Source of the DNA: Candidatus Melainabacteria bacterium
GTDB lineage: Bacteria > Cyanobacteriota > Vampirovibrionia > Vampirovibrionales > JAJTHC01
Direction of reading: 5' to 3'
Assembly (NCBI GenBank): GCA_033763415.1
Contig: JANRKP010000007.1
Coordinates: 9,046-73,045 of the forward strand
DNA length: 64,000 nucleotides
The notes below the pieces were generated by a model. That model saw only the letters and a program-made list of their open reading frames with translations. It ran no database searches and was not told the DNA's origin. Made by a program: the position numbers and the translations under genes. Shown here piece by piece: positions 1 to 64,000 of this stretch. Every line of letters starts with the position of its first letter. The stretch's first letter is position 1.

Positions 1-312
1 CGCCAACGCACGGGCCAAGCCAATGGGATCCACCCCAAAGTGATCAAAAAATCGACGATCTTCCGTGGCCAGCAAGGCGTTAATAAAGTGGGGGCTCACA
101 TCGTTCAGCTTGACGTTTCGGTGGCGAAACTGACCGTTGGAATAGATGACCGAACCATCAGCGGCCAACACCTGGGTGGTTTCAATGGGTGGACGGCTCA
201 CATCCTCGCTTAGCAACACATCCATCGAAGGCAGGTTGCGCGTAACCCACCACACGTAACCGCCTGCCGCAATGACCCCCACCACCAGCAGGTTAAACAG
301 CCATCGAAGCAT
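1..312 (-). CDS. Penicillin-binding protein / peptidoglycan glycosyltransferase (class A PBP), N-terminal part. Partial: the CDS continues beyond the 5' edge of the window.
   Basis: Minus-strand translation from the ATG at ~312 gives MLRWLFNLLVVGVIAAGGYVWWVTRNLPSMDVLLSEDVSRPPIETTQVLAADGSVIYSNGQFRHRNVKLNDVSPHFINALLATEDRRFFDHFGVDPIGLARALA. This has an N-terminal TM helix plus the GT51 transglycosylase motif EDxxFxxHxG. The reading frame is open to position 1. Confidence 0.7.
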   Translation of the reverse strand, partial: MLRWLFNLLVVGVIAAGGYVWWVTRNLPSMDVLLSEDVSRPPIETTQVLAADGSVIYSNGQFRHRNVKLNDVSPHFINALLATEDRRFFDHFGVDPIGLARALA

Positions 313-1547
313 CAGGGGTCACCGTCCTTTCAGCACAACGCATCCATATTTCATTGAGGGCAAAAGCGTTTTCAAATCATACCCAATAGCAGGCAGGATG
401 GCAAAAAAGAACACAGCCCACGCCAGCATCCGGGGAGCCGAGAAAGGGGGTGCGCTGGTCCGTGTTGAGCACCGAGCACCCGTTGAATGTTACAAATGTT
501 AAGCGCTTGAATGACCCCGGAACAAAGAACAGACAAGGATTTCGGACACTCCCAAAAGATATACGAACCCAATCCTAAAAAAATAATTAATAAAAAAACA
601 ATATTTCAGTTTGGCATGTTTTTATTACAGTGTGAGGAGAGAGGAAGCGGGAAACGCAAACGGGCTAGGTAAAACAAAAGCAACATTCGCAATAAAACAA
701 GCAACGCTAAACAATAGCTGACTTGAGGAGGAGGAAATACCAGCCCACGGGGTTTAATAGGGCTGGGGGTGTCCGTTCAACAGGGTTCACGTTCGTATTC
801 ATTGGTTGGTTCGGTCGCAGGTTGGGGTTCAGGGGTTATTCATCATCGTCCATCGTTTTTGTATAACGGCTAAAGCAAATCGGCATACGGGCATTATTGG
901 CTGATTATTTTTTCAATGCCAAACGGCATCGCATCGTCATTCAAACGGTGGGGGTGCAAACGTCACGCAAAGCATACAGGCAAACATTGCGCAAACGCAC
1001 GCAAAAGGATGGACCAACGGCAACACGAACGACGACGGCTGCCATAACAGCCAACGGACACCTTCGTTTGGGGAAAAGAACAACACGCAACAGGATGGTA
1101 GGTTGGCAAACACTTCATTTTTTTTGAGGAAACGGTTGGGGAAAACGGGTTCGGGTCGGTATTTGGGTAGGCATCGGGTAGGTATTGGTCAGGCGACAAC
1201 ACAGCGCCATTGCGCGGCACAGTAACACAAAGCACAGTTTGAGAAGAAATGGCGGCAAACAATACGCACAATTTCGTTGGATGAACGCTGCAAAACAGTA
1301 CACAGATTGATCTATTGGTCTAAAGTGTCCCTGAGCCGAATGGTTGCAGGGATTTTTTATGCCCACCTGTTTAAAAAATGGGGGGCGACAGGTGCGAATC
1401 AGGTTGACAAGGTGCTGACAATCTCAATAGTGGTTATGTTTTTGCTACACTAATAGGCCGTTCGTTAATGTTTCGCTTTCGCCTTTTAAGCTCAGAGTTA
1501 TTGCCTCCCCCCCATTGTTCTCGTTTGCGCTTGGAGATTACTCCCTC

Positions 1548-2657
1548 ATGACTCACCCCGCCCCCGTGACCACCGAACTCGTACTGGCAGCTTTGGATCA
1601 GGTGAACGACCCGGAATTGCACCAAAGCCTCACTCGGCTGGGCATGGTGGAAAACATTCGCATTTGTGAGGCCAACGTGGCGTTTGACCTGGTACTGACC
1701 ACCAGCGCCTGTCCGCTGAAAGCCAAAATACAGGAAGACGCCAAAGCCGCCGTACAGGCAATACCGGGCGTGGCCCAGGTAGAAGTGTCTATTTCTGGCA
1801 AAACGCTGGCCGCCAAAGTACCCGGCCGCGAACCCCTACCGGGTATTAAAAACATTATTGCCGTTTCCAGCGGCAAGGGCGGGGTAGGCAAAACCACGGT
1901 TTCTGTCAACCTGGCGTGTGCGCTGCAGCAGCGCGGGGCCCGCGTTGGCATTTTAGATGCCGACATCTACGGCCCGAACGTTCCGCTGATGATGGGGCTT
2001 CGGCAGGCAAAAATTAAAGAGCAAACCGAAGACGGCAAGCTGGTTCTACCGGTAGGACACCAGGTTAAAGTGGTTAGCACGGCCTTTTTCATTCAGGAAG
2101 ATCAGCCTGTGGTGTGGCGCGGCCCGATGCTTGATAAAATGATCCGCGACTTTATGACCCGCATGGACTGGGGCGAATTAGACTATCTGGTTATCGATCT
2201 GCCCCCCGGCACAGGCGACGCCCAGTTGACCATTGTACAAGCGGCGCCGCTTTCGGGTGCCATTATTGTAACCACCCCACAGGAAGTGGCCATTTTAGAC
2301 AGCCGCAAAGGGCTGAAAATGTTTGCCAATGCTCAAATTCCGGTATTTGGTATTGTGGAAAACATGAGCCACTACATTAACCAGCACGGCGAACGAGAAG
2401 AACTGTTTGGTACAGGCGGGGGCAAACGCGCTGCCGAGGAACTGGGCGTTCCGTTGCTGGCCGAAGTGCCCTTGGTGCCTCGGGTTCGCGCCAACGCCGA
2501 TGAAGGCACACCGATTGTGGTGGGAGACCCCCATAACCCAGCCGCACAAGCACTGATGCAGGTTGCCGACCAGGTGATCGCCCAAATTTGTGCCCAAGGC
2601 GTTGCGCAACGAGGAGAACAGCCGGAAAGCACGAATCCTCAGCCGGTGGCCGTATGA
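1548..2657 (+). CDS. apbC: Mrp/ApbC/NBP35-family Fe-S cluster carrier ATPase, with an N-terminal DUF59 domain.
   Basis: P-loop SSGKGGVGKTTVSVNLA and ParA/MinD-like fold motifs. The N-terminal MTHPAPVTTELVLAALDQVNDPEL resembles a DUF59/MIP18 domain. The track ORF starts at 1515; the internal Met at 1548 fits family length. Confidence 0.85.
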   Translation: MTHPAPVTTELVLAALDQVNDPELHQSLTRLGMVENIRICEANVAFDLVLTTSACPLKAKIQEDAKAAVQAIPGVAQVEVSISGKTLAAKVPGREPLPGIKNIIAVSSGKGGVGKTTVSVNLACALQQRGARVGILDADIYGPNVPLMMGLRQAKIKEQTEDGKLVLPVGHQVKVVSTAFFIQEDQPVVWRGPMLDKMIRDFMTRMDWGELDYLVIDLPPGTGDAQLTIVQAAPLSGAIIVTTPQEVAILDSRKGLKMFANAQIPVFGIVENMSHYINQHGEREELFGTGGGKRAAEELGVPLLAEVPLVPRVRANADEGTPIVVGDPHNPAAQALMQVADQVIAQICAQGVAQRGEQPESTNPQPVAV

Positions 2658-3757
2658 CGCCGATACCAGGCAAGCAAACCAGCAACAGTGTTTCGCCCGC
2701 TTTGGCTACAATCGCTTCAGCGCGGCCATTAATGGAGCGAGAAACCCTGCTGAGAGCCCAATCTGCCATGAGCTGCTACAACCAGTTTCCAATTCATCTG
2801 CAAACGCTTCAGCAAGCCCGGCAATGGGTATACCGAGATCTTTCTCCCACGGCGCAGTACGAGTGGCCACTACTCTCTAAAGCAGTGGGGTGTCGGGTTT
2901 GGGTCAAGCACGAAGGCCACGCCCCAACAGGATCGTTTAAAATCCGAGGGGGGCTGGTGTACTTGCACTGGCTGGCGAAAACCCAACCTCAGGTACAAAC
3001 CGTGGTCACCAGCACGCGCGGCAACCACGGGCAAAGCATTGCCTACGCCGCCAAAGCCAGCGGAAAACATGCCGTTATTGTGGTGCCCAACGGCAACAGT
3101 GCTTGCAAAAACCGTGCCATGATCGCCCTGGGAGCCGAACTGATTGAGCACGGAGACGATTTGGTCGCCGCCAAAGAACACGCCATGAGCCTGGCACAAG
3201 CCAACGGCTGGCATTTCATTCCATCCTTTGCGCCGCCCCTGGTGGCGGGCGTGGCCAGCTACGCCCTGGAGTTTTTGGAAGCCCAGCCTCATTTGCAAGC
3301 CATTTACGTACCCATTGGCATGGGGTCGGGCATCTGCGGGTTTATCCAGGCCCGCAACGCGCTGGGCCTGGCCACCCAAATCATCGGGGTGGTGGCCAGC
3401 GGGGCCGATGCCTACGCTCGCTCGTTGGCAAGTGGTCAGTTGCAATGTACCGAAGCCGCCAATACCCTGGCCGATGGCATTGCGTGCCGAACGCCGGACC
3501 CGGTGGCGTTTGATCTCATTCGGCATGGGGTGGAACGCATTGTTACCGTCAGTGATGACGCAATCCTGGACGCGATGGCGCAATTCTTCCACTGCACGCA
3601 TCACGTGGCGGAAGGGGCTGGCGCCGCCTCATTGGCCGGATTAATGCAGGAAGCGGCCCTGTGGAAACCACACCAGCAGGTGGGGGTTGTTCTTTCCGGC
3701 GGCAACGTGGATGCCCCCTTGCTTCAACACGCGTTAACCCACTGTGCCCAGCCCTAG
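2654..3757 (+). CDS. PLP-dependent threonine/serine dehydratase (threonine ammonia-lyase, short form without an ACT regulatory domain).
   Basis: GSFKIRGG PLP-lysine motif and a glycine-rich loop (GNHGQS). It is ~367 aa, so it lacks the C-terminal regulatory domain. ATGA overlap with the apbC stop suggests translational coupling. Confidence 0.85.
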   Translation: MTPIPGKQTSNSVSPALATIASARPLMERETLLRAQSAMSCYNQFPIHLQTLQQARQWVYRDLSPTAQYEWPLLSKAVGCRVWVKHEGHAPTGSFKIRGGLVYLHWLAKTQPQVQTVVTSTRGNHGQSIAYAAKASGKHAVIVVPNGNSACKNRAMIALGAELIEHGDDLVAAKEHAMSLAQANGWHFIPSFAPPLVAGVASYALEFLEAQPHLQAIYVPIGMGSGICGFIQARNALGLATQIIGVVASGADAYARSLASGQLQCTEAANTLADGIACRTPDPVAFDLIRHGVERIVTVSDDAILDAMAQFFHCTHHVAEGAGAASLAGLMQEAALWKPHQQVGVVLSGGNVDAPLLQHALTHCAQP

Positions 3758-3821
3758 TAGGGCGTGTCCTCACAGTAAATTATCCCAAGGCACCCTCACC
3801 CATCGCAGGAGGACGGCTGTT

Positions 3822-4004
3822 GTGCAGGTGGAAATTGTTCCAGGATGTATCGCCTGTGGTGTTTGTCAGTCGATTTGTCCAGAAGTGTTTACTGTTACGG
3901 AAACGGCGTTTATCAGCGGGCCAGAGATGATTCCCCATTGCGCCAACGCGTGCTTGGAAGCAGCCCGGGCTTGTCCTGTTCAAGTCATTCAGGTTGAGGA
4001 ATAA
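3822..4004 (+). CDS. Small ferredoxin with a single Fe-S cluster.
   Basis: CIACGVCQSICPEVF ... CANAC cysteine pattern. GTG start preceded by AGGAGG at ~9 nt. 60 aa. Confidence 0.7.
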   Translation: MQVEIVPGCIACGVCQSICPEVFTVTETAFISGPEMIPHCANACLEAARACPVQVIQVEE

Positions 4005-4063
4005 TGGAGGGCGTATCCTCCACAGCCAATCCACAACAGCCTTTTTAGTTTGGGAGAGACAGT

Positions 4064-6271
4064 ATGGCAAACCCCGAAAACCCCACCCGTGTGGAACACG
4101 CCTCCACGGAACACGCAGAAAACCGACTGGCTGTGGCAAGCAGCGCCTACTTGCGCAGCGCCGCCCATCAACCCATTGATTGGTACGAATTTGGCCCCGA
4201 AGCATTCGAGCGGGCCCGAACGCTAGACCGCCCTCTGTTATTGGATATTGGCGCCGTCTGGTGCCACTGGTGCCATGTGATTGACCGGGAATCCTACGAA
4301 GATCCCGATATTGCTCAGATCATCAATCAGCACTACGTGGCGGTTAAGGTGGACCGGGATCAACGCCCGGATGTGGATAGCCGCTACCAGCAGGTCGTCA
4401 TGTCCATGACGGGCCAGGGGGGCTGGCCACTGACTGCTTTTTTAACCCACGACGGGCGCGTTATTTATGGCGGCACTTACTTTCCGCCCCAAACCATGAA
4501 ATCTCTGCTGAATCAGATTCATCAGGTCTATCAGCAGGAAAAAGCCAACATTTTTGCCAGCAACGCCGAGCAGGCCCAGGGCGAACCAGCAGACAACAAG
4601 ACGGATAGCGCCATTGCATCCACCATTCTGGCGCTTTCCACCCTGGCGGAAGCGGACGCGCACGCCCAACTGAAAACCGCCACCGATACCATGCTGGAAC
4701 ATATTCTTAGCCGCTACGACGGTATTTATGGCGGATTTGGCCAGCAGCCCAAGTTCCCGCACTTTAGCACCCTTCAGTGGCTCATTCAGCGCGTGCAGCA
4801 ACACGAGCTGGAGGGAAAACCCAACGCCCCCCTAAAAAGCCTGGTTCTCAACACGCTGGAAGAAATGGCCCGAGGCGGCATTTACGATCAGCTGGCCGGG
4901 GGCTTTCATCGCTATTCCGTGGATCGGGTTTGGCACGTGCCGCATTTTGAAAAAATGGCCTACGACAACGCAGAGGCACTGACCGTCTACAGCCAGGCAG
5001 CCCGGCTGTTTAAGCACGCTTACTTTGAAGAAATTACCGATGGCATTCTGCGCTGGGTGACCGAGCATTTGTCAGACACGGAACAGGGCGGCTTTTACGC
5101 CTCGCAGGATGCAGACATTGACCTGCATGATGACGGCGATCACTTTACCTGGAGCAGGGATGAAATTCTCAGCGTCCTGAACGCCGAACAGGCCGAGCTG
5201 GCCATGGCCTACTACGATGTCAACGAAGCCGGAGATATGCACGATCGCCCCGGTAGAAACGTGCTTTGGGCCAAACAATCCCTGGAGGAGGTCGCCGTTC
5301 GCTTTCGGATGTCGCCCCACCAACTGGTAGGGGAGCTCGCCGATATTAAAAGCCGATTGTACCAGCATCGGTTGGCCCATCGGCCCGTGCCGTTTATTGA
5401 TACCACGCTGTACACCAACTGGAACGGTATGATGATTGTTGGCTTTCTGGAAGCGGCGGACTTACTCCAGCGGCCCGAGGCGCAAGCCCTGGCCCTACGC
5501 TCACTGGAGCGAATGCTCCACCTGTTTTACTTGCCGAATCAGCGGGTATTCCACACGGAAGGCATCCACGGCCTGCTGGAAGATTATGCCTGGCTGGGCC
5601 TGGCAGCCCTCCGCGCGCACGAATCCACCGGCAATGCCACCTACCTGGCCGCTGCCAACGACATTGCCGCACTGATGATTCAGCAATTTTCTCCCCAAAC
5701 ACAGGACTCCACCGATTTTCAGGAGTCCGTGCCCGCATTTGTGCAAGGCTTTTTCGATACAGCCACGGAAGAAACACCGATTGGCCTGCTCAAATACCGC
5801 CGTCGTCCCCTGGAAGACAGCCCGAGCAGCAGTGCCAATGCAACCGCGCTCCAGCTCCTTTACCGGCTCAGTGTACACCAGCCCAACAGTCGCTATGGAC
5901 AATGGGTTCAGGCAACGCTTTGCTACCTGCTGCGCACCGAGGGCGGATTGGCCCCCCTGGGCTTATTTGTAAGCGCACTGGGCATTTTGGCGGATTGGCA
6001 ACACGCCCCGCCGCTGAAAATAGAATTGGTGGGCAACGCACCGGAGGCGTGGCAACAGGCGGTGTGCTCCGTGTTTTTTCCTGGAAAAATGGTGGTACAC
6101 CCGCAGCCCAGCACCAGCCCGGATCAGCCGCATGAGGTTCGCCCCGGCCCCGAAATTCGTCTCTGCGTTGGGCGGCAGTGTTTAGCACCCATTACCACCA
6201 CAGAGGCATTGGAAGCAATCCTCCAGTCACCTAACAGGCACTTCTCGGCCGGGTTGGCGTCTCTGTTTTAG
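4064..6271 (+). CDS. Thioredoxin-domain protein of the DUF255/YyaL family: N-terminal thioredoxin-like fold plus an (alpha/alpha)6 six-hairpin domain.
   Basis: N-terminal LLLDIGAVWCHWCHVIDRESYEDPDIAQIINQHYVAVKVDRDQRPDVD is typical of DUF255. The ~735 aa length fits the family. ATG at 4064 confirmed in the sequence. Confidence 0.8.
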   Translation: MANPENPTRVEHASTEHAENRLAVASSAYLRSAAHQPIDWYEFGPEAFERARTLDRPLLLDIGAVWCHWCHVIDRESYEDPDIAQIINQHYVAVKVDRDQRPDVDSRYQQVVMSMTGQGGWPLTAFLTHDGRVIYGGTYFPPQTMKSLLNQIHQVYQQEKANIFASNAEQAQGEPADNKTDSAIASTILALSTLAEADAHAQLKTATDTMLEHILSRYDGIYGGFGQQPKFPHFSTLQWLIQRVQQHELEGKPNAPLKSLVLNTLEEMARGGIYDQLAGGFHRYSVDRVWHVPHFEKMAYDNAEALTVYSQAARLFKHAYFEEITDGILRWVTEHLSDTEQGGFYASQDADIDLHDDGDHFTWSRDEILSVLNAEQAELAMAYYDVNEAGDMHDRPGRNVLWAKQSLEEVAVRFRMSPHQLVGELADIKSRLYQHRLAHRPVPFIDTTLYTNWNGMMIVGFLEAADLLQRPEAQALALRSLERMLHLFYLPNQRVFHTEGIHGLLEDYAWLGLAALRAHESTGNATYLAAANDIAALMIQQFSPQTQDSTDFQESVPAFVQGFFDTATEETPIGLLKYRRRPLEDSPSSSANATALQLLYRLSVHQPNSRYGQWVQATLCYLLRTEGGLAPLGLFVSALGILADWQHAPPLKIELVGNAPEAWQQAVCSVFFPGKMVVHPQPSTSPDQPHEVRPGPEIRLCVGRQCLAPITTTEALEAILQSPNRHFSAGLASLF

Positions 6272-6377
6272 TAAGTGGCACTCCAGTGGACTTGTTTGGC
6301 CAAGGAACGGTCCAACACCCACCAGTTGCCGTTTTAATTGTTGTTATATTGTACGAGTGGGAGGGTACCAGCCGACT

Positions 6378-6614
6378 ATGGATGCCTACAATGTGATGCA
6401 AGACCATGAAGACCACCTGATGAGCCTGCCCAATGTGACGGGTGTTGGCATTGGAGAAGACGAAAAGGGCCAGGAAACCATCGTCATTTACCTGAGCCAA
6501 CTGCCGGAAGCACAAACGGAATGGCTCAACACCACCTACCCCAATTCGTTAAACGGTATACCGGTGGTACTCCAAGATGCAGGGGGCCATTTTTTAGCCC
6601 TGGCGGAACGATAA
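6378..6614 (+). CDS. Hypothetical small protein (78 aa).
   Basis: ORF with GGGAGGG about 8 nt upstream of ATG (MDAYNVMQDHEDHL...). No recognisable domain. Confidence 0.4.
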   Translation: MDAYNVMQDHEDHLMSLPNVTGVGIGEDEKGQETIVIYLSQLPEAQTEWLNTTYPNSLNGIPVVLQDAGGHFLALAER

Positions 6615-7244
6615 ACACCGCCATTGCCACCCGCTGGCCCCAGATGATTCCAATAGGAAAAAACAATCCACCCATGCGGCCCGCTTTGCCCTGGGTGGAT
6701 TGTTTCTGGGTAGACTGTTTATAGAATTCGGTTATAAATATTTTTTTTAAATAAAAACGAATATTTATTCAGCTCAATTGAACAACAATTGGGTATAACT
6801 AAAAGCAGAACCGAGCATCCATCTTTCTTTAGATGGGGCCAATTTTTGGTTGCGTGGGGTCGGGGTCATTGCTCCGCATAAAGCCAAGCACGCGCCACAT
6901 CTTTAAAAAAACCCGCAAGAGCCACCACCGTGAGACTGTAGAAAATCCGTTAATCGTTCGATATTGAATGTTATACGAGAGAACGCCACTGAAAAAATGG
7001 CCAGCCGCTGCGCAATACGGCTGTAGTTGGCACGCCCCGGCAAGCAGGCCGTCCGTGTTATACACGGGCGCGAAAAATCAGCCAATATTATCCAGCCCAA
7101 CGGCCAACAAGCCACCTTCCCCGAGGGAGAAAGCGCCACACACCTTGATTACACCCTTTTTTGATAGCACCCTTTATCGCGTTTTAGCTTAGCCGCATTT
7201 AGCGCCCATCGTAGGTCAGGAGTGACGCATGCAGTTAGAGCACT

Positions 7245-7667
7245 TTATGGACGAGTTGCTGTCACTAGTTCAAGAAGCGCATGTTTGGTATGAGCATGGG
7301 CAGGCGGAAAACCTCCCGCCTCCAATTCCCGCCGAAGTTGATCGAAAAAGTCCTCTGGTAGTTGGGCAATGGCTCCATGGCGGACCAGTTCCACCAAGGC
7401 CAAAATAAGCTGGGATAAACTGTACTCGTCGGCGGCTCGCAACGCCTTTAGTTTATCCAACGTAAAGCCCGCCCGAGAAAAGGACGGCGTGTTGGCCAAA
7501 CGCTCCAGCGTCTCGTCACGAAACCGTCTGCGCCCGTGCATCAGGTTTGACAACCCGTCGGCAGATATTCCCATTTCTCTGGCCAATCGCTCCACAGATA
7601 AACCCTGATGCAGCATCAGCGTTTGAATGGCCAACCCCAAACTGTTTTCGGAACGCTTCATGACCAA
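7245..7667 (-). CDS. XRE-family helix-turn-helix transcriptional regulator.
   Basis: HTH_XRE-like segment LSVERLAREMGISADGLSNLMHGRR near the N-terminus. 140 aa. Confidence 0.6.
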   Translation of the reverse strand: MVMKRSENSLGLAIQTLMLHQGLSVERLAREMGISADGLSNLMHGRRRFRDETLERLANTPSFSRAGFTLDKLKALRAADEYSLSQLILALVELVRHGAIAQLPEDFFDQLRRELEAGGFPPAHAHTKHALLELVTATRP

Positions 7668-8095
7668 TCTCTTTCAAAAACAAAACTTTCAAAAAAGAAA
7701 GTTTTACTAACAGCATTGACAGGTTTTTGGTCCGGCGTGCTATAATTCATTGCCAAAGACTTCGTACCTGAAGCGTTTAACGCAACGTACAAACAGACGC
7801 CAGGGTTCGTCGTTTACTGATGGTATTGTATTACAAATCTGGCAATTGTTCTGAACTTTTCATATTGGCTCGATTCTTTATTTCCGTTTTAGTCCGTATT
7901 CATCACGCTGTTGTAGGTTGAGGAAGAAATACACGCGCCACCACTCTGGTAGCGTAGCGCAACGCACATTCTGTAGGCTGCCATAGAAGTATGTATGGAT
8001 GGATAGCGCAAGATTTGCTCGATGTGCACTGTTAGCTCGTTCAGGCGGTAAGCGTTTGCGATTGTACGCCACCAAAAAACAGAAAGGAATCTCTG

Positions 8096-8299
8096 GTGCT
8101 ACCATTCCGACTTCGGATTCACGAACTGTTGCAGAAACAACGCAAGGGTTGGTCCATGAAAACGCTGGCTGAAAAACTGGACGTGGATCATCAAACCGTC
8201 CTGTACTGGAACCAAGGACGCACCTACCCCAGACTGCCCACCCTGGTACAACTGGCCCGGCTATTGGGCTGTCCTCTGCAAGATTTATTGGAAGAATAG
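8096..8299 (+). CDS. XRE/Cro-C1-type helix-turn-helix transcriptional regulator (67 aa).
   Basis: Canonical HTH_3 pattern: LRIHELLQKQRKGWSMKTLAEKLDVDHQTVLYWNQGRTYPRLPTLVQLARLLGCPLQDLL. Divergent from the regulator at 7245..7667. Confidence 0.65.
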   Translation: MLPFRLRIHELLQKQRKGWSMKTLAEKLDVDHQTVLYWNQGRTYPRLPTLVQLARLLGCPLQDLLEE

Positions 8300-8667
8300 G
8301 CTGAATGTGACCCTGGACAACAATTTGTAACAGAAACATTAAGACAGTCTTAAGATTTTAATAATTTCCTAAAACATTGTCTGGTATTGGATTTTAGGCA
8401 TTTCTTCATTCGAACTTCATTTTTTAATTTTTATCCCTATACAAACAAATTAAAATCAAATGGATCCATCCTGTTTTTATGCCTATGTAGGGAATCCTTA
8501 AGAAAACCTTAAGTAACCCCGCAGAGAGAGAAAGCGAGTAAGTGGAGTGAGTTTAATTCATCAGCACCCAATCGCAACCAGTGCAAAGGCTGCACAATAT
8601 ACAGCCCATTAGCGTTGGTAAAGCTTCTCACGCATTACACGGAGTAGAGAGCACGGAGAAGAGCACA

Positions 8668-8871
8668 ATGTCTGGCTTTAAAACCAACGCAAATGCTGCC
8701 TTTGCTGCACATGCTGCCGTGTTCTCGGTAGCACCCAACCTTAGGCCCGCAGGCAGTGCACCGCTGTTTAACAACCCGGTATTTGGCGCCCAAAGAAGCC
8801 ACTACGGGCAAATGGCCACCGGTATGATGGCCGATAACAGCAATGGCCTACAATTAAACCTCAAAGTATAA
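8668..8871 (+). CDS. Hypothetical small protein (67 aa).
   Basis: GGAGAAGAG RBS ~7 nt upstream of ATG (MSGFKTNANAAFAAHAAVF...). No recognisable domain. Lies in an otherwise low-coding region. Confidence 0.35.
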   Translation: MSGFKTNANAAFAAHAAVFSVAPNLRPAGSAPLFNNPVFGAQRSHYGQMATGMMADNSNGLQLNLKV

Positions 8872-10052
8872 GTTTTCCCCTCCTTAGTTTTATTCGTCCA
8901 TTCCTCAGTAAACCCTCCCCCCCTTAAAAAAAGCAGACGTAAAGCCCAAAAAAGAAGCAAGAAACATAAAAAACAAAAGCGTTAAACCAACGGTTATCGA
9001 GTCGTTTGGTTCCCATTAGAGTGTTCCATTGATTTATTGATTCCCCTTCAGTTATGTCCGTATCACCCCCTTACCCCCTAACCTGAAACAACTTTGCCAG
9101 GGTTGAGTAAGGCTGAGCCCGTTGTGTTGGAAAGCGAGAATCTTGCTCCATCTCAACGACAACCGCCCGCTGACTCAACCCCGTTTTAACAAACCGTTTA
9201 CACAAACTTCCCTTCCCTCCCCTGTCCCATCATCCTTTCCCCCTGTTGTCAGCGCCTCAGGCAATACTGATGTGCTGAAAACCATTTCCCCAACTGTCTG
9301 GCCAATGGCCAGATACCCCCCCTGCGTGTTGCCCGGTTTTAACGGACAAGCGCTTTTTCTTTTTTGGGGTTGTTTTTAGGCAATTTTTTTACTGGCGCCA
9401 GCCAGCAGACAACACTACCTCCACATAGCCCTGCCCTATATCCGCACGGAGAACATCCATACAAAAAAGCTGCCCACCCCCATTCAAGAGGAATGAACAG
9501 CTTTTTTACACGGCGCAAAAAATACCCGGCTTTTCATAAAGCAACATGGACAGTAGGGCCGTATTTTTTAATTTAAAAACAGGCTCGCCACGGTGCCCAC
9601 ACACAGTAGCGCCCCAATCAGCGCACCCGTTACAAACGCATTGGTATTATTGCCAAACAGCAACTTGGTCATACTGTTAAACACTCCCCTCTTTCGTCTG
9701 TTGTTTTGTTCTATTGATGATGCACAAGAAAACCCAAACAAACGGCCCGTTTAAAAAAACATGGCCGCACAACGCTTTATTATAGTGGGTTTTATCCTGC
9801 CCGAATATTCCCCCAAACGGGTGAACCACTACCCAGGAGAGCAGTAAAACCAACTGAGCCAGAATGGGGAAAGCGGCAACAGCAGCCCACCCCTTGGCTT
9901 AGGGACAACGTTTTTTTACACCCAGACGCGGCAAACTTCCTAAATTTTTGGCAACGGCTTTTTTGCACTGGCGACAAAACCGTACGGGTTTCTGCCTGAT
10001 GAATTGGAGCCCTCTGGGTTAGAGCCTCTGGATAGAGCCGGGGGGTCGTTGG

Positions 10053-10850
10053 CTAACCATTCCCCGCGGGTTGCTTTTTGGCTAAGGATTGAAACGCTTC
10101 GAGAAACTCCAGGGGAATGGGCATAACAATGGTGGTGCTCTGGCTTTCCGCGCTCATTTCCGTCATGGTTTGTAAATAGCGCATTTGTAAAGACATGGGC
10201 TGAGTTGCCATGGTTTGAGCCGCCAGCGTGAGTTTCTCCGCCGCCTGGAACTCGCCTTCGGCAGAAATAATTTTAGCGCGACGCTCCCGTTCGGCCTCGG
10301 CCTGACGGGCCATGGCGCGTTGCATATCGGCCGGTAAATCCACGTGTTTAATTTCCACGTTAGAGACCTTAATGCCCCACGGGTCCGTTTGAATGTCTAA
10401 AATCTCTTGCACCCGATGGCTAATTTCTTCGCGCGAGGCCAGCAGGCCATCCAGTTCCGCCTCGCCCACAATGCTGCGCAGGGTGGTTTGCGCCATTTGC
10501 GAAGTGGCGTAGCTGTAGTTCTCGATTTCCATAACCGCCTTAATGGGGTCCACCACGCGGTAGTACACCACGGCATTTACCTTAATGGAAACGTTGTCCC
10601 GCGTAATGACATCCTGTGGAGGAACATCGAGTGTAACGGTGCGCAAATCCACCTTCACCAAGCGGTCAATTAATCCAGGCGCAATTAAAAGCTGAATCCC
10701 CGGTCCCAAGGGCTTGCGGATCAATCGTCCCAAGCGAAACACCACCCCGCGTTCGTACTCATTAATAATCCGAATCCAACTAATGAGTACAAACAGCACA
10801 AAAACCGTAGCGGGCATTAAAACAAAAAGCCCGGAAAATAAAGGATTCAT
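10053..10850 (-). CDS. SPFH/band-7 domain protein (stomatin/prohibitin/HflKC-like), membrane-anchored.
   Basis: N-terminal hydrophobic helix ([22 protein letters not shown]) followed by an SPFH core ([12 protein letters not shown] ... [35 protein letters not shown]) and a coiled-coil [19 protein letters not shown]. The internal Met start is preceded by GGGGAGCGAG. No nfeD partner seen. Confidence 0.8.
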
Positions 10851-11203
10851 CTCGCCAACTCGCTCCCCAGCACCCGATAGATAGAACCTTTTACCAAAAA
10901 AGGATTCGATCATCTTACAACACGTTACTGGTTTATTGTACCAAAGCCATGGTTTCGCTACGCAAAAAAAGCGGACGCATCACCGGTATTTTCAGCAGCC
11001 CACCAAGCCACTACAGCCTGCACCAAAAAGCCGCCCCCCCCCCCCTACGGTTCTGTGTGGCAGTGTTATGTCACACGGGTCTGTCCCACACTGAGGGAGG
11101 GGTCGGCTTCTGGATTTGCTTCTGTCCTGGTTCGTTCATCATCGGGCTTAAACAAAGCGGGCCAGCAATCACCAGAACGAGTAGCTATTTTCTTGGCTGC
11201 TGG

Positions 11204-12190
11204 TTAGTCCTCGGTTTCCTCCGGGTTCGTTGTGGCCTGTGGCTGCGCGTTGGCAGAGGCTGGCTGAACTTCGGGTGGACGCTCCGCCTGGCTGGCACCC
11301 ACTTCCAAGGCTTTGCCGGTTTTCACCTCATTGCCACTGGCATCGGTTGCAGAGGTAATTTTAATTTCCGCCGTGGGTGTGGGCACGGTGGCAGTACCGG
11401 AAACGCCACTGGACTGAACAGATGCCTCCGTGGTGTCAATTTCTGGCGTGCTCTCCTGGTAGCTGGCAGCATCCCACTTGCCTTGCTGGAGCACCTGTGC
11501 GCCATCACCACGGTCCTGGTACACGGTGTAGGTACCGTTGTTACGGCGGTAAATTTCCGTGGTCCGTACGCCATCCACCTCGCGCGTCATAATAATGTTG
11601 TCGCCTATTGCAGAGGCATCGTGCTCACCAATCCGCACAGTTCTGGCCGTGCGAGAGTCGTGACCCTCGTTGTTATAGTTCAACACCACGTTGGCCCCGT
11701 TTACTTTGGTGGCCGTAATTTCATTCGCACCAGTGCCATCACCCGTGTTAACAGAGGCCTGGGTTTGGTCCACCTCGGTTACCTTGCTGTCGCGCGGCAC
11801 TTCACGAAGGGCATCGGAAAACACGGAACGTTCCACCCCTTGCGGTAGATTGACCGAGGCAATTTGGTTATCCTTCACCTGGCCTTCAAACGCCAAGCTG
11901 GTGTTGTTGCCACCGGCACCTTCGTTAAACAACGAGTAGCCAAAACGATGGACATCAAACTGGCCCGTCTTGGGGTCGTATACCGTAAACGTGTTACGAT
12001 CGCCCTGGTTGCGGTAAATATGGTACTCTCGCCCGCCTTGGGTTACGGCAAAGCCTTCGCCACGGAACGGACCGTTTTGCTCGGTTAGCCGCTTGGCGTT
12101 AGGGTCTTCCTGGGCGCGGTTGTACCAGTCCTGAAGATCTCTTCCGCGCCAGCGAATATCATTGGTGCCAGTGTACGTATTTCCAGGCAT
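11204..12190 (-). CDS. Hypothetical protein (328 aa). The N-terminal domain is of unknown function; the C-terminus is Thr/Ala/Pro-rich low complexity.
   Basis: Strong RBS GGGAGGAG immediately upstream of the ATG (MPGNTYTGTNDIRWRG...). No signal peptide. The plus-strand ORF 10949..11848 overlapping it is judged a shadow ORF. Confidence 0.6.
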   Translation of the reverse strand: MPGNTYTGTNDIRWRGRDLQDWYNRAQEDPNAKRLTEQNGPFRGEGFAVTQGGREYHIYRNQGDRNTFTVYDPKTGQFDVHRFGYSLFNEGAGGNNTSLAFEGQVKDNQIASVNLPQGVERSVFSDALREVPRDSKVTEVDQTQASVNTGDGTGANEITATKVNGANVVLNYNNEGHDSRTARTVRIGEHDASAIGDNIIMTREVDGVRTTEIYRRNNGTYTVYQDRGDGAQVLQQGKWDAASYQESTPEIDTTEASVQSSGVSGTATVPTPTAEIKITSATDASGNEVKTGKALEVGASQAERPPEVQPASANAQPQATTNPEETED

Positions 12191-12257
12191 GGGTAAAAAC
12201 TCCTCCCAATCGAGCGTGTTTACTTAGCCCGCATCGTCTTTCGCGGAGCCAAGCAGG

Positions 12258-12290
12258 CATAGGGTTTAGGGTCTAGGGTTTAGGGTCTAT
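12258..12290. repeat. Tandem heptamer array TAGGGTT-TAGGGTC-TAGGGTT-TAGGGTC (telomere-like, G-tract rich).
   Basis: Read directly in the divergent promoter region between 11204..12190 (minus) and 12669..14177 (plus). Confidence 0.6.
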
Positions 12291-12668
12291 CGGGTAAAAT
12301 GGGTGCTACTGCGCATCGCGCCAATTAAAATCAAAGCCAATGCTACTGTTGGTCTTCACGGCTTTGTTTTGGCCGATACTATCTGCATTCATTTCAAAAG
12401 GTTCAACACAGTCGCGTGCATTCCAAGGGTATAAAGTTTTGTTTGTTTCCCTTAGTGCTACGGTTAACAATGGTTTAAGAATTCACCCTTCCTGGGCGGT
12501 CGGGGGTCGGGGGGTCACAAGTAACAGTTCGTAACAAGAGAGGCAAGCGAGCCCTTTAAATTGTTTTTATATTTTTATATTGCTTACGATAATACCCCCT
12601 TCAATTAACTAACACACATTGGTTGCTATGGAAGTTCCAAGAGAGTTCACTTGGGAGGAAGGATTGTT

Positions 12669-14177
12669 ATGGGAACTGGAATGAACAGCCGTGCGATTCA
12701 GGGCGATTTATACGGCCTGGCACGACAAAATACCCTCGAAGGCCTGATGAATAATTTATCCATTGGCGGGTCCGCACGGCGCGGCAGCGAATGGGAACAA
12801 ATTGGCAATGGCTACAACATTGCCAATGTTCAAAACCGATTTAACGGCAACGGCTGGCAAATTAGTAACGCCAGCGATGGATACAACCAGTTTGGTAGCG
12901 ATGTATTTGGACGCTACGGCAACTTGTATCAACAAAGCAGTTTTGCAAACGTGCTTGGCACCAACCAGTTTGGTGGAGACGCCATGCAGATTGGCCCGTG
13001 GAACTGGGCTGGTTTTGACCAAGCCGGTGCCAATGGCGACCTTTACCAAGAAGGCCTGCTGAATGGCGCCTACACGGTCAACAACTTTAATGGCGAGGCC
13101 ACCCAGTATGGCCTGCTGAACGATTTTAGCGTCTATGGCGATTTTGATGGCAGCTATTACGGAGAATCTACCGGGCTGAACAATTTTTACACAGGCGGCA
13201 ATTTCCAAAATAACGGGCAGGCCAGCCTGATTGGACCCAGCAACGTGTTTGGCATTGGCGGCAATTTGCTCCAAAACCTGCACCAAACCGGCGGTAGCCG
13301 TAACGAAGCCGCGCTAAACCTGGCGGGCATTTACGGCAACGTGGATGGAAACCTGATTCAAGACGGCATTAACCCGGACTACTACAACCTGCAAAAATTA
13401 AACGCCAGCGGCATTTGGGGCAACCTCAACGGTAACGCCACGCTGGGCGGAGAAAATATGGTTAACCTGTTTGGGGTTGGCGGGGATATCTCTGGAAACG
13501 CCCGACTGGGCGGCACGGGGAACCTCAACCTGGGCTATGTTGGCGGCAATCTGGGGGGCAACCTTCGGTTCAGCGGCAACGACAACCTCAACCTGCTTTC
13601 CGTAGGTGGCAACGTTCCACAGGCAACGCTCAACGGCAGCAACAACCTCCATTGGCTGTCGGCGGGTAGCATCGATCAACTCAACGCCCGTGGCAATGGA
13701 AACATCGGCAGTGTTTGGTCTACCGATGATATTTTCAACACCACCATTAGCGGCAACGGCAACACGTACGATATTAGTACCGGCGGCGCGCTGCGAGATG
13801 TGCAATTAAACGCACAAAACAGCAATGTATCCCTAACGGAATACAACGTATGGCCCGGCACGCAGGACAGCAACGCCTACCTGTACGGCAACAACAACAC
13901 CGTTGCCTACAACAGCTATGGCAATACCAACAACAACTACTACTTAGGTGACAACCAGTACACCCAAATTAACGATGCCGGCGGCGACAACGCCTACTAT
14001 GTGCAAGACGCCACGGGCACCATTTACATTAACGATGCGGGTGGCGCCGGGGTGTTGCACGCCGATGGACTGCGCACCTTTACCCGGAGCGATGGAACGG
14101 TCATTGCCTGGTCTCCCATTGGCAACCAAGGCCCAATGACCTTTGTACGAGCCACTGGCGTGACACTGAACCAGTAA
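12669..14177 (+). CDS. Asn/Gly/Gln-rich repeat protein, beta-solenoid or curlin-repeat-like (503 aa).
   Basis: GGGAGGAAGG RBS, then ATG (MGTGMNSRAIQ...). Dozens of degenerate repeats of the type N-x-x-N-V-x-Q-x-G-x-x-N / GGNL-x-GN. About 20% Asn and 17% Gly. No signal peptide. Confidence 0.6.
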   Translation: MGTGMNSRAIQGDLYGLARQNTLEGLMNNLSIGGSARRGSEWEQIGNGYNIANVQNRFNGNGWQISNASDGYNQFGSDVFGRYGNLYQQSSFANVLGTNQFGGDAMQIGPWNWAGFDQAGANGDLYQEGLLNGAYTVNNFNGEATQYGLLNDFSVYGDFDGSYYGESTGLNNFYTGGNFQNNGQASLIGPSNVFGIGGNLLQNLHQTGGSRNEAALNLAGIYGNVDGNLIQDGINPDYYNLQKLNASGIWGNLNGNATLGGENMVNLFGVGGDISGNARLGGTGNLNLGYVGGNLGGNLRFSGNDNLNLLSVGGNVPQATLNGSNNLHWLSAGSIDQLNARGNGNIGSVWSTDDIFNTTISGNGNTYDISTGGALRDVQLNAQNSNVSLTEYNVWPGTQDSNAYLYGNNNTVAYNSYGNTNNNYYLGDNQYTQINDAGGDNAYYVQDATGTIYINDAGGAGVLHADGLRTFTRSDGTVIAWSPIGNQGPMTFVRATGVTLNQ

Positions 14178-14325
14178 TGGCAAAGAGCCACGCAGAGTAA
14201 CACTGCATCTTCCATTAACCGGAATGAACATAACCGGAATGAGCATAAACAGGGCCGAACGTAAGCCGGTCCAATCCTCTCGGCAAACTTTCTAATACCC
14301 GAACAATTCTTAAAAAAGCGAAAAT

Positions 14326-14368
14326 AGGCGATAGACTGCAACCGCGCAATCTATCGCCTTCTTTTATG
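14326..14368. terminator. Putative bidirectional rho-independent terminator between two convergent genes.
   Basis: Perfect 10-bp inverted repeat AGGCGATAGA...TCTATCGCCT with a 14-nt loop, followed by TCTTTTAT on the plus strand. Confidence 0.45.
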
Positions 14369-14418
14369 GGCCGTAAAAACGGAAACAAACTGGCCAAACA
14401 ACCTCTAACCCAAAAGGG

Positions 14419-14904
14419 TTAGCCCAGGCTAAACGGATTGGAACCTCTTGCCAGAGCCTCCGTACTCCAGGGATCCGGGCTGCTGCCACGGGGCTGAATG
14501 GAATTGTTGGCAGGCCCAAACACCCGCTGCCACGGGGTGGTTGCGTTGTTGGCGTCTGTTGCAGCAGGTTCGGCCAGTGCAAACGGATTGGATCGGTTAT
14601 CGGTGCCAGTGGTCGGGGTGGTTGCACGCCAACTTTGCGAGGCGGTTGGCGGACTGAGTGGGCCGGTCACCGAGGATTGGTTGGCGTTTGGTCTCAGCAC
14701 CTCGGTGCTGGTCAGCCAACTTTCCAGCCCCGTGTTGCCAGGCAACGGATCGAGCCGGGCCGGAAATGGATTGACCCCCGCAAAGGGATCGACGGGCGAG
14801 CCTTGCGGCAACCGCTCAGGCTTGGTTTGTGCTTGCCAATGATTTCCGTAAACGTGCGTGGCACTGGATGGCGCCAACGCAGGTCGGCTGAGCCAATCAC
14901 TCAT
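14419..14904 (-). CDS. Hypothetical low-complexity protein with repeated NPF/DPF/DPW motifs (161 aa).
   Basis: ORF with GGGAGAAAGAG upstream. Composition is Pro/Ser/Thr/Asn-rich and looks intrinsically disordered. Convergent with 12669..14177. Confidence 0.45.
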   Translation of the reverse strand: MSDWLSRPALAPSSATHVYGNHWQAQTKPERLPQGSPVDPFAGVNPFPARLDPLPGNTGLESWLTSTEVLRPNANQSSVTGPLSPPTASQSWRATTPTTGTDNRSNPFALAEPAATDANNATTPWQRVFGPANNSIQPRGSSPDPWSTEALARGSNPFSLG

Positions 14905-15301
14905 ACGAGAACTCTTTCTCCCTGGATGCCAAACATCTCAAACTGGTGCTATGCGATCGAAACCTTGAATCAGAAAAAACAGAGGGCTGAAGCAATAAAA
15001 AATGAGAACTGAACCAACGATCCCAAGATAAGCAAGAATTAAGATCGTGTCTGATGATCGTGCCTATGGATAAAACCCCGCTTTTTTTAATTCGGAACCC
15101 AAACAGACCCCCGCTGCGCTTAATTTAATGATTTATTCCACTTGTGTTAAAAGCCCATTGCGTTGAAGCCCCTTCAGCGCCGGGCAACGAAAGCCTGTTT
15201 TTTCAAAAATGCATTGTCGTCAAGGCCGCGTTGTACCATAATGGAGCCATTCCGTTTTTGTTTTAAGTTAGCTAGCAAAAGACAGACAGGCGCTTGGCAC
15301 C

Positions 15302-17506
15302 ATGCTTGAATCCTCCGCATCCTCGAACACCCACTGTTACCTGCTGGAAGTTGGCACCGAAGAACTGCCAGCCAGCTTCCTATCCACAGCGCCCGAAGAG
15401 CTTCAGGAAAAAGTACAAAAATTTCTGGCAGAAGCGCATTTGCTCTCCAACAAAGTATCCCTCCAGCCGGAAGTGACCATCTACAGCACGCCGCGACGGT
15501 TGGCCATTGCCATTCACCATCTGCCCGAGCGGCAACCCGACAGCCTGTTAATGCTGAAAGGCCCACCCGTTTCCGTAGGGCTGGATGCCAACGGCACGCC
15601 CACGGCAGCCGCCCACGGGTTTGCCAAGAAAAACAATATTTCCGCGGAGCAGCTTCGTCCTTTGACGATTGAAGGCACCGACTACCTGGTTTACGAACAA
15701 CAGCAACCCGGCCGCGCCACACCCGAATTACTGGCGGAAGCGCTTCCCGAGTTAGTTTTGAGCCTGACCGGATCGCACTTTATGCGCTGGGGTAACACGC
15801 AAGCCCGTTTTTCCAGGCCCATCCGCTGGATTGTCTCTCTCTGGAACGAGCAGCACATTCCCGTTTCCATCGAGCATATTCAATCCGGGACCGTTAGCTA
15901 TGGTCATCGGGTACTGGCCGGTCCGTCGGCGCTTTCCATTCCATCGGCAAGCAGTTACGCCCAGGTGCTGGAGCAGCACGGTTTCGTACTGGTAGACCCT
16001 GCACGCCGAAAGGCGGCCATTTTGGAGGCCCTTCAGCAGGCAGCCGCCCGTCTGAATGGCGAGTCCCGGCCCGATGCCGACTTGTTGGAAACCGTTACCC
16101 ACCTGGTGGAATGGCCTTCGGTGGTGGTAGGCCATTTTGATGAACGCTACCTGGAACTACCGCCTGCGGTGCTCTCTACCGTAATGGCGGCACACCAAAA
16201 GTACTTTTCGATTTATAAAACAAACGAAAGCAGCCTGTTGCCAAACTTTCTAGTGGTGTCTAACGGTAAGACGGCAGTGGCGGCGGAAACCATTCGGGCC
16301 GGAAATGAGCGCGTGCTCAGGGCCCGCTTTGAAGATGCCCGCTTCTTTTTTGAAGAGGATCGCAAACAGACCCTGGAAGCCCGGGTGGACGCGCTCAAAG
16401 GCATTACCTTCCAAAAAGGGCTGGGAAGCCTGTACGACAAAACCCAGCGGCTTATTCCGCTGGCAGAAGCCATTGCCAACGACCTCTGTCGGTCAGATTC
16501 CGCTTTGAGTGCAGCGATTATTGACCACGCCAAACGGGCTGCCTTGTTGAGTAAAACCGATCTGGTGACCCGCATGGTCTATGAGCTGACGGAACTCCAG
16601 GGAGAAGTGGGGCAACGATACGCCGAACTGGACGGAGAGCCCGAGGAAGTTGCCCAAGCCATTGCGGACCATTACTTCCCCCGCTACAGTGGCGCGCCCT
16701 CTCCCACCCAACCGGTAAGCCGCGCACTAAGCCTGGCGGACAAGGCGGATACCCTGGTTGCCGTTTTCAGCCAGCAGGACGCCAAACTACCCACCGGCTC
16801 CAAAGATCCGCTGGGGTTACGTCGCCTGGGTGTAGGCGCACTGGTTGAGCTAATGGACACACCGCTTAGTTGGCATCGTATTTTAGAGCAAGCCTATCAA
16901 GGATTAGGCACCCTGGCACAATGCGACTGGCCCACAACCCAGGCCCGGTGCGACAGCTTTTTGCGTCAGCGTATGGAAAACGCGCTCCACTGGGTGGGCG
17001 GCTTAGAGACGACCCCCCACGAGATAGAAGCCGTTATGGATGCAGGCAACCCGTTTGAAAATCTGAAGCAGTTTTACGAACGGCTTCGTAAGCTATCGCA
17101 ACTGACTGCCACGGAAAGCTTTCACAAAATTTATCCGGCGGCCAATCGGGTGGATCGGATTTTGGCAGGCCGAACGCAGCCACTGGATGTGTTAGACAAC
17201 GTGGATGTTTCTCTGCTTCAACACGGCAGCGAACACGATTTGCTCAACGTGCTGTTGGCCATGCGCAGCCAGCCACCGGTCCATTGGTCCGACCCGGCTT
17301 CAGTCGATCAGTTGTTGCGCAATATGGAAGCACTCTCCCCTTGGGTGAATGCGCTGTTTGAGCACGTGATGGTCAACGACCCCGATGTGGCCGTAAAAGC
17401 CAACCGGGTGGAGTTACTTTCGGTGGTCAATGGTTATTACTATCAACTGGCACGATTTTCCAAGCTGATAGCCCCTGTAGAGTTGGCTGAAATGGCGACC
17501 CGCTAA
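15302..17506 (+). CDS. glyS: Glycine--tRNA ligase beta subunit.
   Basis: Full-length match to the GlyS architecture: N-terminal YLLEVGTEELPASF, a central catalytic region and a C-terminal anticodon-binding region. 734 aa. No glyQ in the window. Confidence 0.9.
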   Translation: MLESSASSNTHCYLLEVGTEELPASFLSTAPEELQEKVQKFLAEAHLLSNKVSLQPEVTIYSTPRRLAIAIHHLPERQPDSLLMLKGPPVSVGLDANGTPTAAAHGFAKKNNISAEQLRPLTIEGTDYLVYEQQQPGRATPELLAEALPELVLSLTGSHFMRWGNTQARFSRPIRWIVSLWNEQHIPVSIEHIQSGTVSYGHRVLAGPSALSIPSASSYAQVLEQHGFVLVDPARRKAAILEALQQAAARLNGESRPDADLLETVTHLVEWPSVVVGHFDERYLELPPAVLSTVMAAHQKYFSIYKTNESSLLPNFLVVSNGKTAVAAETIRAGNERVLRARFEDARFFFEEDRKQTLEARVDALKGITFQKGLGSLYDKTQRLIPLAEAIANDLCRSDSALSAAIIDHAKRAALLSKTDLVTRMVYELTELQGEVGQRYAELDGEPEEVAQAIADHYFPRYSGAPSPTQPVSRALSLADKADTLVAVFSQQDAKLPTGSKDPLGLRRLGVGALVELMDTPLSWHRILEQAYQGLGTLAQCDWPTTQARCDSFLRQRMENALHWVGGLETTPHEIEAVMDAGNPFENLKQFYERLRKLSQLTATESFHKIYPAANRVDRILAGRTQPLDVLDNVDVSLLQHGSEHDLLNVLLAMRSQPPVHWSDPASVDQLLRNMEALSPWVNALFEHVMVNDPDVAVKANRVELLSVVNGYYYQLARFSKLIAPVELAEMATR

Positions 17507-17508
17507 GT

Positions 17509-19626
17509 ATGCGACCGTTTCAACTGCCGGTGGATGTGCCCCGGAAATCCGAAATTGTTCAAAACCGCATTGGGTTTATCATCGTTCTGTGCATTCTGGC
17601 CGTTATGGTCTTTCTGCTGTTTTTGCTCTCGGTTAACGTGGGGTTTTTGCTGGCCAAAGGCGCCGCCGCACTGCCGGATATTCGGCTGCTGGAAAACTGG
17701 CGTCCCAACGAAAGTACGCGCATCTACGATCGATACGGCTCTTTGGTGGCCAACATTCACGGAGACGAAGACCGCGTTGTGGTTCGCCTGAGCCAGATTT
17801 CGCCAAACGTTCAGCGGGCCGTGATGGCCATTGAAGACAACCGGTTTTATCAGCACAACGGCGTCGATTTTCGCGGAACGTTTCGGGCGCTGATTCAAAA
17901 CGCACGCGGCGGGGACGTTCAGGGCGGCAGCACCCTGACCCAGCAGTTGATTAAAAACCTCTTTCTCACCCCGGAGCGCTCCATTGGCCGTAAACTGGCC
18001 GAAGCGCTACTGGCCATGCGGGTGGAAAGCTACTACAGCAAAAATACCATTCTGGAAATGTACCTGAACCAGGTGTATTGGGGCAACCAGGCCTATGGCA
18101 TTGAAAAAGCCGCCCGTCGTTACTTTAAAAAGCCCGCCGCCGATTTAACCATTGCCGAATCGGCCATGCTGGCAGGCCTTTTAAAGGCACCCGAAGGCTT
18201 GTCTCCATTCGCCTATCCGCAGCGTTCGCGCGAGCGCCAGCAGGAAGTGCTCAACAGTATGGTGAAATACGGCTACATTACCGAAGAACAACGCCGGGCC
18301 GCCGCCAAAGAGGAACTCAGCTTTAACGATCGAACGCCCAAGCCTTCTAAGTACCCGTATTTCGTTACTTACGTCATTCAGGACTTAATTCAAACCTTCA
18401 ACCGGGCCGGACAAAATGGCGAAGATCTCGTGCGGCGTGGCGGCTTGGAAGTGTTCACCACTGTTGATCCGCAGGTGCAGGAGGCCGCAGAAAAGGCGTT
18501 ACTGAGTTCCATTAACAGCTTGCCCAAGTACTCAATGGTGACGCAAGGGGCGCTGGTGGCCATTGATGTGAAGACCGGCAACATTTTGGCCATGGTCGGG
18601 GGTAAGGACTTTCAGAAAAGTCAGTTCAATAACGTCACCCAGGCGCGCCGGGCCGCAGGCTCCACATTTAAGCCAGTGGTTTACCTCACGGGCTTTCGGA
18701 TGGGGATTATCACACCACAGTCGATTATCTCGGACCGACCCGTTTACTTTAACACCGGCTATAGCGTGTGGACGCCCAAAAACTGGGACGGCCGATTTAT
18801 GGGGCCCATGACCGTTCGGCAGGCCTTGGCGCTGTCTCGCAACACCACCACTGTTCAGGTGGGTATGAAGGTTGGCATTAAAGAGGTGATTGAAACCGCC
18901 AAACTCGCAGGCATTACCTCGCCAATTGATCCCAATTTTTCCAGTTTGCTGGGTTCTTCCGGTATTTCTCCCTTAGAGATGGCCACGGTTTACAGTACGT
19001 TTGCCCGCGGCGGTATGAGCCTGACGCCCACTGGCGTGCAGCGGGTGGAAAATACCCGTGGCGAGCCGGTAGAACTGCGCCGAGGCGCGGCCAAACAGGT
19101 GTTTGACTCTGAAGACGTCTGGAACCTGGTTTCCATTTTGGTGGATGTGGTTGAAAAAGGCACGGGTAAAAGCGCACAACTGCCCAAACGCCAGGTGGCG
19201 GGCAAAACCGGCACCACCGATAAAGTAAGAGACATTTGGTTTGCGGGCTTTACACCGGATATGGTTTGCGTGGTGTGGATGGGCAACGAAAAGTATGTCC
19301 CTCTCCGTGGGGTGTTTAGTTCCAACGCGGCCAAGGTATGGCACGATTTTGCAGACGCCTACTACCAGATTACCCGTATTCAGGCTTCGACGTTCCCGAC
19401 ACCGCAGGTAACAAAGGTCAGCAAGCAGATTATTGACGTTTCGCCCACCCGCCCGTCCCAACAGCGCGCGGCTGGCCAAAAGCGCCCGGACAGTGACTCT
19501 GGAAATTCCTCCCAGGGCGAGGCGACAAACAATACCAACGCTCCGGCGCCTCCGTCTTTACCCGCGCCCCCCATTGCGCCAGAGAGTATGGATCTGCCCC
19601 CGGTCCCCATTCCGCCCAGCAATTAG
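17509..19626 (+). CDS. Class A penicillin-binding protein (PBP1A-type bifunctional transglycosylase/transpeptidase).
   Basis: N-terminal TM helix. GT51 motifs (MAIEDNRFYQHNGVDFRG, GGSTLTQQL). Transpeptidase motifs (STFKP, SRN, KTGTT). Pro-rich C-terminal tail. Starts 2 nt after the glyS stop. Confidence 0.9.
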   Translation: MRPFQLPVDVPRKSEIVQNRIGFIIVLCILAVMVFLLFLLSVNVGFLLAKGAAALPDIRLLENWRPNESTRIYDRYGSLVANIHGDEDRVVVRLSQISPNVQRAVMAIEDNRFYQHNGVDFRGTFRALIQNARGGDVQGGSTLTQQLIKNLFLTPERSIGRKLAEALLAMRVESYYSKNTILEMYLNQVYWGNQAYGIEKAARRYFKKPAADLTIAESAMLAGLLKAPEGLSPFAYPQRSRERQQEVLNSMVKYGYITEEQRRAAAKEELSFNDRTPKPSKYPYFVTYVIQDLIQTFNRAGQNGEDLVRRGGLEVFTTVDPQVQEAAEKALLSSINSLPKYSMVTQGALVAIDVKTGNILAMVGGKDFQKSQFNNVTQARRAAGSTFKPVVYLTGFRMGIITPQSIISDRPVYFNTGYSVWTPKNWDGRFMGPMTVRQALALSRNTTTVQVGMKVGIKEVIETAKLAGITSPIDPNFSSLLGSSGISPLEMATVYSTFARGGMSLTPTGVQRVENTRGEPVELRRGAAKQVFDSEDVWNLVSILVDVVEKGTGKSAQLPKRQVAGKTGTTDKVRDIWFAGFTPDMVCVVWMGNEKYVPLRGVFSSNAAKVWHDFADAYYQITRIQASTFPTPQVTKVSKQIIDVSPTRPSQQRAAGQKRPDSDSGNSSQGEATNNTNAPAPPSLPAPPIAPESMDLPPVPIPPSN

Positions 19627-19804
19627 GGTAACGGTTCACGCACGCGCCTTGGCGGCTGAACCGCGTCCAGCTTCGCGATGGCAAACAATTTGCTTAATAC
19701 CAAGGTTGGACTGTTGAATGCCAGAGGGAGACCGTGGTATTGTAGCCGTTACGTTGCAAAATCGTTTACAACGTTTATTGAAAATTAAAAAACACTTTTT
19801 GTGT

Positions 19805-19888
19805 GCCGGTGTGGCGAAATGGTAGACGCATGCGACTCAAAATCGCACGGAGCAATCCATGTCAGTTCGAGTCTGACCACCGGTACCA
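19805..19888 (+). tRNA. tRNA-Leu (anticodon CAA).
   Basis: Cloverleaf folded by eye. Acceptor stem GCCGGTG/CACCGGT, U8, 3-bp D-stem, anticodon stem TGCGA/TCGCA with loop CTCAAAA, long 13-nt variable arm (class II), T-arm GTCAG-TTCGAGT-CTGAC. Encoded CCA, followed by a T-run. Coordinates +/-2 nt. Confidence 0.85.
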
Positions 19889-20038
19889 TTTTTATTTTTA
19901 GGTTGGCTTACAAAAAATTGATGGAAACCCTGAGGAACATCGCATAACCCAGGCTTCGGCTTCTGTGCGAACGTATCAAAACATTCAGCACCACCCTACA
20001 GGCACTTGGGGTGTTGTGGTGGTGGGTATGGGGCGGGG

Positions 20039-20764
20039 TTAATGCTTTACAAAACCCTGGCGCATGGCCAACACCGCCGCCTGTGTGCGATCATCCACAC
20101 ACAGTTTTTGTAAAATGCTGTGCACATGGGCCTTTGCCGTGGCCTTGGTTATAACCAGTTTATCGGCAATTTCGGGGTTCGAATAACCATCCACAATGAG
20201 GCCAAGCACCTCCATTTCACGCGCCGTGAGCGGACAGTCCACCGGCAAAGCGGCTTTGTCTACCACCGCAGAACCGTTAGCCTGCGGATGATTTTGCAAG
20301 GCATCTACACCAACCCCCTGGAAGCGACCGAGCACCAGCCTGGCAATTGCCGGATCCAGCCAGCCGGTGCCTTCGTTCACCGCACGAATGGCGGAAGACA
20401 AGGCCTCGGCAGAAACACCCTTCATGCAGTAGCCATCGGCTCCGGCCCCCAGGGCGGCAAATACGTCCTGTTCGCTGTCTTTGGAAGTGAGCATAAGTAT
20501 TTTAATGGCCGGGTGCTGCGCTTTGAGCTGCCGCGTGGCTTCCACGCCATCCATTTCCGGTAAGCCAATATCCATCAGCACCAATTCCGGCTGGTACTGC
20601 TCTGCCAAACGAAGCGCCTGCACGCCATCGCTGGCTTCGGCCACCACTTGTACAAACGGGTCTCGTTCCAGCAATAATTTCAGCCCCATCAGGGTCATTT
20701 GATGATCTTCCACCAACAGCACGCGAATGGCTGGGTTGGTCGTCTGGTTGCTGGCATCGGTCAT
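20039..20764 (-). CDS. NarL/FixJ-family response regulator (REC + LuxR-type HTH).
   Basis: REC domain (IRVLLVEDHQMTLMGLKLLL...DIGLPEMDG...LMLTSKD). C-terminal LuxR HTH (LTAREMEVLGLIVDGYSNPEIADKLVITKATAKAHVHSILQKL). The internal Met start is chosen; the track ORF extends to 20830. Confidence 0.85.
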   Translation of the reverse strand: MTDASNQTTNPAIRVLLVEDHQMTLMGLKLLLERDPFVQVVAEASDGVQALRLAEQYQPELVLMDIGLPEMDGVEATRQLKAQHPAIKILMLTSKDSEQDVFAALGAGADGYCMKGVSAEALSSAIRAVNEGTGWLDPAIARLVLGRFQGVGVDALQNHPQANGSAVVDKAALPVDCPLTAREMEVLGLIVDGYSNPEIADKLVITKATAKAHVHSILQKLCVDDRTQAAVLAMRQGFVKH

Positions 20765-20988
20765 AGCGGCGGTAGTCTCCCCACGAATGTTCCTGTTGGC
20801 TTTCTTGGCCAAACAGCGCGCTTGCATCAACCACCCGTGAGGCGAACCCGCTGTGCCAAAAAGCCTCTCTCATGCATTAGTTTACTATAGCACGGGGTTC
20901 GGTTGCACCAAGCCGCATTCCACACAATCTAGGGCGTATTACAGTCCGGGTCATCCACATTACCGCTAGAGCGCTTGTGCAAGACGTC

Positions 20989-22674
20989 CTAGGGCGCCAA
21001 CGGGGTTTCTTCTTCCCACACAGCAGGTAGATATACCCGAAACGTACTACCCGCCCCAATTTGGCTATCCACAGTCATTTGCCCGTGGTGCGCCTCCACA
21101 ATTTGGCGGCTTAGGTACAGGCCCAACCCAGAACCCGAATTGCGCAACTGCTGCGTGCCCTGAGAAAAACGCTGAAACAAATGGGGAAGATCTTCTGCCG
21201 GAATGCCCCGACCGTTGTCCGTTACCGCAATAACCGCTCTGGCCGATTGTTCCGGCGTCGGAGGCTCCCACTCAAGAGAAAGCGTAATTTGGCCCCCCAC
21301 CGGGGTAAAACGAATGGCGTTTGCCAGCAGGTTGGCCACCACGCGGCGCAGCTCATGGCGATCGCCTTGTAAATGGGCGTTTTTCGTGGATGGCTTCGGC
21401 AGGAAAAGCGACAAGGACTGTTGCTTTTGCGCCGACAGGCTCCGATGCTCATCCACCAGTTGGCTGAGCAGCTCTTCCACCGGAACACGATCGACAATGA
21501 GGCGCTGTCGGCCCGATTCGTAGCGATAGACATCCAGCAAGGTATTGACCAAGTAGAGCAAATCCTGGTGACTGCCCTGAAGGGTCTGCAACACCGTGGA
21601 CTGCTTTTCGGTCAATGGCCCCAGGGATTGATCCAGAAAAAACACGAACGTTTGCAGTGCCGCCAGCAGTGGGGTGCGCAAATCGTGGGTCAGTGTGGCC
21701 ACAAAATCTTCCCGAAGGCGCTCGACCGTTTTTCGTTCGGTAATATCGCGCAAAATCAAAACGTAGCCGTGCACCTCCGGCAGGGCGGAAGCATTGATTT
21801 CCAGCACCTGGTGAATGCCGGTTGCCGTGTCTCGGGTTGCCTCACAGGTCCACGGTCGCATGTTTGGGGAAAGGGCTTGTAAAAGGGCCTGGTATGCGGT
21901 CTCGGTCACCAAAGGGGTCAGGTCTGGCGCCTCGGCCAAAGGGGGCTCCGTTCCGCCGCCAGGCAAAAGATCGTTGTGGTTAGCCGCAGACGACGGAGAC
22001 TGCTGGGCCATGCCCAGCCAGGCCCTTGCCGTAGGGTTGATTGACGTAACTGCAAAAGACTCGTCTAACGTAATGACACCATCGGCGCTGTTTTGAATAA
22101 TGGAGTGGAGCAGCTCGTGGGTTTGGCGCAAGTCTGCCGTTCGCGCGGCAACTTGCTGGGTTAAGGTTTGGTTGTATTGGGCCAGGCTGTTTCTGGCAGC
22201 ACTGAGATCTCCGACCGTTTGGCGCAAATTTTGCACCAGCCGGGAACGTTCCAGACCACTTTGAATGTGCAAGGCCAGTTCGTGATTGTTCCAGGGTTTT
22301 TCCAGGTAACGATAAATACCCGCCTGATTGATGGCCTGAATGGCATTTTCTTTATCGGCATAGCCTGTAAGCAAAATGGCCGTCACATCCGGCAAATGTT
22401 GCCGTGCCTGGCTGAGAAATTCAATGCCCGTCATCTCAGGCATTAAAAAATCCGACAAAATTACATCCGGCTTTAAAGTCGCCAACTGGGCCAACGCTTC
22501 TTGCGGACTGTTGAACGTAAACACCTGGTGCTCGGTTTCCAGCCGTAAAAACACCTCAATGCTTCGGGTCACCATTACTTCGTCATCCACCACCAGCACC
22601 GTAGCCACGGAGCTGGCCTGAAGCAGGCTGTCCTGGTGATTTTCCGCTATTTGTGCCTTGGGATGTACCACCAC
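20989..22674 (-). CDS. Hybrid sensor histidine kinase (N-terminal REC, PAS-like region, HisKA, HATPase_c).
   Basis: N-terminal receiver (VLVVDDEVMVTRSIEVFL...ILSDFLMPEMTGIEF). H-box ATLTHDLRTPL. N/G boxes ANLLANAIRFT ... DNGRGIPAEDLPHLFQRFSQG ... GSGLGLYLSRQIV. Confidence 0.85.
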   Translation of the reverse strand: MVVHPKAQIAENHQDSLLQASSVATVLVVDDEVMVTRSIEVFLRLETEHQVFTFNSPQEALAQLATLKPDVILSDFLMPEMTGIEFLSQARQHLPDVTAILLTGYADKENAIQAINQAGIYRYLEKPWNNHELALHIQSGLERSRLVQNLRQTVGDLSAARNSLAQYNQTLTQQVAARTADLRQTHELLHSIIQNSADGVITLDESFAVTSINPTARAWLGMAQQSPSSAANHNDLLPGGGTEPPLAEAPDLTPLVTETAYQALLQALSPNMRPWTCEATRDTATGIHQVLEINASALPEVHGYVLILRDITERKTVERLREDFVATLTHDLRTPLLAALQTFVFFLDQSLGPLTEKQSTVLQTLQGSHQDLLYLVNTLLDVYRYESGRQRLIVDRVPVEELLSQLVDEHRSLSAQKQQSLSLFLPKPSTKNAHLQGDRHELRRVVANLLANAIRFTPVGGQITLSLEWEPPTPEQSARAVIAVTDNGRGIPAEDLPHLFQRFSQGTQQLRNSGSGLGLYLSRQIVEAHHGQMTVDSQIGAGSTFRVYLPAVWEEETPLAP

Positions 22675-22897
22675 AAAACAGGATCCTCGCTATTGAAAGA
22701 CGCTTGGACTTGGCAGGCTGGGATGATGGACATTGAGACGAACCACCACCAGGAGGTCTATCTTGAACTCAGCCCTGGCGCAGAGATTGCCCCCAACCTC
22801 TCGCAACAAAGTGTTCTCTTCTATTACAATACCACAGCACACCGTTTCCACAGCCCCCTTATCGGTGAACAGTCGGCTAACAAAAGGAACCCACCTG

Positions 22898-23509
22898 GTG
22901 ACCACACTGACCCCCGATGCTGCCGGTCGTCTATACGTCCTCTCTGGGCCTTCGGGCGTAGGGAAAGGCACCTTATGCCAACTGCTGTTGCCGCAGCGGC
23001 CCGCGCTCAAACTCAGCATTTCCACCACCAGCCGCACCATGCGACCCGGCGAGGTAGACGGAACCCACTATGATTTTGTAGACCGCCCGACTTTTATGCA
23101 GCAGGTGGCACAGGGCGCTTTTATTGAATGGGCCGAATATAACGGAAACTGCTACGGCACCCCCTTCCACACGGTGGAACAGGCCTTAAGCCAAGGATTT
23201 GATTTGCTACTGGAAATTGAGGTGCAGGGAGCCCTCCAGGTGCGGGAGCGTTTGGCAGACCGTTGCTGCCTAATTATGGTAGTGCCCCCTACCTTTGAGA
23301 CCCTGGCCCAACGGCTTCGCACCCGCGCAACGGAAACGGATGAAGTCATTCAGCGGCGGCTTTCCATTAGCCAGCACGAACTAACGCAGACAGACGCCTT
23401 TGACCACGTGGTGGTCAACGACCGACTGGAAGACGCCTTGAATCAACTGTTGGTGATTATTCCCTGGCGCCCAGCACCTGACACACCTGCCACCGATAAT
23501 CCATCCTGA
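22898..23509 (+). CDS. gmk: Guanylate kinase.
   Basis: P-loop LYVLSGPSGVGKGT and the GMP-binding region TTRTMRPGEVDGTHYDFV. The longest ORF starts at 22733, about 55 aa upstream. The GTG at 22898, preceded by AAAGGAA, gives a typical ~203-aa Gmk. Start uncertain. Confidence 0.85.
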   Translation: MTTLTPDAAGRLYVLSGPSGVGKGTLCQLLLPQRPALKLSISTTSRTMRPGEVDGTHYDFVDRPTFMQQVAQGAFIEWAEYNGNCYGTPFHTVEQALSQGFDLLLEIEVQGALQVRERLADRCCLIMVVPPTFETLAQRLRTRATETDEVIQRRLSISQHELTQTDAFDHVVVNDRLEDALNQLLVIIPWRPAPDTPATDNPS

Positions 23510-23653
23510 GCAGCCAAACAACCCCACCTTGCCCACTAGCCCATCCGTAACGATTGCTTAAAACTTTGAGCGCAAAAGGCAATTCAAATCGGATAACTTT
23601 TTTATATATATTAGATATTTATTTCTGGCAAAAAAATTTGGAGTCTTTTCACA

Positions 23654-24070
23654 ATGGGCCAACCAGCAAACGATTCGCAGAGCAGCGCTTCGCAGATGCG
23701 GCATCCGCTTCAGGTTGCGCCAGAAAACCCCTCCTATCAGGCCACAAGCCAGGCTCTTTCAATGCTAGAGCAGTTAATTGTAGGCCAAGAAACCAAACGT
23801 TACCGGCGCAGCGCCACAGAAGACGCGTTGTTACAGGCCAGTAGCCAAAGTAACCCAGAACAGCGCCTGCACCACTCCACGGTGGATATGCTTAAGCGCC
23901 TGAGCGTTAGCGCCCCTTTGCCTCACAGCGCCAACGCCTACGAAGATTTAGCCTACCTGAGCGCAGAAGCCGCTCTGTTGGACGAGGGCATTCAGTTGGG
24001 TGCAACCCACAGCACGGAAATGTTTATTGAACAAATGGTTCATCATTTAAAGGCGGAACGCCTACTATAA
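23654..24070 (+). CDS. Hypothetical protein (138 aa).
   Basis: ORF with a GGAG RBS upstream. No recognisable domain. Confidence 0.4.
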   Translation: MGQPANDSQSSASQMRHPLQVAPENPSYQATSQALSMLEQLIVGQETKRYRRSATEDALLQASSQSNPEQRLHHSTVDMLKRLSVSAPLPHSANAYEDLAYLSAEAALLDEGIQLGATHSTEMFIEQMVHHLKAERLL

Positions 24071-24264
24071 CCAGGCCGAACCCAACGCAACACCCACTTT
24101 TTTAAATTTCAGGCAGAACGAGAGAGGGCAAAGCAGAGAGAAAGAGAGAGAGCACACGCCACAATTCAGTCGGCGTGAGAACAAACATTCAATGGATCAA
24201 AACATCCCCCAGGCTACTTAAACGCCCTGGGGGAATTTGTTCGGTTATGGCCACCGCCACCAGC

Positions 24265-24849
24265 CTACGCGTCCTCTGTAAAACGGCGGCTACGACGATG
24301 GGCCTGCGCGTCCAAATAGTCTTGCAAAATCTGGCGGGCGGCCTCCTGGTCCACCAGATGTTTTTGACGAGAGGGCTGCACGCCCTTTTCCCGCAAAGTG
24401 CGCTCGGCCATCACGCTGGTCAATCGCTCATCCATATACGCCACGGGAATCTCCAGCATTTCGGCCAGGAGATCGCCCAATTCGTACACCACTTCGGCCA
24501 GGTCACCTTCGCGGCCATCCATATGGCGCGGCAAGCCCAACACCACGGCCGTCACGGCGTGCTGCCTGGCCAGTTGACACAGTTGGTCCAATACATCGGT
24601 TTTGGCCGTCACGCTCAACGTCTCCAAGCCTCGGGCCAGCAGTTGAGCCGGATCACTCAGGGCGAGGCCAATGCGCTTTAGGCCGTAATCAATCGCCAAC
24701 ACACGGCCCGGTAAAACATCGGGCGGCAATGCCTCCCATACAGGGGCCTGGGGCTGCAATAACGCACCCGGTTCGGCGCTCGCATGCTCGTTACTCGCAT
24801 CTTTGGCGCTGCGGTGGTCGTCAGGGTTCATCTCGTCCAACTCGTCCAA
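24265..24849 (-). CDS. ruvX: Holliday-junction resolvase-like protein RuvX/YqgF.
   Basis: RNase H-like YqgF core (RVLAIDYGLKRIGLALSD ... VTAVVLGLPRHMDGREGDLAEVV ... ERLTSVMAER). The ORF carries a ~45-aa N-terminal extension; the true start may be internal, around 24700. Confidence 0.8.
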   Translation of the reverse strand: MDELDEMNPDDHRSAKDASNEHASAEPGALLQPQAPVWEALPPDVLPGRVLAIDYGLKRIGLALSDPAQLLARGLETLSVTAKTDVLDQLCQLARQHAVTAVVLGLPRHMDGREGDLAEVVYELGDLLAEMLEIPVAYMDERLTSVMAERTLREKGVQPSRQKHLVDQEAARQILQDYLDAQAHRRSRRFTEDA

Positions 24850-24920
24850 GGGCGCTGTCCCCTAATCCTCGTGAGAGAAATCCCTCTCTGCTCTAAGCCT
24901 ATATCCATTTGCAACGCTAT

Positions 24921-26603
24921 TTACACAGCCCAGCGGGCCAATAGGCGGCCCACCAGCTCGCGCAGTTCCGAGGGAAGATTCAGTTGCTCTTTGACCCGCA
25001 GCAACTCCTCTTCCACACAACGGCGCCCATACTGCTGCAAAAAGCCGGGCGTTTCCACCAGTTTCTGGTTGTCCACCTCCTGACGCAACTGCACGGCCGC
25101 CGAAGCGGCTAGCTGGCTGAAACTGTGAATTTCCTGACAGTGCAGCAAATAGGCGGCTTCCGTCAAACGAGGAATCAGCAAGGCCTTCCATCCACTATTT
25201 ACCAAAGCCCGGGTTACCTGATGGGACAATGTGTCCAACAGGTCAAAAAATACCGCGTCGGATTCCGGCGGATGCGCCACGGCAGCCTCTAGCATAGCGC
25301 TTACCTGGCCCAGCAGTTCCGTCACTTCCGGGTGATCGCCGGGCTCTAAAAACCAGGTTTCAAAATCGGGGTGCTGGTATAAATTGGCGCCCAACACCAT
25401 ACCCGCCTCGGTGGCCCACGGCTGCACGGTTTCCATTAAATCCATCGGTTCTAGCGAAACATCTTCCAGCAAGACCTTCCAACAGCTATATTCATACGGA
25501 ATGCGGCTGCCGTTGTTGCGACTCATTTTTTCAGCCCACTGAATTTTGTTACGGCAATAGCTGACCGGCACCCGAATTTTCGTGTTGCCCTCGTGGAACT
25601 TCTGCAAAATGCGCTCAAAGTCTTCCTGGGCCAACTGATAAAAACCAAAGCAGTCAATAATGCCGTGCAGGTCGTTTAGCGCCAGGCTCATCATCGTAAT
25701 GTCGCCATTACTCCACTGACGACTGACCACCATGCCCTGGTTTCCCACCCCATCGGGAAGCGTGGCATAACAGTCAAACAAAACCGTTTGCTGCACCAGT
25801 GGGTGGCGAACACTCTGCTCCTGGAACGCCTCCACGGCTTCTTCCCTTAAGGCGCCAGACAGGCGAATTTCACTCAGGGCCCGTTGAATGGCACGGATCA
25901 AATCCGGAGAGGCGGCCACGTAACTGCCCTGCAAAGCCGCCAACCAGTCCGCCAAAAACATACCGGCCGGGGTCAGGCCACTTTTGCCCAAACTGCGTAT
26001 CAAGCGCTGTCGCACCTCGGTTGGAGGCTCCGCCTGAATGAGCGGAATGTAGATATTCATCAGGTAATCGGGCCGGTAATCGTTCTGCAAGGACTCGATG
26101 AGATGAATTTGCTCTGGTTCGGGCAAGGAGCAAATAAAGTCGATAAAATCAATCAGCGCTTCCGGGTTTTGCGAAGACACCTCCAACATGCGTTCGGTTT
26201 CGCGGTTAATCAGCCCCAAGGGATCGTCGAGATACTCCAGGTACAGATCCGGGTCGGTTTCATCGCCCAAGTGGCGCAAAATCAGGTTGGCCGCATCCTT
26301 TACCTCATCGGTGGTGTTGGGGTTGCGGATCAGTTCCCAAAGCGGGGTTTGAAGATGCGCAATGGTGCCCAGTTCCATTAAAATTTCGGCCACGGCCTGA
26401 ATATCCGACGGTTTTTTAGCGCGCTGGAGTTCTTTAACTAAAATGAGCAGCACGGCTTCCCGATCGGCGATTTCTCGCAAACGACGAAACTGTTTGGCCC
26501 GGTCGTGACGAGACGGTGTTTCCACCGAAGTCAGCACGCCCATCACTGCGAGCACTTCGCTACGAATATAAAGTTTGGAAGAAATCTGTGGAACGTCTGT
26601 CAT
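24921..26603 (-). CDS. Conserved-looking hypothetical protein of unknown function (560 aa, soluble, predominantly alpha-helical composition).
   Basis: Long uninterrupted ORF co-directional with the graspetide precursor upstream and ruvX downstream. No motif I can assign. Confidence 0.7.
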   Translation of the reverse strand: MTDVPQISSKLYIRSEVLAVMGVLTSVETPSRHDRAKQFRRLREIADREAVLLILVKELQRAKKPSDIQAVAEILMELGTIAHLQTPLWELIRNPNTTDEVKDAANLILRHLGDETDPDLYLEYLDDPLGLINRETERMLEVSSQNPEALIDFIDFICSLPEPEQIHLIESLQNDYRPDYLMNIYIPLIQAEPPTEVRQRLIRSLGKSGLTPAGMFLADWLAALQGSYVAASPDLIRAIQRALSEIRLSGALREEAVEAFQEQSVRHPLVQQTVLFDCYATLPDGVGNQGMVVSRQWSNGDITMMSLALNDLHGIIDCFGFYQLAQEDFERILQKFHEGNTKIRVPVSYCRNKIQWAEKMSRNNGSRIPYEYSCWKVLLEDVSLEPMDLMETVQPWATEAGMVLGANLYQHPDFETWFLEPGDHPEVTELLGQVSAMLEAAVAHPPESDAVFFDLLDTLSHQVTRALVNSGWKALLIPRLTEAAYLLHCQEIHSFSQLAASAAVQLRQEVDNQKLVETPGFLQQYGRRCVEEELLRVKEQLNLPSELRELVGRLLARWAV

Positions 26604-26763
26604 CGTCAGCTAATACTTCAATCCGGCTTGTATAAACTACCCTCTGCCACAGCGCTTTCACTCCGCACAGCGGCCATAAAGCCTTTGGCTTGGTTTATCA
26701 CACAAGCCCTAGCATACCGTGGCCAAGGCCGATTGAACAGCACGAGCCCACCTAACGCCGCAA

Positions 26764-26780
26764 GCCTTATTGACATTGAA
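26764..26780. promoter_or_regulatory. 17-bp palindrome TTGACATTgAATGTCAA upstream of the 560-aa hypothetical gene.
   Basis: Read directly. It contains a TTGACA -35-like hexamer on each strand. A direct repeat AAAAATCAGGCCCT x2 lies nearby at ~26849-26880. Confidence 0.3.
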
Positions 26781-26937
26781 TGTCAACACGGCTTGGCACT
26801 TCCTTTAACCCAGGCATCCGGCTATGGCGTTTACACGCGTTCCGGCACAAAAATCAGGCCCTCACGAAAAATCAGGCCCTTGGATCATTCGCAGAACCAA
26901 GAGCCTAATTCATTATGATCCGTAGTCTGTCAAAAAA

Positions 26938-28059
26938 TTACTGAATATCGCGGTTCAGCCTAGGACGTTGCCAAGCCTGAAGCGAGCTGCCTTCGGGTGG
27001 AACATCCATCAGAATAGCGGGCGGTTGCGCGTCTTCTTCCAACGCTTCTACCGGCAGCCACTCTTGGGAAGAACCGGGCTGAATGCTATGGCCAAAGTCC
27101 TCTTCCATTAACTCAGGGCCCCATTCCTGCACATCGGCAGGCGGCATATGGGGTGCGTCCTCTTCTATCAGGCCCGGAAAACAGTCAATAAAGTCCTGGC
27201 GGCCCATCGGAATCAGGGTTTCGTCTACCTCTAAACCGGGTGGAATATAGCCAGGGGAAGGCTCGGGTTCGATCGGCAGTTCCTCCATCCAGCGACCGTT
27301 GCCGGGCACGATAATGATGTCATCGCCAGGCGCTTCGCCCACACCCCCGGTTTCAGCATCGGATGGGAATGCCAACGTTTGTTCCACAATACTGGGGTTT
27401 GACGGCTCCCACGGCATCGGCCCTTCAATTCCACCAGGCTCCATAGAGCCCCCATCTTCGCTGTCAGATGGGTACTTCATCGTTTCTATGCCACTGTCGG
27501 GCAAGGGAAAAATACCACCATCGCCAGGCGCTTCACTTGCGCCCCCATCTTCACTATCGGACGGATACTTCAGGGTTTCTATGCCACTGTCGGGCAAGGG
27601 AAAAATACCGCCATCGCCAGGCAGCTCACCCACACCACCCTCTTCGCTGTCAGATGGGTACTTCATCGTTTCTACGCCACTGTCGGGCAAGGGAAAAATA
27701 CCGCCATCGCCAGGCAGCTCGCCCACACCACCCTCTTCGCTATCCGAAGGTGCCTTCATAGTTTGGTAGCCACCGCCCAAATCGCCGGGTTGGGTAGCCC
27801 AGGGCGCTTCGCTAGAACCACCCTCTTCACTGTCAGAGGGGTATTTCATCGTCTGAATCACCGTATCTGGAGATAAGGGCGAATCCCAGGACGTGCCACC
27901 CACGCCACCTTCTTCACTATCCGATGGCGCTTTTTCGGTCTCACCACGAATGCCATCCATCCATTGACGCCCCTCTGGGTTGGCTTGGGCCAAGCGCGGC
28001 AACGGTTGCGGGGGGGTTTGGCCGCTAGTCGCAAAATTGAGGAAATAACGATCTGTCAT
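26938..28059 (-). CDS. Multi-core graspetide (microviridin-like) precursor peptide: leader, 7 tandem core-like units, and an acidic C-terminal tail.
   Basis: The translation contains TEKAPSDSEEGG, TMKYPSDSEEGG, TMKAPSDSEEGG, TMKYPSDSEEGG, TLKYPSDSEDGG, TMKYPSDSEDGG and TLAFPSDAETGG, spaced ~31 aa apart. T-x-K-Y-P-S-D-x-E-E is the microviridin core signature. The N-terminal DRYFLNF resembles the PFFARFL leader motif. Adjacent to three ATP-grasp genes. Confidence 0.75.
   Translation of the reverse strand: MTDRYFLNFATSGQTPPQPLPRLAQANPEGRQWMDGIRGETEKAPSDSEEGGVGGTSWDSPLSPDTVIQTMKYPSDSEEGGSSEAPWATQPGDLGGGYQTMKAPSDSEEGGVGELPGDGGIFPLPDSGVETMKYPSDSEEGGVGELPGDGGIFPLPDSGIETLKYPSDSEDGGASEAPGDGGIFPLPDSGIETMKYPSDSEDGGSMEPGGIEGPMPWEPSNPSIVEQTLAFPSDAETGGVGEAPGDDIIIVPGNGRWMEELPIEPEPSPGYIPPGLEVDETLIPMGRQDFIDCFPGLIEEDAPHMPPADVQEWGPELMEEDFGHSIQPGSSQEWLPVEALEEDAQPPAILMDVPPEGSSLQAWQRPRLNRDIQ
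27448..27726. repeat. Three near-identical tandem ~93-bp coding repeats inside the precursor gene (the core plus linker units).
   Basis: Protein units VGELPGDGGIFPLPDSG(V/I)ET(M/L)KYPSDSE(E/D)GG repeat three times. The DNA is near-identical. The plus-strand shadow ORFs also show the repeats (PLSGKGKIPPSPG...). Confidence 0.8.
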
Positions 28060-28320
28060 AGGAAAAACGAAACCTCTCTGCTCTCTAATCTTTTATGTTG
28101 GCTTGGCAAAAAACCGAACACATCGACGTTTCAGTCTGTCACCCAAGCAACGGGGTAACATCTGTTACTGAAAACTGCTTCATGCACGCCAGCACAGCTC
28201 TTTAACTCTCTATTTACAGGTTTTAGTTCTCTCTCTCTTGATAACCCTTGGATGCAGCCCGAAGAGATGCAACCCAAAGCATATTTGACACCTGACGGGG
28301 ATTTTTTTAAGCGGAAACGA

Positions 28321-28340
28321 AACCTGCAACAATGCAGGTT
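28321..28340. promoter_or_regulatory. Perfect 8-bp inverted repeat (AACCTGCA-ACAA-TGCAGGTT) in the divergent intergenic region between the graspetide precursor and the ATP-grasp operon.
   Basis: Read directly. Flanked by GAAACGAAAC-type direct repeats at ~28067, ~28315 and ~28352. Confidence 0.3.
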
Positions 28341-28702
28341 GAATGCATAAAGTAGAAACGAACCGCTTTTGTGCTAGACACACCCACCTTTAGCGCTTGG
28401 GCAAAGTATTTAGCCTTGTGGAGCGGCGCGCTCAGTGGTTGCATTCTGCCCTACATCGTTGCATGGTGCTTAGGGCCTGTCGCTGGGCTTGCTGACAGCT
28501 TGCCCTACCCCCCCGATAAAGGACACCACTTTCATTTTGGTAGAGGGTTTGTCTTGCAGAAATTTTTTGGAAAGATGGCCTCGTTTCCGCTGGACAGGGG
28601 AACCCAAACACCCGAGCGCCTGTTAAAATCGAGCCAATGTAGGCACTGTACCTGCGGTATCCTACTCCGCCGGTATTACAAACGGGTTTTACAATAGCCA
28701 CT

Positions 28703-29650
28703 ATGTTTTTAATCATTGGCGGCAGCAACAGCCTAACCAACCGACTCTACGCCAAGCTGCGCGCACGCGGGCACCGAAGCTGCTTTTGGCCCTCGGACAG
28801 TTTTCCCCTGGAATCCTGGGTCGCGCTGGAAACCGGCCCCCCCCCCAAAGGACGGTTCTGGCTACCTGGTATTGGGCAACAAAGCCTCTCTCTGCAAGAA
28901 ATTGAGGGTGTTTATTGGTGGTTTTATGAAGGTCCGGCATTACTGAAAGCCCCACCTGTCGAAGGAGAAACCCCGGAGCAGGCCGCTCGACGCCAGCGCC
29001 AGGAGTTGGATGCCTGCCTGCTGACAGCCTATCACTTGATGGATTGCCCCTGGATTAACCCGCCAGGCAGCGTCCTAAACCACCGTTACAAGGTAGAGCA
29101 GCTCACCGAGGCGACCGCGTTGGGGTTCACCATTCCAGATAGCCTGATGAGCAACGATCCTCAAGCAATTGCAGCCTTTTACCAGGATTGCCAGGGCGAA
29201 GTGGTTGTAAAAAGTGTGGCCACCACTGGGGTGCCCAGCCGGTTAACCCAAGCACAACTAAGCCAATGGCAGAAAAATGGCGAAAGTAAGCCTGCCACCC
29301 GGCTGTTTCAGCGGTTTATACCCGGCACCGATGTGCGGGTACACGTGGTGGGCCAGCGCCTGTTTGCGTCTGAGGTATTAAGCGATCATTGGGTGTCCAA
29401 GGTCGATCTCAAAGATCCGCAACCTGTTTCCATTCCCGATGCGCTGGCGCAGCAATGCCTTACATTGTGCGAAAAACTCAATCTGGTACTGGCCGGGATT
29501 GACTTTAGGAAAACATCGGACGGGGAATACGTTTTTTTGGAAGCCAACCCCAGCCCACAGTACCCCGCCTACGAAGACCGAAACCACTACCCGATTAGTG
29601 ACGCCATTGTAGAGGCCTTGATCCGTGGCGTGGGGGCAAAACACCGATGA
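28703..29650 (+). CDS. ATP-grasp ligase, RiPP-modifying (MdnB/MdnC-like graspetide maturase), paralog 1.
   Basis: Pre-ATP-grasp N-terminus MFLIIGGSN... ATP-grasp motifs: VVKSVATTG (Lys), IDFRKTSDGEYVFLEANPSPQY (E-x-N Mg site). ~315 aa. Stop overlaps the next start (ATGA). Confidence 0.85.
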   Translation: MFLIIGGSNSLTNRLYAKLRARGHRSCFWPSDSFPLESWVALETGPPPKGRFWLPGIGQQSLSLQEIEGVYWWFYEGPALLKAPPVEGETPEQAARRQRQELDACLLTAYHLMDCPWINPPGSVLNHRYKVEQLTEATALGFTIPDSLMSNDPQAIAAFYQDCQGEVVVKSVATTGVPSRLTQAQLSQWQKNGESKPATRLFQRFIPGTDVRVHVVGQRLFASEVLSDHWVSKVDLKDPQPVSIPDALAQQCLTLCEKLNLVLAGIDFRKTSDGEYVFLEANPSPQYPAYEDRNHYPISDAIVEALIRGVGAKHR

Positions 29651-30591
29651 TTTTGATTATAGGCCACCGAGACGAACACACCCAGCGCGTGGAAGCCCAC
29701 CTGGAAACCCTGGGCCAGCGCGTCATCTACTGGAACACACAAAGTTTTCCGGCGGAAGCCAGCCTTAGCCTGCACCTGGGAGATTTTTCCCAATCCTGTT
29801 TGGAACTGCACCAGGAGCGGTTGTTTCTTTCAGATATTGAGGGCGTTTACTGGTACCACTACCACGGCGTGCGCCCAGGCAGCCGAACAACAGACCCGGA
29901 GGCAGACGTTTCTCTGCTCAATCTGTTTCGCAGTTGGCAAACAAACTGGGTCAACCCGCCCGCATCCGTTATGCGCCACAGACTGAAAATCTATCAGCTA
30001 CAACAGGTCGCACAGCTTGGTATTCGGACTCCACACACGCTGGTGAGTAACGATATTGGCAGCCTGCAATCCTTTTGCGAACAAATGGGCGGCACCATTA
30101 TTTCTAAAAACTACACGGGCATTGGCATTCCGCAAAAACTGACCAGCGCCTCACTGGCCAGTAACCTTCAGGCCGATTCATCTCAGCGCAGCATGATGCC
30201 TGCCATTTTTCAGGAATACATCCAAGGGCTGGATATCCGCATCCACGCGATAGGAGACGCCCTGTTCGCCACGGAACTGCACACGCAGGACTGGACGTTT
30301 GTGCTGGATCGCCAGGTGGAACTGCGCGCCACCAGCGTGCCAGACGATTTGGCCGAACAGTGCCAGCGGATTATACAACGGTTGGGACTGGTTTTTTCCG
30401 GGTTAGATTTTAGACGAACCCAAACAGGAGAGTACGTTTTTATTGAAGCCAACCCCAGCCCGCAATTTGGCGCCTACGAAGCGGCCTGCCACTACCCCAT
30501 TAGCGAACACGTGGCCAAACGGCTCTGTGGCAAGCACCCCAACTACCCAACCGGCCCATCCCGGCCCGGAACGGAGGGACACACGGCATGA
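29647..30591 (+). CDS. ATP-grasp ligase, RiPP-modifying (MdnB/MdnC-like), paralog 2.
   Basis: Paralogous to 28703..29650 (WVNPPASVMRHRLKIYQL vs WINPPGSVLNHRYKVEQL; LDFRRTQTGEYVFIEANPSPQF). ATGA-type overlap with both neighbours. Confidence 0.85.
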   Translation: MILIIGHRDEHTQRVEAHLETLGQRVIYWNTQSFPAEASLSLHLGDFSQSCLELHQERLFLSDIEGVYWYHYHGVRPGSRTTDPEADVSLLNLFRSWQTNWVNPPASVMRHRLKIYQLQQVAQLGIRTPHTLVSNDIGSLQSFCEQMGGTIISKNYTGIGIPQKLTSASLASNLQADSSQRSMMPAIFQEYIQGLDIRIHAIGDALFATELHTQDWTFVLDRQVELRATSVPDDLAEQCQRIIQRLGLVFSGLDFRRTQTGEYVFIEANPSPQFGAYEAACHYPISEHVAKRLCGKHPNYPTGPSRPGTEGHTA

Positions 30592-31511
30592 CCATTCTCA
30601 TTGTGGGCAAAGAAGAAGATCTCACCTCCATTGTGATCAAGGAAAAAGTCGCCTATCGCGGCATTCCCGCCTATTACCTGGATACCCGGCAGTTTCCGTA
30701 CAAAACCCGACTGAGCTTCAACATCGAATCGCCCACGGAAGGCGTTTTTCAGGAGGCGCCCCATCAGCCCGTGGTTCCTCTGGGCGACATTCGCGGCGTG
30801 TTTCGTCGCTGGTCCGACGGCGTGGTGGTTCCAGCAGACGAGACCGACCCCTTGCGGCGACGCCTGGTGCAACGAAACCTGGAATCGGCCATCAACACGT
30901 TTTTCAACCTGCTGGATTGCCAATGGGTCAATACCGCCGAGGCCACGGACCGACACCGGCAAAAAGGCGTGCTGCTGAAAGAACTGAAACAGGCTGGCAT
31001 CCGTGTTCCAGAAACCCTGATTTCCAACCACCCTGAGGAGGTCAAAGCGTTTTACGAACAACTCAACGGCCAGGCCATTTTCAAACCCGTATTCAGTTGG
31101 GCCAGCACCGAGGCGCTGATGCCTGAACACCTGACAGACGAATCCCTGGCGCGGCTGAGCAATATGCCCATTACCGTTCAGGAGCTGATTAACGGAACAG
31201 ACTTACGCATTTACGTGGTGGGCCAAGAGGTGTTCGCCATGGAAATTCGCAGCGAAACGCTGGATTTTAGAGACGATCCGGGCGCCACGCGAGTTGCAAT
31301 AAAGCTTCCAATGGATATTGAAGCCCGCTGCATCGAGATTACCCGTCGGCTGGGCCTGGTGTTTTGCGGTATCGATATGCGCAGAACACCAGACGGCGAG
31401 TACGTGTTTTTCGAAGGCAATCCCACACCCGTTTTTCTGATGGATGAAGACATGACCGGCTACCCCATCGGGGATCGCATCGTGGATTTGCTCACCCAAG
31501 GCGAGCGTTAA
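30588..31511 (+). CDS. ATP-grasp ligase, RiPP-modifying, paralog 3 (more divergent).
   Basis: Same architecture (MTILIVGKEED... IFKPVFSWAST ... IDMRRTPDGEYVFFEGNPTPVF) but lower similarity to paralogs 1 and 2. Confidence 0.85.
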   Translation: MTILIVGKEEDLTSIVIKEKVAYRGIPAYYLDTRQFPYKTRLSFNIESPTEGVFQEAPHQPVVPLGDIRGVFRRWSDGVVVPADETDPLRRRLVQRNLESAINTFFNLLDCQWVNTAEATDRHRQKGVLLKELKQAGIRVPETLISNHPEEVKAFYEQLNGQAIFKPVFSWASTEALMPEHLTDESLARLSNMPITVQELINGTDLRIYVVGQEVFAMEIRSETLDFRDDPGATRVAIKLPMDIEARCIEITRRLGLVFCGIDMRRTPDGEYVFFEGNPTPVFLMDEDMTGYPIGDRIVDLLTQGER

Positions 31512-31592
31512 AAAACAGGGGAAGCCTCCAACAAAGCCAAACCGGCCATCTTGAGCAGACAGCCGGTCCAGCAAAGAAAAATAAGGCAGAGG

Positions 31593-32588
31593 TTACACCA
31601 CAAACGAGGCCAGGGCAGAGGTTAAGTCTGTCGTGGGTTTCATTTGATCGTCGTGGTATGGAATTTCTACCGGTGAGTGCTCCCGCAACGGGGGCAGGTT
31701 TTGCTTCAGCAACTCATCGTACGTTGGCAAGCCCACCTGGAAGTAGACGCCCAAGGGCACCCGCTCTTCCACTTCGTAGGCTTTTTGCAACGCCTGCTGA
31801 CGTTTCTGGCTGACTTCCGCCGGGTCGGTGGGGTTTTCCACCACGCCGTTATAGCCGGTGTCTTCCAGGTAGTAGGTTCTTGGGTATTCCACGCCTTCAA
31901 AGGAAACCACACCGGAATAGTAGTCCTTGGTATGGAGGTCGTTATAGGTGGGGCAAGGCTGGAACACATCCACAAGCGCCATACCGCGGTGCTCGATGGC
32001 TTTCATCAGGGTTTCTTTCAGATGTTTGCCATCAAACGCGTAGCTACGGGCAATAAACGTGTAACCACAGGATACCGCAACGGCCAACGGGTTGATTGCC
32101 TGGCTAATGTTAGGCAGCGGCAGCGATTTTGGCTGAGCCCCCAGCGCCAACGTCGGGGCAGCCTGCCCCTTGGTTAGGCCGTACACCTCATTGTTGAACA
32201 CAATGTAGGTCATATCCACGTTGCGGCGGCCCGCATGCAGAAAGTGACCCGCACCGATGCCGTAACCATCACCATCGCCACCGGCGGCAACCACCACCAG
32301 GTTTGGGTTGGTTAGTTTGGCACCCAACGCGTAGGGCAGCACACGGCCATGGAGCGTATGAATGCCATACGTGTTCACCGCTTGCGACGCCTTACCCGAG
32401 CAACCGACCCCGGTGAAAAAGGCCACTTCCCAGGGAGGCAAACCCAATTCGGCAATGGCTTGCTGAAGGGCGCCATTGATACCAAAGTCGCCGCAACCAG
32501 GACACCATTCCGGGCTGTAGTCGCCCTTTAACTGAGAAAACTTGTAGCTGCCCTTGTACCGGGCTTTCTCTTGCAGATTAGTGACCAC
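31593..32588 (-). CDS. korB: 2-oxoacid:ferredoxin oxidoreductase beta subunit (TPP-binding; KorB/OorB-like).
   Basis: N-terminal ...YSPEWCPGCGDFGI... and the TPP-binding GDGDG motif (VVVAAGGDGDGYGIGAGH). Overlaps the upstream alpha-subunit gene by 11 nt. Confidence 0.85.
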   Translation of the reverse strand: MVTNLQEKARYKGSYKFSQLKGDYSPEWCPGCGDFGINGALQQAIAELGLPPWEVAFFTGVGCSGKASQAVNTYGIHTLHGRVLPYALGAKLTNPNLVVVAAGGDGDGYGIGAGHFLHAGRRNVDMTYIVFNNEVYGLTKGQAAPTLALGAQPKSLPLPNISQAINPLAVAVSCGYTFIARSYAFDGKHLKETLMKAIEHRGMALVDVFQPCPTYNDLHTKDYYSGVVSFEGVEYPRTYYLEDTGYNGVVENPTDPAEVSQKRQQALQKAYEVEERVPLGVYFQVGLPTYDELLKQNLPPLREHSPVEIPYHDDQMKPTTDLTSALASFVV

Positions 32589-34422
32589 AGGTCAGCACCA
32601 CCTTTCTGGACGCTTTTTCAGCAACTTCTTTCACTGCGGCTACCACTTCGGTCTCAGAAATGGGACGACCCGTCCACTTGAGCACCTGGTGTTGGATATC
32701 AAAGCCGGTGCGCAGGCGAATGAGCTGTGCCAACTGACCGCTGTAGTTGGATTCAATGGACAGAACCGTCTTGGCCTGACGCAAGATATCCAGTACGGCC
32801 TCAGAAGGGAATGGACTCATCATGCGAATTTGCAGGAAGTTCACCTTCATGCCGTGCTCTTTCTCAAGCACTTTCAGCGCATCGATCACAGCGCCCTTGG
32901 TGGAGCCCCAGGCCACAATCGTGACATCGGCCTGGCTGGGACCATAGAAGTTGTACTGGCGATCCACCGGAATTTCCTGGGAGGCCAAATCCAGCTTCTT
33001 CATCCGCTTTTCCATCATCTGGAGACGGATTTCAGGCTTTTCGGTAATGTGACCCAGCGGATCGTGCTCATCACCCGTCAGCCAGTGTACCCGGCCCGGC
33101 TCTCCCAGCAAGGGGCGCGGAGAAATACCGGATTCCGTGATTTTAAACCGCTCGTATAGCTGCATGCCCGTCTTCACATCATCTGGATTGAAGTCGGGAG
33201 AAGGACCACACAGCTCGCCGCGATCCACCCGCAGGCTGGCCTCATCAAACTGCGCAATCGATTGGGTGGAGTTGGCCAAGGCTTTATCCACCAGCACAAT
33301 TACCGGCGTTTGGTAGCGCTCCGCGTAGTTAAAGCTGTAGAACGCGTCCTCAAAACACTCGTGCATATCGCCAGGGGCAATCACAATTTTCGGAAAGTCC
33401 CCGTGGCCCGTGTGCAGCGCAAACAACAAGTCACCCTGTTCGTTGCGGGTGGGCAAGCCCGTAGAAGGACCGCCGCGTTGGTAATTGAAGACCACGGTTG
33501 GCACTTCGTTAATGCCTGCCCAGCCAATGCCTTCTGCCATTAAGGAGAAACCAGGCCCAGAGGTTGCGGTTGAGGAGCGGGCTCCGGTCAGCACGGCGCC
33601 ATTGGTCATGTTAATGGCAGCCAGTTCATCTTCTGCCTGATACACAACAATGCCGTACTCCGGGTGCTCTTCCAGGTAGATGCATTCATCCACGGCTGGG
33701 GTAATGGAGTAATAGGTTTGAAAACGGCAACCCGCTTTCAGTTTACCCACCCCGCAGGCCGCCGCGCCATTCATGAGCAAACGCGAGCCTTTTTCAGGCT
33801 TGTTAGAAACTTCCACCAGCTTGAAGCCGTAGTCCTCAAAGCCATCGAGGCGAGAAACGCACTCGTAGGCCTGACGGGCAGCCAATACGTTGATTGGAAT
33901 GGCCTTGGCCCGACGACCACTAAACAGCTCCAATATGGCGGTTTCCACCGCTTCAAACGGAACACCCTGAAGTGCCGCCGCCGCCACCGAAATGGTGTTT
34001 TTGGTAATGGCCAGCTTGACCATATTTTGGCCGGTTTGATCCGCCATGTTTTTGATCAAATCGTCGTAGGGAATGGGAAAACGCTTGACCGACGATTCCA
34101 TTTCCAACGCATCGGGATCTACCGTGTTGGGGTCGTACAGCAAAGCGCCGCCAGGCACCAACTCGTGGGCATGAATTTGCGCCGTGGTTTTTTCAAACGT
34201 GGCCAGCAGATGAATGGGATCGATAAACGAATGGACCGGCTCGGTATTGACCCGAATTTGAAAGTAGCTGTGCTTGCCCTTGATGTTGGAATGGTATTCC
34301 CGTTTTCCATACACCCAGTAGCCTGCAACCGCCATTGTACGAGCATAGAGGGTTGCGGAAGAATCCACCCCACTGCCCTGTGGCCCGCCAATCATCCAGC
34401 AGACATCGGTTTTTCTACTCAT
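32578..34422 (-). CDS. korA: 2-oxoacid:ferredoxin oxidoreductase alpha subunit (fused gamma-alpha; KorA/OorA-like).
   Basis: N-terminal gamma-like domain (MIGGPQGSGVDSSATLYARTMA) followed by the alpha catalytic domain. 614 aa. Confidence 0.85.
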   Translation of the reverse strand: MSRKTDVCWMIGGPQGSGVDSSATLYARTMAVAGYWVYGKREYHSNIKGKHSYFQIRVNTEPVHSFIDPIHLLATFEKTTAQIHAHELVPGGALLYDPNTVDPDALEMESSVKRFPIPYDDLIKNMADQTGQNMVKLAITKNTISVAAAALQGVPFEAVETAILELFSGRRAKAIPINVLAARQAYECVSRLDGFEDYGFKLVEVSNKPEKGSRLLMNGAAACGVGKLKAGCRFQTYYSITPAVDECIYLEEHPEYGIVVYQAEDELAAINMTNGAVLTGARSSTATSGPGFSLMAEGIGWAGINEVPTVVFNYQRGGPSTGLPTRNEQGDLLFALHTGHGDFPKIVIAPGDMHECFEDAFYSFNYAERYQTPVIVLVDKALANSTQSIAQFDEASLRVDRGELCGPSPDFNPDDVKTGMQLYERFKITESGISPRPLLGEPGRVHWLTGDEHDPLGHITEKPEIRLQMMEKRMKKLDLASQEIPVDRQYNFYGPSQADVTIVAWGSTKGAVIDALKVLEKEHGMKVNFLQIRMMSPFPSEAVLDILRQAKTVLSIESNYSGQLAQLIRLRTGFDIQHQVLKWTGRPISETEVVAAVKEVAEKASRKVVLTCGH

Positions 34423-34638
34423 GGTTCGTCGTCTTTCCTATGGGTTACGTTCATTCACCACACGGTTGTTGGGAACTGTGGAGAACGTCTTCAGGCGCGC
34501 TCATGACAAACGGTGCTTGCGACAGAAGCGATGAAATCCTAGCACAAAGTTACAACAACCGGCAGCATTGTTGCCCTCGGCTGCATTTTTTTACAAAAAG
34601 ACGCCTCACTGGTTGAGAAATCGCAATAAGCTTGCCAC

Positions 34639-36063
34639 TTAAGCACCCACCGCCGCGTCCTCAAAAACCTCAATCAGCACCATACTCATATCATCTTGTA
34701 GCGGGTAGCCCTGCGTGTAGTCGGAAAGCTGCTGAATCAAGGCGTCTAAAATACGGGGTTCGCCCGAATCGACCACCCGTTTGAACAACTGCTCCAACGC
34801 CGGTTCGTCGTAAATTTGCCCCAGTGGGTTTTTAATCTCCGAAATGCCATCGGTAAAAATGAGAACCTTATCGCCTGGCTCCAGGTACAGCTCCCCCATG
34901 GGGTAGTCCATATCCGGAATCCACACCAGCGGCGTGCCATTTTCAGCCAAGCGCTCCAGGGCGCCGCTACGCGGGCGGTACAAAATAGGGTACGGATGCC
35001 CTGCGCCACTGTATTCCAGGCGAGTACCACCATCGGTTAGACGCCCATAGAAGCTGGTGACATAATCGCCCGTTTTAATAATGCTGGCCAACTCGTTATT
35101 CAGGTGGTAGAGCATCTGATCCGGTCGGTCATAGGTAAGCGCAATCCGGTAAAACGAAGACTTGTAGATGGCCGTAATAAAGGCCGCCGGTACGCCGTGG
35201 CCAGACACATCCGCTACGGAAATGCCAATGGTTCCATCGTTAAACGGCACAATGTCGTACAAATCGCCCCCCAGAGAGTCGCAGGGCAGATACATGCCGG
35301 TAATCCGCATGCGATGGTCCAGATAATGCGTTTTGGTAAACTGTGGCGGGGCGCTCAGGTCGTTTTGTCCTTCTGCCTGGGCGGCAGCCAGCACAGGATC
35401 CGCAATAAAAGTGGGCAGCAAGCTCTGCTGCAACTGTCTGGCAACGTACAGTTCCTTTTCCACCTGTCGGTTTCGCTCGTAAAGTTCGTTGTTTAAATCC
35501 GTCATTTGCGAAGCCAGTTGCTCGGACTGGTACAACGCTTGTTTTTGACGAATATTCCACTGAAGACGCGTTAGAATGACGTGTTGATAGTCGTAGTTGT
35601 CTGGCAGCAGTATAAAATCGTCCACGCCTGCGGCATACAGCCGGTCCGGCAGGCCTTTGGTAACATCAAACGTGGCCATTTCCACCAAAATTAAAGAACA
35701 GTGGCTTTCCTGGCACCAGCGCTTCAGTTGCGACGAATACGCCGGGTTGGCAATTAAAAAATCCAGGTGCGACGAGCCCAGCAGCACCGCCTCGGCCATT
35801 TGCTGTTGAGACCACTCTGTCAGGGCCTCTAAACTCGGCAAAGTTAATAACGTTTGCCCTTGGGCTTCCAACGCCGTTTGGAGCACCGCGTGCCAACTGC
35901 CCAACCTGTTTCCCAATACCACCATAGGCAGGGTCGCTGAGGCCCCTTGCTCAAACAGGTTAAACAACCCAGACATCTCTGTCGGCAAGGATGCTTCATT
36001 CAGGCTAGGCATTTGCGTCAGCGAGATTGAAGTGGAAACCGTTTCCGTGGGAATGCCATCCAT
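34639..36063 (-). CDS. Response-regulator receiver domain fused to a PP2C/SpoIIE-type serine phosphatase (RsbU-like).
   Basis: C-terminal PPM motifs GGDLYDIVPFNDGTIGISVADVSGHGVPAAF ... FTDGISE. N-terminal ~120 aa is receiver-like. Central coiled-coil. Confidence 0.8.
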   Translation of the reverse strand: MDGIPTETVSTSISLTQMPSLNEASLPTEMSGLFNLFEQGASATLPMVVLGNRLGSWHAVLQTALEAQGQTLLTLPSLEALTEWSQQQMAEAVLLGSSHLDFLIANPAYSSQLKRWCQESHCSLILVEMATFDVTKGLPDRLYAAGVDDFILLPDNYDYQHVILTRLQWNIRQKQALYQSEQLASQMTDLNNELYERNRQVEKELYVARQLQQSLLPTFIADPVLAAAQAEGQNDLSAPPQFTKTHYLDHRMRITGMYLPCDSLGGDLYDIVPFNDGTIGISVADVSGHGVPAAFITAIYKSSFYRIALTYDRPDQMLYHLNNELASIIKTGDYVTSFYGRLTDGGTRLEYSGAGHPYPILYRPRSGALERLAENGTPLVWIPDMDYPMGELYLEPGDKVLIFTDGISEIKNPLGQIYDEPALEQLFKRVVDSGEPRILDALIQQLSDYTQGYPLQDDMSMVLIEVFEDAAVGA

Positions 36064-36639
36064 GGGATTACTTCAATCCTCAACATCAGTCTGGTATTGG
36101 GTGAAAACGCGGGGTTACTTGTGCAGCTTCGGCAAAGGTTCCGCAAAATTGAATATGGTCAAATCCCTTGTCGGGTATTCATTAAACTTTTGGGTTGGAT
36201 TTGATCCGGCATTTAACCGCCAAAAGCCCCCTAACAAGCACACAGCAAGCTTTATTATACGGTAGTTTACACCAGGGCTTTAAAAGCGGTATACAAAAAT
36301 TACAACAGATGAAGGAGCCCAATAAACGCTCCTTTTTTTATGATAAAGCCGATATCTGTGCTGATTTGAAAAACAGGCTAAAAGCCACCCGTCCAAACAC
36401 CCAACAGCAACAACACCCGTGGGAAATATTTATAGAACCTGTAGATTTTTCAGGGAGCGCTATCGTTAGGAACGCCCGATATCTAGGAACGCCTGATATT
36501 TTTTAAATATTTTTTTTCCAGAATGCAATGGCAAGCACTCCATTTTTAAATTTTAAAGAAAGAGAAAAAGAAAGAGATTCATTTCCTGCAAGCACCCATT
36601 GAACACCAAGTAGAGAAAAGAGAGAGGAAGTTAGGGTTT

Positions 36640-37074
36640 ATGGCAACCGTCCGCGCAAAGTATCAACAACTGATGCAAAGCAAAAATCCAACAGCGGAAG
36701 ACGCCGATGCACTGCCACCGGAGGACGAACATTTGGAAAATTGGGCAGGCGAATCACTCTCTCCAGAGGACACGCCAGAGGACACGGCCAGCCACGGGTT
36801 ACTCAGCCGCTATGGCGTTAGCAAGCCCAACTGGCACAACCGCATCAGCCCGCAGGAAAAAGACAACGTCTCGCATTCCATTACCCAAACCTGGACGGAC
36901 CAGGCCATTAAATGCTACCTGACTGAGGCAGATTGCGCCAACTGCTCCATTCCTCGCGGAAACTATTCCTTTGTGTGCCAAATGAACAAAGTGGTGCCCG
37001 TGCTGCTGGAGCAAATTGGCGAGCCCGATGCGGAGCGTGTACGCAAGTGCCTGCCCTACTTAAGCCAATACTAG
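36640..37074 (+). CDS. Hypothetical protein (144 aa): acidic N-terminus, Cys-containing C-terminal region.
   Basis: ORF only. Cys pattern C-x7-C-x2-C ... C-x15-C. Preceded by a tandem 17-nt direct repeat. Confidence 0.4.
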   Translation: MATVRAKYQQLMQSKNPTAEDADALPPEDEHLENWAGESLSPEDTPEDTASHGLLSRYGVSKPNWHNRISPQEKDNVSHSITQTWTDQAIKCYLTEADCANCSIPRGNYSFVCQMNKVVPVLLEQIGEPDAERVRKCLPYLSQY

Positions 37075-37701
37075 GCCGTGCAGACCTTACAATGTTTTCG
37101 CGAAGCTTTTGTAGGCGTGAGGCACACAGCCAGAGACACGCTCTTGGAATGCACCCGAGGGAAATGCCCGAGGTGGTACTGCATTGATTTACCTAGCATC
37201 ACGTAACTGAACAATTAAAAAATAAAATTGAGAACCTAACATAGCCTGGGATCAACATTCCAGGCTATTTGTATTGGCGGCCATGCGTGGCCAGGTCAAA
37301 TATCCTCCCGATGTTGAATAGAATCCTGAATTCAAATCGTGGTATAAAGAAAAAGAGCCAGTCAATAGCACACCAACCTTTTCGTAAAAAAATCAGCAAA
37401 ATAAATAAAGGCCTGCCTCAGTTTACGCCAAACGCCCATCCATTAAGCACAGCCAAAACAAACACAATAACCACCCCAACAATAATTTTCAAAAAAAGGA
37501 CAAAATAAAACCGGACTGTCTCACCAGAGTCCGGCCAATCGAAGGGGTATAAAGTGATAGGTTGATTATATCATCGGGTGGTAATTTAAACAAAGCGCTT
37601 TTAAGGAAAACATCCACTCTTTGAAGGAGTGGATGCCGATTTATTTCCATTGCCAACCCGATGCAACGCAGGCGCTTTTCGCCAGAAAACCCAGGTTGGG
37701 T

Positions 37702-38814
37702 TTAATCTTCCGGGGTCAGGGTTTCTACGGTAAACGGCGTGGTTTGTTTGGGGCTAAAGCGAATATGCACCCCATACACGTCCCTGTCTCCATAAACAAT
37801 AACCCGGGTCACTTGCGACAGAAGCCCTCCGGTCTGTGGGTCGCGCAACGGATGATCCACCCGAAACAGGTGGGAATCGCCATGAACAAGTAACACCGGC
37901 TTTTGGTAGGCTTTTACCAGCCGAACTAACGCTTCGGTAAACGGTAAAAATCCCGCACGCACCGCCTCGGGCTGCTCTAACATCGGGTCTGCATGGAAAA
38001 ACAACCCGACCGCCGGAGCATTCTCGCGCCGGGCCACCTCAAACACGTGGGTTAGCCAGGCCTCGTTGGCCAACTGCCGATCTTTAAATTCCGACAGACC
38101 TGCCAGCGATAAATGGTTATTGCTCCCCACGACATGGAGGGTGGCAAACACCACGCCGTTTACCTGCCACAGCATATTTTCCACATAGGGGGCATGGGGG
38201 CCGGAACGATAAGCACCCACCGTGGGCAGCGCATTGCCCGAAACCAAAAACGCCCCTTGACGCTCCAGCCTGTGTGTTTTTTCCAGGCCCGCCGTATAAA
38301 ACACATGGCGCAGCAAATGGAGGCGTTCTAAAGGGTCGTAGGCGCCCGCCCTTAAGCGACTGCAATCTGTCCATTCGTTATCGCCAGGCGTGTAAAATAA
38401 TGGCGCAGAGACCAACTGCATTTGCGCCAGTCTGGCCTCGTACAGCGATCGATCACAGGGCTCCGTGCCCGATTTAATATCGCCCACGTGCACCACAAAA
38501 TCGGGCGCCAAACGGTTTATTCGCCCAATTAACCCCTCAACCTTCGCTCCGTCTTCGGGCACGTAGGGCATATCGCCAAACACCGCCATATCCACGGAAG
38601 CCGAATGAGGGACGGGTCTTGTTGAAGAACCCCGTTCCCGACGGTTAGCAACAGCGCTGGCTTTGGGCCGAACTGCTTTTTCGATGTGTGTTGCCTGTTG
38701 TGTTGAAGACGGCAAAACGGCCTGCGCCAGACTGCCGCAAGAGAGCAAATAAACCGTGCCCAGCAGAAAATAGGCAACCAGTACAAAGCAGGAAAATCGC
38801 TGAATTGGGGGCAT
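37702..38814 (-). CDS. Calcineurin-like metallophosphoesterase, secreted or lipoprotein.
   Basis: Signal-peptide-like N-terminus (FVLVAYFLLGTVYLLSCGS). Phosphoesterase motifs DMAVFGDMPY ... VHVGDIKSG ... GDNEW ... HVVGSNNH. Confidence 0.8.
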   Translation of the reverse strand: MPPIQRFSCFVLVAYFLLGTVYLLSCGSLAQAVLPSSTQQATHIEKAVRPKASAVANRRERGSSTRPVPHSASVDMAVFGDMPYVPEDGAKVEGLIGRINRLAPDFVVHVGDIKSGTEPCDRSLYEARLAQMQLVSAPLFYTPGDNEWTDCSRLRAGAYDPLERLHLLRHVFYTAGLEKTHRLERQGAFLVSGNALPTVGAYRSGPHAPYVENMLWQVNGVVFATLHVVGSNNHLSLAGLSEFKDRQLANEAWLTHVFEVARRENAPAVGLFFHADPMLEQPEAVRAGFLPFTEALVRLVKAYQKPVLLVHGDSHLFRVDHPLRDPQTGGLLSQVTRVIVYGDRDVYGVHIRFSPKQTTPFTVETLTPED

Positions 38815-39266
38815 TCGTCATCCATCCACTGTAAGTTTATACCAGCCAGCACTCTAACACAGAGAGAGAGCCCAGCGGCACACAAACGTGCGGCATACAA
38901 ACCTACTGGGTCTCATTTGAGCGTTAAAGGCTAAAACCCGTAAAACAGTCAGGAGACAAATCGAGCATTTGCCATGTGCTGATGCAAACAATGGCGGTAG
39001 ACTTCTTGAAGTTGGCTTGCCACAAGACAACGCCGCATACGCCCGAGAATTCAAAACGATCCGTGAGGCTTAACATTACAGAATGTAGCAAATCCACGAA
39101 TTGTCCTTGTGCATGGACCTACTTGACAGATACGATGCCAAAGATTCAACTTTATTTATTGAGTTGAATAAGGCCATTCCTCTTCGAGCAACTTTTGCAT
39201 TCTCTGACTGAACGCCGTTTAATTCTTTACACACAACGCCGATCTAAACACACAACGCGACAATCT

Positions 39267-40331
39267 ATGCTTGAACTTTCCATTCAGCGCGGTGGGCCTA
39301 TTTCCATCCACCACCAGTTGGTCACCCAAATCTCTCTACAAATTGCATCGGGCAGGCTACCCGAAGGTAAGCGCTTGCCGAGCATTCGGGCAATGGCCAG
39401 CCGGTTAAACGTTCATTACAACACCTGTCTGGCGGTTTATAAGGAACTGGAAGCCTCCGGCCTGGTAGAAATTCGCCAAGGCAGCGGGGTGATCGTTTTA
39501 AACAAGGCCCAAATTGCCAACGCACTGCTATCTTCCTTAGATACCAAGTTGACCAGTACCGGGTTGAATCGTTTAACACAGCAGTTTTTAACCCACGCTT
39601 ACCGAATGGGCTACACCTGGCCCGATATTTTAGAGACCTTGGAACAAAATCGTCTACACCTTCAGCACGAAGGCCCTTCCACCCTATACTGGGTTAGTGC
39701 CAACAGCGATTGGAGCCCACTCTACATTGCCGAGTTGGAGCGTCTTTTGAAACAACCGGTGCTTGCGCTAAACCCCACCGAAGAGCGACTGACCCAATGC
39801 CCGGCCAACAGCCGATTTTTAACCGAACAGCACCAAGTTAGCCTTTTGCAGGACTTATTGGGCGCCGACCCGCGCATTACCGGGGTCGAATCCAGTTGGT
39901 GCCCCAACGACCTGGACACCTTGCGCAAATTGCCCTCTGGCACCTTCGTTCTGGTTTTATCCACATCCAGCCTATTTCTACAGTCGGTAAGCGCTTTGCT
40001 CAAAGCGTTGCGTGGCAGTGAACTGGCCGTTACTGCGCTAAGGTACCGCCCTGAGGCCAGTGTCAGCCATCAGATTAGCAGCGCACGCATTCTGCTGACC
40101 GATTGCCTGGTGGGAGATTTACTCATTGGCCTAACAGATAAACCGCTCCGAGTGCTCTCGCTATTGCCGGTTCAGGAACAAGCGCGGCTAAAAGCGCTAT
40201 TGCTGCCAGAAACAACAGCCCAGGCGCTGGCCAATCCAACAGAGACGGACACAGCAGAAGATTTGGCGTGGAACGGTCAACAAGCGCACGAAGAGCAACC
40301 CACCGACCGACGACCCACCGTGGGCGTCTAA
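39267..40331 (+). CDS. GntR-family transcriptional regulator with a C-terminal effector domain of unclear type.
   Basis: N-terminal winged HTH: IASGRLPEGKRLPSIRAMASRLNVHYNTCLAVYKELEASGLVEIRQGSGVIV. The internal Met is chosen; the track ORF starts at 39195. Confidence 0.7.
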   Translation: MLELSIQRGGPISIHHQLVTQISLQIASGRLPEGKRLPSIRAMASRLNVHYNTCLAVYKELEASGLVEIRQGSGVIVLNKAQIANALLSSLDTKLTSTGLNRLTQQFLTHAYRMGYTWPDILETLEQNRLHLQHEGPSTLYWVSANSDWSPLYIAELERLLKQPVLALNPTEERLTQCPANSRFLTEQHQVSLLQDLLGADPRITGVESSWCPNDLDTLRKLPSGTFVLVLSTSSLFLQSVSALLKALRGSELAVTALRYRPEASVSHQISSARILLTDCLVGDLLIGLTDKPLRVLSLLPVQEQARLKALLLPETTAQALANPTETDTAEDLAWNGQQAHEEQPTDRRPTVGV

Positions 40332-41260
40332 CGCGGCCGCAGCGGGTAGACGGTATCGAGTGGCGGGCTTTCAAAGCGCTGGTTTGCCTCCAACAGCACC
40401 ACCTTTAGCTGGCTGCCCTGGCTAAGCGGTTCGGTCTGAATTCGGGTGTAGGGATTACGAACCGGCTCCTTTTTATCGCCAATGTACTCCTCCTGCTGGT
40501 AAACTTTCTCTGGTTTAGCCTCGCTGTAATAGGTGACCGGTTCGTTGGTGCTTCCGGCTGCGGTTAGCGTCAGTTCAAACAAGCGCAAAGACCCCTTCCA
40601 TACAGAAATGTGCCGCTCCACCGAAGGGTTGGCGTTTGCAGAGGCGGTGGTCGTCATCGTTGGTTGCATGGTGGGTCGCATGGTGGGTTGCGTTGTCTGT
40701 CGAACCAGGTAAAACCCTGCCGGAATCAACTGCTCATCCACCCGAATCGCCACCGGCAGTCGCAGCAGCGGGTCCGGCCTTGCCACAGATAGCCGTGGCC
40801 CCACATTGACAATATCTTCTTCCTTGGGCGGAGGGGCTTCGGCCTGCTTTTTGTTGCCAAACGGCCACCATTTTCTGCCGTTTTTCTGAGGCGTTGGCGA
40901 ATGATCGGCAGGAAGGTTCAGCGCACCCGGCACACCGGAAGGAGACAAAACCTGCCCCTGCTTTGCGGGGGATTGCACCGGCGCTTGGCCCGGAGTGGGT
41001 GAACTGACCGTTTGCTGGTACGGAATCACCTCGCCTGGGGCGTAATAGCGCCGGGCATTGGCTGGGTGTCCTGGCGGGTAAATAACCGGTGGGGCGGGCG
41101 CCGGATCGTTGTCTTCCAGCAGGGTATACCAGCCGTCATCATTTCCACCCCCCGATTCTTGCGCAAGTAGGACGGGCGCGGGCACCGGTGCCCAGCCAAC
41201 GGCCTGCAATACCAGCCAAAGCAGGAGTACAATCGGTAAAAATCCACCGGCATTCAACAT
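40328..41260 (-). CDS. Proline-rich membrane-anchored hypothetical protein.
   Basis: N-terminal TM/signal anchor LPIVLLLWLVLQAVGWA, then a Pro-rich region (PAPAPPVIYPPGHP..., SPTPGQAPVQSPAKQGQ). The upstream part of the track ORF (to 41359) is a likely 5' over-extension. Confidence 0.5.
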   Translation of the reverse strand: MLNAGGFLPIVLLLWLVLQAVGWAPVPAPVLLAQESGGGNDDGWYTLLEDNDPAPAPPVIYPPGHPANARRYYAPGEVIPYQQTVSSPTPGQAPVQSPAKQGQVLSPSGVPGALNLPADHSPTPQKNGRKWWPFGNKKQAEAPPPKEEDIVNVGPRLSVARPDPLLRLPVAIRVDEQLIPAGFYLVRQTTQPTMRPTMQPTMTTTASANANPSVERHISVWKGSLRLFELTLTAAGSTNEPVTYYSEAKPEKVYQQEEYIGDKKEPVRNPYTRIQTEPLSQGSQLKVVLLEANQRFESPPLDTVYPLRPR

Positions 41261-41489
41261 CGTTCGTCTACGGAGAAGCATTGGACAGTGTTTCCTCACG
41301 GGGGGTGCAGAACTCCTGTAAATAGCCGAAATACACCTCATAGCTGCCCGAACCCGCAATCGCAGCTCTTACAATAAATCGCTAAGGAAACAGGCTTCCG
41401 TTTCGGTTCACACCCCTGCGGGGGGGGAGGTCTCGTTCGGTCTCGGTCTGGTTCAGCACCGTTAAGCGCTGGGAGGGTTCGCATCTACT

Positions 41490-41624
41490 ATGGACTTTAG
41501 AGAACTTACCGTGGTTGTCAACAAGTACCTTGCCTATATTTTAAACGCCTTGCTGGTTGCCGCCTTCATCGGAATGATTGGCTTTAGTGTTTTTGGCGTG
41601 TACAAAATGGCCACCAGCCCCTAG
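41490..41624 (+). CDS. Candidate small single-pass membrane peptide (44 aa).
   Basis: GGGAGGG ~12 nt upstream of ATG. MDFRELTVVVNKYLAYILNALLVAAFIGMIGFSVFGVYKMATSP has one predicted TM helix. Below the ORF-track size cutoff. Confidence 0.3.
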   Translation: MDFRELTVVVNKYLAYILNALLVAAFIGMIGFSVFGVYKMATSP

Positions 41625-41856
41625 GCCGAACATCCGCTAAGGCACGGCCGTGCCTGTGGCAACAAATCTCAATTTAAATAATAAAAAACAAAATACTGAC
41701 ACTCGTGCTACCTTTATTCCTTCTCAGTCATACGATTGCACTTCTACGATTGGACTTCCTGGGTCATTAGGGTGCGTCCCTCAAGTCGATGGTGTCATCT
41801 CCCGCTTTGACCTAAAGGAGGTTGGATAGAGACTTTGAAAGAAGGAGCCGGGGTCC

Positions 41857-42774
41857 ATGCGTTTATCAAACAACCCGCTGGGCGTATTTGCGCGACATTC
41901 GCACCCGTTTTTTGTAAAGACAGAGCAGGTACCTCAACCTCAACAGCAGCCCTTTTCCCCGGGTGGCGCACTCCAGCAAGGCCCGTTCTATAGTCGCCTT
42001 GGGCAAGATGTGTTTAGCCCGGCCACACACCCCTCGGAAGGGCCCCGGCTAGCAAGCCCGTTGGCACAAAAATTTGGGCAGACCGAACCGGCAGCACCCG
42101 CAGGCAGCCCCGATGATTTTCAGTGGCTCCAGGCGCTGAACCAAAACGCCGACAAAGCCAACCCCAACGCCCCCGTGGCCATACCCGCCGGAAGCAACCT
42201 AAACAACCGGCAGTTGCAGGGTTCAAACCTTCACCGTGCCCAGCTCAACCAGGTGCGTCTGCAATCGGCCTGTTTGGCCCACAGCAATTTAAGCCAAGCC
42301 CAGTTGCAGCAGGCCCAGTTGCAATATGCAAACCTGCAAGGAGTCGATCTTCGGGAAGCCAATCTTCGCCAAGCCAATCTTCAAGGGGCAAACCTTCACC
42401 AAGCCAACCTTGCCAAGGCAAACCTAAGCGGCGCCAACTTGCAAAATGCCGACCTCAGCGGTGCGGATTTGACCCATGCCCAACTCAACGGCGCCAACCT
42501 CAGCCATACCCGCTGGAACAGCGCCATACTCGACGGCACCCAGCTGTCCGGAGCCAAGCTCAACGGCGCAGATTTTAAATCCGTGGCTGTTCTTCAGGAT
42601 GTGCAGGTGTACAACTACGGCCAGCAGAGCCACTACCAAACCAGTCAATTTCCGCCAGGCACCCGACACTGGTTTTTTAAGGCCAACCCCAACCACCCGG
42701 AAACTCGGGTAATAGAAGCCTGGCTCAACCCCAGCTTTCCCACCCACGGCAAGGTAACCTCGCCAACAACCTAA
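41857..42774 (+). CDS. Pentapeptide-repeat protein.
   Basis: Tandem A(N/D)LxxA(N/Q)L pentapeptides (ANLRQANLQGANLHQANLAKANLSGANLQNADLSGADLTHAQLNGANL). The N-terminal ~110 aa is Pro/Gln-rich. Confidence 0.85.
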   Translation: MRLSNNPLGVFARHSHPFFVKTEQVPQPQQQPFSPGGALQQGPFYSRLGQDVFSPATHPSEGPRLASPLAQKFGQTEPAAPAGSPDDFQWLQALNQNADKANPNAPVAIPAGSNLNNRQLQGSNLHRAQLNQVRLQSACLAHSNLSQAQLQQAQLQYANLQGVDLREANLRQANLQGANLHQANLAKANLSGANLQNADLSGADLTHAQLNGANLSHTRWNSAILDGTQLSGAKLNGADFKSVAVLQDVQVYNYGQQSHYQTSQFPPGTRHWFFKANPNHPETRVIEAWLNPSFPTHGKVTSPTT

Positions 42775-42926
42775 GGGGCCTGCCCGCGGGCTTTGTGTTG
42801 ATAATGCCTGCCACTCAATGCTTTTGGATATAATAGACGAAGCTGCTTCGGCCCAAACAGGCCGCCCACGCCTTGGCCAGTTTGCCTGTGCTCGGTTTGT
42901 ACAATCCGTGGAGGAGAACACCCCCC

Positions 42927-44231
42927 GTGCTCGATATTCGTCGCATTCGTCAGGAACCAGAACTCATCAACGCCGCACTCCAGCGACGAAACCCAACCCT
43001 CAGCGTGGACCCCATTTTAGCGCTGGACGTCGAACGGCGAAAACTCCTCCAGGAAGAAGAAACCCTGCGCAGTGAGCGAAACCAACTGACCAAACAGGTA
43101 GCGGAACTTAAAAAAAACGGGCACGACGCCACCGAACCATTGGCGCAATCCAAAGCGGTGGGGGACCGCATTAAGCGAATTGAGCAAGAGAAAGAGGCCC
43201 TGGATCATCAGCAAAACACACTCCTGCTCACCATTCCCAACATTCCGCTAGACAGCACGCCCACCGGAAGTTCCGCCGAAGAAAACCGGGTCATCAAAAC
43301 CTGGGGAGACGACTTCAAATCCCGAACCCTCGCCAACCCGAAACCTCACTGGGAAATTGGCGATCACCTGGGCATTCTGGACTTTGAACGCGGCGTGAAA
43401 GTGGCCAAGTCTCGGTTTTCCGTCTACCGCGGCGTGGGCTCTCAACTGGCCCGTGGGCTCGTGGGCCTAATGCTGGACCTGCACGCCCACCACGGCTATG
43501 AAGAAATTCTGCCCCCCTATTTGGTTAACCGGGCGGCAATGCAAGGCACGGGGCAACTACCCAAGTTTGAAGAAGACATGTTCAAGACGGCGCAAGACGA
43601 TCTGTTTCTCATTCCCACCGCCGAGGTGCCCCTGACCAACCTTTACCGAGACGAACTGCTGGAAGAAGCCGCACTACCGGTACAACTAACGGCCTATACG
43701 CCCTGTTTTCGCCGGGAGGCGGGCAGCGCCGGACAAGACACCCGAGGGCTGATTCGTCAGCACCAGTTTGACAAGGTCGAGCTGGTCATGCTCATTCATC
43801 CGGCGCAAGCCGCCGCCGCCCACGAAAAGCTGATTGCTGACGCCGAGCGGGTGTTACAAGTATTGGAGCTTCCCTATCGATTGCTCGAACTTTGCACGGG
43901 AGATCTGGGCTTTGGCGCGGCCCGGTGTGTGGATATTGAAGTATGGATGCCCGCCCAAGGCGTGTATCGGGAAATTTCCAGTTGCAGCTACTTTGGCGAT
44001 TTCCAGGCCAGGCGGGCCAACCTCAAATATCGCGACCGCGAGACGGGAAAGCCCACCTATCTGCACACGCTAAACGGTTCTGGGCTAGCTGTAGGAAGAA
44101 CCATTGCCGCCATTTTAGAAAATTACCAGGCGCACGATAACGAGGTAATAGTGCCCGCTGCGCTAAAACCGTATTTGCGAAATAACCCCGAGGTACTACG
44201 CTGCCTTGACGACGCCTGCCCCGTTGCCTGA
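42927..44231 (+). CDS. serS: Serine--tRNA ligase.
   Basis: N-terminal coiled-coil arm ([14 protein letters not shown]...), class II motifs ([25 protein letters not shown]; [18 protein letters not shown]). GTG start inferred; the track ORF starts at 42873. Confidence 0.9.
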
Positions 44232-44556
44232 GTTTCAGCCTGCTGTAGTCAATCCGGCTGATGTGTTGGCCTTGGCGCCAAACGATGAAACCCCGGATGA
44301 ACCGACTGCAGAGCTTGTTTGCGCCATTACGCAAGACAACGTGTTACCACCCGAAGCCGAAGCATCGGCGGATTGTGCGCTTTTGGAGACAGAAGCAGGG
44401 GCAATCGGCCAAGCGCCGTTGGAGTCTTTTCGAGAAACCCTGAGCGCCAGTATTAACGTGGAGCTGGGCCCCGATCCCACCCAACCCCTTACGCCACACG
44501 AACCCGTCACCCTGAGCGTGGAAGCGGGCTTTGTTGAAAGCTTTACCTTTTTACGC

Positions 44557-45606
44557 ATGGCCTTGGCCCAGGGCGTCTCAGATATTCACCTGCGGGTGGG
44601 TACGCCCCCGATGCTGCGCAAAGACGGCGATATTCTCTTTACCAAACTGGCCCCGCTGAGCGAAGCGGGAATGCAAGCTTTCCTTAAGGATATTTTGCCC
44701 GAAGCATTGCAAGAGCGCGCCCAACAGCAAACCGACCTGGATTTTGGGGTGGAAATGGACCGAGGCGCCCGGTTTCGGGTAAACCTTTTTTACGAAATGG
44801 GCCGCATGGGCCTGGTGTTGCGCGTTATTCCGGCACACATTCCCACCATTGAGCAGTTGGGCATACCGGCCGTCATTAAAAAGTTTGCCGAACTTCCCAA
44901 AGGCATTGTGCTCGTCACGGGCCCTACCGGCTCCGGGAAGTCCACCACCTTGGCCGGGTTGCTGAACCTCATTAACCACACCCAATCGCGCCACATTGTG
45001 ACCCTGGAAGACCCCATCGAGTTTGTCTACAAAAATGCCAAGTCGGTCATTTCTCAACGGCAGTTGGGCACGGATACCGACTCGTTTCCACACGGGTTGA
45101 AGTACGCCCTGCGCCAGGACCCTGACGTGATTTTGCTGGGCGAGTTGCGAGACCGAGAAACCATTAACAGCGCGCTGCACGCCTCGGAAACAGGCCATTT
45201 GGTTTTCTCCACCCTGCATACCACCGATGCCGTACAGACCATTAACCGAATTATCAACGTGTTTGAACCCCACGAACGAGAGCCGGTACGCCAACAGTTG
45301 GGGGCCGTTCTAATGGGAACCGTGTCTCAGCGGCTGGCCAAGCGGGCCGACGGACAGGGCCGGTTGGCCGTGGCGGAAATTATGATGGTAACACCGGCCG
45401 TACGAGACTATATTTTAAAAGGCCAAATGGACGAAATTTACCAATTGCTGCGCGAAGGCGAATACGACGGCATGTGCAGCCTGAACCAGGCCTTGTTTCG
45501 GGCCTACCGAAACGGACTGATTACAGGCGATGAAGCGCTACGGGTTTCTCAAGAACCGCTGGAGCTACAGCAAATGCTCCGCGGCTTCTATCACGGAACC
45601 CAGTAG
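44557..45606 (+). CDS. pilT: PilT/PilU-family type IV pilus retraction ATPase.
   Basis: MALAQGVSDIHLRVGTPPMLRKDGD, Walker A VLVTGPTGSGKSTTL, the conserved Asp and His boxes, and the C-terminal AIRNLIREGK-equivalent region. The track ORF begins at 44206, overlapping the serS 3' end. The upstream 117 codons lack PilT homology, so the start is set at the internal Met. Confidence 0.85.
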   Translation: MALAQGVSDIHLRVGTPPMLRKDGDILFTKLAPLSEAGMQAFLKDILPEALQERAQQQTDLDFGVEMDRGARFRVNLFYEMGRMGLVLRVIPAHIPTIEQLGIPAVIKKFAELPKGIVLVTGPTGSGKSTTLAGLLNLINHTQSRHIVTLEDPIEFVYKNAKSVISQRQLGTDTDSFPHGLKYALRQDPDVILLGELRDRETINSALHASETGHLVFSTLHTTDAVQTINRIINVFEPHEREPVRQQLGAVLMGTVSQRLAKRADGQGRLAVAEIMMVTPAVRDYILKGQMDEIYQLLREGEYDGMCSLNQALFRAYRNGLITGDEALRVSQEPLELQQMLRGFYHGTQ

Positions 45607-46277
45607 CAGAAGCCGCCCAAGACTGCTTCGAAAGGCTTCTCAAATCTGAACGCTTATACTATACTATTTATAGTGGAGGATGCGTTCAATTCCGCCCAAG
45701 ATGCGTTGACGGATTCCCTCCATGGCGTTCAAAATATAAAGATGGCAGCGTCGTACCAACGGTAATCCAAATGGTTATCCAAAGAGTCGCTGCTACCCTG
45801 CCAAAACAACCCAAATACCGGGGGCGGTTATTACCCATCCACTGCTTGAGGTTGTATGATGGAAACAGAGTCACAGCGCATCGCCAAACACATACGCCGG
45901 GGACCAATGCCAGAAAGATTCAACCCGGGCCCGCTCTGGCCGATGACTATGGAGACAACGTTTTTATTGACAACAACGGCCGGAGTCAATGGCTCCTTTC
46001 CGCCGAAATGATAACCCGACAAGCCAAACGCCAGTAGAGAGTTAAACGGAAAGTATCTTGTTCCAAGGGTCACCAGACCCCGCCAGAGGGAGGCTTGCCG
46101 CAGGGAAGCCCCACCGTCCGCGGCAAAGCCATTGGCCTCTGGCAACAGGTGTTCCTAAGCGATAACGCCAGCGATAAAAGAAATGAGAACCAGGATTAAA
46201 ACGGGCGGTTCCAACCGGAACACACCAGACTAGAACCACGGTGCTAGAACCAAGGTATCAGGGTGAGACAGGACACA

Positions 46278-48311
46278 ATGAAAGTGAGGTTTCGATTGAT
46301 TTCTAGGCGGTTGAGTCAGGCGTTGTGTGCCAGCATTGGCCTATTGGTCAGTCTCGTCGTGTCTTTACCGGAACTGGCCCCTTTCTCACCCAATACGCCT
46401 GCATCCGCCATCCTGCCCGGCGCATCAGCCGGTGTGTTATTCAGCGCCGTGGCAGCCACGCCAGAAGTGGTGGATATTCAGGCCATTAGCGTTTCTGCCG
46501 ATGGACGCACCCTACAGCTACAAAGCAGCGGCCCGTTGGGTGCACCCAAAGTGTTGCCCTACACGGTTATGAAGCTGCCCAACCCCAGCCGGATGATTAT
46601 CGATTTTCCCAACGCCCGGCTTAACCCGCGCCTCACGGAACGGGTGATTCCGTTACGCAAAAACGGACTGATTGAAGCCATCGTCTCAGAGAACCGCGGC
46701 ACCCTCTACAGTTCGGTTCGCATGACGCTGTATGTGGATGGTTCTGACACGCTGAACAAGCTGAAAGCGGCCTACGATGACCGCAACCTGGTTTTAACAC
46801 TCAACGATTCTCCACAAAAAATAACCGAAGCCGCAGCCAGTCCGGCCAACAAACCACCCTCACTGCCAAACACGGCCACGGCGGAAACCACCGCCGCCCC
46901 TCCCAATGCCGTGGTGGAAGCCACGACTCGCGAAGACAAGCGCCAACGCATTAAAGATATCTACTACCGCGATGGTCGGCTGACCATTGCCGGTTTACCG
47001 GGTAGCGAACTGTTTGTTAAACGACAATTTGGGCTGGAAAAGCCCAGCCGACTGGTTATTGATATTCAGAACGCCGTCTTGGTCAATAAAGACCTGCTGG
47101 CCCCCATTAACCCTGGCCGACCCGAAGCCAGCCAGATTCGCGTGGGCCAGTTTGACGAAGACACGGTACGCATTGTCATGGATACGCAAAGCCCGCTCGG
47201 CTTCCATGCGGTGTACCCAGAAAAAGATCGCGCCACATTGGTCCTTCAGCACGCCTCGCTGTCTAAGGGAGATGAAACCTTTGCCACGGTGCCCAACACG
47301 GCGGTTGCCGGGCTAATTAAAACCATTGCCGTGGCCCCTCACGATAACAAAGGGGTCAGTCGCATTCTCGTGGAATCCAACGTACCCATTGCCCACCGCC
47401 TGCAACATTACGGACGCCGCATTGTGGTGGATTTGAGCAACCTGGCCAACCCGGCTGGCGATGTGCAGTACGATGTGAGCCGCTTCCCCCAGTTTGCCAG
47501 CGTGCGGGTGGAAAGTAACCCTGCTGGCCGACCGGGTAGCCGACTGATTATCGATCTCAAAAGCCCGGTCGAACTGGATACACAGTCCATTAACAATCAT
47601 CGCGGTCTGGAACTCTCCCTCATGCCGCAAGAGAACCCCTGGCAGGATGACGATGACCCCAATGAGGCCGCAGGCACCTCCATTGTGATTGGCAATTCGC
47701 ACCACCGTTCCACCAGCGGACGCAAGGCGCCCTATGCCGCCCGCGTGGTAGTGGATGCAGGCCATGGCGGCAAAGACAACGGCGCCACTCGGGCCGGGGT
47801 GATGGAAAAAGAACTCAACCTCCAGGTGGCACTGCGCCTTAAAAAAGCCCTGGAAGCCCGCGGTTTAAAAGTGTACCTGACCCGCAGCAGCGATGTATTT
47901 TTGCCACTGCCTGAAATTACGGCCATTACCAACCGCATTCAGCCGGATTTGTTTGTGAGTGTGCACCACAACGCCAGTACCAACAGCAGCATTTATGGCA
48001 TAGAAACCTACTATTACACCTCTCGAAGCCTACCACTGGCCAATCGCGTTCATAAGCAAATGGTACGCACCGTGGGCGCCCCGGACCGTGGCACGCGACG
48101 CGCCATGTTCTACGTGATTCATCACACCAATGTGCCAGCCATTCTGTGCGAGGTGGGTTACGTATCCAACCCCAACGAGCGAGAAGACCTAACCACCGGC
48201 CAGCGCCAGCAAAACACCGCCGAAGCCATTGCCGATGGCGTGGTGGATTATTTGCGAAGTTCTACCACGGCCCAAGCACCCAGCGATATGACCAACATTG
48301 CGGAACCTTAA
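46278..48311 (+). CDS. N-acetylmuramoyl-L-alanine amidase (Amidase_3, AmiC-like) with N-terminal AMIN domain(s).
   Basis: Signal peptide. AMIN-like beta-rich repeats (...RMIIDFPNARL..., ...RLVIDIQNAVL..., ...RLIIDLKSPV...). C-terminal catalytic domain (VVDAGHGGKDNGA ... SVHHNA ... EVGYVSNPNE). Confidence 0.85.
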   Translation: MKVRFRLISRRLSQALCASIGLLVSLVVSLPELAPFSPNTPASAILPGASAGVLFSAVAATPEVVDIQAISVSADGRTLQLQSSGPLGAPKVLPYTVMKLPNPSRMIIDFPNARLNPRLTERVIPLRKNGLIEAIVSENRGTLYSSVRMTLYVDGSDTLNKLKAAYDDRNLVLTLNDSPQKITEAAASPANKPPSLPNTATAETTAAPPNAVVEATTREDKRQRIKDIYYRDGRLTIAGLPGSELFVKRQFGLEKPSRLVIDIQNAVLVNKDLLAPINPGRPEASQIRVGQFDEDTVRIVMDTQSPLGFHAVYPEKDRATLVLQHASLSKGDETFATVPNTAVAGLIKTIAVAPHDNKGVSRILVESNVPIAHRLQHYGRRIVVDLSNLANPAGDVQYDVSRFPQFASVRVESNPAGRPGSRLIIDLKSPVELDTQSINNHRGLELSLMPQENPWQDDDDPNEAAGTSIVIGNSHHRSTSGRKAPYAARVVVDAGHGGKDNGATRAGVMEKELNLQVALRLKKALEARGLKVYLTRSSDVFLPLPEITAITNRIQPDLFVSVHHNASTNSSIYGIETYYYTSRSLPLANRVHKQMVRTVGAPDRGTRRAMFYVIHHTNVPAILCEVGYVSNPNEREDLTTGQRQQNTAEAIADGVVDYLRSSTTAQAPSDMTNIAEP

Positions 48312-48457
48312 AGCAATCTCATCACTTCTAGTGCCGGAAAAATCGCTACCAGACCGTGCTGCGCTTTCTGTGCTACACTTTAGCTGCTTGTTTTTAAGTT
48401 GGTTTGTTAGCACCGTGGGCAGCGGCCCAACAGTGGATGAATTGTTCAGGCAGCCCT

Positions 48458-49360
48458 ATGGTTCCATCGCCTACTTATCGCTCTTCCAGAGATTTTGAAC
48501 ACACGCCGCTGCGTATTGGGGTTTTCGATTCCGGCGTGGGTGGGCTCACGGTTCTGGATCGCCTGCTGGACCGGCTGCCACCAGCCGAGTACTTTTACCT
48601 GGGCGATACGCTGTTGATGCCTTACGGCCTTCGGCCGCTTGATGAGCTCAAGTACCGGCTACTGCAAATCCTGGACTGGTTTCAGCGAGAGCATCAACCC
48701 GATTTGGTGGTGGTGGCCTGTAACACGGCCTCTGCCACACTGCCCATTCTTCCAGAACTGCCCTACCGAGGGCACCAGATTGATCGATTGGCCGTGGTGG
48801 ATACCATTCATCCCATCTGTAGTCATCTCGGGGGGCTGGAGCAACCGTTTGAACGGGTGGGACTTATGGCCACGCCTTCCACCATTCATAGCCGACGCTA
48901 CAACGAACTGATGCACCAGTGGAGCAGTAAAACCCGGTTGAGGGCCATTCCGTGTCTGGGTCTCGCCTCTGCCATTGAACACGGGCAAACGCACACCCCT
49001 GGGTTTATGTCTCTGTTGGAAGGCTACGTTAAGCCACTGGCCAATTGGAACGCCCAGGGCATTATTTTGGGCTGCACCCACTATCCACACATTCGTCCGC
49101 AAATCGAACGCATTCTAAAGACGCCGGGGCCGCTTATTTTGGATCCCGCCGAGTGTGTGGCGGCGGTGGTTGCCGCGCATTTTGGCCTGACGGAGGAACC
49201 CTCCACCGGCGGCGCGAGCGAACCGGGACGACGCCCGCCGCGTCGCGTGCATTGTATGGTCACTGGCTCGGCAGATGCGTTTTTAACCAGCCTGAAGCGT
49301 CTGGCCATCCAGGATCTGTTGTTAAACGCGGTAGAAAACGTCCACATCCGTCATCAGTAA
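48458..49360 (+). CDS. murI: Glutamate racemase.
   Basis: IGVFDSGVGGLTVL and VVACNTAS motifs plus GCTHYP. The track ORF starts at 48404; the internal Met is chosen. Confidence 0.85.
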   Translation: MVPSPTYRSSRDFEHTPLRIGVFDSGVGGLTVLDRLLDRLPPAEYFYLGDTLLMPYGLRPLDELKYRLLQILDWFQREHQPDLVVVACNTASATLPILPELPYRGHQIDRLAVVDTIHPICSHLGGLEQPFERVGLMATPSTIHSRRYNELMHQWSSKTRLRAIPCLGLASAIEHGQTHTPGFMSLLEGYVKPLANWNAQGIILGCTHYPHIRPQIERILKTPGPLILDPAECVAAVVAAHFGLTEEPSTGGASEPGRRPPRRVHCMVTGSADAFLTSLKRLAIQDLLLNAVENVHIRHQ

Positions 49361-49410
49361 CTGACGCATCCGCCTTCAGGCAGCATTTTCCCGAATTCGG
49401 CACAGCACAC

Positions 49411-51039
49411 CTAGTGCCGCGAAGCCTCGGTCGTCGGGCTTTGGGAGGATGGGGACGATGACTGTGATTGTGGCGGTGACGTGGTTGCCGACGGGGAAGG
49501 CTTGGGCAGCGTGGTAACGTTGGGCAGTGCCGGTTTAGGCGCAGGCGTTGGCTTAGGCACCGACAGTTTGGGCTGTGGCGGCTTGGCAGGGGCGGACGCC
49601 GCCGAAGCTTTTGGGGTGGGCTTGGTGGCCGCTGCCGGTTTGGGCACTGGTTTAGCAACGGGTTGTTTGGGCGTCGGTTTCGGGGCAACTGGCTTTACCG
49701 GAGACGAGGGCGTGGAAGCTGCTGCGTTGGCGGATGGCTTGGTGGCCGCAGGAGCACTTTGCGCCTTTGGTGGAGATTGCGGTTGCGGCTGGGCTGCTTG
49801 TGGTTGCAATTGAGGCTTCACCCCGGATTCTGGCTCTGCCTTTGCTGCCGAGGACGATTTTTCAGCCGCGTCCGCAGCAGTGGCAGGTTCCGCAGCAGGG
49901 GTGCCCGCCGCTTTGGCAGGGGTGGGCGGCTTTGGCACAGGCAACGCAGGCATACCGGGTGGCAGGGAAGTAGGCGGTAGCGTTTGATGCAGCCAACGGA
50001 TTAATTCGTCCTGAATGGGCGGATGGTTAAACAGCATTTCCACCCCGGTGCCCACCCCGCGATACAGCCGAATGGCCTTGGCCCCCACCACCATTTGGTA
50101 CAACTTTTGGGTTGCCGAAAAACTAACCGGATCTTCCTCGCTGGCCATGAGCATAACCGCGTTGGGATACGCCACCAACGGCACCGGGGTTTCAATACCC
50201 TTAAGATTAATGCCAGGGGATAGCAACGCCAGCGCCTGGATCGTATCCGGGTAATTGCTCCCGGCTACCACGGCCGTGTTGGCGCCAATACTGGCGCCCA
50301 ATACCGCGACGTGCTCGGCATCGATTTGCGGATAGTCACTTTCCGAGGATTTTTTCAAATAGCGCAGCACCCGGCCCAGGTCGTTGGGCATCTGGCGCCA
50401 TTCCGTTTCCGTTAAAGTTCGCCAGGAACGCTGCTTTTGCGGGCCCGTGTAACCCACACTTTCGCCATGGCCGCGCAAATCCAAGGTCAGTACGGCGTAG
50501 CCTTGCCACACCAAACGCTTTACAAAAAAGCCCCAATCCGCCTGCCGCCCATCCAGGCCATGGAGCAACACCACCAAAGGGTAAGGCTCCGGGGGTCTGG
50601 GTTTTTTCTTAGGGGGTAATGGCAACGCTTCCTCTTCCTCGGCAGCCGCTTCGTCCGTTGCGGGGGGCGGGGCCGGAGGATGAGTCACTTGCCAGGGATC
50701 GTACAGTCGGCCCACCACCTTAAAACCATCGGCCGAATTCATTTGAATAAGCTCTGAAGGCAAGGGCTTTTCTGCCGGAGCGAGGGTCGTGTGCGCACTG
50801 GCGGCTTCTGCGGCTTCTTCTTCCGAGGTGGCTTCTTCCTCCTCCTCCGTGGCGGCGTGTTCGCCTTCTGGCGGAGTCGGTCCCCCGGATTGACAGCCCA
50901 CCAGCAGTAAAGAGGAACTCAACAAAATGATCAACAACACCCAAACAGCAAGGTGGTTCACGGTGCTTGGCCCTACACCGGTTGATCTTTCACCTCGCCC
51001 TTGCGGTTGAACGAACCCCAGCATCCGCATTCCGAACAA
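49411..51039 (-). CDS. Alpha/beta hydrolase (dienelactone-hydrolase-like) lipoprotein with a ~170-aa Pro/Ala/Lys-rich C-terminal tail.
   Basis: Lipobox-like LLLVGCQ after a hydrophobic segment. Hydrolase core PLVVLLHGLDGRQADW...LDLRGHGES...LGASIGAN. The tail is PAKP-type low complexity. Start position uncertain. Confidence 0.75.
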   Translation of the reverse strand: MFGMRMLGFVQPQGRGERSTGVGPSTVNHLAVWVLLIILLSSSLLLVGCQSGGPTPPEGEHAATEEEEEATSEEEAAEAASAHTTLAPAEKPLPSELIQMNSADGFKVVGRLYDPWQVTHPPAPPPATDEAAAEEEEALPLPPKKKPRPPEPYPLVVLLHGLDGRQADWGFFVKRLVWQGYAVLTLDLRGHGESVGYTGPQKQRSWRTLTETEWRQMPNDLGRVLRYLKKSSESDYPQIDAEHVAVLGASIGANTAVVAGSNYPDTIQALALLSPGINLKGIETPVPLVAYPNAVMLMASEEDPVSFSATQKLYQMVVGAKAIRLYRGVGTGVEMLFNHPPIQDELIRWLHQTLPPTSLPPGMPALPVPKPPTPAKAAGTPAAEPATAADAAEKSSSAAKAEPESGVKPQLQPQAAQPQPQSPPKAQSAPAATKPSANAAASTPSSPVKPVAPKPTPKQPVAKPVPKPAAATKPTPKASAASAPAKPPQPKLSVPKPTPAPKPALPNVTTLPKPSPSATTSPPQSQSSSPSSQSPTTEASRH

Positions 51040-51119
51040 ACCTCTCTCTCCATATCCTTACAGACTGGATGCCAGGGTTTACCCAGCACACCTGCTCACA
51101 ATACCACCAAACAACATAA

Positions 51120-52580
51120 CTAATGCACCGGCTTGGGAAGCGTCAGCGCAAAGGTGGCGCCTTCTCCTGGCTTACTACGCAACAGTTCTGCATTACCCCC
51201 ATGGGCTTGCAGTATTTTACGAACATGCGCCAAGCCCAGGCCCGTGCCCTGCTCCTTTGTGGAAAAATAGGGGGTAAACAGCTTGGGTGCTACCTCTGGT
51301 GCAATCCCGGGGCCTTCATCGGCCACTTTAACGTAGAAATGGGCATCCTGCTTGCGGCTCGCCAAGGTCACCGTCACGGTGGTGTCTTTGGAAGATGCCT
51401 CCAGCGCATTTTTCAGAAAGTTGATGAGCGACTGCCGAATGCGTCCGACATCCAATGGCATTTCAAAGCTCTGGTCACAATCGGCATTGCGCGGCAACTT
51501 TAGCAGTAGCCTCACTCCCTTTTCCTCGTAGGAGGGGCGGTAAAACTCGGTGGTTTCTGCAACCAGTTTGGCCAAATTGCTGGTTTCCAGCTTCAGGGTC
51601 AGCGGACGGGCATAGTCCGTCAATTCCGACAGAATGGTCTCCAGGTTTTGGGTGGCCGAACGAATCATGCCCAGGTTTTTAAGCAGCTTGCCCTCGGCCT
51701 CCGGGTCGCTGGCCAAATGGCCCGCCTTCTGCTGCTGAATTTGCGTTTCTACCAACTTGGCGTACAGGTCAATTAAACCCAACGGGTTACGAATTTCATG
51801 CGCAATGACGGAACACAACTGACCCACGGCCGCCATTCGTTCGCTTTCTACCACGCGCTTGTGCAGGCGGCTTTCCCGCTCCAGGGCCATGGTCAGCTCG
51901 CGATTGCGGGTTTCCAGCCCATGGATGAGCGACGATGACAGTAGGTTTAACTTGTCGTCGTAACGGCGATCGACCGGCGTATTTTCTAACGCCTGCATCA
52001 GTTCGGCGTCTTCCAGCGGTTCTAGCAGGTGTGTGGCAATGGTTCGGGTATCGGAAGGATGAAACGTCCACCCGCCCTCGTACATCCGAAACGTGTCATC
52101 GGTTTCCGAAGTCCAATAAATGGTGGCGCACAGGCGGTTGGTAAGCACCACCAAAAAGCCGGTTTGGGCCGATAAATCCCACTGTGTGTTCGAAATGGCA
52201 TCCGTCCGGTAAAGCCTTAAACCAGGCCGATGCTCCAACGCCAACGTGGTTGCCTGAAAATCGGCATCTCCATTGGTGCGGGCCAACACCAACCCCCCGA
52301 GGTTTTGATCCCGAATAATGCGCGTAACACAGTGCGCCAGCCCTAAAAAAGTAGCCTTGGAAAACAACCCATGCGACGTACTGAGGTGAGACAACAGGGC
52401 TTCCAGGCGGGCCTGAGACTGATTGGTTGCAGTGACCGCCGGGGTACTGGCATGGCCGCCATGAAAAGACTCAACCGCATCGCCATCCGTTGGTAGAGCC
52501 GGGGTCGAAGATAGTATATTTCCTGAAGATTTGGACGATGACGACACGGTAAACCATTCCCTCAACAACATCCAACGCAA
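51120..52580 (-). CDS. Sensor histidine kinase (N-terminal sensory domain, HisKA, HATPase_c).
   Basis: H-box AHEIRNPLGLI. N/G boxes NFLKNALEAS ... ADEGPGIAPEVAPKLFTPYFSTKEQGTGLGLAHVRKIL. Downstream of the response regulator 52892..53608. Confidence 0.8.
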   Translation of the reverse strand: MRWMLLREWFTVSSSSKSSGNILSSTPALPTDGDAVESFHGGHASTPAVTATNQSQARLEALLSHLSTSHGLFSKATFLGLAHCVTRIIRDQNLGGLVLARTNGDADFQATTLALEHRPGLRLYRTDAISNTQWDLSAQTGFLVVLTNRLCATIYWTSETDDTFRMYEGGWTFHPSDTRTIATHLLEPLEDAELMQALENTPVDRRYDDKLNLLSSSLIHGLETRNRELTMALERESRLHKRVVESERMAAVGQLCSVIAHEIRNPLGLIDLYAKLVETQIQQQKAGHLASDPEAEGKLLKNLGMIRSATQNLETILSELTDYARPLTLKLETSNLAKLVAETTEFYRPSYEEKGVRLLLKLPRNADCDQSFEMPLDVGRIRQSLINFLKNALEASSKDTTVTVTLASRKQDAHFYVKVADEGPGIAPEVAPKLFTPYFSTKEQGTGLGLAHVRKILQAHGGNAELLRSKPGEGATFALTLPKPVH

Positions 52581-52891
52581 TGGGCTTTATTCTGGCCACG
52601 AATCGATTAGAAAAACCACAGGTGCCGCTCTAACAGCATCTCCCGGGAGGCATTGTCTACTTTCTCGCAAGCTTTGTGTTTAGCAACCACACCCGGCAGT
52701 CTATCAGGGTGCTACCGGCCTAAGCTGCCGGGGAGTAGGAAAGAAAACACAAACGCTTTGAAGACAATACGCACACCGAATTGGCTGCAAGCACGCACCT
52801 GTGGCGATTGAAGTTTATTTTATACCAAATTGAACAATACTGGGTAAAAACGGCTTCGTGCTTATTTAAAGCCGCACTACCAGAGGTGCGC

Positions 52892-53608
52892 CTAAACTGC
52901 CGTGGGCAGTTTGTTGCTGGTATCCACCAGGCCGTATTTCAGGGCGTACAAAACCGCCTGGGTGCGATCGTTGACCTGAAGCTTTTGAAAGATATTGTTC
53001 ACGTGGGTTTTAACGGTTGTTTCGCTAATAACCAACCGATCGGCCACACCCTTGTAGGTAATACCTTCCGTCAGCAACTTGAGCACTTCTTTCTCTCGGC
53101 TGGTTAAGTAGCTGAGCATGGCCTGTTTGTTGGGGTCCGGCTTGCCGGAATCGGATACCCGGTTGTGGAATTCATCGAAGAATTTAGTGGCCAACGTGGT
53201 GGGCAAAAACACACGGCTGGCCGCAATGTCTTCGATGGCAGAAATGAGCTGCGAGGTGACCATGGTTTTTAAAATGTAGCCGCGGGCCCCATTGCGCATG
53301 GCTCTAAACACAAGCTCGGGGTCATCGTAGCCGGTGAGGGCCAAAATTTTAATTTCCGGGCGGCGGGCCAAAATTTGCTGAATGGCGTTAATGCCATCCA
53401 CCTCTGGCATATTCATGTCCATCAGCACCACGTCAATATCGGCATTGTTAATGCGCTTGAGCGCCTCTTCGCCGTTGGTGCAAATGCCTGCAATTTTGTA
53501 ACTAGACTGTAATTCCAGCAACTGTTTAATACCAGCGCTATGGTTGGGGTTATCATCCACAATTAGCACCCGAAGGCCAATTTTAGTGGTTTCCGTACTT
53601 CTCATCAT
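52892..53608 (-). CDS. NarL/LuxR-family response regulator.
   Basis: REC (LRVLIVDDNPNHSAGIKQLL...VLMDMNMPEVDG) plus LuxR HTH (LTSREKEVLKLLTEGITYKGVADRLVISETTVKTHVNNIFQKL). Confidence 0.85.
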   Translation of the reverse strand: MMRSTETTKIGLRVLIVDDNPNHSAGIKQLLELQSSYKIAGICTNGEEALKRINNADIDVVLMDMNMPEVDGINAIQQILARRPEIKILALTGYDDPELVFRAMRNGARGYILKTMVTSQLISAIEDIAASRVFLPTTLATKFFDEFHNRVSDSGKPDPNKQAMLSYLTSREKEVLKLLTEGITYKGVADRLVISETTVKTHVNNIFQKLQVNDRTQAVLYALKYGLVDTSNKLPTAV

Positions 53609-54204
53609 CTCGTTCCGACTCTCCTATTCACCCGGTAGCACACAGTGATTCATTCAACAAATCAAGTCATCTATTTTGCAATACAACCGCAGGGGGCCAA
53701 CTGGTGCATAACGGTTGGCAACTGCTTCCTATTGCAATCTATCGCAACGGCTGCTTCACAGGCCTCGCCCAATACTTTTTGGTGTTTCGTTAAAATGCCC
53801 CATTAAACGCAACGGGTCTGGCGTCACTGGTATTCATCGCGGGTTTGGGCGATACAGCCAGTCCGTTTCCCCCAGGAGGCTTACAAGAGCATTTTTTAAA
53901 AAAGGTGGGCGGCTCTCTCTCTAACTGGTCATTTGTTTATAACAAGCACAGTATTCACAAGTACCGTACAAAAGCTGTGACCCAAACAACACTGGATTAC
54001 TGCAAAACGCAATAGGGAAGCAACCCGTGGCGCGTCTCTGGTAAAAGCATCCTTTGGACTACACTGGTTATCATAATGCAGGGCGACCTCTGGGTACATC
54101 GTCTGGAGGATGGAAACACGTCCGCGTAAAATCCACCCAATGGCCAATAGCGGGTTTACTCCCATTTGTATCTATCCATTGGCGAAACCCCTACCAGGGC
54201 ATGT

Positions 54205-57200
54205 TTATGTTGCCGTGCTTTGCGGGCACACTGCCCGGTAGGCGCAACGGTTACAGTGCGCGTGCTCCGAGCGCAGGGGCAAGGCATCGGGTTGGCGGAG
54301 TAAATCCTGCACCAGGGCAGGAACAACCGAAAGCAGGGTCTGCTGGCCATCTATGGCCCAATCGGCCAAAGACGACTCCCACACCTGTTGAGGGCCACAC
54401 ACAATCAGGCGCACCTGCTCGTTGGGAATCTCTCTGGAATACTGCGGCAAAGAGACGTTTAACGCCTGTTGGTAAAACCATAGCTGTTGAAAGTACGCCT
54501 GTTGCCTTGCCTGAGAAGGAGGCGCCGCGCTTTGTGTTGTTTTAAAGTCCAACAGCAGGGTGGTTTCCGTGGCCGGGTTAAACGCCAGGGCATCCATTTT
54601 ACCGCGCAACACCACGGCCTGGGCCGGTTCAAAGGAAAAACCGTAACGGCTAAGCAGTGGGTTTAAATGAAAGCGAATGGGTTGCTCCGTCCACACCTGC
54701 CGGTAGCCTTGCTGCAAAAGCGCAGGCCAGGCGTAGGCAGATTGCTCAAATTGTCGGTACAGCGCCCGAACCAACGCATCTTCCTCTGCCGATAGTCCGG
54801 CAAAACGCAGCAGGTCGTTCATTGCACTGTCTGCCAGTAAGCCATTGGAATGTTGCTGGCCTGGTTGCTGCTGACCACCGTGTTGGCCATACCCGTGCTG
54901 CCGATAGTGTTGCTGAATAAGCCGGTGGACCCACTCGCCGCGCAGAGCCGCCGTCTGTGTTTCAGGCAGTGGCGAGGGGGGGCTTTGCGCTTCGGCGGCA
55001 CACACCGTTGTTGAGAGCACAGGCGGCGGCTCTGGCAAGTGCAACACATCTCGCCAGTAGTACCAAACCGGGCATTCCTGGTAGCGTTGCAGGGCCGATA
55101 CACTGACATGCACCGTCATTTTTTGCGCCAAAGCAACCGAATGTCCTTCCAGCAAAAGCGCTTCCATCCCCGCGCCAAATGGCGCCTGTTCTCGGTCAGG
55201 CAAACACGGCTCCGCCTGCCGGGCCTCCACCGCCACAGTGGTTGTCGCCAGGGAGCTTTCTGCCGTTTGCAGGCGCGCTTGTACCTGCTGCCGCCAACGC
55301 CCTCGATCCGCTGAGGCGTACTGCGTGTGTAACGGGCACTGTGCGTCAGATTCCTGCCAATGCACCAGCGCGTTGGGTGGCAGCGCATACTCCCTGAGCA
55401 GTCCCTCAATAGAAGGAACGAGCGTCCACTCGGCAGATTGAACAGACCGGGTCACATACAGCCGGTCTCGCGCGCGGGTCACCGCCACGTAAAACAGCCG
55501 CAAGCGCTCGGCCTCCTCTTGCGGCTTCTTCCAAATGTGGCGATACCAATCCTTTTTCCAGTTTTTACGCCCGTTCACCCGGCCCAACATTAAACCAAAG
55601 CCCGGCTTTCCAGGGTACTGCGGATCAAATACCACGGGCGCGCGACTGCTGGGTGCGGCCTGCTTGGCGCGCCCCACCCAGGACACAAACACCACGGGAA
55701 ACTCCAAACCTTTGGCCGCATGGAAGGTTAAAACCTGAACCGCCTGACGCTCGCCCAGGCCGGGTGGCAACGGCAAGGTCAAATCTTTTTCCTGGGCCAG
55801 TTCGGTCAACGCCCCAAGCAACCATTCGCCCGCTACCATTTCACCGTTCAACGCCCAATGATTGGCACGCCCCTGCAAGGCGGCGCGGTTTTCCTGGAGC
55901 GCGCGGGTCATCAGGGCTTCCAGCACCTGTAGCTGTAACCGCTGCTGAACGGCCTCTGTCGGAGAGGCATCTGGCAAAATAAGCCCTAGCGTGTTGGCGG
56001 CCTGGTGAAACAGCCGAACCCAATCTCCCTGTTTTTTACGCTGGGCCAGCAGAACAGAAAACGACTGCTGAAAGTGCACCAAGGCCTGCTGAACCTCGGG
56101 CGGAATCCGCTCCAGCCAGCGCAAGCATTCCAACTCCAGCGCGTGATCCACACCAGGTATTGCCTGGCCAGATTTTGGCTGGGCCAACAGCCCTGGCAAC
56201 TGCTGCAACAACTGCCAGTAGGAGGCCCGATGAGGGAGCGTTTCTGCTGCTTGGTCCTGCAAGCGCCTTGCCAGCGATACACGCTTACGAAGCTGATTGA
56301 GCGCCACCAACTGCAACGCAGACAAACGCCCCTGCAACAGGCGAACCATGCTCAAGTCATCCTCTGGATTCACCAGCAGGCGCAAAAGCGCCATCGCGTC
56401 CATAATCACGGGCTCTCGAAAAAAGCCGGGGTTTTTGGGCCGAATAACAGGCAGGCCCATTTGCCGAAGGCTTTGCTCCATTGCGTAGGCCTGTGCATGC
56501 GTTTCCACCAGGACGGCAATGTCTCCAGGCATCACGCCTTCATCTGCCACCAAGCGAGCCGCCTCAGCGGCGATAAACTGCCGCTCTCTCACTCTTAGGG
56601 CCGCAATCGGTTCCGGCGGTTTTTTTTCAGTCCCTTGGCCAAGGGTCGCCTCTTCCTGTCCCAAAGTCACCCAGTGGACACTCCCTGGGGAATGCTCACA
56701 CAGGGGGCGACCCACGTGCAAGCGCTGGGCAGGGTCTTCCGCCGTAATGCGATCCGCCAGTACGTTGGCAAAGGCCACCACGGGCGGTTGGCACCGATAG
56801 TTTGCCTGAAGCGCCACCGTGTTGGGCGGGCATTTGCGATCAAACATCAGCGTGAGGTTTTCCGGCTGGGCAAACCGAAAACCATAGATAGACTGCTTGA
56901 TATCGCCCACCACCGTAACGTTAGAGGTGGTTTGAGGCGGTTGGGCCTCCTCCTGCGGCTGACTGCGTTGCAGGAGGCGCAGCAAACGCAATTGGCTGCC
57001 ATCGGTATCCTGAAATTCATCCACCAGAATGGCGTGAAATTGCCCTTGATACTGGGCGCGAATCTCCGGGTACGCATCGAGCATCTCGATGGTTCGGTTA
57101 ATCAAATCGTTAAAATCGCAGCGGTTTTGCTGCTGTAGCGTGTATTGGTAAAGCGCATACAAGGCGGCTGTTAGCCGGGTTAAATGGCATTCGGCCTGGG

Positions 57201-58236
57201 TCCAGGCGTTTAGGGTGGGTTCATCCAGCGTAAGGCGCGCATTTTTTTTGAGAGTACTGCCCAAATACCACTTGCTCTTCCACAGGGGTTTTACCTTTTC
57301 TCGGTACGCCTCGTTGTTCTCTGCCTCTTCGTAGCAGTGCTGTAGCCAGCAGGCATCCGCCCAATCCTTCCAGTGCGAAGCCCATTCCCAGCAAACGGAC
57401 TGCATCTCCATAAAGGGTTCGCCCGTTTGCGGATGAACCGTTGGAACGGAGCGAATTTGCCGGTCAAAACGCTGAATTTGTGCCAGGGTATTGTCTAAAA
57501 ACTCCTTGGGAGACCACCCGGAAGCTTTGACCTGATGAATGATACCGGGCAACAGGGGCAACAGCTCCGAAAGGTTTTGCAAGCCGAGGGTTTGCAGGCT
57601 GGGTAACGTAAAGTAGTCGGCAGGCAAATCCTCCTGCAAGCCCACCTGGCGCAGGGCGGCCTCCAGGTGAGGACAGTGACCGGCGTGCACCTGCTGAATG
57701 ATCGATTGCCAGAGCCCCTCCTGCGTGGCTGCGTCCATCGGGCTGACCGATTCGCTCAGGGCGGCTTCCAGCGGGTGTTTTCTCAACAAGCGGTTGCAAA
57801 AGCTGTGAAAAGTGGTAATCCAGTCTTCCGCGGAAGATAAGGCGGCTTCATCCGCCTGGCGCATGGGCTGTAAATGTCGCTGCAAGCCCTGATGGATGCG
57901 TTCGCGCATTTCGCCCGCCGCTTTTTCGGTAAACGTTAACACCAGCAAATGCTGCTGTGGCACTACAACGCCTTGCGCCAACAGCTCGCTGGCCAGGTGT
58001 AGAAAGCGTGTGGTAATTACCCGGGTTTTACCCGTACCCGCACCCGCCATCACCCGAAGCCCCTGGGTGCTTGCGGCGGCAGTGGCCTCCAGTTGGGCGG
58101 CGTTTAGGCCTTGGAGATACTCTGGTATGGTTTGCACACCGGCAGGCAGACGGACCTCACTCATTTGCAACAACCTCCCCGTCGGACGCCAAATCCTCCA
58201 AGTCGTCTGCAACAGAAGCTTCGCACACCTGAGCAT
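54205..58236 (-). CDS. UvrD/Rep-type helicase fused to a C-terminal PD-(D/E)XK nuclease with a Cys cluster (AddA/AdnB-like subunit).
   Basis: Walker A MAGAGTGKTRVITTRFL, helicase motifs across ~900 aa, and a C-terminal nuclease region ending ...HAHCNRCAYRAVC. 1343 aa. Confidence 0.8.
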   Translation of the reverse strand: MLRCAKLLLQTTWRIWRPTGRLLQMSEVRLPAGVQTIPEYLQGLNAAQLEATAAASTQGLRVMAGAGTGKTRVITTRFLHLASELLAQGVVVPQQHLLVLTFTEKAAGEMRERIHQGLQRHLQPMRQADEAALSSAEDWITTFHSFCNRLLRKHPLEAALSESVSPMDAATQEGLWQSIIQQVHAGHCPHLEAALRQVGLQEDLPADYFTLPSLQTLGLQNLSELLPLLPGIIHQVKASGWSPKEFLDNTLAQIQRFDRQIRSVPTVHPQTGEPFMEMQSVCWEWASHWKDWADACWLQHCYEEAENNEAYREKVKPLWKSKWYLGSTLKKNARLTLDEPTLNAWTQAECHLTRLTAALYALYQYTLQQQNRCDFNDLINRTIEMLDAYPEIRAQYQGQFHAILVDEFQDTDGSQLRLLRLLQRSQPQEEAQPPQTTSNVTVVGDIKQSIYGFRFAQPENLTLMFDRKCPPNTVALQANYRCQPPVVAFANVLADRITAEDPAQRLHVGRPLCEHSPGSVHWVTLGQEEATLGQGTEKKPPEPIAALRVRERQFIAAEAARLVADEGVMPGDIAVLVETHAQAYAMEQSLRQMGLPVIRPKNPGFFREPVIMDAMALLRLLVNPEDDLSMVRLLQGRLSALQLVALNQLRKRVSLARRLQDQAAETLPHRASYWQLLQQLPGLLAQPKSGQAIPGVDHALELECLRWLERIPPEVQQALVHFQQSFSVLLAQRKKQGDWVRLFHQAANTLGLILPDASPTEAVQQRLQLQVLEALMTRALQENRAALQGRANHWALNGEMVAGEWLLGALTELAQEKDLTLPLPPGLGERQAVQVLTFHAAKGLEFPVVFVSWVGRAKQAAPSSRAPVVFDPQYPGKPGFGLMLGRVNGRKNWKKDWYRHIWKKPQEEAERLRLFYVAVTRARDRLYVTRSVQSAEWTLVPSIEGLLREYALPPNALVHWQESDAQCPLHTQYASADRGRWRQQVQARLQTAESSLATTTVAVEARQAEPCLPDREQAPFGAGMEALLLEGHSVALAQKMTVHVSVSALQRYQECPVWYYWRDVLHLPEPPPVLSTTVCAAEAQSPPSPLPETQTAALRGEWVHRLIQQHYRQHGYGQHGGQQQPGQQHSNGLLADSAMNDLLRFAGLSAEEDALVRALYRQFEQSAYAWPALLQQGYRQVWTEQPIRFHLNPLLSRYGFSFEPAQAVVLRGKMDALAFNPATETTLLLDFKTTQSAAPPSQARQQAYFQQLWFYQQALNVSLPQYSREIPNEQVRLIVCGPQQVWESSLADWAIDGQQTLLSVVPALVQDLLRQPDALPLRSEHAHCNRCAYRAVCPQSTAT

Positions 58237-61200
58237 ACGCGCACGATTGGCAAATCTGGCCGGGTTTCGCCGTTAGCTGCGGCTGCTGAACCAACGGCTG
58301 CCAAAAAAAAGTGTTCAAGTCCTGCATGATGGTGGGCAAACCTGCCTCCAATCGGGCGGAATCCAGCGAAATGGCGACAGCGCCCTGTTCAGGATCATCG
58401 GCAAAGGCGGGCCGAACCACCTGAAGACAAACCCCGGCCAGTTCGCCCGTAGGAAGCGTTACTGTTGGTGAATCCAACGCCGCTTGGGAAGCATTTGCTG
58501 TTTGCTGCCGCATTTGCTGTTGCAACAGCGCGTAATACAGCGGGAGCTGATAGTGACCTTTTTCAAACCGCAGTTGCGGCTGGGCGGTTTCCTGTTCTCC
58601 CAGGACGGACGCCAACTGTTTGGCCCGCCTGTCTGGATCCTTGGGCTTCCACTCGGAAGGACCATAAAATTTATAATCAATCAAGGTCCAACGGTTCTGT
58701 TCATCAGCCGTCAGCGCATCTACACGCCCTTGCCACAACACCCCCGGCAAGTCCGGCAGTTGAAGGTCCTGAAAGCCATATTCCGAAAAAACCATGGTCG
58801 GCGGATGCCGAAAAAACCCTTTGTGGGCCAAGTCGTGACAGGCCGCCGTCACACGCTGCGTTAACTCCACACGCTCCAGGGGAGACAGTAGCAGCCAGTC
58901 ATCCAGTGTGGCTTCCGAATAGCCTAAGGCCATTGCCGCCTCACGCGCCACCAGAGATTCCGCCGACTGGCTGAGTACGCTGACGGTTTGCTGCAACTGC
59001 TCTGGCGTGTAATAGGTAGGTACACACCCTTGGGCCACGTACTGCCGGTTAAACACTTCCAAAATACTGTGCACCAATTTTCCCAGTGTGGCGGCAGAGG
59101 CCGAAGGCTGGGGCAGGGATAACAACCGGCTGTAATAAAACTGCCTGGGGCATTGCTGAAAAGACGAAAGCCCGCTCGCACTGAGTGACAAGATTTCTGC
59201 TTCGGGCCAGCAGGCCATCGGTTTTACCGAAGACCGCGCCAGACTTCCCCAGGCAGTGCCCGTCGCGCGATAGACATTCTCCTGAAAGGAGGCCGAAGCC
59301 ACAGGGGACTGGAAGCGCTTTTGACAGAACAACATGGCACAAGCCAACACGGTACCGGGCGGGTCGGCTTCAGCTTCCGGCCAGGTGGAAGACAACGAGG
59401 AGGCAGCCAGCCCCATCCTCTCCGCGTCACAAGGGCAAAGGGCTGGCGTTCTCCAAGCATCCTGAGACTGAAGCCCAAGCCCATGAACTGCTTGCCATAA
59501 CTGCCGATACGCCGGACTAACGAAAACCGGCTGATTTCTATCATCCAGTCGGCTAACCGTGAGTAAGCAAGCTTTTTTAGCCAGCGCAACGCCCGCCGCA
59601 AGCCCCACCGATAGCGCAATGGCCGAATCTTTTTCCAACGGCGTCTCCACCGAAGATTCCGGGTTGGGCAAAGGCGGCTGGCTTAGGCCAACCAGGGCAA
59701 CCGCATCAAACGTTAAGCCACGGGCGGCCTCCAGGGGTAACACCTGAAGAACTTCCCGGCTGATTTCCAACGGATGCTTGGAATGGAGAGACACTTCCGT
59801 GGGCCACAATGCATCTATTTGCCCGTCCAACAACGACAGGGGCATCGGTTGCTCAAAAGCCTGCCAGTAGAGCTGTTCTTGTTCGGTCAAGCGGTCTAAA
59901 AACCGCGCAATAACGGAAAGCCTTTTCGTGTGCACAGGGGGCAAACCGGCTTGAATTGCCTCCGTGGTTGCTTCCATATGAAAACACCCGGCCCACCCAA
60001 GCACCCGCCACAACGTGGGCTGCCAGGGCCCTTGCTGCAAGCAGGCATCGCACAGGCAGGCCATTAAGCTTTCCAGCGCCGTTTGCAACCGTTTGGGCCC
60101 TGTCTGCTCAGGGGCCGATTGCCAGGCACGGGCCAGTGACGTGCCCAACCATTCGTTAAACCGTTCGGACTGTTGAGCCACTTTTTGCAACCAGCGGCGC
60201 AAGGTCGGCATCGAGTGGGCCGAAAAACGACTATCGCGAGAGGCGGCGGCCCCTTCTAAAAAAGCCAGCAACAGCCACAGCAACGAGCGGTTCACCAAAG
60301 ACAGATCCGCCTGAGGGAAAGGAGGAGGATTATCGTGCTGAAAGTACCCTTGCCTAACGGCATCCACAGACGAGGTGGGCAATGAATGCAGCCATTGCAA
60401 GAGGTACACCGCATGGTGCAACAGGCTATTGATTTTGTGTTCCGGTTTTTGCCCATAAGACCCAGCAGACGCCGACTCCGCCACAAATGGAGCTTCGCCC
60501 ACCGGAAGACCCCGCTGCAAAAGTCCGCGCTGACAAAGCGCCTGTTGCCAGCGCCTTGCCTGAGCCAGCGTTGGGGTTAGCACTGCAACGGCAGGCAAAA
60601 GTGCTGCATCGTCTGCCACATTTTTCACCCAGTGTGCCTTCAACCAGTCGGCCACTGCATCATACTCCTGGGCAGGGGTTTCCAAGTAGCCAAAGGAGAA
60701 AAACGTGCGCAGGTCCTCGTCTTCCAGAAAAAGCGCATCTTCTGTCTGTGGGTTCGTGTCGTCTGGGGCTGGCTTGTTTTCTGGCCGCGCCGCGCGAGAC
60801 GCCGCCAGCAGCGCCTGAAAATCCGACCGTGTTTCTGCATTCCACCGAAGGGGAGAGCGCCAGTTCGCCACCGGCCGTTCCGTCCAGGGAAGTCGCGGGG
60901 CGTTCCAGGTGGAAAATTCACTTTCAACGCAATCGTTGCCCGCCATAATCCAACGCGTCTTGCCGTGCTGCGTCAGGGCTTGCATCAGCGCTAGGGCCTC
61001 TGCGGACCACTCGTGGGCGTCATCTATTAAAACGGCCTGCCATGGCAGGTTAGACCAAGGCAAATTGGAAGAAGGCAAACGCGAATTCAGACAATGGGCG
61101 TACAAGGTCGGTAACACCATGGCGGGCATTAACAGGCCTTTCTCCACAGTGGCCGCCTGCCACTGGCTAACCAGTTTTTCTAACCAGCCACTTTGTGCCA

Positions 61201-62023
61201 TTAACGCCGGAGACGACCCCGCCCATTGCCACAAAGCGTCCTGCGACGGCACCAGGCCCCCACCAGCTTTTGTGGGCGCGGCCAAACACTGGTACAAACG
61301 CTCCACAAAGCCCTCGTTCTCTAACACCGGTCGCAACCGATCATCTGGGACAGGGTATTGTTGCAGCAAAGATTGAAGCAATAACCGCGCCCCACGAGGA
61401 CGCAACACACGGTACTTGCCACCAGCCGATTTAAAATGCGCTTCCGGCTGATTTTCAGCCGCTTTGGCCTTTACCTGTGGCTTTACCTCGGCAGGCTGCG
61501 CGCTGGGCGCAACCCCGGGCAGCCAATCGAGCAACGCAATCCACAGCGCCTCCTGGGTATAGACCCCCGAAGCCAGTGGCGATTCCAACGCGTTGGTGGA
61601 GTCGTTTTGGCTTTGCACGGCAGAGGGCCAACATTCGGCCAGCCAGGCACGCATTTGACTTTGCTGCAAGGGTGTTTGAACCACCAGGCAGATAGATTCC
61701 GGCGCAAGGCCGTCTTCTACCACCAGGCGGGTGGCCTCTTGGGCTAAAAATCGGCTTTTACCACATCCAAACGGACCGGCTATTTTTAATCGCAGGTTTT
61801 CTGAGCGATCCTGAGCAGCAGGGGGGTCAGCACCCTGCCATGGAACTGGAGAGCAGACATCCCCCGCAGATTGTTCCGTCATAATGGCTCCGTCTGGCCT
61901 GTTTTCACTCCGTGTACGGCCACCCACTACCGGAGGACTGGCTTCTCTGGCTTTTAATGGGGGGGGCCGGCCTGGTTTTGCAAGTATTGGTTTTGCAAGT
62001 ACCAGGGTATCAGTAACAGACAT
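58157..62023 (-). CDS. Partner helicase-nuclease subunit (AddB/AdnA-like) with degenerate Walker A and a C-terminal nuclease with a Cys cluster.
   Basis: IAGPFGCGKSRFL P-loop-like motif and a C-terminal ...CQSCAYAQVC. 1288 aa. Its 3' end overlaps the start of the AddA-like gene by ~80 nt. Confidence 0.7.
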   Translation of the reverse strand: MSVTDTLVLAKPILAKPGRPPPLKAREASPPVVGGRTRSENRPDGAIMTEQSAGDVCSPVPWQGADPPAAQDRSENLRLKIAGPFGCGKSRFLAQEATRLVVEDGLAPESICLVVQTPLQQSQMRAWLAECWPSAVQSQNDSTNALESPLASGVYTQEALWIALLDWLPGVAPSAQPAEVKPQVKAKAAENQPEAHFKSAGGKYRVLRPRGARLLLQSLLQQYPVPDDRLRPVLENEGFVERLYQCLAAPTKAGGGLVPSQDALWQWAGSSPALMAQSGWLEKLVSQWQAATVEKGLLMPAMVLPTLYAHCLNSRLPSSNLPWSNLPWQAVLIDDAHEWSAEALALMQALTQHGKTRWIMAGNDCVESEFSTWNAPRLPWTERPVANWRSPLRWNAETRSDFQALLAASRAARPENKPAPDDTNPQTEDALFLEDEDLRTFFSFGYLETPAQEYDAVADWLKAHWVKNVADDAALLPAVAVLTPTLAQARRWQQALCQRGLLQRGLPVGEAPFVAESASAGSYGQKPEHKINSLLHHAVYLLQWLHSLPTSSVDAVRQGYFQHDNPPPFPQADLSLVNRSLLWLLLAFLEGAAASRDSRFSAHSMPTLRRWLQKVAQQSERFNEWLGTSLARAWQSAPEQTGPKRLQTALESLMACLCDACLQQGPWQPTLWRVLGWAGCFHMEATTEAIQAGLPPVHTKRLSVIARFLDRLTEQEQLYWQAFEQPMPLSLLDGQIDALWPTEVSLHSKHPLEISREVLQVLPLEAARGLTFDAVALVGLSQPPLPNPESSVETPLEKDSAIALSVGLAAGVALAKKACLLTVSRLDDRNQPVFVSPAYRQLWQAVHGLGLQSQDAWRTPALCPCDAERMGLAASSLSSTWPEAEADPPGTVLACAMLFCQKRFQSPVASASFQENVYRATGTAWGSLARSSVKPMACWPEAEILSLSASGLSSFQQCPRQFYYSRLLSLPQPSASAATLGKLVHSILEVFNRQYVAQGCVPTYYTPEQLQQTVSVLSQSAESLVAREAAMALGYSEATLDDWLLLSPLERVELTQRVTAACHDLAHKGFFRHPPTMVFSEYGFQDLQLPDLPGVLWQGRVDALTADEQNRWTLIDYKFYGPSEWKPKDPDRRAKQLASVLGEQETAQPQLRFEKGHYQLPLYYALLQQQMRQQTANASQAALDSPTVTLPTGELAGVCLQVVRPAFADDPEQGAVAISLDSARLEAGLPTIMQDLNTFFWQPLVQQPQLTAKPGQICQSCAYAQVCEASVADDLEDLASDGEVVANE

Positions 62024-62402
62024 TTTGAAAAATAGTCGCCCACAAACAACCGACGAACACTAAGTACAGACAGAAAGCAGAGCCCCAGAGACGCCGCACA
62101 ACGCCAACGGCGTTAGCAACCCTGTTGGCGAAAGGCTTGACCAAACGGTCAACCAATACGCCTCGCTCGGCTATTTGACCCAACCCCTCACTCTGCCCCA
62201 TAATGCAAAACAGCACATGTGCATGCGCTAGGCGTGGTTTTTTATAAACCATCGTGTACAAACGTAGTTTACGTTTTCCAAACGTGCTGGTATCAGACGC
62301 CTGTCTTTCGGTGTATTCGGCTTTTACGGAATGAACGCTCCACTTCCCTCCTCACAGCTCTCTGCCGTTGACAACAACCCAAGCGTGTCAACCGAAGAAA
62401 CC

Positions 62403-63446
62403 ATGGGTGCGCAACCGCCAGCCAACCTGCCCCTTACGCTGGAGGATTGCTATAAGCCAATCCTACCTGGGCTGGAGGCGCTAAAAAATTGCCTGGAACA
62501 GCTAGCCCGGCCCGACTCCGTTTTGTTAATTCAGGCGTTGGACGCCTCGTTATCCACGGAAGGCAAGCTGTTACGCCCCGCCCTAAGCCTGCTGATTGGC
62601 CAAATGCTCGGCATTCCCCAAGATCGGCTGGTGCCCGTTGCCGCCGTCAGTGAAATGATCCACGTGGCCACCCTGCTCCACGATGACGTATTGGATGAGG
62701 CCGATCTCCGCCGAGGACAACCCACCGTTCGGCAGCACTTGGGCAATACCATTTCCATTTTGGCCGGAGATTATTTGCTGGCTCAAGCCAGCTTAAAATT
62801 GGCGGAAATTGGCAACATTGCCGTGGTTGGTCTGTTTTCTCAGGTACTGGCGGATCTTTGCGACGGCGAGGTTGAGCAGATTCGTAGCAGCTACCGAATG
62901 GATGGCTCCTTGGAAACCGCTTGGAAACACTACTTTAAGAAAACCATTTGCAAAACGGCCAGCTTGTACGCCGCCGCCTGCAAGGCGCCCGCGTTGCTAA
63001 TCCAGGCATCCAGCGACCAGCAAGAGGCGCTCGGGGTGTTTGGTCACCACTTTGGAATTGCGTTCCAGATTGTGGACGACTTGCTAGACTACACATCCAC
63101 CACTCAACACCTGGGTAAGCCGGTATTGGATGATCTTCGCAACGGATTGTTAAACGCCCCGGTGCTTTTGGCGCTGGAAGCCGCCGCCAACCAAAATAAC
63201 TCCACACTCAAAGCCAATATTGAAGGCATGTTTCGGCGTCTGAAAGCAGGACAAGCCCCCCAAGAGGAAGAACTGCTCCACATTCGGCAAGAGATGGTTG
63301 CCCTGGGCGCCATTGAACAAACCAAACAACTGGCGCAGCATCACTGTCATCAGGCAACCCACGCGCTGGGCCATTGGCCGGAAGTGTCTGCAGAAAAACA
63401 GTCTTTACAAGCGCTGGTGCATTTGCTGGTAAGCCGTAGCCATTAG
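62403..63446 (+). CDS. Trans-polyprenyl diphosphate synthase (solanesyl/octaprenyl-type).
   Basis: FARM LLHDDVLDEADLRRGQPT and SARM FQIVDDLLDYT motifs. The track ORF starts at 62331; the internal Met is chosen. Confidence 0.85.
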   Translation: MGAQPPANLPLTLEDCYKPILPGLEALKNCLEQLARPDSVLLIQALDASLSTEGKLLRPALSLLIGQMLGIPQDRLVPVAAVSEMIHVATLLHDDVLDEADLRRGQPTVRQHLGNTISILAGDYLLAQASLKLAEIGNIAVVGLFSQVLADLCDGEVEQIRSSYRMDGSLETAWKHYFKKTICKTASLYAAACKAPALLIQASSDQQEALGVFGHHFGIAFQIVDDLLDYTSTTQHLGKPVLDDLRNGLLNAPVLLALEAAANQNNSTLKANIEGMFRRLKAGQAPQEEELLHIRQEMVALGAIEQTKQLAQHHCHQATHALGHWPEVSAEKQSLQALVHLLVSRSH

Positions 63447-63656
63447 AAAGCCCGGCAACGGCTCCTCTGAACAGAGGAACGGATAGCGGAAAAATCAACA
63501 ACAAGATTCAATATTCAGTCTCCCTGGCCGACACAAGCTAATAGACAGACGTTTGATTTAGCAAGCAGATTGCCGCGCCGTACAAAGGGTTGCACGCAAA
63601 GGGTTGCGCCCCCAATGCAACGGCTCGTAAGCAGGGAGAATGAGGTTGTTGCCGGA

Positions 63657-64000
63657 ATGACGCATTCATCATACTCGTACCACAGTGGCCACGAAGCCAA
63701 CTCCTCCGCAGAGCCGCTAGGCAACATGGAACCAGAAGGACTGCCAGGCTTTGAAAAAAGCGCCATGATGCCGGTGCGCGTTAGCATTGTTACCGCCGAT
63801 CATGAAATTCAGGGCGTGGTCTATGTCTCTCGGAACACCCGAGAAGATCGTCGGCTCACCGAACTGCTCAGCGACCCCGACCGACGCTTTTTAGCCATTA
63901 CCGACGCCGAGCTTATCAGTCGACATGTGCCCAGTTCCGTTAGGCACTACGCGTTTTTACAAATCCACATTGATACGATTATGATGCTGCACCCGGCCAC
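63657..64000 (+). CDS. Hypothetical protein, 3'-partial (runs off the window end).
   Basis: Open frame from the ATG at ~63657 (MTHSSYSY...VRVSIVTADHEIQGVVYVSRNTREDRRLTELL...) to the window edge. The true start may be a downstream Met. Confidence 0.3.
   Translation, partial: MTHSSYSYHSGHEANSSAEPLGNMEPEGLPGFEKSAMMPVRVSIVTADHEIQGVVYVSRNTREDRRLTELLSDPDRRFLAITDAELISRHVPSSVRHYAFLQIHIDTIMMLHPA

Follow-up and report, generated by a model that had tools for sequence, protein, structure and literature searches.

Microviridins are the founding graspetides, and the textbook model of their biosynthesis has one ester ligase and one amide ligase; among the closest described systems are MdnA/MdnB/MdnC of Microcystis, MvdE/C/D of Planktothrix, and the class II, multi-core AMdnA/B/C of Anabaena PCC 7120. 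Marinostatin-type inhibitors, which the NF033738 model also covers, are ester-only bicyclic products without the lactam Lys. Among group 2 graspetides, the plesiocin ligase PsnB works alone on PsnA2, a multi-core precursor with TTxxxxEE hairpins. The PsnB study assigned recognition of the ring-forming carboxylate to Arg213, found the D(F/W)R loop to be essential (alanine mutants were inactive), and reported this loop and Arg72 to be highly conserved across 12 graspetide groups. PsnB acts as an asymmetric dimer in which one subunit binds a core, and the nucleotide is contacted by R235 in its DFR loop. Systems in which multiple ligases cooperate have been on record only since 2026. The myxomiditide (myx) cluster encodes four ATP-grasp ligases, MyxF, MyxD1, MyxD2, and MyxC; MyxD2 lacks leader-recognition residues and is inactive alone, and a MyxD1-MyxD2 complex was isolated (PMC12848669). 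Literature searches for "three ATP-grasp ligases/enzymes/genes" or "third ATP-grasp" returned nothing, and, in the literature searched, no paper dealt with microviridins or graspetides in Vampirovibrio or Melainabacteria.

In the window analyzed here (the whole stretch of 64,000 nucleotides), the three ligase open reading frames (ORFs) called by the first-pass annotation, which we term G1, G2, and G3, are intact and on the plus strand. A precursor gene adjoins G1 divergently (Table 1), so that the ligase genes lie beside repeated cores of Thr/Ser/Lys plus Asp/Glu. The translational coupling claimed for the ligase genes is borne out by ATGA at both junctions, where each start codon shares 4 nt with the preceding stop. 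The order of G1 and G2 is as constant as their overlap among the complete three-ligase loci, while the position of G3 varies; in relatives it is sited elsewhere and is not ATGA-joined to G2. The equivalent of the divergent precursor-ligase spacer measures about 90 to 180 nt in two related loci (L003 and L001). A promoter and terminator scan of positions 26700 to 31800 gave no enrichment relative to shuffles, and the sole promoter-like match in the intergenic region (28688 to 28716) was not above shuffle expectation. Only housekeeping genes flank the locus; none was identified as encoding a protease, transporter, or acetyltransferase. The locus would then be a minimal four-gene graspetide cluster, with one precursor and three ligases, in a Vampirovibrionia genome (MAG), as part of a joint best explanation in which we place even confidence.

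Table 1. Features of the graspetide locus, in coordinates of the window
Feature	Position	Strand	Basis or remark
Precursor gene, 373 aa: leader, seven microviridin-like cores, acidic tail of ~130 aa	26938..28059	-	ORF, profile matches
Precursor C-terminal extension, acidic, QEWxP...EED repeats	26941..27348	-	Translation; absent from relatives
Seven-core array	27349..27939	-	Six-frame motif scan and translation
Leader recognition motif DRYFLNFATS, counterpart of PFFARFL	28024..28053	-	Translation and related motifs in relatives
Divergent intergenic region, precursor gene to G1, 643 nt	28060..28702	.	ORF map
G1 ATP-grasp ligase, 315 aa	28703..29650	+	ORF, profile and PDB matches
ATGA overlap, G1 stop/G2 start	29647..29650	+	Kept in 4/4 complete three-ligase loci
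G2 ATP-grasp ligase, 314 aa	29647..30591	+	ORF, profile and PDB matches
ATGA overlap, G2 stop/G3 start	30588..30591	+	GGAGGG 5' of overlap; specific to this genome
G3 canonical graspetide ATP-grasp ligase, 307 aa	30588..31511	+	ORF, profile and PDB matches

The precursor resembles those of microviridins in its matches to PF12559 (Inhibitor_I10; E = 4.4e-17, 62.5 bits, cut-off 21) and NF033738 (microviridin/marinostatin RiPP; E = 2e-24, 86.1 bits, cut-off 26, in three stretches), in its single N-terminal leader followed by tandem cores ending in GG, and in the presence of multiple ATP-grasp ligases. The two also share the motif TxKxPSDx(D/E)(D/E), which fits six of the seven cores. Cores 1 to 4 read TEKAPSDSEE, TMKYPSDSEE, TMKAPSDSEE, and TMKYPSDSEE; cores 5 to 7 read TLKYPSDSED, TMKYPSDSED, and TLAFPSDAET. 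The exception, core 7, lacks both Lys3 and the position-10 acid, which were lost together. It recalls the marinostatin type, as do the TxAYPSDDA cores of one-ligase Gastranaerophilales loci, which also have no lactam Lys, but only 1/7 cores is Lys-less here and the other cores of the precursor can form a lactam. The expected product is a tricyclic cage with two esters and one amide, predicted to act as a serine protease inhibitor.

The locus departs from described microviridin systems in having three ligases rather than two, seven cores (class II precursors are described with up to five), no GNAT, ABC transporter, or C39 peptidase in the cluster, and a host that is a Vampirovibrionia MAG, not an oxygenic cyanobacterium. 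Its leader also differs: RYFLNFA retains the aromatic pattern of PFFARFL but has Asn in place of the Arg that touches MdnC E191/D192. Relatives carry similar motifs (NRYMLGFPAS in L001, PYFINYATS in L086 and L088, NRYFVNYAQS in L089, and MGLFVNFG in L017). Precursors in relatives finish with a Q/L-rich helix or stop right behind the final core. The myx cluster is similar in its microviridin-type core, in having more than two ligases, and in the cooperation of paralogous ligases. In contrast to this locus, its precursors are single-core, and its extra ligases serve an N-terminal (KxxE)n motif, whereas no KxxE repeats precede the cores here. The combination that marks Myx-type class 3, (KxxE)n plus a MyxF-subclade ligase, is thus absent from the locus with respect to its (KxxE)n part.

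G1, G2, and G3 are RiPP-type ATP-grasp ligases, with Pfam RimK/MvdD pre-ATP-grasp and NCBIfam RiPP-maturase matches and full-length PDB matches to PsnB, MdnC, and MdnB. Their similarity to one another is far beyond chance (BLASTP E = 3e-71, 2e-48, and 2e-49). G1 and G2 had been described as clearly more similar to each other than to G3. The closeness stands (G1-G2, 37% identity and 211 bits; G1-G3, 32% and 151 bits; G2-G3, 33% and 154 bits; neighbor-joining bootstrap for G1+G2, 73), but "clearly" overstates a modest margin, and in one related genome raw identity fails to separate the three ligase pairs.

None of the three ligases reaches the equivalog cut-off for MdnB/MvdC (TIGR04185, 425 bits; G1 88.5, G2 113.8, G3 124.5) or for MdnC/MvdD (TIGR04184, 475 bits; G1 76.4, G2 94.0, G3 112.2). 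In a neighbor-joining tree with few characterized references, MdnB (5IG8), AMdnB (7M4S), and P0080 grouped together (bootstrap 100), and MdnB, AMdnB, and MdnC (5IG9) formed a clade (bootstrap 98); this lies within a larger one of 23 sequences (bootstrap 96), to which G1 to G3 do not belong. MyxC and MyxD, unlike G1 to G3, fall in the MvdC and MvdD branches. By tree position and profile score, then, none of G1 to G3 is an ortholog of MdnB/MvdC or MdnC/MvdD. The first-pass annotation had looked to a phylogeny with MdnB and MdnC references for ester versus amide identities; because the three ligases lie outside the MdnB+MdnC clade (bootstrap 96 to 98) and below the cut-offs, that phylogeny assigns no such roles. 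Solved structures gave no better guide: for G1 and G2, MdnB or AMdnB ranked marginally first (68 to 71 bits) with PsnB within 2 to 4 bits, and we rejected PDB rank as a sign of amide ligase identity since differences of 2 to 7 bits were judged insignificant. Outside its own clade, G1 best matches Vampirovibrionia G3-type ligases (150 to 180 bits; MdnB, 68 bits). Each ligase belongs to an orthogroup of its own (G1, n = 6; G2, n = 4; G3, n = 9; bootstrap 100 each) rather than to a single shared one, which supports, at the level of sequence, the functional divergence of G1, G2, and G3 from one another.

The third ligase had been singled out as divergent; the opposite was found. G3 is the slowest evolving of the three (ortholog identity 56 to 67%, against 45 to 51% for G1 and 38 to 48% for G2), has the highest score with every RiPP-ligase model, and is the sole holder of the family hallmarks R72, T180, E205, and the DFR loop (PsnB numbering). 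It retains every key residue defined in PsnB, including R72, R101, K172, T180, R213, and DFR; in its own numbering, the active-site positions include R74, K126, K166, T174, QEL, R207, DFR 226-228, D263, and E276-G-N278. Its leader-binding helix is 56 to 58% conserved, and its best solved-structure match is PsnB (98.6 bits). By this residue complement, G3 is a canonical graspetide ligase. Its orthogroup is nested within a Vampirovibrionia ligase clade of mostly single ligases that serve plesiocin-like TTxAxGEEGG precursors; the single ligases related to G3 adjoin multi-core precursors of the TTxAxGEEGG, TTQAFPENGGG, or Lys-less TxAYPSDDA type. The locus resembles plesiocin in its multi-core precursor and in that the wider clade of G3 adjoins multi-core TTxA[IVL]GEEGG precursors, the plesiocin core type. 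It differs from a group 2 system in that the putative G3 substrate has microviridin-type PSD cores, not TTxxxxEE hairpins, and two further ligases are present.

The catalytic core is conserved in all three enzymes. As had been claimed, each retains E-x-N (G1 E280-A-N282, G2 E267-A-N269, G3 E276-G-N278), and all keep the ATP lysines K133 and K172, the Mg-binding D269, E282, and N284 (PsnB numbering); no ligase carries an inactivating substitution in these ATP-binding residues. Arg213 is present in G1, G2, G3, and all orthologs. The core catalytic residues are constant across G1 to G3 orthologs at 38 to 67% identity, which argues against the suggestion that one of the three is a dead, noncatalytic scaffold. 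The step from E-x-N to activity in all three was nevertheless too simple, since the D(F/W)R loop and R72 are missing from both G1 and G2, and the QE Glu is missing from G1.

G1 keeps K130, K170, R212, D267, and E280-x-N282 but has W72 for Arg, P for Thr180, QRF for QEx, and WVSK (230-233) for the DFR loop. G2 keeps K114, K154, QEY, R198, D254, and E267-x-N269 but has Y for Arg72, P for Thr180, a shortened helix alpha3, and WTFV (216-219), with no basic residue, for the DFR loop. WVSK is invariant within the G1 family and WTFV within the G2 family. Without the D(F/W)R loop and Arg72, both are atypical members of the graspetide macrocyclase superfamily, and by these changes they are a rare, remodeled pair. 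Across their orthologs, at 38 to 51% identity, the two lysines, R213, the Asp, and E-x-N are invariant; together with the loop motifs, this suggests selected enzymes rather than decaying genes. The active amide ligases MdnB and AMdnB retain R72 and DWR, so that remodeled loops are no general signature of amide formation. These two ligases also lack the QE Glu, and we therefore rejected the reading of QRF in G1 as lost ATP binding. WVSK and WTFV remodeling is not described for myx.

The pattern of losses could also mean that G1 and G2 form a heterodimer in which only one active site is productive, the other subunit being a pseudo-enzyme impaired in ATP binding that serves as scaffold or activator, much as in the asymmetric PsnB dimer or in MyxD1/MyxD2. 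What G1 has lost and what G2 has lost are complementary: G1 has neither the QE Glu nor the loop Phe and keeps the loop Lys, and G2 has retained both the QE Glu and the Phe and has no basic loop residue. The asymmetry of PsnB, the contact of R235 with the nucleotide, and the strict coupling of the two genes fit this reading as well. We consider it quite unlikely, since the ligands for phosphate, Mg, and carboxylate persist in both proteins across deep divergence, whereas a protein serving purely as a scaffold should have lost them.

Related loci encode one, two, or three ligases. Two-ligase loci, such as L088 and that of Vampirovibrio chlorellavorus (L086+L011), have the order G12, precursor, G3, where G12 is a single "second ligase." G1, G2, and G12 form a clade (bootstrap 94), joined to the G3 superclade at a node with a bootstrap of only 49. 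G12 proteins have Y72 and an xYK loop, and their leader-binding helix is 34% identical, compared with 14 to 22% for G1 and G2. As a further part of the joint explanation, and with the same even confidence, G1 and G2 would descend from G12 by duplication. P0013 was considered as a G12-type ligase and dismissed, since it has the canonical R72 and DFR and clusters with L018. In metagenomes, scanning with a G1/G2/G12 profile gave 47 pattern matches, 0 of them confirmed, and a G3 profile recovered distant G3 relatives on short contigs only, with no further three-ligase locus.

Ligase number tracks core chemistry in these loci, a correlation drawn from about 3, 4, and 3 loci (one, two, and three ligases, respectively) of a few phylogenetically related lineages. 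Cores of one-ligase loci have Ala3 and no Lys3 (L012-14), those of two-ligase loci read TxKxPSDNE[S/T/C], with Lys3 and two acids, and those of three-ligase loci read TxKxPSDxE[D/E], with Lys3 and three acids. The proposal that an additional ligase is specialized for variant cores (KAPSD, or the Lys-less AFPSDAETGG) draws on the precursor in the window, which does bear such cores. It is extremely improbable: in orthologous trios (L001, L003-5) every core has Lys3 and a position-10 acid, the alternation of KAPSD with K[YF]PSD (A/Y/F at position 4) is seen in two-ligase loci as well, and Lys-less PSD cores elsewhere need one ligase only.

The correlation could instead reflect one enzyme per ring, with G3 forming the Thr1-Asp7 ester and G1 and G2, as independent enzymes, dividing the Ser6-Glu9 ester and the Lys3-Asp/Glu10 lactam; gene coupling would then only ensure equal dosage of G1 and G2. 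The number of core acids does equal the number of ligases in two-ligase (D7, E9) and three-ligase (D7, E9, D/E10) loci, and two different invariant loops suggest different specificities. This scheme is nonetheless unlikely, because PsnB-type relatives of G3, like MdnC, install two esters each, the Lys-less cores of one-ligase loci bear two acids (D7, D8), and the unconserved leader-binding helix of G1 and G2 argues against independent substrate recruitment. Cores of two-ligase loci have Lys3 without a position-10 acid, so G12, and hence G1 and G2, may do something other than form the canonical lactam.

G1 and G2 might also be redundant isozymes, as MyxF and MyxD1 are, or might act on a substrate encoded elsewhere, with precursor adjacency incidental. 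The trio does occur in L170 and HKST-UBA04 (L007, L172) with no precursor found within about 10 kb; ORFs of 349, 118, 130, and 176 aa there were rejected as unrelated. Such a role is very improbable, as G1 and G2 fall into separate orthogroups, each with its own invariant loop, a six-frame motif scan found no second precursor in the window, and, where context is available, every G1/G2/G12-type gene found was next to a ligase of G3 type or a precursor of PSD type.

From the anatomy, orthogroups, residues, synteny, and correlation described above, we infer the bond made by each enzyme, the order of action, and a physical complex as follows, in a model that we hold at about even confidence. Recruited independently of MdnB and MdnC, the ligases would build microviridin-like cages on the seven tandem cores. 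G3 would act first, binding the RYFLNFA leader and being guided by it as a conventional cyclase, and would install the first omega-ester ring or rings (Thr1-Asp7, possibly Ser6-Glu9). G1 and G2, both still catalytic and each with its own conserved active-site loop, would follow as a pair made together and dependent on each other, probably in a complex, and add the Lys3-Asp/Glu10 lactam, and perhaps the second ester, to finish the cage. Their co-dependence is suggested by the conserved ATGA overlap and gene order, the decayed leader helices, and the MyxD1-MyxD2 precedent.

More tentatively, and rather doubtfully, Vampirovibrionia may have built microviridin-type cages independently of oxygenic cyanobacteria, from plesiocin-type (group 2-like) ligase stock, with the stepwise series preserved in extant genomes; G1 and G2 would then be a new leader-independent, D(F/W)R-less subfamily acting only as a hetero-complex with each other, possibly also with G3, with one dedicated active site per ring. 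The locus and its relatives would represent a second, independent multi-ligase solution, with ligases outside the MdnB and MdnC lineages, and their natural one-, two-, and three-ligase series lets the origin of ring-forming specificity after gene duplication be tested. G1 and G2 have dropped the D(F/W)R loop, Arg72, and the leader-binding helix, elements held to be essential and near universal, and may reveal the true roles of these elements; they may also provide leader-independent cyclases for engineering. The family occurs in predatory and nonphotosynthetic cyanobacterial relatives, including V. chlorellavorus; a protease inhibitor with seven heads might play a part in predation or in interaction with a host.

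Three intact ligase genes, G1, G2 and G3, lie in succession on the window (locus tags SFZ03_02710 to _02720, in a MAG labelled Candidatus Melainabacteria), with ATGA at both the G1/G2 and the G2/G3 junction. The first-pass annotation had described three translationally coupled ATP-grasp paralogs, the first two closest to each other and all retaining the catalytic E-x-N, and each of these points was borne out. BLASTP aligned G1 with G2 at 37% identity (211 bits, E = 3e-71), compared with 32% for G1-G3 (151 bits, E = 2e-48) and 33% for G2-G3 (154 bits, E = 2e-49). All three matched the Pfam RimK-type ATP-grasp and MvdD pre-ATP-grasp models and NCBIfam "ATP-grasp ribosomal peptide maturase" models, and gave full-length alignments with PsnB (plesiocin), MdnC (microviridin ester ligase), and MdnB (microviridin amide ligase), graspetide ligases of solved structure. 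The three-ligase feature is real. Since the neighbours on either side are housekeeping genes, the cluster appears to comprise only the precursor gene and the three ligase genes.

Features of the graspetide cluster and its surroundings (window coordinates)
Feature	Position	Strand	Description
ORF	24921-26603	-	560 aa; directly downstream of the precursor gene, same strand
Precursor gene	26938-28059	-	373 aa; matches Pfam Inhibitor_I10 and NCBIfam microviridin/marinostatin RiPP
Precursor tail	26941-27348	-	acidic C-terminal tail, ~130 aa, after the cores
Spacer	28060-28702		643 nt between the divergent precursor gene and G1
ORF	28371-28697		108 aa, inside the spacer; reality doubtful
G1	28703-29650	+	intact ORF, 315 aa
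G2	29647-30591	+	intact ORF, 314 aa
G3	30588-31511	+	intact ORF, 307 aa
Hairpin	31536-31572		16-bp stem, then T-rich tract on - strand
2-Oxoacid:ferredoxin oxidoreductase beta-subunit gene	31593-32588		convergent with G3

Judged from its sequence, the precursor is a class II-like member of the microviridin family. Its leader carries DRYFLNFATS and is followed by seven cores (TEKAPSDSEE, TMKYPSDSEE, TMKAPSDSEE, TMKYPSDSEE, TLKYPSDSED, TMKYPSDSED, and TLAFPSDAET), compared with the up to five that a review gives for class II. The tail contains two QEWxP...(L/M/E)EED repeats and DETLIPMG, a possible degenerate eighth core. Precursors of relatives end in a Q/L-rich amphipathic helix (QIIQLMTQFLQIIMQLLQ in L001; QTIYLLMQLLQQYNIK in L009 and L011), and that of L003 stops directly after the last core; ligases without a leader pocket might use either tail type as a follower-type docking element. 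The spacer is longer than in L003 and L001 (about 90 to 180 nt), and neither a promoter nor an RNA element could be convincingly identified in it. The 560-aa ORF had no Pfam match and stands where relatives have G3. The hairpin is strong and occupies the gap that separates G3 from the oxidoreductase gene convergent with it; it is probably a terminator of that gene, perhaps a bidirectional one.

The third ligase had been called divergent, a description that should be inverted. A complete trio was present in four genomes: that of the window, L001 (Vampirovibrionales Bin_14), the one with the JGI contigs L003-5, and L170. Orthologues in these were 56 to 67% identical for G3, 45 to 51% for G1, and 38 to 48% for G2, and G3 was the top scorer of the trio against every RiPP-ligase model. 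In the PsnB study, R72 and R213 were "highly conserved" across 12 graspetide groups, D233-F-R235 was essential, with R235 contacting the nucleotide, and K172 and T180 moved onto the nucleotide. Two features described as near-universal among graspetide synthetases, R72 and the DFR loop, are missing from G1 and G2. Because their new loops at the DFR position are conserved within each family, the change represents remodelling, not decay.

Residues of the three ligases and of the single "second ligase" type of two-ligase Vampirovibrio loci (G12), in PsnB numbering
Position	G3	G1 family	G2 family	G12 singles
72 (Arg)	R	W	Y	Y (some E, e.g. P0006)
180 (Thr)	T	P	P	L or I
Q-E motif Glu (205)	E	variable (R/Q/P/H/A)	E	E
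DFR loop (233-235)	DFR	W-VSK, invariant	W-TFV, invariant	xYK
K133, K172, R213, D269, E282, N284	kept	kept	kept	kept

Identity among orthologues in the leader-pocket helix (PsnB 184-203) was 56 to 58% for G3, 34% for G12 singles, 20 to 22% for G2, and 14 to 15% for G1. The QRF of G1 was considered as a sign of lost ATP binding and rejected, since the QE Glu is missing from MdnB and AMdnB as well. A non-catalytic scaffold, as had been suggested for the third ligase, is unlikely for any of the trio, because the ATP, Mg, and carboxylate ligands survive at 38 to 51% orthologue identity. In a possible variant of the scheme proposed below, G1 and G2 would form a heterodimer with only one productive site, which is supported by the complementary loop and QE losses of the two proteins. 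Elsewhere in the representative library, close ATP-grasp relatives (P0154, P0169-P0173, and P0179) keep DFR and E-x-N, whereas the catalytic Arg213 is replaced by Leu, Met, Ala, or Trp; these are candidate non-catalytic partner paralogues of other graspetide systems.

A phylogeny with MdnB and MdnC references had been proposed to assign ester and amide roles. For this, 229 ligases were placed in a neighbour-joining tree (300 columns, 100 bootstraps), with MdnC, MdnB, AMdnB, PsnB, and 9BOU taken from PDB alignments; the tree is distance-based and holds few characterised references. MdnB and AMdnB grouped at a bootstrap of 100, were joined by MdnC at 98, and lay inside a 23-sequence clade (96), with G1, G2, and G3 all outside. 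Scores against the NCBIfam models were 88, 114, and 124 (G1, G2, and G3) for MvdC, the amide ligase (cut-off 425), and 76, 94, and 112 for MvdD, the ester ligase (cut-off 475). No member of the trio is orthologous to MdnB/MvdC or MdnC/MvdD, so ester and amide roles are not readable from orthology; the three are predicted to be graspetide ATP-grasp macrocyclases outside both families. Each forms its own orthogroup at a bootstrap of 100 (six, four, and nine sequences for G1, G2, and G3). The G1 and G2 groups are sisters (73) and form a clade with the G12 singles P0006-9 and P0012 (94); the deep node uniting this clade with the G3 superclade reached only 49. A G1/G2/G12 profile run exhaustively with HMMER against 1.84 billion representative proteins recovered 14,652 ATP-grasp relatives (E ≤ 1e-3), and only about 13 clusters among the best 150 carried the G1/G2/G12 signature. 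This subfamily is rare.

Comparison loci were collected by scanning one genome per species and then searching all ORFs with HMMs. The best PDB match of G3 is PsnB, which it resembles. Its closest relatives (45 to 68% identity) were all in Vampirovibrionia and more distant ones (35 to 41%) in Cyanobacteria and Planctomycetota; nearly all their loci had a single ligase within ±7 kb. The precursors beside them carried multiple TTxA[LVI]GEEGG cores, the plesiocin type, or TTQAFPENGGG, or, in Gastranaerophilales (L012-14), Lys-less TxAYPSDDA cores. Four Vampirovibrionales loci (L022, L024, L026, and L027) pair a single G3-clade ligase with a very long precursor that repeats TTQAFPENGGG or TLA[FI]PENGGG (at least 11 times in L026, more than 20 in L024). 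These cores look like the plesiocin hairpin and also like the window's Lys-less TLAFPSDAETGG core, a double resemblance that hints at an evolutionary link from one core type, hairpin or cage, to the other. The Bin_14 MAG holds a three-ligase PSD-type locus (L006) and a second, single-ligase G3-clade locus (L016; 47% identity) on two contigs, indicating that several graspetide systems coexist in one genome.

Two-ligase loci are ordered G12, precursor, G3-like (e.g. L088, V. chlorellavorus); L089 and L010 are partial examples. In Vampirovibrio chlorellavorus Vc_AZ_2, the two parts of such a locus stand at the end of contig 31 (L086) and at the start of contig 9 (L011), and its precursor gene is broken (L086 6911-7138 and L011 1-150), presumably because the assembly broke within the repeats. 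When joined, the two ends read G12-like, multi-core precursor, G3-like; the predatory V. chlorellavorus thus carries the two-ligase version. Two-ligase cores follow T[QKRL]K[FAY]PSDNE[S/T/C], with Lys3, a non-acidic position 10, and only two acids. Three ligases occur in the window, L001/L006, L003-5, L170, and HKST-UBA04 (L007 plus L172). G1 followed by G2 with the ATGA overlap is invariant in the four complete ones; G3 lies on the other strand downstream of the precursor in L001 and L003, diverges from G1 in both L170 and HKST-UBA04, and is fused into the G1-G2 operon only in the window.

Wherever a three-ligase locus includes a precursor, all cores are TxKxPSDxE[D/E], the sole exception being window core 7, which lacks both Lys3 and acid 10. 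This joint loss supports the canonical Lys3-acid10 pairing. Specialisation of the third ligase for the variant KAPSD or AFPSDAET cores was contradicted: some trios have no Lys-less core beside them, position 4 already alternates between A, Y, and F in two-ligase loci, and one ligase is enough for Lys-less PSD cores elsewhere. That the third ligase installs a different cross-link is possible. A strict scheme of one ring per enzyme is another possible variant, supported by the match of acid count to ligase count.

Cooperation among several ligases has been published for myx, a microviridin-type cluster with four of them (PMC12848669); in the searchable library, no text dealt with a three-ligase cluster or any Vampirovibrionia graspetide. 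The extra myx ligases serve an extra (KxxE)n motif that the window precursor lacks, and belong to the MvdC, MvdD, and MyxF branches, whereas G1-G3 fall outside the MdnB and MdnC families. MyxD2, which has no leader-recognition residues and shows no activity by itself, complexes with its paralogue MyxD1 (PMC12848669), a precedent for pairing of G1 with G2; PsnB was described in its own study as an asymmetric dimer.

We propose that G3, whose relatives install ester rings, acts as the leader-guided first cyclase. Duplication of the second ligase, the presence of which tracks Lys3, probably gave rise to G1 and G2. Their own loops, lost helix constraint, and invariable co-translation suggest that these two follow G3 and depend on each other, probably as a complex. 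Together they would complete the cage by forming the lactam between Lys3 and Asp/Glu10, and possibly also the Ser6-Glu9 ester.
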